NCBI GenBank assembly: GCA_934133015.1
Contig: CAKPAQ010000001.1
Coordinates: forward strand, 1-42,043
Length of the DNA: 42,043 bases
Direction: 5' to 3'
From: an uncultured Bacilli bacterium
GTDB lineage: Bacteria > Bacillota_I > Bacilli_A > RF39 > UBA660
The notes under the pieces: generated by a model
Databases searched by the model: none
Seen by the model: the letters and a program-made list of their open reading frames with translations, nothing else
Told to the model about the DNA's origin: nothing
Translations under genes and position numbers: made by a program
Shown: in pieces, positions 1 through 42,043 of the stretch
Layout of the letters: every line of letters starts with the position of its first letter
Numbering within the stretch: the first letter of the stretch is position 1

Positions 1-571
1 ATACTACACAGGTTATAAATAAGTAATTTATAACACCATTTTCATTATTAGCCATAGCTTTACCAGCAGCTGTTGCTTTAACATAAGTTCTAGAAGTACC
101 AATTTGACTTCCATTATTTAAATTAAAAGTAGATAAATAAATAGGTTTATCATTCGATATATAATAACTACTATCTAATATTTGTCTATAATATTCAACA
201 TCAGTACTAGGTATAAAACTACTAAAATCAGAAAAATTGTTACTTAATAGTTCTAAATCCATTAAACCATAATCTAAATTATAATTTGGATATAAGTAAA
301 TACACATTTCTAGATCAGCTAACCAAATAGTATTGAGTCTTTTCCAAGCTTCTAAATTTGTAAAACCTGTACTATCAGATAAATCTTGTGAAAAAATAGG
401 CTGTTTTGTTTCTATGTCTATCAAAATATTATGTGGATTAAGAGTAATAATTGTCTTACCTTGATCATGTAAAGCTTTTAAGTTCTGATCCAATGAAATA
501 ACTAATCCTCTTTTGTCATCAATAGATTTAAGAGATGGTAAATATTCTAACAATGCCATTTTATCATCCAT
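1..571 (-). CDS. Uncharacterised protein, N-terminal ~190 aa only (runs off the window at position 1). Soluble domain with a degenerate kinase-catalytic-loop-like stretch, then a hydrophobic segment.
   Basis: My own translation of the minus strand from ATG 571..569 (GGTGA SD at 576-580) gives MDDKMALLEYLPSLKSIDDKRGLVISLDQNLKALHDQGKTIITLNPHNILIDIETKQP...NGVINYLFITCVV. The frame stays open to position 1. It is absent from the ORF track because it has no in-window stop. Confidence 0.6.
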   Translation of the reverse strand, partial: MDDKMALLEYLPSLKSIDDKRGLVISLDQNLKALHDQGKTIITLNPHNILIDIETKQPIFSQDLSDSTGFTNLEAWKRLNTIWLADLEMCIYLYPNYNLDYGLMDLELLSNNFSDFSSFIPSTDVEYYRQILDSSYYISNDKPIYLSTFNLNNGSQIGTSRTYVKATAAGKAMANNENGVINYLFITCVV

Positions 572-603
572 AGTATCACCTATTTTGATTATATCATCTA
601 TAT

Positions 604-1221
604 CTAATTTTGGAAAGATTCTAAATATTTTTTTAATTTTTTACGTATTCGATACATAGTATTACTAGTTTGCTTCAACTCCATATCTAATAATATTGAA
701 ATTTCTTTGTTACTAAAACCATTACACAATAATTCAAAAATTTGACTATTCTTAAATGATAATTGAAATTTAAATTGTCTAAGTCTTTCTAAAACTTCAC
801 CATATACTAATTGATTTTCTATACTATCATCCTTGGCAACAATTTTATCTAATAATGTATCATCATTATCACTAGAAACTGGGCTATTTAAAGATAATGA
901 AGTAATACTAGGTAAATTCTTATGAGTAAATATTTTTCTAGCAAAATTGGCTAACTTACTTCTCACTGTAATATTCATAAAAGTATAAAATAAAGTCCCC
1001 TCTTTATTATCAAATAACTCAACTGCAGTAAAAAAAGCTAACATTGCTTCTTGATAAATATCATCATAATTAACACCATACTTTTTTAAATTAATGTAGC
1101 TGTTATAAACTATTTGTTTTATCATCGGAATATATTTCTCATAAAGCAAATAATTAGCATCTTCATTTTGTTCTTCAACTAAGTAAAGAAGTTCATAATC
1201 ATTTAAATCTTGATAGTTCAT
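604..1221 (-). CDS. sigH: Sigma-70 family alternative sigma factor, SigH-like
   Basis: 205-aa ORF. Region 2 and a C-terminal region 4 HTH (SNKEISILLDMELKQTSNTMYRIRKKLKKYL) align by eye to B. subtilis SigH. It sits just downstream of cysS-mrnC-rlmB, as sigH does in Bacillus. Confidence 0.7.
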   Translation of the reverse strand: MNYQDLNDYELLYLVEEQNEDANYLLYEKYIPMIKQIVYNSYINLKKYGVNYDDIYQEAMLAFFTAVELFDNKEGTLFYTFMNITVRSKLANFARKIFTHKNLPSITSLSLNSPVSSDNDDTLLDKIVAKDDSIENQLVYGEVLERLRQFKFQLSFKNSQIFELLCNGFSNKEISILLDMELKQTSNTMYRIRKKLKKYLESFQN

Positions 1222-1222
1222 A

Positions 1223-1921
1223 TCATCCCTTCTTTTGTCTAACCACCTCGTATATCATAATACCTGCCGCAACTGAAGCATTTAGACTATTTACTTTACC
1301 ATACATAGGGATTTTAGCTATAAAATCACATGATTCTTTAACAAGTCTTGACATTCCACTACCTTCATTACCAATAATTAAAGCAATTTTACCTGAATAA
1401 TCAATTTCACGATAGTCCTCGCCTTCCATATCAGTACCAACAATCCAAAAACCATTCTTTTTTAATTCATCAAGCGTAGTTTTCAAATTAGTAACCATAG
1501 CTATTGGCACATTTTCTGTTGTCCCAACACTAGTCTTTATTACAGTACCATTAACATCCACACCACGATTTTTTGGAATAACTATACCATCAACCAAAGC
1601 GGCTTCACTTGTTCTAATTATAGCCCCAAAATTATGTGGATCTTCTAAATGATCAAGAATTACTAAAAAGCAATCATCTTTATTATAAAATGATTCAATT
1701 TCTGAATATCTAAAATCCTCTACATCTAAAATTATACCTTGATGAACACCATTTGCAAGTTGGTCTAATTCAATTTTACGACGATAAATAACCGGAATTT
1801 TGAATTTTTCTATAAGAGAAATTAAATTTTCATCGTGAAAATTATCTTGTAAATATATTTTTCTTATTTTTTCACTTTTTTTCAAAAATTCTAAAGCCAC
1901 ATTTCTACCATATACTAACAT
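1223..1921 (-). CDS. rlmB: SpoU/TrmH-family 23S rRNA 2'-O-ribose methyltransferase (RlmB/YacO type)
   Basis: 232 aa with SpoU motifs (NFGAIIRTSEA, LIIGNEGSGMS, IPMYGKVNSLNASVAAGI). Position after mrnC matches Bacillus yacO. Confidence 0.8.
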   Translation of the reverse strand: MLVYGRNVALEFLKKSEKIRKIYLQDNFHDENLISLIEKFKIPVIYRRKIELDQLANGVHQGIILDVEDFRYSEIESFYNKDDCFLVILDHLEDPHNFGAIIRTSEAALVDGIVIPKNRGVDVNGTVIKTSVGTTENVPIAMVTNLKTTLDELKKNGFWIVGTDMEGEDYREIDYSGKIALIIGNEGSGMSRLVKESCDFIAKIPMYGKVNSLNASVAAGIMIYEVVRQKKG

Positions 1922-1936
1922 TTATAATCACAATCC

Positions 1937-2308
1937 TTATTTTAATATTATTTTCATTATTTCATCGATCCTACCTACATTACCTACAAAATCTAAATAA
2001 CCTATTAATGCTTCTAAACCTGTAGCATACTTATAAGTAACAACATCACAATTTTTAGGATGAGAATTATTCTTATAATTACGTGCGCGTTTAATCACAT
2101 CAATTTCTTCTTCAGTAAAAAAATTACTTTCAATAAGTTCAAGTAAATAGGCAGCTTGATTTTTGGCACTAACATATTTAATCGATTCACTTTGTAAATC
2201 ATTTACATTTCCAATACCTTTATTTATTAAGTATCTCCTAACATAATTTTCATAAATAGTATCTCCTAAATAGGCTAAGACCAAAATATTTATATTATTA
2301 ACATCCAT
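1937..2308 (-). CDS. mrnC: Mini-ribonuclease III (23S rRNA maturation)
   Basis: 123 aa. LAYLGDTIYE, SAKNQA, FFTEEE, ATGLEALIGYL align to B. subtilis YazC/MrnC. Conserved position after cysS. Confidence 0.85.
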   Translation of the reverse strand: MDVNNINILVLAYLGDTIYENYVRRYLINKGIGNVNDLQSESIKYVSAKNQAAYLLELIESNFFTEEEIDVIKRARNYKNNSHPKNCDVVTYKYATGLEALIGYLDFVGNVGRIDEIMKIILK

Positions 2309-2355
2309 AAATAAATCACCACCATCTATTAAATAAAACAGAGAAATTTCTTTCT

Positions 2356-3753
2356 CTATTTTATAATTTCATAAGTTGTTCCCTCTCTAGTATCAATTAA
2401 CTTGATATTTTTTTCTAATAATTCATCACGTATTTTATCAGCAGCAGCATAATCTTTAACTTTTTTAGCTTGATTTCTTTCTTCAATTTTAGAAAGAATA
2501 TATTCATCTAAATTGTCATCTGCTTTTTCTATATCTTGTATTAAATCAAGTGATAAAACCTTATCAAAATCATCGATTAGATATAATTTAGTAAAATCAG
2601 TTAATTCATTATCTTTAAGTACATCATAAACTAAAGTAAGCATACTAGACGTATTTAAATCATTTTCTATCGCATCACTAAATTTATTCTTATAATAATC
2701 TATCTTATCATCACATAAATTAGGAGTTCTATCAAGCTTACTAATTCTGTTTACTAATTTTAAGTAGGCATTCTCAGCTTGATCTAAAGCTTCATATGAG
2801 AAAGTTAAAACCTTACGATAATGACTAGACAAACAAAAATATCGATAACTAAGTGGAGTATAACCCTTTTCTTCTAATAAAGAAACCGTTAAAAACTCAC
2901 CCTTAGACTTACTCATCTTACCTGACTGATCATTAAGATGCTCCCCATGAACCCAATAACTACACCATTTATGACCTAAGTACGCTTCACTTTGAGCAAT
3001 TTCATTAGTATGATGAGGAAAAATATTATCAACCCCACCACAATGGATATCTAAATATTCACCTAAATATTTACAACTAATCCCACTACATTCAATATGC
3101 CAACCAGGATATCCAATTCCCCATGGAGAATCCCATTTCATAGCTTGATTTTCAAATTTACTACAAGTAAACCATAATCCAAAATCAGCTGGATTTTTTT
3201 TTGCCTTATCTTCTTCTACAGTATCACGAACCCCAACCATTAAATCATCTGGATTTTTACCTGATAACTTATAATAGTCATTGGCTTTGCTTATATCAAA
3301 ATAAATATTACCATTAGCTTGATAAGCATAGCCATCCTCTAACATTTTTTCAATCATTTTAATATACATACCTATATGATGACTAGCTGGTTCAACGATA
3401 TCTGGTTTCCTAATATTTAATTTTTTTGCATCAGTAAAAAAAGCTTCAGTATAATATTTGGCAATTTCTTCTACTGTTTTTCCTTCACGAGCAGCACCTT
3501 TAGCCATTTTGTCTTCACCAGTATCACCATCACTAGTCATATGACCAACATCAGTTATATTCATAACTCTTTTTACATCATAACCTAAATATTTTAAACC
3601 CTTCTCTAAAATATCTTCAAAGATATAAGTACGTAAATTACCTATATGGGCATAATGATAAACTGTAGGACCACAAGTATACATACGTACTATTCCATTA
3701 TCATGTGGTACAAATTCTTCAACCTGCTTACTTAAAGTATTAAATAATTTCAT
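2356..3753 (-). CDS. cysS: Cysteinyl-tRNA synthetase
   Basis: Class I aaRS signatures HIGN (YHYAHIGNLR) and KMSKS. The longest ORF starts at 3822, but ATG 3753 (MKLFNTLSKQ...) follows AGGTGA at 3758-3763 and matches the usual CysS N-terminus. Confidence 0.93.
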   Translation of the reverse strand: MKLFNTLSKQVEEFVPHDNGIVRMYTCGPTVYHYAHIGNLRTYIFEDILEKGLKYLGYDVKRVMNITDVGHMTSDGDTGEDKMAKGAAREGKTVEEIAKYYTEAFFTDAKKLNIRKPDIVEPASHHIGMYIKMIEKMLEDGYAYQANGNIYFDISKANDYYKLSGKNPDDLMVGVRDTVEEDKAKKNPADFGLWFTCSKFENQAMKWDSPWGIGYPGWHIECSGISCKYLGEYLDIHCGGVDNIFPHHTNEIAQSEAYLGHKWCSYWVHGEHLNDQSGKMSKSKGEFLTVSLLEEKGYTPLSYRYFCLSSHYRKVLTFSYEALDQAENAYLKLVNRISKLDRTPNLCDDKIDYYKNKFSDAIENDLNTSSMLTLVYDVLKDNELTDFTKLYLIDDFDKVLSLDLIQDIEKADDNLDEYILSKIEERNQAKKVKDYAAADKIRDELLEKNIKLIDTREGTTYEIIK

Positions 3754-3860
3754 AATATCACCTATTTCATTATAGTCAAAATAACTAAAAATATTATATA
3801 CCATGTATTTATTTAAAAACAAGTAAAAAGAACTCTATAAGTCCTTTATTTACATAAAAA

Positions 3861-6167
3861 CTAATTATTTAATTTAACATGAATATCTGTTTTTCCTTCT
3901 AATATATTATCAATGACATAATTATTAATCCTATCTTCAATAACTTGATCAATTTTTCTTGCCCCAAATTCCATATATCTAGTTAATTCTGTAATATCAT
4001 CTATTAAGTTATCTTTAATATGAATTTTAATATTCTTACTCTTAAATTTATTTTTTACATCAACAAGTTTATTTCTAACAATCTTGTCAATACTATCTTT
4101 ATCCAACTTTTTAAAATAAATAACCTTATTTATACGATTTAATAATTCCAAAGATAAAAACTCTTTTAACTTAGTATCATTTTTATTAGATTCCTCTATA
4201 AAACCAACAGATTCTTTATTAAAGCCAATATTACTTGTCATAATAATAATATGATGATTAAAATATATTACATTCCCTTTAGAATCAGTTATTTTCCCCT
4301 CATCTAAAATCTGTAAAAATAGATTTAAAACCGTTGGATGTGCTTTTTCTATTTCATCTAATAGTATTATTGAATGAGGTTTATTCTTAATTTCTTCTAA
4401 TTTATTTTTACAATCATCATACCCAACATAACCAGGGGAAGAGCCCATTATTTTATTAATTGAAGTAACATCTCTATATTCACTCATATCTAATCTTATA
4501 AAATTATCTTTTCCAAACATAAAATCACTATAGACTTTTGCTAATAAAGTTTTCCCCACTCCAGTTGGCCCAACAAATAAAAATGAAGCAGGTTTATCAT
4601 CGTCTTTATACCCAAGTTTTAAACGCTTAGTAAAATTAACTAATTCACCTATTGCCACATCTTGACCAATTATTTTTTTATGTAAATTAGTCTCTAAATT
4701 GTTTATAAAACTACTCTTACATGAATCTATTTCATAAACTGGAACTCTACTTTTCAAACTTATTACTTGAGCAACATCTTCAATTTTAACATTTTTATAA
4801 TCTTTATTTTTTAATTTTTTAAGTTCTATTGAATTTATTTCACTATTAATTTCTTTTTCTTTTAGTCTAAGAATTGAAGCTTCTTTAAAATTCTGTTTCA
4901 TAATAAATGAATTTTTTTTATTCACAATTTCTGTTAATTTCTCTCTACATTTTTCTAAACTTTTACTATTTTTATCACTAGCTAATGAAACTTTTGCACA
5001 AACTTCATCTAAAATATCTATAGCTTTATCAGGTTGTTTTCTATCATGAATGTATTTCTCAGATAATGAAATAATACTATCTAAAACTTCTTCACTTACT
5101 TTAACACAATGATAATCTTCATAAAGTGGTAACAACTTTGTTAATATTTTTTTCAACAATTCTCTATTTGGTTCCAATATATTAACAACTTGAAATCTTC
5201 TATCGATTGCTTTATCTTTTTCAATTGTTTGTTTATATTCATCAGTAGTAGTTGCGCCAATTAATTTAATTTTTCCACGGGCAAGTGCAGGTTTAAAAAT
5301 ATTAGCAGCATCTATTGCTCCTTCGGCACCACCAGCACCAACTAAAGTATGAATTTCATCTATAAATAAAATAATAGTATCATCATTTTCAATTTCTTTT
5401 AACATTTTAGTTATTCTCTCTTCAAATTCACCACGATACTTAGTACCAGCAACTAAAGCCGCTATTGAAACAGAGATTATTCTTTTATTTCTAATTTTTT
5501 CTGGAACTTTATTATTAACAATTAACCTAGCCAATTCTTCAACAATAGCAGTTTTACCAACCCCAGCATCACCTATTAAAAGTGGATTATTTTTATTTCT
5601 CCTAGATAATATTTCCATAATTCGGTGTAGTTCATTATCTCTGCCTATTACTGGATCAACTTGATTTAACATTGCCTTTTCTGTTAAGTCTACACCATAT
5701 TCTTCTACTAATAACTTCTTTTTGTTACTCTTATGTTTTTTATTAACAATTTTTGTGGAAAAAAAGTCTTGCAAATCATCAATATTAACATCCATTTTAT
5801 TTAAAATTCTAATCGCAATACCTTCACTCTCTTCTAAAATTGAAAATATTAATTGTTCACTTGTAACTTCACCATTACTAGACTCTTTACTTATCAATAT
5901 AGCTGTTTCTAATATTCTTTTTAAAAGAGGAGTATATAAAAACCAATTATTTTCTTCAGTACCAACTCCAATTACTTCTATTAATTTATTTCTAAAAGAG
6001 CTATAAGTAACACCTGACTCTTCTAATTTTTTACTTATATCATTACTTGTCTTTAGCAAAGCCAACATTAAATGTTCGCTACCAACATAGGGATGTTTCA
6101 ACTTCTGCATCTCTTTTTTTGCATTCATCAATACTTTCTGTGCTTCTTCATTAAATCTTGAAAACAT
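3861..6167 (-). CDS. clpC: ATP-dependent Clp protease ATP-binding subunit ClpC (class III stress AAA+ chaperone)
   Basis: 768 aa. Clp N-domain repeats (MFSRFNEEAQKVL..., SEHLMLALL) and two AAA+ modules with Walker A GDAGVGKT and GPTGVGKT. Confidence 0.88.
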   Translation of the reverse strand: MFSRFNEEAQKVLMNAKKEMQKLKHPYVGSEHLMLALLKTSNDISKKLEESGVTYSSFRNKLIEVIGVGTEENNWFLYTPLLKRILETAILISKESSNGEVTSEQLIFSILEESEGIAIRILNKMDVNIDDLQDFFSTKIVNKKHKSNKKKLLVEEYGVDLTEKAMLNQVDPVIGRDNELHRIMEILSRRNKNNPLLIGDAGVGKTAIVEELARLIVNNKVPEKIRNKRIISVSIAALVAGTKYRGEFEERITKMLKEIENDDTIILFIDEIHTLVGAGGAEGAIDAANIFKPALARGKIKLIGATTTDEYKQTIEKDKAIDRRFQVVNILEPNRELLKKILTKLLPLYEDYHCVKVSEEVLDSIISLSEKYIHDRKQPDKAIDILDEVCAKVSLASDKNSKSLEKCREKLTEIVNKKNSFIMKQNFKEASILRLKEKEINSEINSIELKKLKNKDYKNVKIEDVAQVISLKSRVPVYEIDSCKSSFINNLETNLHKKIIGQDVAIGELVNFTKRLKLGYKDDDKPASFLFVGPTGVGKTLLAKVYSDFMFGKDNFIRLDMSEYRDVTSINKIMGSSPGYVGYDDCKNKLEEIKNKPHSIILLDEIEKAHPTVLNLFLQILDEGKITDSKGNVIYFNHHIIIMTSNIGFNKESVGFIEESNKNDTKLKEFLSLELLNRINKVIYFKKLDKDSIDKIVRNKLVDVKNKFKSKNIKIHIKDNLIDDITELTRYMEFGARKIDQVIEDRINNYVIDNILEGKTDIHVKLNN

Positions 6168-6224
6168 AAAAATCCCTCCTATAACATCCTATGAATATTA
6201 TGTTACAGTTAGAATATTTTTAAA

Positions 6225-6251
6225 CAAAAAAAATTACCACTAATGTGGTAA
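6225..6251 (-). terminator. Intrinsic terminator after the permease gene
   Basis: On the minus strand TTACCAC-ATTA-GTGGTAA (6234-6240 / 6245-6251) is followed by a U run (plus-strand A run 6225-6233). Confidence 0.7.
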
Positions 6252-6261
6252 CCTTTCTAAA

Positions 6262-7872
6262 TTATATAGCCATAACTATTAGAAAAACTATTAAAAGTAC
6301 AACTAATACTTCAACAAATACTTTCCAAATATGTTTTAGCCATTGTGTATAAGGTACTTCTAAGTATGATAATGTTCCCATTAATATTACACTAGTAGGA
6401 GCCACTAACATCATAAGACCATAAATAGCTTGGAACATAACACCAATTAATGGATATAATGCGTTATCATTAACTAAACTCATTACATATGGAATTGTAC
6501 TTTGAGCAACATAAATTGAATCTATATTGAAAATACTAGATATCATAGCAACAATTGTCATTGTAACTATATTGAAGCCAGATGTTAATCCCATAATAGC
6601 TTTAGTTATCACTAATTGGAATGGATGATATGTACATGTAATTAATACTACATAAACAAGAAGCATGATTATTGCTGGCTTAATAGCTTTCATAACACCT
6701 TGTTCAATACCATCAACAAAATCACTACGTTTAACTTTATAAACAAGAGCTAAAATAATTGTAGAAATTAAAATTAATACTGGTACTTCTACATTTAAGC
6801 TCCATGAACCAAATTTTTGCATTGTTCCAAACAATTTTTCAAAAATTGGGAAACTTGCAATTTCAAATCCATATAGAGCCTCTTTCATATCAGCAAATAA
6901 TTCAATCTTAAATACTCCTGACCAATCAAACATAGAAAGTGCAAGAATAATAAGTGTTAAATCAAATACTAACATAAAAGGCCATACTTTAGCTTTTTTA
7001 TCCTTCTTAGTATTAACTTTAATAACTTCAGAAGTATTTTTAGCCATTAAAGCTTTTGTAGACTTTTTAGATGTAGTCTTTTTAGTTTTACTAGTTTTCT
7101 TGTCATCAGCTTTTTTCTTAGTAGAATCACTAACAACTGCTTTCTTAGTAGTTGTCTTAGAAGCTTTTTTAACCTCTGATTTAGTTTCTTTCTTAGATTC
7201 TTTTTCTTCTACTACAGTTTTTTCTTCATTAGATACTACTACTTTTGCTTCAACTACTGAATTTTTAGTCTTCTTAGCATACATAATAACATTGGCTACT
7301 AAAATAATAACAAATACCAATAATACTACTACTTTACTAACCATTTCATCCATTATATTTACACCAAGAATTTTATTCATATAACTTACTGAACTATTTC
7401 CTAAAGTTGTTCCAGCTAAACCAGCAACTACAGAACCTACAGTTACACTAGTAGCAACTAATTTGTTGTATCCCATGGCAAGTACAACTGACGCAATAAA
7501 AGGAAAAACAAAAATCATAGCAAATGATAAACCAGTAACAGAAGTAATAGCAGCTACTAAAATAATAACTAATGATAAGAAAATAAGTTCTTTTCCTTCA
7601 AAACCTTTTTTTATCTTATCGATTAGAACTTGATAAGCAGGTATTTTATTGGCAACACCATAAAACATACCAACTACCAAAGCATAGATAACTACATATC
7701 CAAAATATGTCAAAGCAACCATTGGATAAGATAGTATATCAAATATTCCAGCTTGAAGTCTTTCTCCTTCTACTAATGTTGAATTGAATGATGCACTAGG
7801 AAAAATCCATGTACATAAAGCAACCACAAGAATTGTAGCTACAACTACCTTTAAAATTCCTTTATTTTTCAT
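6262..7872 (-). CDS. Polytopic permease, YfcC-like (putative), with a long Lys/Thr/Ser-rich internal insert
   Basis: 536 aa. The N-terminus (TWIFPSASF...GIFDILSYPMVALTYFGYVVIYALVVGMFYGVANKIPAY) resembles the YfcC-family N-terminal signature as I recall it. Many TM helices. Residues ~205-295 are low-complexity K/T/S/E. Confidence 0.45.
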   Translation of the reverse strand: MKNKGILKVVVATILVVALCTWIFPSASFNSTLVEGERLQAGIFDILSYPMVALTYFGYVVIYALVVGMFYGVANKIPAYQVLIDKIKKGFEGKELIFLSLVIILVAAITSVTGLSFAMIFVFPFIASVVLAMGYNKLVATSVTVGSVVAGLAGTTLGNSSVSYMNKILGVNIMDEMVSKVVVLLVFVIILVANVIMYAKKTKNSVVEAKVVVSNEEKTVVEEKESKKETKSEVKKASKTTTKKAVVSDSTKKKADDKKTSKTKKTTSKKSTKALMAKNTSEVIKVNTKKDKKAKVWPFMLVFDLTLIILALSMFDWSGVFKIELFADMKEALYGFEIASFPIFEKLFGTMQKFGSWSLNVEVPVLILISTIILALVYKVKRSDFVDGIEQGVMKAIKPAIIMLLVYVVLITCTYHPFQLVITKAIMGLTSGFNIVTMTIVAMISSIFNIDSIYVAQSTIPYVMSLVNDNALYPLIGVMFQAIYGLMMLVAPTSVILMGTLSYLEVPYTQWLKHIWKVFVEVLVVLLIVFLIVMAI

Positions 7873-7953
7873 ATTAACCCTCCCATAATAATTATACAGT
7901 ATTTACAATAAAAAACAATTACTTTTATGTGAAATTTTGATGAAAACCATAAT

Positions 7954-7976
7954 AAAAAGCTAGATTTAACTAGCTT
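7954..7976 (-). terminator. Intrinsic terminator after lysS
   Basis: AAGCTAG (7957-7963) pairs with CTAGCTT (7970-7976), overlapping the lysS stop. A U-rich run follows on the minus strand. Confidence 0.6.
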
Positions 7977-9462
7977 AATTCTGATTTTCTAAATGATCTA
8001 CTGGTTTCATAATTGGAAATAATACTACATCTCTAACAGATGGAACATTATATATTAACATCATTAATCGATCAATACCAAATCCTAAACCAGATATAGG
8101 TGGCATACCTTGTTCCATTGCAAGCATAAAGTCTTCATCTAAATCCATAGTTTCATCATCACCTTGAGCTTTAGCTTTTAATTGATCTTCAAAAGCAGCT
8201 CTTTGTTCAAAAGGATTAACAAGTTCAGAATATGCCTTACAAAGTTCAGTACCTGCAGCAACAACTTGGAACACATCAATTCTTCTCTTATCATCATCAT
8301 TTCTTCTAGCAAGTGGAATTAAAACAGCAGGATAATTATAAATAATTGTAGGTTGAATAATATTTTCTCTTATTTTCTTCTTATAAACAAAATCGATTAT
8401 TTGACTCAATGACTTATAGTCTTCTAAATCACTATAACTAAATAGACCAACTTCTACAATTTTATTTTTTAATTCTTCGGGCTCATCAATACTTAAAAAG
8501 TCAAATCCAAATATTTTTTCCATTTCTTCACAATAATTTATACGATTCCAATTTTCCTTACCGAAATCTAAAATATTATCTTTATACTCAATTTCAGTCT
8601 TACCAGTAAGTTCTATTAATAATTCTTTTATAAATCCAGTATAAAATTTAATATTATCTTCAAAATTCCAATATGAAGCATACCATTCAACCTGTGTGAA
8701 TTCTTGTAAATGTTCAGAATCCATTCCTTCATTTCTAAAACATTTAGCTACTTCGTAAACTCTATCAAATCCAGCAGCAATACATTGCTTTAAGAAAGTT
8801 TCTGGCGCTATTCTTAAATTACAATCTAAATCTAAGGCATTATGATGTGTATAAAAAGGTTTAGCACTCGCACCACAAACAGCAGTTTGAATAATAGGTG
8901 TTTCTACTTGTAAAAAGCCATGTTCCCCTAAATATCTATGTAAGAAATAATAAAACTTACTTCTCCCTAAGAAAACACTTCTAGATTCCTCATTAGTTAT
9001 CAAATCAACATATCTTTGACGATATTTAATTTCTGTATCAACTAAACCATGGAATTTATCTGGCAATGGTCTCAAAGCTTTACCTAAAAATTCAAATGAA
9101 TGAACGCGTAAAGTCTTTTCACCTGTTTGTGTTGTAAATATTTCTCCTTTAGCACCAATAAAATCACCAGAATCTATTAATTTTTTAAAGAAATCATATT
9201 TTTCTTCACCAATTATATCAACCTTAAATTCTAACTGCATAGAACCTTCCAAGTCTCTAATACGTATGAAGCTTAATTTACCCATTTTTCTCATAAAAGT
9301 AACTCTACCAGCTATACTAACATCAGTAGTACCATCTTCTAATTTACCAACTTCTTTAAGCGTATGAGTTCTTTCATATCTATCTGGATATGGATTACAT
9401 ACTTCCTTTATTGCTTCTACTTTTTCTCTTCTTACTAATTCTTGTTCTGAAAATTCTCTCAT
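7975..9462 (-). CDS. lysS: Lysyl-tRNA synthetase, class II
   Basis: OB-fold N-domain plus class II catalytic core (FRNEG, GLGFGIDRL). ATG 9462 (MREFSEQELVRREK) follows GGGGAG, whereas the longest-ORF start 9480 overlaps the upstream gene. Confidence 0.93.
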   Translation of the reverse strand: MREFSEQELVRREKVEAIKEVCNPYPDRYERTHTLKEVGKLEDGTTDVSIAGRVTFMRKMGKLSFIRIRDLEGSMQLEFKVDIIGEEKYDFFKKLIDSGDFIGAKGEIFTTQTGEKTLRVHSFEFLGKALRPLPDKFHGLVDTEIKYRQRYVDLITNEESRSVFLGRSKFYYFLHRYLGEHGFLQVETPIIQTAVCGASAKPFYTHHNALDLDCNLRIAPETFLKQCIAAGFDRVYEVAKCFRNEGMDSEHLQEFTQVEWYASYWNFEDNIKFYTGFIKELLIELTGKTEIEYKDNILDFGKENWNRINYCEEMEKIFGFDFLSIDEPEELKNKIVEVGLFSYSDLEDYKSLSQIIDFVYKKKIRENIIQPTIIYNYPAVLIPLARRNDDDKRRIDVFQVVAAGTELCKAYSELVNPFEQRAAFEDQLKAKAQGDDETMDLDEDFMLAMEQGMPPISGLGFGIDRLMMLIYNVPSVRDVVLFPIMKPVDHLENQN

Positions 9463-9466
9463 AATA

Positions 9467-10186
9467 TTACTCCCCATCACACATAATTACTTTTGTATGA
9501 GCAAGGTAATCTTGTATACCACGCCCATCTTTTTTATACATCATCATAAATGCAGATACAATCACTAAAACAGATTGAATACCTTGTAATATATAACTTG
9601 TATAGAAATAGATTTCTTTACCTGTAAATAATACCAATCCAATTAGCACAATATTTATAAGTAAAGAATTAACAATTATTGAACGCATAATATAATTATT
9701 AACATTTAACTCATCACCATTATTTGAAACAACTTTTATATGCATCAATTTCTTACCAATAGTTTGACCTTTATTATAACATTGAAATACTACATAATAC
9801 AAAATAATTACTACTACCTCAACAATCATAGTTAAAACATTACTACGATCTAAATCAGGAACTATTTCTACAGATTTGTTAATAAACTCAGTACTAGATA
9901 TTTCACCAGCTTTAAAATCTGTCTGAACCTTTTTATATTCTTCTAGATATTTAGAATAATTACCAGATTGAGGTACCACTAACATAATCAAAGTTAATAC
10001 AATAGAAACAAGTAAAGCATCTACTATATACGCAATAAGTCTTGGAAAGAAAAATGCTTTTTGTGTATTATTACCTTCCTCATATATTACTTCATCTACT
10101 TTTTTATCTTTGACTTGTTCTGAATTTTTTTCTTCAAATTCAGCCTCTATTACTTTCTTTTTTTCTTTAGTTGACATTATAATCAT
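9467..10186 (-). CDS. RDD-family membrane protein
   Basis: 239 aa. Charged N-terminus, then the RDD-type pattern (PRLIAYIVDALLV..., GQTIGKKLMHIKVV) with 3-4 TM segments. The start may be ATG 10177 (MSTKEKK). Confidence 0.65.
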   Translation of the reverse strand: MIIMSTKEKKKVIEAEFEEKNSEQVKDKKVDEVIYEEGNNTQKAFFFPRLIAYIVDALLVSIVLTLIMLVVPQSGNYSKYLEEYKKVQTDFKAGEISSTEFINKSVEIVPDLDRSNVLTMIVEVVVIILYYVVFQCYNKGQTIGKKLMHIKVVSNNGDELNVNNYIMRSIIVNSLLINIVLIGLVLFTGKEIYFYTSYILQGIQSVLVIVSAFMMMYKKDGRGIQDYLAHTKVIMCDGE

Positions 10187-11168
10187 CTCTTTCTATATAA
10201 TTTTTATATTCAACCAATATTTCAATTATATCAGATATTTTGTTACATAGAAATATTTTGTTTTTAATTTCATTAGATTTTGGTAAACCTTTTAAGTACC
10301 AAGCAATATGACTTCTTATTTCAAGAACAGCTAATTTTTCACATTTTAACTCATTTAAATTGTTTAAATGTTCCAAACACATATCTATTCTTTCAGTCAT
10401 TGTTGGATTAGGTAAAACTGTACCATCATCAAGATAAGCATTTATTTGTTTAATCAACCAAGGATTTCCTAAAATACCTCTACCTATCATTATCGCATCA
10501 CAACCCGTTTCATCTATCATTCTTTTAGCATCATAAATATTAAGAATATCACCATTTCCAATTACTGGAATACTAACTACCTCTTTCACAGCTTTAATGA
10601 TTGACCAATCAGCTTTTCCAGAATAACCTTGAGACCTAGTTCTAGGATGAACACAAATAGCGCTAGCCCCTGCTTCTTCACAAATTTTAGCTACTTCAAC
10701 GGCATTAATATGCTCACTATCCCAACCACTTCTTATTTTAACAGTTACCGGAATAGGAACAGCATTAACGACACTAGAAACAATTTCTTTAATTTTAGCA
10801 GGATTTTTAAGTAATGCACTACCAGCTTGACTACGTATAGCTACCTTAGGTACAGGACAACCCATATTTATATCTATAATATCAGGTTCCATATTTTCAT
10901 ATATATATTTAGCCGCTTCAACAAAAGATTCCTTATCACTACCAAATATTTGTTGCGTAATAGGTCTTTCACTATCTTCCATATAAAGCATATCTAGTGT
11001 TTTCTTATTATTATAAAAAATTGCTTTATCACTAACCATTTCAGCATAAATTAAGCCACAGCCCATCTTTTTAATAATTTTTCTAAAACTAGAATTCCCA
11101 ATACCTGCCATTGGTGCTAGCACTGTTCTATTTTGGATTTCAACATTACCAATTTTCCACATAAACAT
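10167..11168 (-). CDS. dusB: tRNA-dihydrouridine synthase
   Basis: 333 aa. Dus family motifs (LAPMAGIGNSSFR, DINMGCP, VTVKIR, HPRT). dusB lies upstream of lysS as in Bacillus. Confidence 0.88.
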   Translation of the reverse strand: MFMWKIGNVEIQNRTVLAPMAGIGNSSFRKIIKKMGCGLIYAEMVSDKAIFYNNKKTLDMLYMEDSERPITQQIFGSDKESFVEAAKYIYENMEPDIIDINMGCPVPKVAIRSQAGSALLKNPAKIKEIVSSVVNAVPIPVTVKIRSGWDSEHINAVEVAKICEEAGASAICVHPRTRSQGYSGKADWSIIKAVKEVVSIPVIGNGDILNIYDAKRMIDETGCDAIMIGRGILGNPWLIKQINAYLDDGTVLPNPTMTERIDMCLEHLNNLNELKCEKLAVLEIRSHIAWYLKGLPKSNEIKNKIFLCNKISDIIEILVEYKNYIERDDYNVN

Positions 11169-11201
11169 CCCTCAAATTACTAAAGATAATATCACAAAAT
11201 T

Positions 11202-11230
11202 AAAAAAAAAGATAGAACTAATTATCTATC
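11202..11230 (-). terminator. Probable intrinsic terminator after the 505-aa membrane protein gene
   Basis: GATAGA (11211-11216) pairs with TCTATC (11225-11230) around the stop codon. A 9-nt U run follows on the minus strand (A run 11202-11210). Confidence 0.5.
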
Positions 11231-12735
11231 CTCTTAAAAACTATATACTCATATCTATCTCCACTAGTTACTTCTAATTTATGATCTTTAACTTTTTCTT
11301 TAGCAGTATACATTATTTCATAATCACTATCATGTAGTAATAATTGATATAAAATATCTGTTTTCTTAACTAATAAGTGGGTAAAATTATATTTATTTAA
11401 AAAATCTTTATAATATAATCCACCATTTTGTAACACATATAATTCAATTAAAACATCATCACTTTTATTGTTTGCTTTCAAAAATATTTCCGCCCTACTA
11501 TCAATATATACTTTTATTCCCAAATATTCAGCGTAATTACATTCACCATAGTTACAATAAAGCCTTACTTTATTAATATCTTCCTTATTATATATTTCAA
11601 CGATACCATCAGATACAGATGACTTTATAATTAAAAAATTAGGATTTAAATTAACGAAAATTAAAAAGAAAGCTAAAATAATTATCATAACAACAAAATA
11701 TATAAAATATTTTTTATCTTTTACTTCTTTGATTTGATAAAACTTATCATTAAGATAAAAACCAAGTGGATAGATTCCAGCTACTGCAAAAAAAGCAATC
11801 CCGCGATATGAAGAAATAGCTAAATAAGTAGTACCGATTAACAAAAGAAAATGTCTTAAACTTATTTTTTTACTATTAAATAGTAAATAAAACAAATAAG
11901 TTCCAAAAACAATCAAAAACGTACTAAGTCCCCTTATAGTATGAACATCAGGAACCATCATCTCTGTAACAAAATTATTTATAACATCTACCCCATAAGA
12001 AGTAAATAAATAAGTAATAGCCTTTACTCCATATGGATTTATAAAACCACATATAAACATAATAAAAGTAATTAATAAAAGTCTTTTAAAACTATTAATG
12101 TCCTTATAAGAGACAATAGAACCAAAACTAAAACTAAAATTATCTAATATAAAAGGAACAATAAAACAAAACAGTAATAACCACATTGAGGCATGGCAAT
12201 TTATCATTAATATTGATAATAATGGTAAAAAATATAGTATTTTAAGATCATTTTTTATTTTATATCTTTCTAAAATATAAAGCTCTGTCATTAAAATAGA
12301 TAGTGAAAACATTTGCGGTCTAGCCACCACAAATGAAAAAGAAATAATTATACTTATTATAAAAGTAATCAATACTGCAATATTTCTTTTATCTTTAGTA
12401 ACTATCATTAATAATTTATAGGTAATAAAAATCAAATAAATATTCAAAATATTAGCTATTATATATGGACCAATTTTGCCAACTATATTATAACTTAAGT
12501 AAAACAAGACATCAGGTATCCATTGTTGAATCACCAAAGAAAAATTACTATGTATTGTAAAAATATCAGTAGTAATAAAACCCTTTTGTAAAATAGTTCT
12601 TCCTGTATTCATTAAAAACCATATATCATTATCAAAAGCTGATGATGTCAAAAATCCAAACAAGATAGGAATTAATAAAAAAGATAATGATTCCCACTTT
12701 GAAGGATGATAATTTAATATTTTTTTCATAACCAA
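11218..12735 (-). CDS. Uncharacterised polytopic membrane protein with C-terminal soluble domain (possibly a GT-C-like glycosyltransferase or polymerase; weak)
   Basis: 505 aa. About 11-12 predicted TM helices, an acidic first loop (AFDNDIWFLMNTGR), and a ~130-aa hydrophilic C-terminal domain. I recognise no family signature with confidence. Confidence 0.55.
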   Translation of the reverse strand: MVMKKILNYHPSKWESLSFLLIPILFGFLTSSAFDNDIWFLMNTGRTILQKGFITTDIFTIHSNFSLVIQQWIPDVLFYLSYNIVGKIGPYIIANILNIYLIFITYKLLMIVTKDKRNIAVLITFIISIIISFSFVVARPQMFSLSILMTELYILERYKIKNDLKILYFLPLLSILMINCHASMWLLLFCFIVPFILDNFSFSFGSIVSYKDINSFKRLLLITFIMFICGFINPYGVKAITYLFTSYGVDVINNFVTEMMVPDVHTIRGLSTFLIVFGTYLFYLLFNSKKISLRHFLLLIGTTYLAISSYRGIAFFAVAGIYPLGFYLNDKFYQIKEVKDKKYFIYFVVMIIILAFFLIFVNLNPNFLIIKSSVSDGIVEIYNKEDINKVRLYCNYGECNYAEYLGIKVYIDSRAEIFLKANNKSDDVLIELYVLQNGGLYYKDFLNKYNFTHLLVKKTDILYQLLLHDSDYEIMYTAKEKVKDHKLEVTSGDRYEYIVFKRIDN

Positions 12736-12792
12736 TCACCAAGGAAATAGTAACAAAACCATCAATAAAAATCAATAACTTTTATAAATACT

Positions 12793-12819
12793 AAAAAAGA
12801 AAGCTAAAAACTAGCTTTC
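12793..12819 (-). terminator. Intrinsic terminator after the 168-aa ORF
   Basis: GAAAGCTA (12799-12806) pairs with TAGCTTTC (12812-12819), loop AAAAC. A U run follows on the minus strand (A run 12793-12798). Confidence 0.7.
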
Positions 12820-13317
12820 CAATTTTGCTTTCTTATAAATATACTGTTTTTCTTCTGTATCAATAATTGATGGACAATCAAGTATATAATAATTTTTAAT
12901 TCGTTTAAATTGTGAAACAAACTCATCAGTTTCAGTAACTCTAGTAATAGGTGAAAAGGAAGTAGGCAAATAATCTCTAAGCATTAATTTAGAAATATTT
13001 TTAACTTTTCTCTGAGATAACTCTTTACTAGGATGATATCCCATAGCATATAAATAAAGAGAAATATTACAATATGGAATTATTACAAAATCTTTATCAT
13101 TAACATTACTATAACTATCCTCAGTTTTTAAATCAACAATTGGATAATCAATATCCATTGAGTTTATTTTATTAGCAGCATCAGTTCCAATATTAACTGT
13201 ATCAGTACCATCAGTAGAATAAAGAATTCTTCTAACTGGAACATATCCAGGAGTTAAACTATATTGATCTTTTAATAATTTAACAACCCATCCAAGATTT
13301 AAATTTTCTATTGTCAT
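12811..13317 (-). CDS. Hypothetical soluble protein (168 aa), no recognised family
   Basis: ORF starts 10 nt downstream of the ftsH stop and has its own terminator. No TM segment and no motif I can name. Confidence 0.55.
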   Translation of the reverse strand: MTIENLNLGWVVKLLKDQYSLTPGYVPVRRILYSTDGTDTVNIGTDAANKINSMDIDYPIVDLKTEDSYSNVNDKDFVIIPYCNISLYLYAMGYHPSKELSQRKVKNISKLMLRDYLPTSFSPITRVTETDEFVSQFKRIKNYYILDCPSIIDTEEKQYIYKKAKLES

Positions 13318-13326
13318 AAATACCTC

Positions 13327-15285
13327 TTATTTATCGCTTTCTTCAATTGCCTTTTCTAATTCTTCTTTATTCATTTTAGAAATACCTTTAATACCTTTTT
13401 CTTTAGCTATAGTTTTTAATTCAGCTACTGTTTTATCTAACTTTTCATCATCCGGCATGTGACCTGTTTCTACTAAAGAATCAATTTGTTCCTTAGTAAT
13501 AGTCTCATATTCTAATAAAGCATCCGCAATTAATTTAACTAAGTTTCTATTTTCTAATAATAAACTTTTAGCTTGTTTGTAACATTCATCAATAATTTTA
13601 CGAACTTCTTTATCTATTTCATGCGCTATTTCATTAGAGAAGTTTTTACTCTTATTATAATCTCTACCTAAGAAAACGCCACCTTCTTGTTGTTCTAATT
13701 GAACTGGTCCTAAATCACTCATACCATATTCAGTAACCATAGCACGAGCAATTTTTGTAGCTTTCTCAAAATCATTATGAGCTCCAGTTGTTACCTCTTT
13801 AAACTCAATTTCTTCTGAGACACGTCCACCAAGTAATCCCGTAATTCTTTCTAACAATTCACTCTTAGTAGCCAAGTAAGTTTCTTCTTTTGGCATCATA
13901 AGTGTATAACCACCTGCTTGCCCACGAGGAATAATAGTAATCTTTTGAACATCATCAGCATTTGGTAATTTAATACCAAGTACTGCATGACCAGCCTCAT
14001 GATAAGCAACTACTCTACGTTCATGCTCAGTATATTTTCTAGATAACTTGGCTGGACCACCAATAACACGGTCAGTAGCTTCATCTATTTCACTCATAGT
14101 AATTGCATCTTTATTTCTTCTAACAGCTAAAAGTGCAGCTTCATTTAATAAATTTTCCAAAGCAGCTCCACTAAATCCTGGTGTTCTTTTAGCTAAATAT
14201 TCAAGTTTTACACTTGGAGCCAATACTTTATTTCTAGCATGAACTTTTAAAATATCTTCACGTTCACGTACATCTGGTAAATCAACTGTAACTTGTCTAT
14301 CAAAACGACCTGGTCTTAAAAGTGCTGGGTCTAAAACATCAGCACGGTTAGTAGCGGCCATAATAATAATACCTTCATTAACTCCAAAACCATCCATTTC
14401 AGTAAGTAATTGGTTCAATGTTTGTTCACGTTCATCATGTCCACCACCAAGTCCAGTCCCACGTTGTCTACCTACTGCATCTATTTCATCAATAAATATT
14501 AAACATGGTGCGTTATGTTTAGCTTGTTTAAACATATCTCTAACACGACTAGCTCCAACACCAACAAATAATTCTACAAAGTCAGAACCACTTATAAAAT
14601 AAAATGGAACATTTGCCTCTCCTGCAACAGCTTTAGCAAGTAATGTTTTACCAGTACCAGGAGGACCAACTAATAATACTCCTTTAGGAATTCTCGCACC
14701 TAATTTAGTAAACTTCTTAGGATTTTTCAAGAAATCAATTAACTCACTAACTTCTTCTTTTTCTTCCTTTAAACCAGCAACATCTTTAAATGTAACTTTG
14801 TTTGTATCATTACTTAATCTAGCTCTACTCTTACCAAAATCCATAGATTTATTAGCGCCACCAATTTGTCTAGTTAAAAAGAAGAATCCTAATCCAACTA
14901 ACAAAATAATTGGTACAACATTTACTAATATTAAAAGTAAAGTACTTGATTCAGGATCTGCATTAGTAGTAATTTTAAAGTTATTACTTTCCTCTGCCGC
15001 AAAAATAGTTTTAATTACTTCATCACTAAGTGGAACACGAGAAGTAAAAGTCTCATTTTCTTTATATCCTTCTAATTTACCACTTATTTCATATACAACA
15101 GCTCTTTCTTTAGGAGTAATAGATAATTCAGTTACTTTACCACTGTTAACTGCATCTACCAACTGATCATATGTAAATACATTAACATTTTGATTTAATA
15201 CCCCAAATAAATAATAAATTCCAAACACAAATAATATTAAAAATAAATATGGTAATAATCCTCTTTTTATGTTATTTTTTCTCAT
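13327..15285 (-). CDS. ftsH: ATP-dependent zinc metalloprotease FtsH
   Basis: 652 aa. Two N-terminal TM helices, Walker [15 protein letters not shown], zinc site HEAGHA. The C-terminal tail is Rho_N/HeH-like (see findings). Confidence 0.97.
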
Positions 15286-15299
15286 AAAAATTGCCTCCT

Positions 15300-16625
15300 T
15301 TAATAATATCTATATATTATATCACATTTTTCATTTTTTTGTTTATTAAATTTACTCTTCTTAAGCCCTGGAATCCAAACTACTTGATCATTAGAATCAA
15401 CTACTATTGGCCATAATTCTCTTTCCTTCATAGGAATTTTCATATCAATAAAGATATCCTTTACTTTTTTATGACCATTAGTACCCTTTAAAAAAATCTT
15501 ATCACCATATTTTCTTGTTCTAACATATAAAGGTAAGGAAACATCTTCACTTGATAACCTACATATATCATTACCATTAGAATCACACGAACTAAGCTTT
15601 TCTATTCTTTTACCATTTGGCAAATGAGCATAATCAATTAATTCTATTTCATAATTATTAACTTCTTTAGATTCATCTTTAATATATAAAGTATTATATG
15701 CTTTAGTTATTCTAATATTATTAGGTAAGTATATATATGTATTCTTTTTTCTAGAACCAATTAGATTTTCTATTAAATGAACATGATTATCATTAACAAG
15801 CATTAAGTCATCATTATAAATATCTTCTAACATTAAATAAAGTATTTTTTCTCTAATAATATCATCCTGTTCCAAATACAAATCAATATCAATTTTACCA
15901 TCACAGTAAACTTTATTGAATATTTTTTTTACTTGTTTATTGATAAAATCATCATATTTTTCTAAAGTCTTACTAAACTTAAGGAATTTTTCATGTACAT
16001 CAACTTGTTCACTTTTAAGAAATGGAAGAACTGTCATTCTATAACGATTTCTAGTATACTTATCTTTAAAGTTAGATTGATCAACAACATAAGGTATATT
16101 ATTTTTCTTATCAAATTCTTCTATTTCTGCTTTTGTAAGATAAATAAGTGGTCTAACTAATTTATAACCATCCATATCAACAATTTGACTAAAACCACTA
16201 TAACCTCTCAATGTTGAACCACGTACTATTCTCATTAAAATAGTTTCCATTAAATCATCACCATGATGAGCAGTCATTAAATAATTTGCGTTGTACTTAC
16301 GAACCATTGATTCAAAGTAATTATATCTAATTGTACGAGCTTCATTATGACAGTTATCATCACTATATTTTTCAATAATCATACTTTCAAACATTATATT
16401 ATGCTCTTTACAATAACTTTCCAAAAACTCTTTTTCTTGTTTACTAACTTTTCTAACATTATGATTAACATGACAACAAACTAAATACAATTTTTTATTC
16501 TTACGAATTTTTTCCAATATATACAATAATGCCATAGAATCAGGTCCACCTGATACTCCTACAATAATAACATCATCATCTTTTAATTTAAGTTCATTAT
16601 TCAAAAAATTATAAACTCTTTTCAT
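15300..16625 (-). CDS. tilS: tRNA(Ile)-lysidine synthase
   Basis: PP-loop SGGPDS (VGVSGGPDSMAL) and TilS C-terminal domain. ATG 16625 (MKRVYNF) follows GAAGGTGAA. The longest ORF starts at 16643. Confidence 0.9.
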   Translation of the reverse strand: MKRVYNFLNNELKLKDDDVIIVGVSGGPDSMALLYILEKIRKNKKLYLVCCHVNHNVRKVSKQEKEFLESYCKEHNIMFESMIIEKYSDDNCHNEARTIRYNYFESMVRKYNANYLMTAHHGDDLMETILMRIVRGSTLRGYSGFSQIVDMDGYKLVRPLIYLTKAEIEEFDKKNNIPYVVDQSNFKDKYTRNRYRMTVLPFLKSEQVDVHEKFLKFSKTLEKYDDFINKQVKKIFNKVYCDGKIDIDLYLEQDDIIREKILYLMLEDIYNDDLMLVNDNHVHLIENLIGSRKKNTYIYLPNNIRITKAYNTLYIKDESKEVNNYEIELIDYAHLPNGKRIEKLSSCDSNGNDICRLSSEDVSLPLYVRTRKYGDKIFLKGTNGHKKVKDIFIDMKIPMKERELWPIVVDSNDQVVWIPGLKKSKFNKQKNEKCDIIYRYY

Positions 16626-16748
16626 AGATTCACCTTCAAACATCTAGTATTTTAACACATAACAAAGAATAAAAATTCATTTTTTTAATATTTTGAATTT
16701 TTATAATCATTTTTATTCAAAGTACTACGTCACAAAAATACATAAACT

Positions 16749-16780
16749 AAAAAAAAGAAACACAAGTCTATTGTATTTCT
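16749..16780 (-). terminator. Probable intrinsic terminator after divIC
   Basis: AGAAACACA (16756-16764) pairs with TGTATTTCT (16772-16780) with one mismatch. A U8 run follows on the minus strand. Confidence 0.5.
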
Positions 16781-16789
16781 AAAATCCAA

Positions 16790-17086
16790 CTATTCATCAT
16801 CTGGTAGGCGAATTATTAATTCGCCATCCTTAGAATACATATATTTTTCCCTAGCATATCTTGCCACATAATCAGGATCTTCAAGTTTATTAGCATCTAT
16901 TTTAAGTTCTGCTTCCTTTTCCCTTAAAGTAAGTATTTCTTCTTGTAATTGATTTTTTTCATTATATTTTTCAGATATTTTAATCCAGTAATTACCAACA
17001 GCAGTAAACACGGTAAAAATGGCTACAAGACATATTGGTACAAATAAACATAAACGTTTACGAGATTTTCTTTGTTTCCTTGCCAT
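16790..17086 (-). CDS. divIC: Septum formation initiator (FtsB/DivIC family)
   Basis: 98 aa. Basic N-terminus, one TM, coiled coil, conserved C-terminal DPDYVARYAREKYMYSKDGELI. Follows yabP-yabQ as in Bacillus. Confidence 0.78.
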   Translation of the reverse strand: MARKQRKSRKRLCLFVPICLVAIFTVFTAVGNYWIKISEKYNEKNQLQEEILTLREKEAELKIDANKLEDPDYVARYAREKYMYSKDGELIIRLPDDE

Positions 17087-17143
17087 CTAACCATCTCCCA
17101 ACTACATTATAGAAATAATATCTAAAAACTTCAAGTAATAATT

Positions 17144-17449
17144 TTAAGTATTTTTGTCATTTACATTATTATGTAAATTAATATATATTTTCTTACTAAA
17201 AATATTACCTATTAAATAGCCAATTATAGCCATAAATATAAAATATATATGAATATTAGCCTGATTTATCAATTTCATAGAAAGAAAATATAACATAAAT
17301 GTAATAAAGTTAAACATAAAATTAGTAATAGTTCTTTTAACAATACCACCAAAAAAAAGAATTTTATAAAGTACGTTAATTAAATAAGCATATAAAAATC
17401 CAAAAACAAAAGAAGTAATAATACTTTGTATTTGTACTTCCAAACTCAT
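17144..17449 (-). CDS. yabQ: Spore cortex biosynthesis membrane protein YabQ-like
   Basis: 101 aa with 3 TM segments. Its start overlaps the yabP stop. The call rests mainly on conserved position and architecture. Confidence 0.55.
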   Translation of the reverse strand: MSLEVQIQSIITSFVFGFLYAYLINVLYKILFFGGIVKRTITNFMFNFITFMLYFLSMKLINQANIHIYFIFMAIIGYLIGNIFSKKIYINLHNNVNDKNT

Positions 17450-17739
17450 TATTTAAAAAGCCTACCTATAATACTAGATTCTTTATCTTTTTTTGTAGTA
17501 TCATCAACATAGGCAAATGACTTAATAAACCCCTTAATAGAAACATTACCCTGTAATGTATCAAGTTTTAATAATTCTAATTCATCACCTTTTATTACTA
17601 AAAAACCCATAACAGTTTCCATAAGAAATTCTTCATTATCAAAACTTTCTATTTTTTTAACTCCAGTAACTAATATATTCTTTCTTTCAACAATATTTAT
17701 ACTATGATTATAATTACTAATAGTTGTATCCTTGTCCAT
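17449..17739 (-). CDS. yabP: Sporulation protein YabP
   Basis: VTGVKKIESFDNEEFLMETVMGFLVIKG...GRLFK aligns closely to B. subtilis YabP. GGAGG at 17746-17750 favours ATG 17739 (MDKDTT) over the longest-ORF start 17811. Confidence 0.85.
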   Translation of the reverse strand: MDKDTTISNYNHSINIVERKNILVTGVKKIESFDNEEFLMETVMGFLVIKGDELELLKLDTLQGNVSIKGFIKSFAYVDDTTKKDKESSIIGRLFK

Positions 17740-17830
17740 ATTCATCCTCCTATTAGATAATATGATGAATAAACAAATATATAACAAAAACTTATTTAAT
17801 AATTCCAACAAATATTTTTATTCTATGATT

Positions 17831-18265
17831 TTATTTTAAAATCTTTAAGTACCCATTAATCTGTTCATAATTTAAACTTTTATAAAATTCATTGGCAGCA
17901 ACATTATTTTCATCAGCTAATAAACACATAAATTCACAATTCATTTTTCTAGCCATATTTTCAATATATTCAAATAATCTTGTTCCTATTTTTAATCTTC
18001 TATATTCCTTTTTAATGCGTATACTCCAAATTGTAATAAAAGGATTATTTTCTTCAAAAATATCATGATGAATAATAACTTCAGCAAAGCCAACAATAAT
18101 ACCATTAAATTTAACTACAATCATTTGATAGTCAGGATTATCTTTAATTTTACTAAAAGTCTGTAACATTTTATTTCTATTAGTATTAACAGGTCTTTCT
18201 GCATCATATAACTGTGCAACTGCTTCTAAATCATCTTCTTTTAATTTATCAAATATTAATTCCAT
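17831..18265 (-). CDS. GNAT-family N-acetyltransferase
   Basis: 144 aa. Acetyl-CoA binding motif A-like RRLKIGTRLFEYIENMA and typical GNAT length. Confidence 0.75.
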   Translation of the reverse strand: MELIFDKLKEDDLEAVAQLYDAERPVNTNRNKMLQTFSKIKDNPDYQMIVVKFNGIIVGFAEVIIHHDIFEENNPFITIWSIRIKKEYRRLKIGTRLFEYIENMARKMNCEFMCLLADENNVAANEFYKSLNYEQINGYLKILK

Positions 18266-18299
18266 AATCTCACCTATAATTAATTTTATTCACGTATAA

Positions 18300-18321
18300 G
18301 AAAAAGCCCACATAGTGGACT
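18300..18321 (-). terminator. Intrinsic terminator after spoVG
   Basis: The minus-strand RNA AGUCCAC-UAU-GUGGGCU (18305-18321) is followed by U5. Confidence 0.55.
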
Positions 18322-18333
18322 TGGTACTACTAA

Positions 18334-18615
18334 TTATTCTTCAGTATCTTCTACTGGATCTTCTGCTTCTTCGTAAGCTTTAAGAATTGCTTCTTCAAAC
18401 ATAGCACGTACTTCTGAATTGATAGGATGAGCTATATCTCTATATCCTCCATTTGGAGTTTTTTTACTAGGCATAGCAATAAATAATCCTTTTTCACCTT
18501 CAATAATACGTATATCATGAATAGCGAAACTATCGTCAAGTAATACAGAAGCGATTCCTTTCATTCTAGAACTTTCTTTTTCAATCTTACGAACATTTAC
18601 AGATGTAATCTTCAT
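18334..18615 (-). CDS. spoVG: Septation/regulatory protein SpoVG
   Basis: MKITSVNVRKI...MKGIASVLLDDSFAIHDIRIIEGEKGLFIAMPSKKTPNGGYRDIAHPIN is the canonical SpoVG sequence pattern. Confidence 0.95.
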   Translation of the reverse strand: MKITSVNVRKIEKESSRMKGIASVLLDDSFAIHDIRIIEGEKGLFIAMPSKKTPNGGYRDIAHPINSEVRAMFEEAILKAYEEAEDPVEDTEE

Positions 18616-18737
18616 ATGTCATATCCTCCTTCTAAAGTCTCCAACTTTATACTTCAATAATATAACATATTTAGAAAAAAATCAATAAAAACCATATATT
18701 ATGATAACTTTTTGACAACTTTTTATTGACTATTTAA

Positions 18738-18956
18738 CTACCTATTAATGACAATTAATTTTTTAATAAGAATATCACTATAACTAAATGACTTTAAAAA
18801 GTTTTTTTCTTCTACCATAATTGTAAAAATAGAATCATAAGTTTCGATTATTTTACCAGAGAATTCTTCTATTTGATTTCTACTACCATTAAACCTAAAA
18901 TTTAGAGTTTTTCCCTTATAGTTGGATATCCTATTTTTTAGCATTTCTATATTCAT
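18738..18956 (-). CDS. veg: Veg protein (biofilm/sporulation-associated small DNA-binding protein)
   Basis: IEMLKNRISNYKGKTLNFRFNGSRNQIEEFSGKIIETYDSIFTI...SFSYSDIL aligns to B. subtilis Veg. ATG 18956 overlaps the yabG TGA stop (ATGA). The longest ORF starts at 18980. Confidence 0.78.
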   Translation of the reverse strand: MNIEMLKNRISNYKGKTLNFRFNGSRNQIEEFSGKIIETYDSIFTIMVEEKNFLKSFSYSDILIKKLIVINR

Positions 18957-19741
18957 CTTGGATACCCCACAAACATACATCCCTTAGTAGCAATACCTCC
19001 TATGCCTTCAGGACCATATTTTGTCTTGGATAATAACTCTATTAAATCAACTGTTTTATTTCTATCATATAAGGCCACACTAGAAGCAATTATAGCAGGA
19101 TCAAGTGCATGAATATTTATTCTCTTAGGACTAGAAGCATAAGTAGCCCCAGCCTTTATAAGTTCCTCATAATTACTTTGACAAGCTCCAGCTATTATTA
19201 TTAACTTATCCTGGTCTTTTTCATAACCACGAGCAGCTTCAACCGCATCAATAAAATTAATAGTATTTTTATAACTGCCAACATCATCTATACTGCCTTT
19301 TCTTTTATAATAAGCATCATGACCAGTAATTACTAAAACATCCGGTCTTAGTTTTTTCAAATAAGATACTATTTCATTTTTAACATTATCCTCTGTTAAA
19401 CATAAACCATATGCCATTATATTTAATTTCTTATATAATTTCATACATCTTCTTAAATAATCTTCGTCAGCATCAATATGCAAAACCTTACCTGGCATAT
19501 AAAAATATTCACTTCTATCTAAACTTATTTCCTTATCTATCTTTTCTAATAACCCTCTATCATCTTCTAATTCAGATAAATTACGATTTATTTTAGTTAA
19601 ATCATCTAAGTTACTATCAGCTAATAATCTAACATTTATTCCTTTTAAATAAGCTACATCACCAACTATATCAATTATTTTGAAAATCATATCATTATCA
19701 TACGATTTTCTAGACACAATATCGCCAATATTAAAAAGCAT
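18953..19741 (-). CDS. yabG: Sporulation-specific protease YabG (peptidase U57)
   Basis: MLFNIGDIVSRKSY... and VLVITGHDAY match YabG. GGGTGA at 19746-19751 favours ATG 19741. The order rsmA-yabG-veg matches Bacillus. Confidence 0.78.
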   Translation of the reverse strand: MLFNIGDIVSRKSYDNDMIFKIIDIVGDVAYLKGINVRLLADSNLDDLTKINRNLSELEDDRGLLEKIDKEISLDRSEYFYMPGKVLHIDADEDYLRRCMKLYKKLNIMAYGLCLTEDNVKNEIVSYLKKLRPDVLVITGHDAYYKRKGSIDDVGSYKNTINFIDAVEAARGYEKDQDKLIIIAGACQSNYEELIKAGATYASSPKRINIHALDPAIIASSVALYDRNKTVDLIELLSKTKYGPEGIGGIATKGCMFVGYPR

Positions 19742-19773
19742 ATTATCACCCATCTAATAATATGCTTTTAGTA

Positions 19774-20568
19774 CTATAAATTATTACTAATATCAACAAA
19801 TACCTCTAAAGGCAATTCTTCAGCCCTACTACCCAAACTATAGTTGTGTTTTATTAATATTTCTTGAATTTTATCTAAATCATATTTTTTTAAATTATTA
19901 CGCAATGTCTTTCTTTTAAACTGAAAACTATCTTTAACTATATCAAAAAATAATTTTTTATTGTTTAATACCATTTTTTCTTTCTTTTTATTTAAAGCAA
20001 TAATTACACTATCTACATTTGGTTTAGGCATAAAGCAATTTCTACTAACATCAAATAACTTTTGAATATCAAAATAATAGTTTAAAAATACTGTAATAGA
20101 GCCATAATTTTTAGTCTTAGGTTTAGCACTAAATCTTTCACCAACTTCTTTTTGTACCATAATTACTATACGTTCAACATCTATTTCATCATAAATAAAC
20201 TTAGTTATTATTGGTGTAGTAATATAGTATGGTAAATTAGCTATCACATATAAATGCTTATAATTATATTTTTTAAGATCTTGTACTACATCTCTTTTTA
20301 AAAAGTCATCATATATAACATCAACATTATCAAAACCAATTAAATTATCAGATAAAACATCATCTAAAGAAGTATCAATTTCATATGCAAGTACCCATTT
20401 AGCACGAGTAGCTAATATTTTAGTCAATGCCCCTGCCCCTGGTCCTATTTCAATAACTAAAGAATCATCTAATATATTACTATAATCAACTATTTTTTTA
20501 GGAATATTATCATTAACTAAGAAATTCTGCCCATATTTCTTTTTAAATTGAAATTCACCATATTTCAT
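19774..20568 (-). CDS. rsmA: 16S rRNA (adenine1518/1519-N6)-dimethyltransferase
   Basis: KKYGQNFL N-terminal signature, SAM motif EIGPGAGALT, NLPY motif. Confidence 0.92.
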   Translation of the reverse strand: MKYGEFQFKKKYGQNFLVNDNIPKKIVDYSNILDDSLVIEIGPGAGALTKILATRAKWVLAYEIDTSLDDVLSDNLIGFDNVDVIYDDFLKRDVVQDLKKYNYKHLYVIANLPYYITTPIITKFIYDEIDVERIVIMVQKEVGERFSAKPKTKNYGSITVFLNYYFDIQKLFDVSRNCFMPKPNVDSVIIALNKKKEKMVLNNKKLFFDIVKDSFQFKRKTLRNNLKKYDLDKIQEILIKHNYSLGSRAEELPLEVFVDISNNL

Positions 20569-20604
20569 AAAATCACCATCAATAATATATCATATTTCAA
20601 TATT

Positions 20605-20635
20605 AAAAAAAAGAGAAAGCATTTATTTAGCTTCC
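20605..20635 (-). terminator. Probable intrinsic terminator closing the sipW-type operon
   Basis: The minus-strand GGAAGC (20630-20635) pairs with GCUUUC (20615-20620) with one G-U. A U8 run follows (A run 20605-20612). Confidence 0.5.
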
Positions 20636-21102
20636 TCCAAAACATTAGTTTTATTTGTATGTTTATTTTTTATCTTTAATTGATCCATTTTTGATACAAT
20701 CATTAATATTATATCAGCAAGTACTAATAAATATAACATAGCTCTCATAGGCGCAATAACATCAGCAAAATAATTAAAATTAATATTGTAACCAAGTTTT
20801 GTAATCATAACCATATTTTGATCAAAGAAACTACGATAAGCAGATACTAATATAACCATAAATACTAAACAACAAGTCAAATTAAAGAAGATATTATTCA
20901 TAGTTTCCTTTTGTTTTAAAATTATATTAATTGTAAATAAGAATAACAACAAAATAAATGGTAACATTGTTGGAATACAATCAAGTACATTTTTATCTAA
21001 TCTATTATACATACTAATCATAATGAAAAATGTAATTACAAAAGAAATAAGTAGCAATATAAACTTTAAAGCTAATAATAAATAATTTAATAATTTAGTC
21101 AT
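20623..21102 (-). CDS. Uncharacterised integral membrane protein (159 aa, ~4 TM)
   Basis: ORF overlaps the upstream gene by 1 nt. Strongly hydrophobic with no recognised family. Confidence 0.55.
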   Translation of the reverse strand: MTKLLNYLLLALKFILLLISFVITFFIMISMYNRLDKNVLDCIPTMLPFILLLFLFTINIILKQKETMNNIFFNLTCCLVFMVILVSAYRSFFDQNMVMITKLGYNINFNYFADVIAPMRAMLYLLVLADIILMIVSKMDQLKIKNKHTNKTNVLEEAK

Positions 21103-21791
21103 TACATACCACCTGCTTCCTTTTTAAACCAATTAGATAAATATTCAACATACATACTAGCATCTTTATAAGCACCTAAAGTCTCATAAAAACCATCTCT
21201 AACATTATCCTTAACTCCACTACTAGCAGTAGAAGTATTAAAAAAATAACTACTATTATTAAGTAAATCTTTCTTTAAATAAGCGGTAGAACCTTTAAGC
21301 ATATTAACATGTAAAACTAATAAATCTTGATTGTTTAATAAGTAAGTAGAATTAATATTATTACCAGCAACATCCAATGTCCAATATAAATTATTTATAA
21401 TACATTCACTTAAAATATCATTTTCATATGAATCACGTAATTTATATACATCTGTTATTCCCACAGAATTACTATTACGTATTTCTTCAAGATATGTACC
21501 CTTTAAAGAATTAACACAATTAGTAAGATTTTGTCTAATACTTTGCATTTTAGTAGTAGCAACAGTTCCATTATAAGTAGCTGTATTAAAAGATTTAATA
21601 TTATTTTCAATTGTATTTATCCTATCATAATAACTCTTAACTGTAGTAGATTCACTAACATTAACATTATATTTTTTGCTTAATTCTAATGAATGAAATA
21701 TATTTATATACAAATAAAATACAGAAAAAGAAAAAACAGCACCTACAAGTATATAAGATATAATTTTTAAATATTCTTTTACATAATTCAC
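21102..21791 (-). CDS. Uncharacterised protein with N-terminal signal-anchor/TM and Asn/Ser/Thr-rich extracytoplasmic domain (229 aa)
   Basis: The N-terminus KIISYILVGAVFSFSVFYLYINIF is hydrophobic and the rest is hydrophilic. Starts 12 nt after the sipW-type gene. Confidence 0.55.
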   Translation of the reverse strand: MNYVKEYLKIISYILVGAVFSFSVFYLYINIFHSLELSKKYNVNVSESTTVKSYYDRINTIENNIKSFNTATYNGTVATTKMQSIRQNLTNCVNSLKGTYLEEIRNSNSVGITDVYKLRDSYENDILSECIINNLYWTLDVAGNNINSTYLLNNQDLLVLHVNMLKGSTAYLKKDLLNNSSYFFNTSTASSGVKDNVRDGFYETLGAYKDASMYVEYLSNWFKKEAGGM

Positions 21792-21803
21792 AAATATTCA
21801 CCC

Positions 21804-22391
21804 CTATTTATTTTCTTGTTTTTTTTCACTATTTTTAATTAAACCAGTTACTTTTAAAATATCATGAGCAATTATTAAAAAACATGGTATAACTATAGCT
21901 ACTATCCAACCTAGTCTACTGGATAAGAAAGTTTTTACATACCCTATCATCGGTATTCTGAATAGCACTTTTCCCAATACCTCACTCTGCCTAATTAAAG
22001 CTCTATCTTCGCTTTCATTATTATCACCTTTTGTACGATAAGCTCTTTCCCCATCAGAAGTTTCCAATATACCAACTACACGATGCGTAATAGGTGTTCC
22101 ATTAGTTTCAATTTCTTTAGATAAAAATGTGATGATGTCGTATAATTTTATCTTACTTTGAGAAACTCTCATTGTAAAAACAGCATCGTACACATTTATA
22201 TTAGGAACCATGCTTGGACTAATAATAACGTAAGCACTAAATAATGGAGATCTAGCCTCATTATTTTTTTTGCCTATATATTGATCAATACCATAAGCTA
22301 AAAATAACAAAACTATTATTCCAAGAATAATTAGAACAGAATAAAGGAATATGGATGAAATAAAATGAAAAATTTTTTTCCAAGTTTTCAT
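21804..22391 (-). CDS. sipW: Signal peptidase I, SipW (archaeal/ER, S26B) type
   Basis: SPSMVP (Ser nucleophile), DIITF, THRVVG (His general base), RTKGDNN and a C-terminal TM align motif by motif with B. subtilis SipW. Confidence 0.82.
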   Translation of the reverse strand: MKTWKKIFHFISSIFLYSVLIILGIIVLLFLAYGIDQYIGKKNNEARSPLFSAYVIISPSMVPNINVYDAVFTMRVSQSKIKLYDIITFLSKEIETNGTPITHRVVGILETSDGERAYRTKGDNNESEDRALIRQSEVLGKVLFRIPMIGYVKTFLSSRLGWIVAIVIPCFLIIAHDILKVTGLIKNSEKKQENK

Positions 22392-22455
22392 ATTCTCACC
22401 TTATCCTATACCTAGTATAAGAACATAATAACATAAAATTCATTATAAGTACAAT

Positions 22456-22494
22456 AAAAAAGGAAGAAGAATTTTGAATTGACATTCTTCTTCC
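22456..22494 (-). terminator. Strong intrinsic terminator after the 3D-domain gene
   Basis: Perfect 11-bp stem GGAAGAAGAAT (22462-22472) / ATTCTTCTTCC (22484-22494). A U6 run follows on the minus strand. Confidence 0.8.
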
Positions 22495-22500
22495 AAGGTA

Positions 22501-23103
22501 TTACCATCCCCAACGAACTATTTCATAATGAACATTACGTTGTCTACCAACAATATCCATATTATCATCTTCTTTAACCAAGAAATCCATTATATTACCT
22601 TTAATAGCGCCGCCTCTATCTAAAACAATACCCATAATAGGTTCACTAGAAAAACTAACATTAGTTATTTGAACAATAGTACCACAAGGAATAGTAGGAT
22701 CAGCAGCAAGTATTCTTACATTACCATAAATCTGATCATTAAAGTATATATTATTATTTCTAACATTTTGACGAGGAGGACAACTAACTCTACCAGTGCA
22801 TCCATTACAAGTTGCCTTATAAGCTGTCATTTGTCCATCAAATGAAATGGGCATAACTGGTCCATATTCCCTAGCTTCTTGCATATTACTTACATTTTTA
22901 ACAACTAATTTTTTCTCACGATTATCATATTTCATTACCATATTAATAGCCTCAATGGATTTAACTCCATTAATATTAGCAACCATATTACTCTTTTTGG
23001 TATTACCAGTCAAAATAACCAAGCCAAGACCAAAAAGTACTAAAACGAATAATGACCTCGATAAAATTATTTTATAAAACTTTTTCATAACCCACCTATA
23101 CAT
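22501..23103 (-). CDS. 3D-domain (MltA-like/YabE-like) cell-wall-associated protein
   Basis: N-terminal TM. The C-terminal part TAYKATCNGCTG...ILAADPTIPCGTIVQI...VLDRGGAIKGNIMDFLV is the 3D-domain pattern. Position after tatD corresponds to Bacillus yabE. Confidence 0.72.
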   Translation of the reverse strand: MYRWVMKKFYKIILSRSLFVLVLFGLGLVILTGNTKKSNMVANINGVKSIEAINMVMKYDNREKKLVVKNVSNMQEAREYGPVMPISFDGQMTAYKATCNGCTGRVSCPPRQNVRNNNIYFNDQIYGNVRILAADPTIPCGTIVQITNVSFSSEPIMGIVLDRGGAIKGNIMDFLVKEDDNMDIVGRQRNVHYEIVRWGW

Positions 23104-23144
23104 ATAATAGCTTGTCTATTCTTATTGAATTAACTATAACATAA

Positions 23145-23903
23145 TTAATATTTTAAGTCAAATATTCTAAAAGCATTATTCGTGGTAATAGTTTCCACTT
23201 GAGAAATATCAATATTTTTAATATCAGCTATTTTCTTAGCTATATAAGGAATATTGCTAGATTCATTAGTTTTTCCTCTATTAGGTTCAGGAGTTAGATA
23301 TGGACTATCAGTTTCTAGTACAATACTCTCGATAGGAATTTGCTCAATTACTTTATATAAGTTACTATTTTTAAAGGTAACAACACCGCCAATTCCTAAA
23401 AGAAAGCCAAGATTTATAAATCTTTTTGCCATTTCAACACTACCACTAAAACAATGAATAACACCTTGTACTTTAAACTCTGATAATATATCATAAGTAT
23501 CAGCAATTGAATCACGACTATGGATAACAACTGGTAAATTTAATTTTTGGGCTAACATTAGTTGTCTTCTAAATAACTCTTTTTGTTCATCTTTATTATT
23601 CTTATCCCAATAATAATCCAAACCTATTTCCCCTATCGCAACTATCTTTTTATTACTTTTAATTTTATCTTCCAAAATCTTAATATCTTTATCAACAATA
23701 TTGTTAGTAACTTCAGGATGATAACCAATCGCTGCATAAATATTTTTATATTTTTCCACATAAAATGTAGATAACTCTAAATCATCTTTTTCACAAAAGG
23801 AAGCTATCATTATTTTAACATTATTATCAATCGCATTTTTTACAAACAAATCTGGTTTTACCCCAAATTCTTCACTTATATGCATATGTGTATCAATAAA
23901 CAT
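23145..23903 (-). CDS. tatD: TatD-family metal-dependent hydrolase/DNase
   Basis: 252 aa. FIDTHMH N-terminal HxH motif, GEIGLDYYW, VIHSRD, ETDSPYL. Follows metG as yabD does in Bacillus. Confidence 0.92.
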   Translation of the reverse strand: MFIDTHMHISEEFGVKPDLFVKNAIDNNVKIMIASFCEKDDLELSTFYVEKYKNIYAAIGYHPEVTNNIVDKDIKILEDKIKSNKKIVAIGEIGLDYYWDKNNKDEQKELFRRQLMLAQKLNLPVVIHSRDSIADTYDILSEFKVQGVIHCFSGSVEMAKRFINLGFLLGIGGVVTFKNSNLYKVIEQIPIESIVLETDSPYLTPEPNRGKTNESSNIPYIAKKIADIKNIDISQVETITTNNAFRIFDLKY

Positions 23904-23935
23904 ATCATCACATCCTACAAAAATTATATCATAAC

Positions 23936-23967
23936 AAAAGAGTAATCAAAATATGAATTACTCTTTT
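23936..23967 (-). terminator. Hairpin/possible terminator after metG
   Basis: Perfect 11-bp stem AAAAGAGTAAT (23936-23946) / ATTACTCTTTT (23957-23967). The downstream U tract on the minus strand is weak. Confidence 0.5.
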
Positions 23968-23970
23968 CAA

Positions 23971-25509
23971 CTATTTATTTAATTCTTCCAACATTTTTTC
24001 TTTATCTATACGAGCAAATAAAGGACTAGCATTTCCTACTTCATATAAATTATCATCAACATAATTTTGAATATCAATATTATTATTAATTTGTTTACTT
24101 ATTTCACTACTTGTATCAGGTAAATAAGGACTTAGGAATATTCCACATACACGAATTGACTCAAGAAGATTATATAATACTGTTTCTAATCTATCTTTTT
24201 TAGTATCATCTTTAGCTAAAGTCCATGGTGTTGTCTCATCTATATATTTATTTGTTCTTCTAAGTACATCAAATATTTCATCAAGAGCAGCACCTATTTC
24301 TAAATTACTCATTTTCTTCTCAACTTTAGAAGATAAATTATTAATCATAGAAATTAATTCATTATCAACATCTTCAGCAACTTGTTTATTGGCAATTTTA
24401 CCATCAAAATACTTATTAGCCATAGATATAGTACGATTAACAAGGTTACCTAATATATTAGCTAAATCACTATTTACTCTTTCAATTATAAGTTCATATG
24501 TTAAAGTACCATCATTAGCATAAGGAATTTCATGAAGAACATAATATCTAACCGCATCTACGCCAAATTTTTCTACTAAATCATCAGCATATATAACATT
24601 ACCCTTAGATTTACTCATCTTACCTTCCCCAACTAATAGCCAAGGATGTCCAAATACTTGTTTAGGTAATGGTAAATCCAAACTCATTAAAAAACAAGGC
24701 CAGTAAATTGTATGAAAACGAATTATATCCTTACCAATTAAATGTAAATCAGCAGGCCACAATTTTTTAAACTCATCACTACTACCATCAGGATCATAAC
24801 CTATATTAGTAATATAATTAGTTAAAGCATCTAGCCAAACATAAACTACATGTTTAGGATCAAAATCAACAGGAATACCCCAATTAAATGAAGTTCTAGA
24901 TACACATAAATCTTGAAGTCCTGGCTTTATAAAATTATTAATCATTTCATTCTTTCTTGATTCAGGTTTTATAAAATCAGGATGTTTTTCTATGTACTCA
25001 ACCAACTTATCTTGATACTTAGATAATTTAAAAAAGTAAGCATCTTCGCTTTTATGTTCTACATCACGTCCACAATCTGGACATTTTCCATCAACTAATT
25101 GACTTTCGGTAAAAAATGACTCACATGGAGTACAATAAAGACCTTCATATTTTCCAAGATAGATATCACCTTTATCATACATTTTTTTAAATATCTTTTG
25201 AACTATTTCTTCATGATGTTTATCAGTAGTACGAACAAATCGATCATAACTAGTATTCATAATATCCCAGATTCTTTTAATTTCACCAGCAACATTATCT
25301 ACAAATTCCTGTGGAGTAATATTAGCATCTTGCGCTTTAATTTGAATTTTTTCACCATGTTCATCAGTCCCTGTTTGAAAATAAACATCATACCCTTTTA
25401 ATCTTTTATAACGCGCTATACTATCAGCTAAAACTATTTCATATGTATTACCTATATGAGGTTTTCCTGAAGTATAAGCAATTGCTGTTGTAATATAATA
25501 TTTTTCCAT
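23971..25509 (-). CDS. metG: Methionyl-tRNA synthetase (short form, no C-terminal tRNA-binding domain)
   Basis: 512 aa. HIGN (GKPHIGNTYE), zinc knuckle CPDCG, KMSKS. The ATG shares one base with the stop of the upstream dut-like gene (TAATG). GGAGG lies inside the dut 3' end. Confidence 0.95.
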   Translation of the reverse strand: MEKYYITTAIAYTSGKPHIGNTYEIVLADSIARYKRLKGYDVYFQTGTDEHGEKIQIKAQDANITPQEFVDNVAGEIKRIWDIMNTSYDRFVRTTDKHHEEIVQKIFKKMYDKGDIYLGKYEGLYCTPCESFFTESQLVDGKCPDCGRDVEHKSEDAYFFKLSKYQDKLVEYIEKHPDFIKPESRKNEMINNFIKPGLQDLCVSRTSFNWGIPVDFDPKHVVYVWLDALTNYITNIGYDPDGSSDEFKKLWPADLHLIGKDIIRFHTIYWPCFLMSLDLPLPKQVFGHPWLLVGEGKMSKSKGNVIYADDLVEKFGVDAVRYYVLHEIPYANDGTLTYELIIERVNSDLANILGNLVNRTISMANKYFDGKIANKQVAEDVDNELISMINNLSSKVEKKMSNLEIGAALDEIFDVLRRTNKYIDETTPWTLAKDDTKKDRLETVLYNLLESIRVCGIFLSPYLPDTSSEISKQINNNIDIQNYVDDNLYEVGNASPLFARIDKEKMLEELNK

Positions 25510-25997
25510 TATTTTTCCTCCTTATTAGTAGAACCAATTCCACCAATTCTACAATTATCTATTTTTTCTTCATTATCAACTACTAAAAACTTAGTAAATA
25601 CAGCCTGGCAAATTCTATCACCTTTCTTAGCTACAAAATCAACATCACTATGATTTTGTAGTTTTAACCAAATATGTCCTTCATTATCTGGATTATTATA
25701 ATAATCAAATTCAAATACACCTATTTGATTACACATTCGTACATTATACTTAAAACCAATACTACTTCTAACAACCAAAAACATAACATCATCAGTATCC
25801 ATACAGATTTTAATACCAGTAGGAACCTTTTTAACTTCACCAGGTTTCAAAACAAAATCTTGAAGCACTTCAAAATCATAACCAGCACTATATTTAGTAC
25901 TTCGCTTAGGAATATTATATGAATCATAAAGTTTTTTATCATCACTTACATCTTTCTTAAATTGCTCAAAACTTATTTTTTCAAAATATCTTGCCAT
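25509..25997 (-). CDS. dut: Trimeric dUTPase-family protein (dUTP diphosphatase-like)
   Basis: 162 aa. Motif I SAGYDF, motif II VRSS, motif III GVFEFDYY (variant), motif IV RICQAV, motif V RIGGIGSTN. GGAGG at 26004-26008. Confidence 0.78.
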   Translation of the reverse strand: MARYFEKISFEQFKKDVSDDKKLYDSYNIPKRSTKYSAGYDFEVLQDFVLKPGEVKKVPTGIKICMDTDDVMFLVVRSSIGFKYNVRMCNQIGVFEFDYYNNPDNEGHIWLKLQNHSDVDFVAKKGDRICQAVFTKFLVVDNEEKIDNCRIGGIGSTNKEEK

Positions 25998-26008
25998 AAC
26001 TTACCTCC

Positions 26009-26228
26009 AAAAAAAAGATCATTAATCCAATAAGGACGAATGATCGCGGTACCACCTTAATTTATAGTAAAACTATACACTTAACTTCTTAACGCGAAAA
26101 ACGTATAAACCTAATATCGATTTATCAGTTCCGGAACCATCTATTTATCTCAAATTATACTTACTTTCACCTAACTAAGCTCTCTACAATAATCATCAAT
26201 AAACTCTTTCCTTCAAAACCTTTATATG
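26009..26228 (-). promoter_or_regulatory. T-box riboswitch leader, methionine (AUG) specifier, with terminator/antiterminator
   Basis: The minus strand reads ...AAUUAAGGUGGUACCGCGAUCAUUCGUCCUUAUUGGAUUAAUGAUCUUUUUUUU. The T-box core GGUGGUACCGCG lies at 26045-26056. The terminator stem GAUCAUU/AAUGAUC (26017-26023 / 26039-26045) is followed by U8. Stem I has an AGAGAG bulge and a distal loop AGGUGAAAG. In my manual fold the Specifier Loop ends ...UAG-AUG-G before stem UUCC/GGAA, placing codon AUG at 26138-26140. Confidence 0.85.
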
Positions 26229-26234
26229 TGCCCA

Positions 26235-26263
26235 ATTATAACACAATATTTATTAATCTTCAA
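26235..26263 (-). promoter_or_regulatory. SigA-type promoter for the T-box-dut-metG unit
   Basis: On the minus strand: TTGAAG (26263-26258), 17-nt spacer, extended -10 TGtTATAAT (-10 at 26240-26235). It overlaps the 3' end of spoVT. Confidence 0.6.
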
Positions 26264-26777
26264 TATTTTTAATCAAAAAAGAATTAATCATCCTACATAC
26301 TAATTTATCATATTCATCTATAGAATTATCATCAAATACCATAACCATACCTAAAATTTCACTATCCACTATTATTGGACAAATATAATAACAATAATTT
26401 TCAGTTAACATTGGAATTATCTGAAATTCATCTTTAAAATGATCTATTTCTTTTCTTTTTTCCATTTCTAACAATAAAAAACTACTTAATGGTTTATCTA
26501 AATATTTTTTTTCGATATCTTTATTACAAGCAATTATTTTTTCTTTATTAGTAATAATTATTTTTTTATGAATCAAATTATTCGCAACACTAACAAGCTT
26601 ATTAGCAATAGATACCATATCACTCATTAAAGAAAATTTCTTTAATATAATAGATTGACCTTCAATAAATATCTCTAAAGTATCTCCATCTTTTATTTTT
26701 AAACTCTTTCTTATTTCTTTTGGTATAACTATTCTTCCTAACTCATCAATTCTTCTAATAACACCTGTTGATTTCAT
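26253..26777 (-). CDS. spoVT: Stage V sporulation transcription regulator SpoVT (AbrB-type N-domain + GAF-like C-domain)
   Basis: 174 aa. The N-terminus MKSTGVIRRIDELGRIVIPKEIRKSLKIKDGDTLEIF is close to the B. subtilis SpoVT/AbrB swapped-hairpin domain. Length and C-terminal domain fit SpoVT rather than AbrB. It lies near mfd as in Bacillus. Confidence 0.8.
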   Translation of the reverse strand: MKSTGVIRRIDELGRIVIPKEIRKSLKIKDGDTLEIFIEGQSIILKKFSLMSDMVSIANKLVSVANNLIHKKIIITNKEKIIACNKDIEKKYLDKPLSSFLLLEMEKRKEIDHFKDEFQIIPMLTENYCYYICPIIVDSEILGMVMVFDDNSIDEYDKLVCRMINSFLIKNIED

Positions 26778-26843
26778 CTCATACCCTCTTTCCAGTATTA
26801 GTGTTTGATAAGAATAAATAATTATACAAAAAAAGGAAAAAAA

Positions 26844-27470
26844 TTATTTTTCTTCAGTCTTTGAACATATTTTTTGATATCTAATATAACCTTCTTTAGC
26901 TTTATTAATTAAATTGTTATCTCTAAGCATTATTTCCATATTTATCTTAATTTCAAGTTTACCATATAATCTATTAAGTAAATAATCATGAACACGAAGT
27001 AATAATAACTCTTCTTTATCACCTATATGATAGTTTATAATATTCTTTTTAAATAATGAATAAGCATTATTTTGTACCTCAATTATTGAATATTTTTTTA
27101 ATTTATCTTTTAATTCTTTAGTAGTATTTAGAACAATATTATAGTAATTATTTAAATGATCATCATCAAATTCTAAATTAGAAATAGATTTTTCTAATGT
27201 TTCTTTCTTATCATTTAATAAAATTTCTAATTCCTTATAACTATCTAATTTAATTTTATTTACAGTATCAGTTATAAATTTATTATTAGTTAGTCCAGCA
27301 TCTTCATATATAGAATTAATATTTTTAATAGCTGAATCAAACTCTAAATTAAAAATATTGGTAATGGTTTCTAATAAAGATGTAATATTCTTTTCAATAT
27401 CATATTGTAAACTATTTATTAAAATTAACTTATTTTTCTTTCTAAACATTTCAATGATATCCTTATTCAT
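26844..27470 (-). CDS. Hypothetical helical/coiled-coil protein (~208 aa), no recognised family
   Basis: ORF track 26844..27506. GGGTGA at 27475-27480 favours ATG 27470 or 27473 (MMNKDIIEMF). Lys/Glu/Asn/Leu-rich with no TM. Confidence 0.5.
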   Translation of the reverse strand: MNKDIIEMFRKKNKLILINSLQYDIEKNITSLLETITNIFNLEFDSAIKNINSIYEDAGLTNNKFITDTVNKIKLDSYKELEILLNDKKETLEKSISNLEFDDDHLNNYYNIVLNTTKELKDKLKKYSIIEVQNNAYSLFKKNIINYHIGDKEELLLLRVHDYLLNRLYGKLEIKINMEIMLRDNNLINKAKEGYIRYQKICSKTEEK

Positions 27471-27532
27471 CATATCACCCTTCTTATTATATGATAATAA
27501 TATCAACTTATAAATATTTAGTCAAAGTTTTT

Positions 27533-30500
27533 TTATTTATTTAAAGTAATTGTACTAAGTAATTCAACTAAATAATAAATATAATGTTTTTCCAATTTAA
27601 TTGTATCAAGTATAATTACCAAGCATTGATTCAACAATTTAAATCTAAACATTGGTGATATTTTAAAAGAATCACTAAATAACTTTTCACCATCAATTTT
27701 ACTAGTAGTATTCTTACTAAAAATAAGTTCAATTGAGTTTTTAATATTATTGACTTTTATAATATCTAGATTTTTAGCTAATTTTTCAAACCACTCTTCA
27801 TACATATAAATTATTATATTTTCATCAAGTTTACCAAAGCGATCTTCTAAGTCTGCTTTTACTTCCAACAATTTATCTAAAGAATCAATAGTATTAATTT
27901 GTTTATGTATAGATATTTTTAAATCATCATCATCAGTATAAACATCTGAAATATGTGTAGAAACATCTAATAATGGTTTTTCATTCTTTGTATCTTCTTC
28001 AACTGGTTCTTTACCCTTCAAAATATTTATCTCATCTTGAAGCATTTTTAAATACAAGTCAATACCAACAGTATCAATAAATCCAGCCTGTTCACTACCA
28101 AGAATATCACCAGCACCACGAATAGATAAATCACGTGTCGCAATTGAAAAACCACTACCAAGTTCAGTAAAATCTTTAATAGCATTTAATCTTTTAACAG
28201 CTACTTCATTAAGAACTTTAGTAGGAGAATACATAAAATAGGCATATGCAATCTTATTACTTCTACCAACTCTTCCTCTTATCTGATACAACTGACTTAA
28301 GCCAAAGTGATCTGCATCTAAAATTATCAAAGTATTAGCATTAGGTATATCCATACCTGTTTCAATTATTGTAGTACATATTAAAATATCATATTCACCT
28401 TTTATAAATGAATACATTCTATCTTCAAGTTCTTCTTTGGTAAGACGTCCATGAGCATAAACAATCCTAGCTTCAGGGACTAACTTACTAATTTCAAGCA
28501 TCTTTTTTTCAATTGTTTCTACATGATTATAAAGTAGAAAAACCTGACCACTTCTTGATAATTCTTTATATATTGCATCTCTTATTATTTGATTGTTTTC
28601 CTCTATTACATAAGTCTGAACTGGATATCTATTAACAGGTGGAGTTTGAATTAAAGATAAACTCCTAATACCAACCATTGACATTTGTAAAGTTCTAGGA
28701 ATTGGAGTAGCTGTTAAAGTTAATACATCAACATTAGTTTTATATCTTTTTATTTTTTCTTTATGTGTAACTCCAAATCTTTGTTCCTCATCAATAACTA
28801 ACAAACCTAAATCTTTAGGTTTAATATCATTACTTAATAATCGATGTGTACCAATAACAAAATCGATTGTACCATCATTTAAACCAGTTATTATTCTTTT
28901 CTTCTCTTTAGGTGAAGTAAAACGATTAAGTAAACCAATACTAACTGGAAAGTTTTTAAATCGAATAAGAGCATTTTGGTATTGTTGATTAGAAAGAATA
29001 GTTGTTGGACATAAATATAAAACTTGTTTAGAATCTAATATTGCCTTAAATATAGCTCTAAAAGCAACCTCAGTCTTACCATAACCTACGTCACCACATA
29101 ATAATCGATCCATAGGCTTAGAAGAAATCATATCTTCTTTTATCTGTTTTATAGCTAATAATTGATCTTGAGTTTCATTATATTCAAAATCATTTTCAAA
29201 TTGTCGTTGCAAATCAGAATCAGGAGAAAAAGCAAATCCCTGTTTCATTTCTCTTTCTGCATATAATTTTAGTAATTGATCAGCAATATCATGAATTTTA
29301 CTTTTAACTCTATTTTTTACTTTTTGCCAATCTGAACCACCTAATTTATTTATTTTAGGTATAGTACCTTCCTTACCAGAAAATTTACTTATCATATCAA
29401 TTTTCTCAGCAGGAATATACAATTTATCATTTCCAGCATAGATAACTTCAACATAATCTTTGATTAAATCTCCATGAGATAATGTTTTTATACCATTATA
29501 AATACCAATACCATTAACAGCATTAACAACATAATCACCAACACTTAATTTACTAATATCTTTTATTTTTGATGCATACTTAAATTTATTTTTATATTTC
29601 TTTAAATTAGAATTATTATTAAATAACTCATTAGGTGTAAGTATGACATAGTCATCATAAATAAAACCTTTATTTACATTTTTTATGATTATATTTACTT
29701 TTTGTAAAATAATATTATCTTCATCAGTAATAACATAAGGAACTTTTAATACCTTGATAAAATTTTTTAATTGGATCTCCTTAAGATAAATAATTACTTT
29801 TTTATTTAAATATAATTGATCAGATAAAAAATTATTAATTGCTTCTATATTTTCATGAAATGGTACTATTTCTTTGGCATCAAAATTAATTGGTTTAACT
29901 TGTTTTTCTGATAAAATATTATCTATTGTTAAGTAGTAATTAAGATGTTTAGGATTTAATTGATGAAAATCAAACATATAATTACCATCAAAATCACTAT
30001 CTTTTTCTTGCTTATATTCAAAAGTCTCTTTTACTATTTGTTCATATGCATTATCAAGTTGACTTTTATCTTTATAAAAAACTATTGGATCATCTAAATA
30101 ATCTAATAATGATTCTACAGATGAATATAATTTTAAATATTTTTGTTTACGCATGTTCTCATCAATTTCTGTATTTACAATAAATTCACTATAAGGGTAA
30201 ATGACAATTTCCTTTAAGTTAGATATTGATTTTTGACTATCTTCATCAAAAATACGCATAGAATCGATGGTATCACCAAAAAATTCAAATCTAATTGGAT
30301 GATCACTTCCTAATGGGAAAATATCAATTATGTAACCTCTAACAGAAAACTCTCCAGTTTTTGTAACAAGAGATTCACGCTTATATCCTATATTAAAAAA
30401 ATATTGAACCAAATCTTGTTGAGAATATTCATCACCCAAAGCCAATTTTTTTATACTATTTTTATAGTTAACTTTAGCTGGCAAATATCTCAAATAACCC

Positions 30501-30829
30501 ATTAAATTAGTAACAATAATTAATTTATTACCACTAATAATTTGATTTAAGGTATCTAATCTATTAATCATTAAATCAGGACTTATCGCAATAGCCTCAC
30601 TCGTTAAAAAATCATCCATAGGAAACAATAAAACATTATCACAGTAATTAAGTAATGATTGATATAATTGATTTGCTTCAAATAAACTTGGGGTTACAAT
30701 TAGTATTGGTTTAGATTGATTATCAACAAAAATATTTTCAATATAACGACAAAAAAGCTCATCTGTCATACCAGATAAAGCAGTATTATCAATACATAGT
30801 TTTTCTATTTTAGAAGCAAAAATATTCAT
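27533..30829 (-). CDS. mfd: Transcription-repair coupling factor
   Basis: 1098 aa. UvrB-homology N-terminal region, CarD-like RNAP-interacting domain, SF2 translocase motifs GDVGYGKTEV and DEEQRFG, C-terminal TRCF domain. pth-mfd order as in Bacillus. Confidence 0.96.
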   Translation of the reverse strand: MNIFASKIEKLCIDNTALSGMTDELFCRYIENIFVDNQSKPILIVTPSLFEANQLYQSLLNYCDNVLLFPMDDFLTSEAIAISPDLMINRLDTLNQIISGNKLIIVTNLMGYLRYLPAKVNYKNSIKKLALGDEYSQQDLVQYFFNIGYKRESLVTKTGEFSVRGYIIDIFPLGSDHPIRFEFFGDTIDSMRIFDEDSQKSISNLKEIVIYPYSEFIVNTEIDENMRKQKYLKLYSSVESLLDYLDDPIVFYKDKSQLDNAYEQIVKETFEYKQEKDSDFDGNYMFDFHQLNPKHLNYYLTIDNILSEKQVKPINFDAKEIVPFHENIEAINNFLSDQLYLNKKVIIYLKEIQLKNFIKVLKVPYVITDEDNIILQKVNIIIKNVNKGFIYDDYVILTPNELFNNNSNLKKYKNKFKYASKIKDISKLSVGDYVVNAVNGIGIYNGIKTLSHGDLIKDYVEVIYAGNDKLYIPAEKIDMISKFSGKEGTIPKINKLGGSDWQKVKNRVKSKIHDIADQLLKLYAEREMKQGFAFSPDSDLQRQFENDFEYNETQDQLLAIKQIKEDMISSKPMDRLLCGDVGYGKTEVAFRAIFKAILDSKQVLYLCPTTILSNQQYQNALIRFKNFPVSIGLLNRFTSPKEKKRIITGLNDGTIDFVIGTHRLLSNDIKPKDLGLLVIDEEQRFGVTHKEKIKRYKTNVDVLTLTATPIPRTLQMSMVGIRSLSLIQTPPVNRYPVQTYVIEENNQIIRDAIYKELSRSGQVFLLYNHVETIEKKMLEISKLVPEARIVYAHGRLTKEELEDRMYSFIKGEYDILICTTIIETGMDIPNANTLIILDADHFGLSQLYQIRGRVGRSNKIAYAYFMYSPTKVLNEVAVKRLNAIKDFTELGSGFSIATRDLSIRGAGDILGSEQAGFIDTVGIDLYLKMLQDEINILKGKEPVEEDTKNEKPLLDVSTHISDVYTDDDDLKISIHKQINTIDSLDKLLEVKADLEDRFGKLDENIIIYMYEEWFEKLAKNLDIIKVNNIKNSIELIFSKNTTSKIDGEKLFSDSFKISPMFRFKLLNQCLVIILDTIKLEKHYIYYLVELLSTITLNK

Positions 30830-30840
30830 ATTATCACCAA

Positions 30841-31401
30841 CTATTTATGATTATATTTTGACATTAATTGATCAAATGACATTACAAAATAATCATTTAA
30901 TACATTTAATACAATATCAGTAACTTCATTCAATTTTTGTCGTTCTATTTGTGAAGTTTTTCCTAATACATAATCTTTAGTATCTATATTTTTATTGTTA
31001 GATATACCTATTTTTATTCTTTTATATTCCTGTGTTCCTAAGTGTAATTCAATATTTTTTAAGCCATTATGTCCACCACTAGAACCCTTTTTCTTTAATT
31101 TGAAATTACCTAATGGTAAATCTAAATCATCATTAATTATTAAAATGTCATCTAAAGAAATTTTATAAAAATCAACAAATCTACGAATTACCTCACCACT
31201 TAGATTGATATACGATTGTGGTTTTAATAAAATTACCTTTTCATTTTTGATAATAGCTTCAGTATACAATCCATTAAATTTACTTTTATTAAGGAAAACT
31301 CCCAAACTAGAAGCAAATTTATCAATTGTTTGAAATCCAACATTATGACGAGTATTATCATACTCTTTTCCAGGATTACCTAAACCAACTATTAATTTCA
31401 C
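30841..31401 (-). CDS. pth: Peptidyl-tRNA hydrolase
   Basis: MKLIVGLGNPGKEYDNTRHNVGF is the canonical Pth N-terminus. 186 aa. Confidence 0.96.
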   Translation of the reverse strand: MKLIVGLGNPGKEYDNTRHNVGFQTIDKFASSLGVFLNKSKFNGLYTEAIIKNEKVILLKPQSYINLSGEVIRRFVDFYKISLDDILIINDDLDLPLGNFKLKKKGSSGGHNGLKNIELHLGTQEYKRIKIGISNNKNIDTKDYVLGKTSQIERQKLNEVTDIVLNVLNDYFVMSFDQLMSKYNHK

Positions 31402-31405
31402 ACTA

Positions 31406-31597
31406 TCACCTACTTAATTTTTTCACTTTATTAACTACTTTTTTATATTTATATTTTCCAAATATTTTTTCTAATTTAATTTTTCTATCTAACAAACTAA
31501 AACTACAAATAGAAATTTCATCAATCCATTCATCTTTAAAATCAATAGTTATACTTTTTCTTAAAGTATGTGGATTTACTCTTTGTGCCATACTCAT
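31406..31597 (-). CDS. Small basic protein (~63 aa) with ribosomal protein S3 N-terminus-like sequence
   Basis: ORF track 31406..31615. GGTGGGTGA at 31605-31613 favours ATG 31597 (MSMAQRVNPHTLRKSITIDFKDEWI...). It ends 4 nt before the pth start. MAQRVNPHTLR...W resembles the S3 N-terminus MGQKVNPxGLRxGxxxxWxSxW. Confidence 0.5.
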   Translation of the reverse strand: MSMAQRVNPHTLRKSITIDFKDEWIDEISICSFSLLDRKIKLEKIFGKYKYKKVVNKVKKLSR

Positions 31598-31622
31598 TAT
31601 ATTTTCACCCACCAAATATACT

Positions 31623-31650
31623 AAAAATTATTTTCCGGGAAATAATTTTT
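31623..31650. repeat. A/T-rich CCGGG-centred palindrome immediately after the rsmI stop (terminator-like), member of a 3-copy family
   Basis: AAAAATTATTTTCCGGGAAATAATTTTT has one mismatch from a perfect palindrome. Near-identical copies lie at 38385-38412 and, degenerate, at 38851-38876. Confidence 0.6.
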
Positions 31651-32488
31651 AATTATTAATATGATATTCCTTATAAACAACTGACTTAGGGATTCCTCTT
31701 TCAACAGCTACTTTCTTAATAGCTTCTTTTTCACTCATACCATCTTCTAAATAAAGGCTAATATGTTCTAAAATAGTCATGCTAGAATAATCTTCTTGTT
31801 CTAAATTACCCTCAACAACGACTACCATTTCCCCTTTTATAGAATCTACTACTTCTAGTACATCAGTAATATTTCCACGAATAGTTTCTTCATATTTTTT
31901 ACTGATTTCTCTACATAAAGCAATTCTACGATTTCCAAATACTTCAAGTAAAGAAGTAAGCATATCTTGAATTCTATGTGGTGCCTCATACAGGATGATA
32001 GTATAAGGTAATTTTTTTAAAGATTCAAGTTCTTTTTTTCTTTTTGAATCCTTACTATTTAAAAAGCCATAAAACAAAAATGGAGCAGGATTAATACCTG
32101 ACATAGTTAAAGCTGGTACAAAAGCAGTTGGCCCTGGCAAACTAATCACATTAAAACCATGGCTTGTAACATATTCTACTATCTTATAGCCCGGATCACT
32201 AATAATAGGCGTACCTCTATCTGTCACAAGACCAATATTTTTTCCATCTTGTAACTCAGATAATACCATTTTTTTTAAAGAATCTTCATTATGATCATCA
32301 GAATGAATAAGTTTTTTCTTAATATTTAACTTATGTAACAATTCACTAGTAACTCTTGTATCTTCACACAACAAAAAATCTACCATTTCTAACGTATGAA
32401 TAGCTCTAAGTGTAATATCTTCCATATTACCAACAGGAGTTGGAATTAAATATAAACTAGGACTATCATCATAACTTTTTTGTCTCAT
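31649..32488 (-). CDS. rsmI: 16S rRNA (cytidine1402-2'-O)-methyltransferase
   Basis: LYLIPTPVGNMEDITLRAIHTLEMVDFLLCEDTR is the tetrapyrrole-methylase-fold RsmI N-terminus. Corresponds to Bacillus yabC. Confidence 0.9.
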   Translation of the reverse strand: MRQKSYDDSPSLYLIPTPVGNMEDITLRAIHTLEMVDFLLCEDTRVTSELLHKLNIKKKLIHSDDHNEDSLKKMVLSELQDGKNIGLVTDRGTPIISDPGYKIVEYVTSHGFNVISLPGPTAFVPALTMSGINPAPFLFYGFLNSKDSKRKKELESLKKLPYTIILYEAPHRIQDMLTSLLEVFGNRRIALCREISKKYEETIRGNITDVLEVVDSIKGEMVVVVEGNLEQEDYSSMTILEHISLYLEDGMSEKEAIKKVAVERGIPKSVVYKEYHINN

Positions 32489-32503
32489 TTACTACACCTT
32501 CTA

Positions 32504-33223
32504 TTACTCAAACATTTCTTTTACATGTTTTGTATAACTACCATCATCATTATGAACATAAAGTGGTGGCAACAATTTAAGTCCATCCCTTGCACACTTT
32601 CTTGCTTCAATTAAAACCATATTTGATTCTTTTCCAACTTTAGGATATACAAATTGCATCTTTTTTACAGCAAAATCATTATTTTCCAATAGTTTTATAA
32701 TTTCTATAACACGTTCCGTACGATGAACCATAGCCAGTACTCCATTAGTTTTCAATAAATATTTACTAATAATAACAATATCTTCAAGTGTAATATATTT
32801 CTCATGCCTAGCTATTATTTTATGTTCATCATCATTTAAATTACTACTTTCTAAATATTTAAAATATGGTGGATTACAAGTGATAACATCAATACTATTG
32901 ATATCATAAATATCACATAATTTTTTCATATCCATATTCAATAACTCAATTTTATCAGTTAAATTATTATAAATGACACTTTTCTTTGCTAACTCAAAGC
33001 AATCTTTTTGAATCTCTACACCAATAATTTTAGCATCCGTTTTAGTAGACAAAATTAACGGAATGGGCGCATTTCCACACCCTAAATCAATAATAGTATT
33101 TATCTTACTGTTTAAAGTAACAAAATTAGCCAACAATACAGAATCAAGTGAGAAACTAAACCAATCTGTATTTTGATAAATCTTAAAATTTCTATAATTC
33201 AATAAATCATTTATAACTTCCAT
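32504..33223 (-). CDS. Class I SAM-dependent methyltransferase, YabB/TrmN6-like (tRNA m6A37 type)
   Basis: Motif I DLGCGNA and motif IV NPPY (ITCNPPYF). Position equals yabB in Bacillus. Confidence 0.7.
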   Translation of the reverse strand: MEVINDLLNYRNFKIYQNTDWFSFSLDSVLLANFVTLNSKINTIIDLGCGNAPIPLILSTKTDAKIIGVEIQKDCFELAKKSVIYNNLTDKIELLNMDMKKLCDIYDINSIDVITCNPPYFKYLESSNLNDDEHKIIARHEKYITLEDIVIISKYLLKTNGVLAMVHRTERVIEIIKLLENNDFAVKKMQFVYPKVGKESNMVLIEARKCARDGLKLLPPLYVHNDDGSYTKHVKEMFE

Positions 33224-34008
33224 ATATCCTCTTCAACTTCAATAAAATTATGATTATCGGTTTCAACAATAATTGAACCCTTTAAAATATTTATTGAAGA
33301 AATTTTACCACTAACATCATCATTTTTATATCTTTCACCAACATGAGGCATTTTATTTTTGATGTCTGTATAAACATCATCTTCATAATTTAAACAACAT
33401 AAAAGACGTCCACATACACCATTTATTTTAGTAGGATTTAACGATAATAATTGATTTTTAGCCATATTTATAGATACACTATTAAAATCAGTTAAGAAAC
33501 TACTACAACATAAAAAACGTCCACATGGCCCAATTCCACCTATTTCACGTGCCTTATCTCTAACACCAATTTGTCTTAATTCAATACGTGTTTTATATAT
33601 TTGAGCTAATTTTTTGGCTAAATCCCTAAAATCAACTCTATCATCTGCTAAAAAATTAAATAATAATTGTTTTCTATCAAAGGTAAAACTTGCATCTATA
33701 ATTCTCATATCAAGTTTTAATTTATCAGCAATTTTTCTAGCTTCAATAAGTGCCTTCTTTGCATCAGCAATATTTTTAGAATTAGTTTTAACATCATCAT
33801 TTGTAGCTAATCTAACAATATTCTTAGTAGGTAAACCCATATCACTATCACTTATATTTTTAATTGACGATACAACAATTCCATATTGTAAACCTTTTTC
33901 TGTTTCAACTATAACAGGTACATTAATGGTAATATCTGATATATTATCACACGAAAAATAATAATTCTTTCCACCCTTTTTTAAGGATACTGCCACAACT
34001 TTAGTCAT
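33211..34008 (-). CDS. ricT: PSP1-domain protein YaaT/RicT
   Basis: PSP1 C-terminal Cys-rich region (GPCGRFLCCSSFL, GVCGRLLCCLNYE). ATG 34008 or 34014 lies downstream of AGGAG (34018-34022), whereas the longest ORF starts at 34047. It overlaps the holB 3' end. Confidence 0.82.
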   Translation of the reverse strand: MTKVVAVSLKKGGKNYYFSCDNISDITINVPVIVETEKGLQYGIVVSSIKNISDSDMGLPTKNIVRLATNDDVKTNSKNIADAKKALIEARKIADKLKLDMRIIDASFTFDRKQLLFNFLADDRVDFRDLAKKLAQIYKTRIELRQIGVRDKAREIGGIGPCGRFLCCSSFLTDFNSVSINMAKNQLLSLNPTKINGVCGRLLCCLNYEDDVYTDIKNKMPHVGERYKNDDVSGKISSINILKGSIIVETDNHNFIEVEEDIWKL

Positions 34009-34855
34009 ACACATCAACTCCTGAAAAATTAATAATAAATTGATCAAGCATTAAATTTACATTCAAATTATATACTAATTTATCTATTTGCTTAGTCAAA
34101 ATATCTATTTTATTAACTATTAAATCAATTGAATTAAATTCATTTATATAATCAATTATATTATCTAAGTCATTTTGATAAACAACACCTATTTTTTTTC
34201 TTAATGCTTGATAATATATTATTTGCATTGCTTTAAATATATCAAGCCACTTATCTCTAGTATAATACTCATTATTACAAAGAATAGGAACATATGAAAT
34301 AGAAGTACTTTTACGTTTTTCGATCATTTTAATAAATTCAACAATAAAATCAAGATTATCAAAAGTATAATTAGAATTTTCATTTACTAATGAAAATATT
34401 TGACATCTACTTTGAAGCGTTTCAAGTACTCTATATCTACTATCAGATACAAGAATACCAATTATACCAGGTTGAGGTTCCTCCAAAAATTTTAATAATG
34501 AATTGCTAGCCTGTTCATTTAGCTTGTCCGCATCATTAATAACATATATTCTAGGTTTATTATTCAATGATTTTGTCATAAATTTTTCTTGTATTTCCAA
34601 AATTTGAGCCTTTTTAATTACAGAACTACTACTATCTATCCCTATTTCAATATAATTTCCATCAGCTTTTATTTGCTCAATACTAGCAACATCTGGATAA
34701 GAATACAAAAGACCAACAAACAAATCTATGACTTTATTTTTATCATAATAACCATTAGTTTCAATAAGATAAGCATGAGTTAATTTATTATGATTAATTA
34801 TAGAAATAATATTATCAAAAAATCGTTGTTGCTCACCAAAATCATTAAATATCAT
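34001..34855 (-). CDS. holB: DNA polymerase III delta' subunit
   Basis: 284 aa. HAYLI, LLKFLEEP, SRCQ clamp-loader motifs without an intact Walker A. Conserved position upstream of yaaT. Confidence 0.78.
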   Translation of the reverse strand: MIFNDFGEQQRFFDNIISIINHNKLTHAYLIETNGYYDKNKVIDLFVGLLYSYPDVASIEQIKADGNYIEIGIDSSSSVIKKAQILEIQEKFMTKSLNNKPRIYVINDADKLNEQASNSLLKFLEEPQPGIIGILVSDSRYRVLETLQSRCQIFSLVNENSNYTFDNLDFIVEFIKMIEKRKSTSISYVPILCNNEYYTRDKWLDIFKAMQIIYYQALRKKIGVVYQNDLDNIIDYINEFNSIDLIVNKIDILTKQIDKLVYNLNVNLMLDQFIINFSGVDVYD

Positions 34856-34864
34856 AATATCACC

Positions 34865-35062
34865 TCAAAATACTAAAACTAATAATAATACTAATGAAAA
34901 TAATGCTGGAAATCCTAAAAATGAAACTAAACCAATAGTAATCACATTAATAGGAACTACAATATCAAAATTAGAAGCAATAACATTAAATCCATATAAA
35001 ACAAAAAAACTTAATATAACTTTTTTAACTAGAAAAAGTAACTTTTTTATCACATATATCAC
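34865..35062 (-). CDS. bofA: BofA-like small membrane protein (inhibitor of pro-sigma-K processing family)
   Basis: 65 aa with 2 TM. IVVPINVITIGLVSFLGFPALFSLVLLLV resembles the BofA C-terminus IHVPINLVTTAISGILGIPGIAAL. Lies just downstream of recR as in Bacillus. Confidence 0.55.
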   Translation of the reverse strand: MIYVIKKLLFLVKKVILSFFVLYGFNVIASNFDIVVPINVITIGLVSFLGFPALFSLVLLLVLVF

Positions 35063-35092
35063 CTAATATAAGTTATTTAGGTAACATCTAAT

Positions 35093-35689
35093 TTATTCAA
35101 CATTTTTTCTATCAGCTAAAGCTCTTTCCAAAGTAATAGCATCTATATACTCCATATCAGCACCTATTGGAATTCCACTAGCAATTTTAGTAATAGAAAT
35201 TTGCAAATCTCCTAAAATTCTTTTTATATACAATGATGTAGTTTCTCCTTCTATACTTGGTTTAAAAGCAAGTATAATTTCATCAAAGCTTTCATTTTTC
35301 ACACGTTCAACCAATTTATCAAGTTCAATATCTTCAGGATTTATCCCATCTTTTGGAGAAATTAACCCTTTTAATACATGATATTTTCCATTAAAAGTAC
35401 CTAATCTTTCAAATAAAAACACTGATTTTGGATCCTCAACAACACATAAAACACGACTGTTACGATTCTTATCTGAACAAATAGAACAGTTCTCCATATC
35501 AGTAAGTGAGTTACATATAGGACAATTATGAACTTTTTCAACAACATCATGAATACTATTAGTAAACATTTCAATGCGCTCATCTGACATATCCATAACG
35601 GCAAAAGACAAACGTTCTGCCGTTTTCTCACCAATACCAGGTAATGATTTAAAAGAATCTATTAAACTTTCTAAACTACTAGGATACAT
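35093..35689 (-). CDS. recR: Recombination protein RecR
   Basis: HhH N-terminus (LPGIGEKTAERL), C4 zinc finger CPICNSLTDMENCSIC, Toprim domain. Confidence 0.96.
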   Translation of the reverse strand: MYPSSLESLIDSFKSLPGIGEKTAERLSFAVMDMSDERIEMFTNSIHDVVEKVHNCPICNSLTDMENCSICSDKNRNSRVLCVVEDPKSVFLFERLGTFNGKYHVLKGLISPKDGINPEDIELDKLVERVKNESFDEIILAFKPSIEGETTSLYIKRILGDLQISITKIASGIPIGADMEYIDAITLERALADRKNVE

Positions 35690-35691
35690 TT

Positions 35692-35988
35692 TTAAAATAG
35701 TCCACCTGGCATCATATTACTAAATTTACCCATTTTTTGTTCAGTTACTTTATCAATTTCTTTAAATGCTTGATTAATAGCTACTACTATTAAATCTTCT
35801 ATTATTTCTTTATCATCATTGCTGATATCTTCATTGATAGTCACTTTAATTATTTCTTTTGTACCTTTAACTTCAACCTTTACAAATGAACTTTCGCCAA
35901 TAAAAGTCATATTGTCAATTTCCTCTTTTGTTTTTAACATATCTTTTTGTAAGCTTTGAGCTTGTTTCATTAATGCTTGTATATTCAT
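35692..35988 (-). CDS. ybaB: Nucleoid-associated protein YbaB/EbfC
   Basis: 98 aa. MNIQALMKQAQSLQKDM... is typical. dnaX-ybaB-recR order is conserved. Confidence 0.92.
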   Translation of the reverse strand: MNIQALMKQAQSLQKDMLKTKEEIDNMTFIGESSFVKVEVKGTKEIIKVTINEDISNDDKEIIEDLIVVAINQAFKEIDKVTEQKMGKFSNMMPGGLF

Positions 35989-36016
35989 TTTCTTTCCTCT
36001 TTCCTTTTTTTATTTA

Positions 36017-37711
36017 TTATACACTAGTAACCACATCATTTCCAAACAAATCAACTGCTTGTTTAGTAAGATCATCTACCAGTTTATCAGAATCATTATT
36101 CTGATTATTTTCAGTATTTAAAGTTGAAACATCAATATATTCATATTTTATTCCAGCTTTCATATTATTTATATATTCATTTTTTTTATTTTTCCACTCA
36201 TCTGTTGAAATAATAGCAATATTATAATTTTGACCAAATATTTTTTCGAACAAACTTTCTATTCTACTAATCAATTTGTAACCTCTACTAACCATTGAAT
36301 CATAATCAAATGTAATAATCAATTCCTTTTTAGAAGCAGCCTTTACTTCCCCATCAGTTAAATAACTAGCAATAGATCCAAATTGGCTATCTAAAGCATA
36401 ATCACTAAGCTGTTGCCAACTGTTTTTAATATTATTGAGAATTGTCTTATCAGCAGTTGCCAAACAATTATTAACAATTAATGAATTAATTTTCAAATAT
36501 TCATCAGTATTATCAACAATTTCAGAATTAGAAGTAAAGGTATTATTATCTTTATCTACATGATCAACTTTATCATTATCATCTTTGACACTATCAATAT
36601 TATTATTATTTTCTTCTTCTAAGGCTACAGAAACTGGTTGTGTTGCATCATTATTAACATAATTAGCACTCTTATTAGAATATAAATTCATAAATGAAAG
36701 GACTTTTACTTCAAATAAAATTCTAACATTATTAGATTTTTTAATATCTACCGATAATTCACTGAAATTATCTATAAAACTTAACAAAAAATTTATATCA
36801 AAATCAATATCAATATTTGAATAATAATCAACTATCAAATTTCTACACAAAAGTAACAAGTTTTGACAAAAAATAGCTAAATCTTTACCATCATTATAAA
36901 TTTTATCAATAAATTTTATAGTTGACGATACATCTCTAGTAGATAAAAATTTAAGAAAGTCAATTTTTTCACCTTCTGAAACAATACCATTCAATTCTTC
37001 AAAATCTTCTATAGTAATTTTATCATTTGAATATGAAGATACCTTATCAAGCATACCAATAGCATCACGCATACCTCCATCAGATAAATTTGATATTAAT
37101 TTCAATACTTCATCATCTATATTTATTTTTTCACTATCAGCAATAAATGATAATCTATTATATATTTCATTCTCCGTCAAACGCTTAAAATCAAAGCATT
37201 GACATCGAGAAATTATAGTTACAGGAACCTTATGAAGATCAGTAGTCGCTAGAATAAAAATAATATGTTGCGGTGGTTCTTCAAGTGTTTTTAATAAAGC
37301 ATTAAAAGCACCTAAAGATAACATATGAACTTCATCAATAATATAAACTTTATATTTAAGTTCAGAAGGTACAAGATTAATCTTATTTCTTATTTCTCTT
37401 ATTTCATCAACACCATTATTAGAAGCTGCATCTATTTCAATAATATCTGATGTTGAATTATTTAAAATTGATAAACAATTTTGACATTTTCCACAAGCTA
37501 CACCATCAACTGGTTCTAAACAATTAACAACTTTTGATAAAACTTTAGCCATAGTTGTTTTTCCTGTTCCTCTAGGGCCAGAAAATAAATATGCATGACT
37601 AACTTTATTACTTTTTAGAGAATTTTTAATAATTTTAACAATATTTTTTTGTCCAGTTATTTCTTCTAATGAAGAAGGTCTATATTTTCGATATAAAGCA
37701 CAGTAAGACAA
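36017..37711 (-). CDS. dnaX: DNA polymerase III tau/gamma subunit
   Basis: Walker A GPRGTGKTT, zinc module CGKCQNC, SRC motif. GGAGGTG at 37718-37724 sits 6 nt before TTG 37711, giving (M)SYCALYRKYRP, which matches the B. subtilis N-terminus MSYQALYRVFRP. The longest-ORF ATG is at 37732. Confidence 0.93.
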   Translation of the reverse strand: MSYCALYRKYRPSSLEEITGQKNIVKIIKNSLKSNKVSHAYLFSGPRGTGKTTMAKVLSKVVNCLEPVDGVACGKCQNCLSILNNSTSDIIEIDAASNNGVDEIREIRNKINLVPSELKYKVYIIDEVHMLSLGAFNALLKTLEEPPQHIIFILATTDLHKVPVTIISRCQCFDFKRLTENEIYNRLSFIADSEKINIDDEVLKLISNLSDGGMRDAIGMLDKVSSYSNDKITIEDFEELNGIVSEGEKIDFLKFLSTRDVSSTIKFIDKIYNDGKDLAIFCQNLLLLCRNLIVDYYSNIDIDFDINFLLSFIDNFSELSVDIKKSNNVRILFEVKVLSFMNLYSNKSANYVNNDATQPVSVALEEENNNNIDSVKDDNDKVDHVDKDNNTFTSNSEIVDNTDEYLKINSLIVNNCLATADKTILNNIKNSWQQLSDYALDSQFGSIASYLTDGEVKAASKKELIITFDYDSMVSRGYKLISRIESLFEKIFGQNYNIAIISTDEWKNKKNEYINNMKAGIKYEYIDVSTLNTENNQNNDSDKLVDDLTKQAVDLFGNDVVTSV

Positions 37712-37771
37712 TTCATACACCTCCAAAAACATCTATATTATACCATAAAAAAAATAATTATAACTAAATAA

Positions 37772-38218
37772 CTATCTTTTTTTCAAAAAAAACTGTTTTA
37801 ATAGTTTTCCACAATCATTTTTTAAAATATTATTCACTATTACGATATCTGTACCATTTGATTTATCAAATAATATTTTATCCACAATATTGTGATTATT
37901 ACTATTATTATCAGCACCAATGACAATTTTTGAAATTCTTGACTGATTTATAGCACTTGCACACATAGAACACGGATATAAAGTAATATACATAGTACAA
38001 TCATTCAATCTCCAATTTTTTAGCTTTTTTGATGCTTTTTTTATAGCTAAAATCTCTGCGTGATTAATTACACAATTTTTTTTATTTTTTGTGTTATATG
38101 CCTTAGAAATAACCCTATTTTCTTTAACAATAACTGCTCCAACTGGTACTTCTCCTCTATTATATGCTTTTTTTGCCTCATTTATGGCTATTTTCATATA
38201 AAATTCATCATTATTCAT
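37772..38218 (-). CDS. tadA: tRNA-specific adenosine deaminase
   Basis: CDA zinc motifs HAE (INHAEILAI) and PCxxC (LYPCSMCASAI). ATG 38218 lies 6 nt after AGGTG (38225-38229). The track start 38227 is a GTG inside the SD. Confidence 0.9.
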   Translation of the reverse strand: MNNDEFYMKIAINEAKKAYNRGEVPVGAVIVKENRVISKAYNTKNKKNCVINHAEILAIKKASKKLKNWRLNDCTMYITLYPCSMCASAINQSRISKIVIGADNNSNNHNIVDKILFDKSNGTDIVIVNNILKNDCGKLLKQFFLKKR

Positions 38219-38238
38219 AAAATTCACCTACAAAAAAA

Positions 38239-38310
38239 GTGCACATAAACATTTAGTGTTAAGGCTGCTATTTTCCAATCCTGACCTGGTTCCACAAACA
38301 TTTATTGCAC
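38239..38310 (-). ncRNA. ffs: Signal recognition particle RNA, small (4.5S-type)
   Basis: The minus strand reads GUGCAAUAAAUGUUUGUGGAACCAGGUCAGGAUUGGAAAAUAGCAGCCUUAACACUAAAUGUUUAUGUGCAC followed by U7. The conserved domain IV is present (CCAGGUCAGG...GGAA tetraloop...AGCAGCC; compare E. coli CCAGGUCAGGUCCGGAAGGAAGCAGCC). The 5' and 3' arms pair with G-U wobbles. The neighbourhood (tadA, dnaX) is that of B. subtilis scr. Confidence 0.85.
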
Positions 38311-38316
38311 AACACA

Positions 38317-38345
38317 ATAATAATATATTTTTTATATAAAATCAA
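38317..38345 (-). promoter_or_regulatory. SigA-type promoter for ffs
   Basis: On the minus strand: TTGATT (38345-38340), 17-nt spacer, TATTAT (38322-38317). The first G of the SRP RNA helix is 7 nt downstream. Confidence 0.55.
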
Positions 38346-38359
38346 GCTATTTATATTAA

Positions 38360-38375
38360 TGTTTCACGTGAAACA
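38360..38375. other. parS: parS site 1 (Spo0J/ParB binding site)
   Basis: TGTTTCACGTGAAACA is a perfect 16-bp palindrome matching the B. subtilis consensus TGTTNCACGTGAAACA. Confidence 0.88.
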
Positions 38376-38376
38376 T

Positions 38377-38385
38377 TGTGGATAA
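38377..38385 (-). promoter_or_regulatory. DnaA box (perfect TTATCCACA on minus strand), 1 nt from parS 1
   Basis: The plus strand TGTGGATAA is the reverse complement of TTATCCACA. Confidence 0.6.
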
Positions 38386-38412
38386 AAAATTATTTCCCGG
38401 GAAATAATTTTT
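38385..38412. repeat. Perfect 28-nt palindrome AAAAATTATTTCCCGGGAAATAATTTTT (bidirectional terminator-like hairpin or protein site)
   Basis: Read directly. Same family as 31623-31650 and 38851-38876. Confidence 0.65.
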
Positions 38413-38571
38413 CTTCAATTATAATTCACATATTTAGTAAAATTACCATTATTTTAAAGATAATAGTTTTTTTATAAACAATTTTCAAATTTTACTTAAA
38501 AGTGATTTAAATAATCAATAATAACACCTTATATTACATATTAAATTATAAAAAGTTTAAATAATTAATAC

Positions 38572-38580
38572 TTATCCACA
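38572..38580 (+). promoter_or_regulatory. DnaA box (perfect TTATCCACA)
   Basis: Exact 9-mer on the plus strand, 21 bp before parS 2. Confidence 0.55.
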
Positions 38581-38601
38581 AGAAAATTATAGTTAAATCA
38601 A

Positions 38602-38617
38602 TGTTCCACGTGAAACA
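38602..38617. other. parS: parS site 2
   Basis: TGTTCCACGTGAAACA matches the consensus parS as I recall it. Confidence 0.88.
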
Positions 38618-38618
38618 T

Positions 38619-38627
38619 TGTGAATAA
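38619..38627 (-). promoter_or_regulatory. DnaA-box-like 9-mer (1 mismatch), 1 nt from parS 2
   Basis: The plus strand TGTGAATAA is the reverse complement of TTATTCACA. Confidence 0.35.
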
Positions 38628-38824
38628 ATTTTTTATAAATTAATATAAAGTTAACAAAATTGTTAAAAATTATATTCAACATTATTCAATATTTTACTAA
38701 TTAATAAAGCATGTAATATTTTAATTTTATTAACAAGTTAATATTTTTATAACATAAACCTAACTCAATAACAATTTTAACACATAAAACAAGCTTTATA
38801 ATAAAAATAACTATAACTGATCAA

Positions 38825-38840
38825 TGTTTCACGTGGAACA
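38825..38840. other. parS: parS site 3
   Basis: TGTTTCACGTGGAACA is the reverse complement of TGTTCCACGTGAAACA. Confidence 0.88.
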
Positions 38841-38841
38841 T

Positions 38842-38850
38842 TGTGGATAA
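38842..38850 (-). promoter_or_regulatory. DnaA box (perfect), 1 nt from parS 3
   Basis: Plus strand TGTGGATAA. Confidence 0.6.
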
Positions 38851-38876
38851 AAATTTATTTTCCGAGAAATAATTTT
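38851..38876. repeat. Degenerate copy of the CCCGGG-centred palindrome
   Basis: AAATTTATTTTCCGAGAAATAATTTT. Together with parS 3 and its DnaA box it forms a ~55-bp direct repeat of 38358-38412. Confidence 0.5.
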
Positions 38877-38986
38877 ATTTAACGATACTATAATGTGCTT
38901 AATTAATTTAAAACTTTCTATTTCACATTTATAAACGTTTCTAACAGTTTCTGATAATCAATTAAGATTAACTATTTAAATTACAT

Positions 38987-39002
38987 AGTTTCACGTGAAA
39001 CA
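38987..39002. other. parS: parS site 4 (one mismatch)
   Basis: AGTTTCACGTGAAACA, where position 1 is A instead of T. It lies directly beside the gyrA terminator. Confidence 0.6.
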
Positions 39003-39003
39003 T

Positions 39004-39037
39004 AAAAAAAGTGAAGAGTATGAACCTTACTCTTCAC
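39004..39037 (-). terminator. Intrinsic terminator of gyrA
   Basis: The minus-strand GUGAAGAGUA (39028-39037, last codons plus stop of gyrA) pairs with UACUCUUCAC (39011-39020). U7 follows (A run 39004-39010). Confidence 0.8.
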
Positions 39038-41471
39038 TTTTTACTTCTTCATCAATATCTTCGTTTTCTTTCATAATTGTAGCTACTGTAGCAACTTTCT
39101 GTTCATCTTTCAATTTAATCAATCTGACACCTTGAGTAGCTCTACCTAACGTAGATATTTGATCCATAGACATTCTCATAACAATTCCATTATCAGTAAT
39201 AATTACTAGATCTTCATCACCTGTAACAGCCTTTAATGAAACTAACATACCATTCTTTTCAGTAACATTTAAAGCCTTAACTCCCTTACTACCACGATGA
39301 GTTAATCTATAATCCACAATAGGTGTTTTCTTTCCATAACCCTTTTCAGTAACAATAAGAACTTGTTTATCAGGATCAATAACCTCTGCACCAATTACCT
39401 TTGAATCTCCTAAATCAATACCCTTAACACCAGAAGCAGTTCTACCCATTACTCTAATTTCTTTTTCCACAAATCTTACCATTCTACCATTTGATGCACC
39501 AATAATAATTTCGTTATCACCAGTTGTTTTTCTAACAGAAATCAATTCATCATCATCTTTTAAAGTAATAGCTATTTTTCCACTGGTTCTAATATTATCA
39601 AACTCACTTAAATCAGTTCTCTTAATTAATCCATTACGTGTAACTAATGTTAAATATTTATCCACAGATTCTTTAGAACTCAAACATATGATTGAGTTAA
39701 TACACTCATCTTTTTCCACAGGTAATAAATTAACTATCGGTAATCCTTTACTTTGTCTACTAAATTCAGGAACCTCATAACCCTTCATACGATATACCCT
39801 ACCCTTATTACTAAAGAATAAAATATAATCATGAGTTTCCATATTTAGCATTTTTTCAACAAAGTCTTCTTCATTAGTTGCCATACCCTTAATTCCAACT
39901 CCGCCTCTATTTTGAGTTCTATACACATCAACAGGCATTCTCTTAATATAACCCTTATTTGTTAATGTAATTAGAATATTATCAACAGGAATTAATGACT
40001 CGTCTTCTATATATTCAATAGCTGTCATATCTATAGTGGTACGACGATCATCACCATATTTATCCCTAATTTCAAGTAATTCTTTTTTTATAACAGCTAA
40101 AACATTTTCATCACTACTTAAAATCATTCTAAGTTCAGATATAAGCTTCAATAAATCAGCTAATTCATTTTCTATTTTTTCTCTTTCCAAACCAGTCAAA
40201 CGACGAAGTTTCATTTCAAGAATAGCATTAGCTTGAGCTTCACTTAATCCAAAATTATCCATCAAACCTTTACGAGCTTCATCATCACTATTAGAAGCCT
40301 TTATTAACTTAATAATTTCATCAATATGATCAAGTGCAATCTTTAATCCTTCTAAAATATGCACTCTTTTTTCAGCATTATCTAAATCAAATTTAGTTCT
40401 ACGAATTATTACTTCCCTTTGAAAATCAATATATTTTGATATAATATCCCTTAATCCTAGTGTTTTAGGAACACCTTGATCAAGCATTAATAATATAATT
40501 CCATAACTAGTCTGAAATGCAGTGTGCTTGTATAATTTATTAAGAACAACTTGAGCATTTGCATCCTTCTTTAAAGTAATTGTAATTTTTATTCCATCCT
40601 TCAAATCAGAATGATAATCAGCAATTCCCTCTATTGTCTTATTATGAACAAGTTCTGCAACCTTATTCTTTAATTCAAGAGTATTAACTCCATATGGAAC
40701 TTCATCAATAATTATATATTGTTTACCATTTTTTTCCTCTATTCTTGCCTTACTTCTTATTGTAATAGAGCCACGTCCAGTTTCATAAGCCTTACGAATA
40801 CCACTATTTCCTAAAATAATAGCACCAGTAGGAAAATCAGGTCCTTTTATATAATTCATTAACTCATCAAGAGTTATATCATGATTATCAATATATGCAA
40901 CACAACCATCTATAACTTCTCTTAAATTATGTGGCGGAATATTAGTCGCCATACCAACCGCAATTCCAGTAGTACCATTTACTAAAACATTAGGAAATCT
41001 AGATGGTAAAACAACTGGTTCCTTAGTAGTTTCATCAAAGTTTGGAATAAAATCAACAGTATTTTTATTAATATTACGTAATAACTCTAAAGATACTTTT
41101 GATAATCTTGACTCAGTATAACGCATAGCTGCAGCCCCATAACCTTCAATATTACCAAAATTACCATGACCATCAATTAACATATAACGATATGAAAAAT
41201 CTTGAGCCATTCTTACCATAGCTTCATAAATTGAAGAGTCACCATGAGGGTGATAATTACCCATAACTTCACCGACTGTTTTAGCACTTTTTTTATGAGG
41301 TTTATCTGGAGTATAACCAGATTCAAACATAGAGTACAAAATACGCCTATGTACGGGTTTTAAACCATCTCTTAAGTCTGGAATAGCACGTGCCGTAATA
41401 ACGCTCATAGAATAGTCTAAAAACGAGTCCTGAACCTCTTTTACAATATTATTATGTTCTAATCTATCCAT
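39027..41471 (-). CDS. gyrA: DNA gyrase subunit A
   Basis: 814 aa. [18 protein letters not shown], active-site Tyr context AAMRYTE, C-terminal beta-pinwheel repeats. Confidence 0.98.
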
Positions 41472-41483
41472 TACAAAAACCTC

Positions 41484-42043
41484 CTATATATCCAAATTAG
41501 CATATGTTGCGTTATTTTCAATAAAATCTCTACGAGGTTCTACTTCTTCACCCATTAATTTAGAGAAAACTTCATCTGCTTGAACAGCATCTTCAACAGT
41601 AATTTTTCTTAATACACGTTGATTTATATCCATAGTTGTTTCATTAAGTTCTTCAGCATCCATTTCTCCTAAACCTTTCATACGAGCAATTTCATATTTA
41701 ACTCCTGGATTTAAACTAGATATATACTCATCTCTTTCAGCATCATCTAACACATACTTTCTAGTTTTACCATGGGTTATTCTATATAGCGGTGGTTGTG
41801 CAGCATACACATGACCAGCTTCAACTATTGGTTTAAAGAAACGATAAAATAATGTTAAAAGTAAAACTCTAATGTGTGAACCATCAACATCAGCATCAGT
41901 CATTATTATTATTTTATGGTAACGTAATTTTGAAAGATCAAAATCCTCCCCTATTCCAGTACCAAAAGCCGTAATAATAGTTCTAATTTCTTCATTAGAC
42001 AAAGCTCTATCTAAACGGGCTTTTTCAACATTTAAGATTTTTC
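41484..42043 (-). CDS. gyrB: DNA gyrase subunit B, C-terminal part (gene continues beyond the window)
   Basis: The frame stays open upstream of the track's TTG 'start' (...[21 protein letters not shown]...). Toprim [13 protein letters not shown], and a C-terminus ...ATYANLDI. Confidence 0.96.

What the first reader, a model, noticed from the sequence alone, without database searches (positions are those of the whole stretch)
38355..39003. Dedicated non-coding island with four parS sites, three of them abutting DnaA boxes
About 0.75 kb between the gyrA terminator and the ffs promoter has no ORF and is extremely A/T-rich. It holds four matches to the 16-bp Spo0J/ParB site TGTTNCACGTGAAACA: 38360-38375 (perfect palindrome), 38602-38617, 38825-38840 (inverted form) and 38987-39002 (1 mismatch). 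Starts are spaced 242, 223 and 162 bp apart. By eye I find no other CACGTG-centred parS-like site in the remaining ~41 kb. In the first three, exactly 1 nt after parS lies a DnaA box on the opposite strand (TGTGGATAA twice, TGTGAATAA once). A further perfect TTATCCACA sits at 38572-38580. Units 1 and 3 (38358-38412 and 38823-38877) are ~55-bp direct repeats of parS + DnaA box + CCCGGG-centred hairpin. In B. subtilis the origin-proximal parS sites are scattered singly and mostly lie inside genes. I do not know of a described Firmicute example of a clustered centromere-like intergenic island in which ParB and DnaA sites touch. The 1-nt spacing predicts steric competition or cooperation between ParB and DnaA. 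That is intriguing because Soj/ParA-Spo0J is known to regulate DnaA in B. subtilis. The island could act as an SMC-loading centromere, a DnaA-titrating box cluster, or both.
Basis: partly seen in the sequence, partly recalled or inferred. Interest (0 to 1): 0.72.

Follow-up and report, generated by a model that had tools for sequence, protein, structure and literature searches.

The report
Origin-proximal parS array with Noc and DnaA sites

Summary
The window's only four parS sites (≤2 mismatches) lie at 38360-39002. Three have a DnaA box 1 nt away, and a fourth box lies 21 nt from parS-2.

The "CCCGGG hairpin" is an exact 16-bp Noc-binding site (NBS, TATTTCCCGGGAAATA).

The organism is an uncultured low-GC gut member of the Bacilli. 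The same species encodes ParA, a parS-type ParB, and a Noc-type ParB paralogue (specificity residues Q-K-S-R). That paralogue lacks Noc's N-terminal membrane helix. oriC lies at dnaA, about 7.4 kb from the island.

- **Strain variation:** strains with identical GyrA carry 4 or 8 parS.
- **Clade-wide array:** in a motif-blind sample, 20 of 22 relatives (GyrA ≥60% identical, complete spacer) have 3-9 parS in the same gyrA-tadA spacer. More distant genomes have none.
- **Narrower cassette:** NBS–TTATNCACA–1 nt–parS recurs in about 11 closer lineages (GyrA about 79-85% identical, one at 70%). Box-parS spacing is fixed, while spacers are scrambled.

Best reading: a ParB-loading centromere that in this sub-clade has also become a Noc-type loading site and a DnaA-box cluster. 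It holds more consensus boxes than oriC. Binding and function are inferred, not shown.

It is a new variant of a known kind, of moderately high interest.

The parts
38360..38375 (.). parS-1, a perfect 16-bp palindrome TGTTTCACGTGAAACA. It is the last site of the array in gene direction, about 15 nt upstream of the -35-like hexamer of the putative ffs promoter.
38377..38385 (-). Consensus DnaA box TTATCCACA, 1 nt from parS-1.
38391..38406 (.). Perfect Noc-binding site (NBS) TATTTCCCGGGAAATA. It is the core of the 24-nt palindrome AAATTATTTCCCGGGAAATAATTT and lies 5 nt from the DnaA box.
   Evidence: Consensus quoted from bioRxiv 10.1101/2022.02.28.481274.
38572..38580 (+). Consensus DnaA box TTATCCACA, 21 nt from parS-2. 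It is the inverted outer box of the second unit type; the same position is kept in diverged copies in the 8-site strains.
38602..38617 (.). parS-2 (TGTTCCACGTGAAACA).
38619..38627 (-). DnaA box TTATTCACA (fits TTATNCACA), 1 nt from parS-2.
38825..38840 (.). parS-3 (TGTTTCACGTGGAACA).
38842..38850 (-). Consensus DnaA box TTATCCACA, 1 nt from parS-3.
38856..38871 (.). Degenerate NBS TATTTTCCGAGAAATA (2 mismatches), at the same place in the unit as the perfect NBS.
38987..39002 (.). parS-4 (1 mismatch), directly after the gyrA terminator. It has no DnaA box and no NBS.
39006..39042 (-). Terminator-like hairpin at the end of gyrA (upstream boundary of the island in gene direction).
38230..38316 (-). 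ffs (small SRP RNA), the downstream boundary of the island. tadA (37772-38227) and dnaX follow.
39027..41471 (-). gyrA, the conserved upstream neighbour of the array in all relatives.
31629..31644 (.). NBS-like site outside the island (1 mismatch, TATTTTCCGGGAAATA). It shows that NBS-type sites are not confined to the array.

Best explanation
The island is the chromosome's main, possibly only, origin-proximal centromere. It is a tandem array of parS sites about 7.4 kb from the unwinding region of oriC. ParB dimers nucleate there, close into CTP clamps and spread. This builds the partition complex that ParA acts on and that normally recruits SMC.

In this species and its near relatives the repeat unit has become a three-site cassette. 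In gene and replication direction it reads NBS - 2 to 6 nt - DnaA box TTATNCACA - 1 nt - parS. A second unit type alternates with it: box - 1 nt - parS - about 21 nt - inverted box.

I infer three things.
1. The Noc-type ParB paralogue encoded next to parA loads at the NBS, so two ParB-family clamps are loaded side by side.
2. DnaA occupies the high-affinity boxes. The array is then also a DnaA-box cluster that replicates seconds after initiation and sequesters DnaA, like the B. subtilis DnaA-box clusters (DBCs) or E. coli datA. It would sit inside the ParB/ParA environment that regulates DnaA in B. subtilis.
3. Because the box touches parS, bound DnaA and nucleating ParB probably cannot sit there together. 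DnaA could act as a one-sided roadblock or insulator between the ParB and Noc-type clamps.

**Shown:** sequence anatomy, conservation, copy-number variation, presence and specificity residues of the proteins, and position relative to oriC.
**Inferred:** all binding, clamp loading, titration and roadblock steps.

My confidence by layer: parS centromere about 0.85; NBS used by the Noc-type protein about 0.7; boxes bound by DnaA about 0.6; titration or insulation role about 0.35. The overall figure of 0.65 is for the statement that this is a ParB centromere whose NBS and DnaA-box sites are also functional binding sites.
For: **parS**
- The four sites occur only here in the 42-kb window, against 0.05 expected by chance.
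- There is no parS (≤2 mismatches) in a further ~18 kb of the same species, covering oriC and the parB gene (L085 is 99.87% identical to the window over their 2386-nt overlap).

**Proteins, same species (L085)**
- The gene order is rsmG, Noc-type ParB paralogue (358 aa), ParA (262 aa), ParB (293 aa).
- ParB aligns best to B. subtilis Spo0J (6sdk, E = 4e-66). It has R and G at the parS-specificity positions and a ParB_C domain.
- The paralogue aligns best to solved Noc structures (7ng0, E = 5e-64). It has Q, K, S, R where Noc has Q, K, K, R; Jalal et al. found at least one Lys sufficient.
- Both proteins keep the GERR motif.

**NBS**
- The window site is an exact match to the published 16-mer.
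- Further NBS sites lie outside the array, at window 31629 and L085:13353.

**oriC**
- GC skew flips at rpmH-dnaA.
- DnaA boxes and a TAATAATAATAATAAT run lie around dnaA.
- Skew is uniformly negative across the window, including both sides of the island.

**Conservation**
- In loci found by GyrA alone, 20 of 22 with GyrA ≥60% identical and a complete gyrA-tadA spacer carry 3-9 parS there. Loci with GyrA ≤57% identical carry none there; two have a single parS elsewhere downstream of gyrA.
- The NBS-box-parS cassette is always in the same orientation, with box-parS spacing of 1 nt (0 nt in two species) and variable NBS-box spacing. It recurs in about 11 species-level lineages, including the motif-blind loci L090, L098 and L093.
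- Within the 8-site strain, units 4 and 5 are only ~60-67% identical to the others, near background for 18% G+C. They still keep parS, boxes and NBS.
- Flank logos show only position -1 (A) is general to parS in the clade. TTATNCAC appears on the gyrA side only, so the box is a separate element.

**Box load**
- The 8-site array has 10 strict TTATNCACA boxes, against 2 in the oriC spacers.

**Specificity of the composite**
- A scan of 185,579 species genomes for box+1nt+parS gave 79 stretches. About 55 are in this clade and none is in a cultured model Firmicute.

**Precedents**
- DnaA binds the Caulobacter centromere.
- B. subtilis DBCs and Spo0J jointly restrain initiation.
- S. aureus Noc restrains DnaA-dependent initiation.
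Against: - No binding data exist; the organism is uncultured.
- The DnaA-box abutment is absent from most arrays of the wider clade, so it is dispensable for centromere function.
- In one close relative (L031) the box has partly decayed, to TTATACCCA and TTGTGCACA.
- Copy number varies two-fold between strains with identical GyrA, so dosage of any one site is not tightly constrained.
- Recent duplication or gene conversion explains part of the similarity between units: units 3 and 7 are 94% identical, units 2 and 6 are 80%.
- The Noc-type protein scores below NCBIfam's Noc cut-off (287.8 against 315). It has Ser instead of Lys at one specificity position. It lacks the N-terminal membrane-targeting helix, with an in-frame stop 15 codons upstream of the start. 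What it does after loading is unknown.
- Whole-genome parS, NBS and box distributions, and the presence of smc, could not be checked.
Confidence: 0.65

Rival explanations
1. Plain centromere only. The array serves ParB alone. The DnaA-box-like and NBS-like sequences are passengers of a repeat unit that was amplified and homogenised by unequal crossing-over, and they have no function of their own.
For: - Most arrays in the wider clade have no consensus DnaA box.
- Copy number is polymorphic.
- Some units are 80-94% identical, so they duplicated recently.
- The box has decayed in L031.
Against: - The same three motifs, in the same order and with fixed box-parS spacing, persist in about 11 lineages whose spacers are unalignable. 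They also persist in the diverged units 4 and 5 of one array.
- Variation in the box falls mainly at the fifth position, the degenerate one in TTATNCACA.
- The NBS copies are exact 16-mers, and a matching Noc-type protein is encoded.
- The chance frequency of TTATNCACA at a fixed position in this composition is about 3e-5 (own estimate from the base frequencies).
Confidence: 0.15
2. The island is primarily a DnaA-regulatory locus (datA/DBC-like sink, or a DnaA-controlled switch of ParB loading). parS would be recruited to it secondarily, so the DnaA boxes are the key element.
For: - The array holds more and better boxes than oriC: 10 strict boxes against 2 in the 8-site strain.
- It lies 7.4 kb from oriC, so it is duplicated immediately after initiation.
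- B. subtilis DBCs work best near oriC and act together with Spo0J.
Against: - Phylogenetic order is the reverse. The parS array is clade-wide, and the boxes appear only in a sub-clade.
- parS-4 has no box.
- Boxes are spread about 200 bp apart rather than densely packed.
Confidence: 0.1
3. The island is part of, or a second, replication origin.
For: It has many consensus DnaA boxes in very A/T-rich DNA, 18-20% G+C.
Against: - GC skew does not change sign at the island. It flips at rpmH-dnaA.
- dnaA-dnaN carries a box next to a trinucleotide run typical of Firmicute unwinding regions (the reading of the run is from own knowledge).
- Boxes in the island are dispersed and each is tied to a parS.
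- Most clade members have arrays without boxes.
Confidence: 0.03
4. The island is a transcriptional control region for ffs-tadA-dnaX, with the palindromes acting as operators.
For: - parS-1, the box and the NBS lie 15-60 nt upstream of a promoter-like site for ffs.
- DnaA is a known transcription factor (PMC13438810).
Against: - Only the last unit is near a promoter; the others are 250-650 bp away.
- Promoter-like matches in the island are not above the shuffled expectation: 13 found against 10.4 expected.
- Array length varies between strains.
- The palindromes are exact parS and NBS consensus sites.
Confidence: 0.05

Closest known systems
Clustered chromosomal parS centromeres (Caulobacter crescentus parS cluster; Corynebacterium glutamicum, 10 sites; Myxococcus xanthus, 22; Streptomyces coelicolor and Listeria innocua, 20-23)
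   Same: Several consensus parS sites are concentrated near oriC and serve one ParABS system. The 16-bp consensus is the same.
   Different: - All sites here sit in one 0.8-1.7 kb non-coding spacer at a fixed syntenic position (gyrA-tadA).
- They form a repeat array with copy-number polymorphism.
- The units carry extra protein-binding sites.
- B. subtilis sites are scattered and mostly intragenic (own knowledge).
DnaA binding at the Caulobacter centromere (Mera, Kalogeraki and Shapiro 2014, as reviewed in PMC6399470)
   Same: DnaA boxes lie within the parS region, linking the initiator to the centromere.
   Different: - Here the consensus box directly abuts parS at a fixed 1-nt spacing and is repeated 3-7 times.
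- The phylum is different.
- Nothing has been tested experimentally.
B. subtilis oriC-proximal DnaA-box clusters (DBCs; Okumura et al. 2012) and E. coli datA
   Same: These are non-origin clusters of high-affinity DnaA boxes near oriC that lower initiation potential. In B. subtilis their loss is synergistic with loss of Spo0J.
   Different: - None of the six B. subtilis DBCs is described in that paper as interleaved with parS.
- None lies after gyrA. They are gcp-ydiF, yqeG-sda, ywlC-ywlB, ywcI-vpr, yydA-yycS and thdF-jag.
- Here the boxes are about 200 bp apart, one or two per parS.
Noc-NBS nucleoid occlusion system of B. subtilis and S. aureus
   Same: - The 16-bp NBS is identical.
- The ParB paralogue is encoded between rsmG and parA.
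- It has Q, K and R at three of the four specificity positions and keeps the GERR motif.
- S. aureus Noc also restrains DnaA-dependent initiation.
   Different: - The protein lacks the N-terminal membrane-targeting helix. It has a long low-complexity linker and a different C-terminal domain.
- It scores below the NCBIfam Noc cut-off.
- The NBS is paired with parS at fixed geometry in the centromere, in addition to the dispersed copies.

Membership tests
Chromosomal ParABS centromere (parS) | Match to the 16-bp consensus TGTTNCACGTGAAACA, far above chance. | tested here: met
   Four sites with 0-1 mismatch; 0.05 expected in the window.
Chromosomal ParABS centromere (parS) | A cognate ParB with parS-type specificity residues, and a ParA, encoded in the same genome. 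| tested here: met
   L085 is the same species (99.87% identical to the window over 2386 nt). Its ParB has R and G at the specificity positions and matches Spo0J best (6sdk). ParA is 262 aa.
Chromosomal ParABS centromere (parS) | Origin-proximal location. | tested here: met
   The island lies about 7.4 kb from the dnaA-dnaN spacer. The skew switch is at rpmH-dnaA.
Chromosomal ParABS centromere (parS) | ParB binding and spreading, and SMC recruitment, at the site. | not testable with these tools
   This needs EMSA, ChIP or Hi-C. An smc gene could not be looked for outside the ~60 kb examined.
Noc-NBS system | 16-bp NBS TATTTCCCGGGAAATA. | tested here: met
   Exact match at 38391-38406 and a 2-mismatch copy at 38856-38871. 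The 8-site strains have three perfect copies.
Noc-NBS system | A ParB paralogue with the Noc specificity residues Q173, K179, K184, R201 (ParB numbering). | tested here: inconclusive
   The residues are Q, K, S, R by alignment to solved Noc structures. Jalal et al. found that one Lys at 179 or 184 suffices in their variants. Binding itself is untested.
Noc-NBS system | An N-terminal amphipathic membrane-targeting helix. | tested here: not met
   The protein starts at the equivalent of Noc residue ~27, and an in-frame stop lies 15 codons upstream. It should therefore not be filed as bona fide Noc.
Noc-NBS system | NCBIfam equivalog score for Noc (TIGR04285, cut-off 315 bits). | tested here: not met
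   287.8 bits.
Non-origin DnaA-box cluster (DBC/datA-like) | Several consensus DnaA boxes clustered in non-coding DNA outside oriC. | tested here: met
   There are 4 TTATNCACA boxes in 0.65 kb (3 perfect). The 8-site strain has 10. The oriC spacers have 2.
Non-origin DnaA-box cluster (DBC/datA-like) | DnaA occupancy and an effect on initiation timing. | not testable with these tools
Non-origin DnaA-box cluster (DBC/datA-like) | Conservation of the boxes among relatives. | tested here: inconclusive
   The boxes are conserved in about 11 near lineages at fixed spacing. They are absent from most arrays of the wider clade.
Replication origin (oriC) | GC-skew switch and adjacency to dnaA. | tested here: not met
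   Skew stays negative through the island. The switch is at rpmH-dnaA, 7-9 kb away.

The most novel reading that the evidence does not exclude
The ~45-bp cassette NBS - DnaA box - parS may be a dedicated cell-cycle integration module. DnaA bound between the two loading sites would gate or direct the loading and sliding of two different CTP clamps: ParB and a membrane-helix-less Noc-type paralogue. Conversely, the clamps would control DnaA availability right after initiation. Replication initiation, segregation and a Noc-type function would then be coupled on one repeated DNA element. This would give a natural, minimal in vitro substrate for asking how Noc-family proteins restrain DnaA, which was left open for S. 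aureus, and why parS sites cluster.
Probability: 0.25. Interest if true: 0.8.

Novelty: new variant of a known kind. Interest (0 to 1): 0.62.

Why it matters
Clustered parS sites, DnaA-box clusters and Noc sites are each known. I found no description of them fused at fixed spacing into one repeated cassette. Only one paper in the searchable library even mentions all three terms.

If the sites are used as predicted, several things follow.
- The array gives a compact natural substrate, 26-45 bp, for testing ParB-DnaA and Noc-DnaA interplay. This bears on two open questions: how Noc restrains initiation and why parS sites cluster.
- It defines the centromere of a large, uncultured, low-GC gut lineage.
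- It explains frequent assembly breaks after gyrA in these MAGs.
- The within-species 4-versus-8 polymorphism is a natural experiment on centromere dosage.

Tried and rejected
- **B. subtilis DBC after gyrA.** I recalled from memory that B. subtilis has a DnaA-box cluster after gyrA. The list in Okumura et al. does not include it, so I dropped the claim.
- **Extended ParB palindrome.** I tested whether the box is just part of an extended palindrome (CAA...TTG). Only position -1 is general in the clade, and TTATNCAC occurs on one side only. Rejected.
- **Second origin.** Rejected on GC skew.
- **ncRNA in the island.** There is no Rfam match except ffs.
- **Tandem Repeats Finder.** It does not call the array, because the spacers are too diverged. 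This itself argues against a purely recent duplication.
- **Look-ups that failed.** Livny et al. 2007 is not held. The GTDB placement (I suspect order RF39) could not be confirmed from the papers held, so I give only the NCBI record names.
- **Not done.** I did not predict the structure of the Noc-type C-terminal domain. I could not scan a whole genome for parS, NBS, smc or yabA.
Full report
**1. What is in the window**

All large ORFs lie on the - strand. In gene direction the order is gyrB (partial), gyrA (39027-41471), the island, ffs (38230-38316), tadA, dnaX, ybaB, recR, holB, ricT and onward. This mirrors the origin-proximal region of B. subtilis (the B. subtilis order is from my own knowledge).

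- **parS.** The consensus, allowing two mismatches, matches only at 38360, 38602, 38825 and 38987. Shuffles expect 0.05 matches.
- **DnaA boxes.** Boxes sit 1 nt from the first three parS sites, at 38377, 38619 and 38842 on the - strand. Another perfect box is at 38572.
- **Spacer.** It is 806 nt, 20% G+C. It has no ORF above 33 aa and no RNA family besides ffs.

**2.

The "CCCGGG hairpin" at 38391-38406 is TATTTCCCGGGAAATA. This is the exact 16-bp Noc-binding site used for the Noc-DNA co-crystal. A 2-mismatch copy lies at the equivalent place of unit 3 (38856-38871), and a 1-mismatch copy lies outside the island at 31629.

Read in gene direction, the full unit is NBS - 5 nt - TTATCCACA - 1 nt - parS.

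**3. The same species elsewhere**

An exact look-up of the GyrA protein returned gut-metagenome contigs, from Hadza and other samples.

- Two of them (L001, L003) have a 1670-nt spacer with eight parS.
- The window, L002 and L004 have four.
- The window aligns to L001 as a deletion between repeat units.

In the long form two unit types alternate.
- Type A: NBS - box - parS.
- Type B: TTATTCACA - 1 nt - parS - about 21 nt - inverted box.

Units 2/6 and 3/7 are 80% and 94% identical. Units 4 and 5 are only ~60-67% identical to the rest, which is near background for this composition. They nevertheless keep parS, both box positions and the NBS. Tandem Repeats Finder does not call the array.

**4. 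Origin and partition genes**

L001 and L085 extend the window.

- L085 is 99.87% identical to the window over 2386 nt.
- The gene order is rpmH | dnaA-dnaN-comK-recF-gyrB-gyrA.
- GC skew flips at rpmH-dnaA. Skew is uniformly negative across the whole window, including both sides of the island.
- The rpmH-dnaA spacer has seven one-mismatch boxes. The dnaA-dnaN spacer has one perfect box and a TAATAATAATAATAAT run.
- The island therefore begins about 7.4 kb from the likely unwinding region.

On the other side of oriC lie rsmG, a 358-aa ParB-family protein, ParA (262 aa) and ParB (293 aa).

- **ParB** matches B. subtilis Spo0J best (6sdk, E = 4e-66). It has R and G at the parS-specificity positions.
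- **The 358-aa protein** matches solved Noc structures best (E = 5e-64). It has Q, K, S, R where Noc has Q, K, K, R.
- That protein begins at the equivalent of Noc residue ~27, with an in-frame stop 15 codons upstream. It therefore lacks Noc's membrane-targeting helix.
- It also falls below the NCBIfam Noc cut-off. I call it a Noc-type ParB paralogue, not Noc.

No parS (≤2 mismatches) occurs anywhere in L085, not even inside parB. One perfect NBS lies upstream of mnmG.

**5. Relatives found by the DNA motif**

I scanned 185,579 species genomes for TTATNCACA-N-parS and got 79 stretches.

- About 55 come from low-GC [quoted passage not shown] MAGs.
- In all of those with gene context, the match lies in an array of 2-11 parS between gyrA and tadA-dnaX.
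- The remaining ~20 are nearly all single hits in unrelated phyla. That is about what chance predicts for roughly 10^6 parS sites (my own rough estimate).
- No cultured model Firmicute appears.

**6. Relatives found blind to the motif**

I searched metagenome contigs with GyrA alone.

- Of the 22 loci with GyrA ≥60% identical and a complete gyrA-tadA spacer, 20 carry 3-9 parS there. The other two have a single parS after tadA.
- Loci with GyrA ≤57% identical have no array.
- The array is therefore a clade-wide, syntenic feature.

The abutting box is much narrower in distribution.
- In this sample it appears only in L089, L090 and L098 (GyrA ≥82% identical).
- Strict boxes are 7.5-fold enriched in arrays overall, but most arrays have none.

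**7. The cassette**

I took all tight NBS-parS pairs from both samples.

- The NBS is always on the gyrA side.
- The gap is 10-15 nt.
- In about 11 species-level lineages the gap reads ...TTAT[C/A/G]CACA-A, or TTTTCCACA.
- These lineages are the window species, L075, L031, L062, L083, L013/L090/L098, L053, L081, L047, L093 and L045.
- Box-parS spacing is 1 nt (0 nt in L081 and L053). NBS-box spacing varies from 2 to 6 nt.
- Among intact boxes, variation falls at the fifth base, the degenerate one in the classical consensus.

Flank logos of 116 distinct parS sites from the wider clade show only position -1 (A) conserved on both sides. The box is therefore an independent, one-sided element and not an extended ParB palindrome.

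**8. Interpretation**

The parS array meets every sequence-level criterion of a chromosomal centromere.

A tight array behaves as one strong loading locus. Work in B. subtilis shows that widely separated loading sites cause SMC collisions.

The NBS copies, together with a matching Noc-type protein and further NBS sites nearby, argue that a second ParB-family clamp loads in the same place.

The boxes make the array a DnaA-box cluster with more consensus sites than oriC itself: 10 against 2 in the 8-site strain. Known biology makes a regulatory link plausible.
- DnaA binds the Caulobacter centromere.
- B. subtilis DBCs and Spo0J act together against over-initiation.
- S. aureus Noc restrains DnaA by an unknown route.

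The 1-nt spacing makes simultaneous occupancy of box and parS unlikely (inference). This suggests either competition or a roadblock or insulator role for DnaA between the two clamp-loading sites. None of this has been tested.

The absence of the boxes from most arrays, their decay in L031 and the two-fold copy-number polymorphism all caution against an essential role.

**9. Verdict**

- It is a new variant of a known kind: a parS centromere combined with a DnaA-box cluster and NBS sites.
- It is worth experimental follow-up because the cassette is small and the predictions are sharp.

Noticed in passing
L085:16102-17178 (same species as the window, outside it): The Noc-type ParB paralogue has no N-terminal membrane-targeting helix. 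It carries a low-complexity linker with a poly-Asn run and a ~60-aa C-terminal domain without a Pfam match. A homologue occupies the same position in a related species (L084:15423-16448).
   Followed up: partly
window 31629-31644; L085:13353; L084:12082: NBS-type sites occur outside the array. One is a 1-mismatch site between pth and rsmI. Perfect sites lie upstream of mnmG in two species. So NBS sites are also dispersed around the origin.
   Followed up: partly
L006 3570/3660; L054 1472/1562; L080 5349/5439; L028 3853/3943: Pairs of NBS-like sites about 90 bp apart lie inside the dnaX coding region of several more distant clade members. The window's own dnaX has none.
   Followed up: no
window 32504-34047: ricT (yaaT) overlaps the next gene, a trmN-like methyltransferase. 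This leaves no room for yabA, the DnaA regulator found at this position in B. subtilis (own knowledge). Whether yabA exists elsewhere in the genome was not tested.
   Followed up: no
L001:6332-6793 (between dnaN and recF): A comK-family gene sits inside the dnaA-gyrA cluster. It is conserved across the clade (tblastn hits in many loci).
   Followed up: no
L076, L067, L058: Dense parS arrays appear in unrelated phyla. A gammaproteobacterial MAG has 15 parS in ~1 kb. A Ca. Moranbacteria MAG has 9 parS at a 60-68 bp period. An Omnitrophota MAG has 7 parS near dnaA.
   Followed up: no
L089-L168 (metagenome contigs): Many contigs end inside or just after the gyrA-tadA array. The array evidently breaks short-read assemblies, and its length is likely under-reported in MAGs.
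   Followed up: no
L112 (downstream of gyrA): A relative has a regular 112-bp tandem repeat. Each copy carries one NBS and one parS 29 nt apart, with no DnaA box between them. This is a different solution to pairing NBS with parS.
   Followed up: partly
window 26029-26225: A T-box leader lies on the - strand upstream of the dUTPase-like gene and metS.
   Followed up: no
L085:10672-11388 and 12750-13322: Two genes without any Pfam match (238 aa and 190 aa) are inserted into the otherwise canonical jag-mnmE-mnmG cluster.
   Followed up: no
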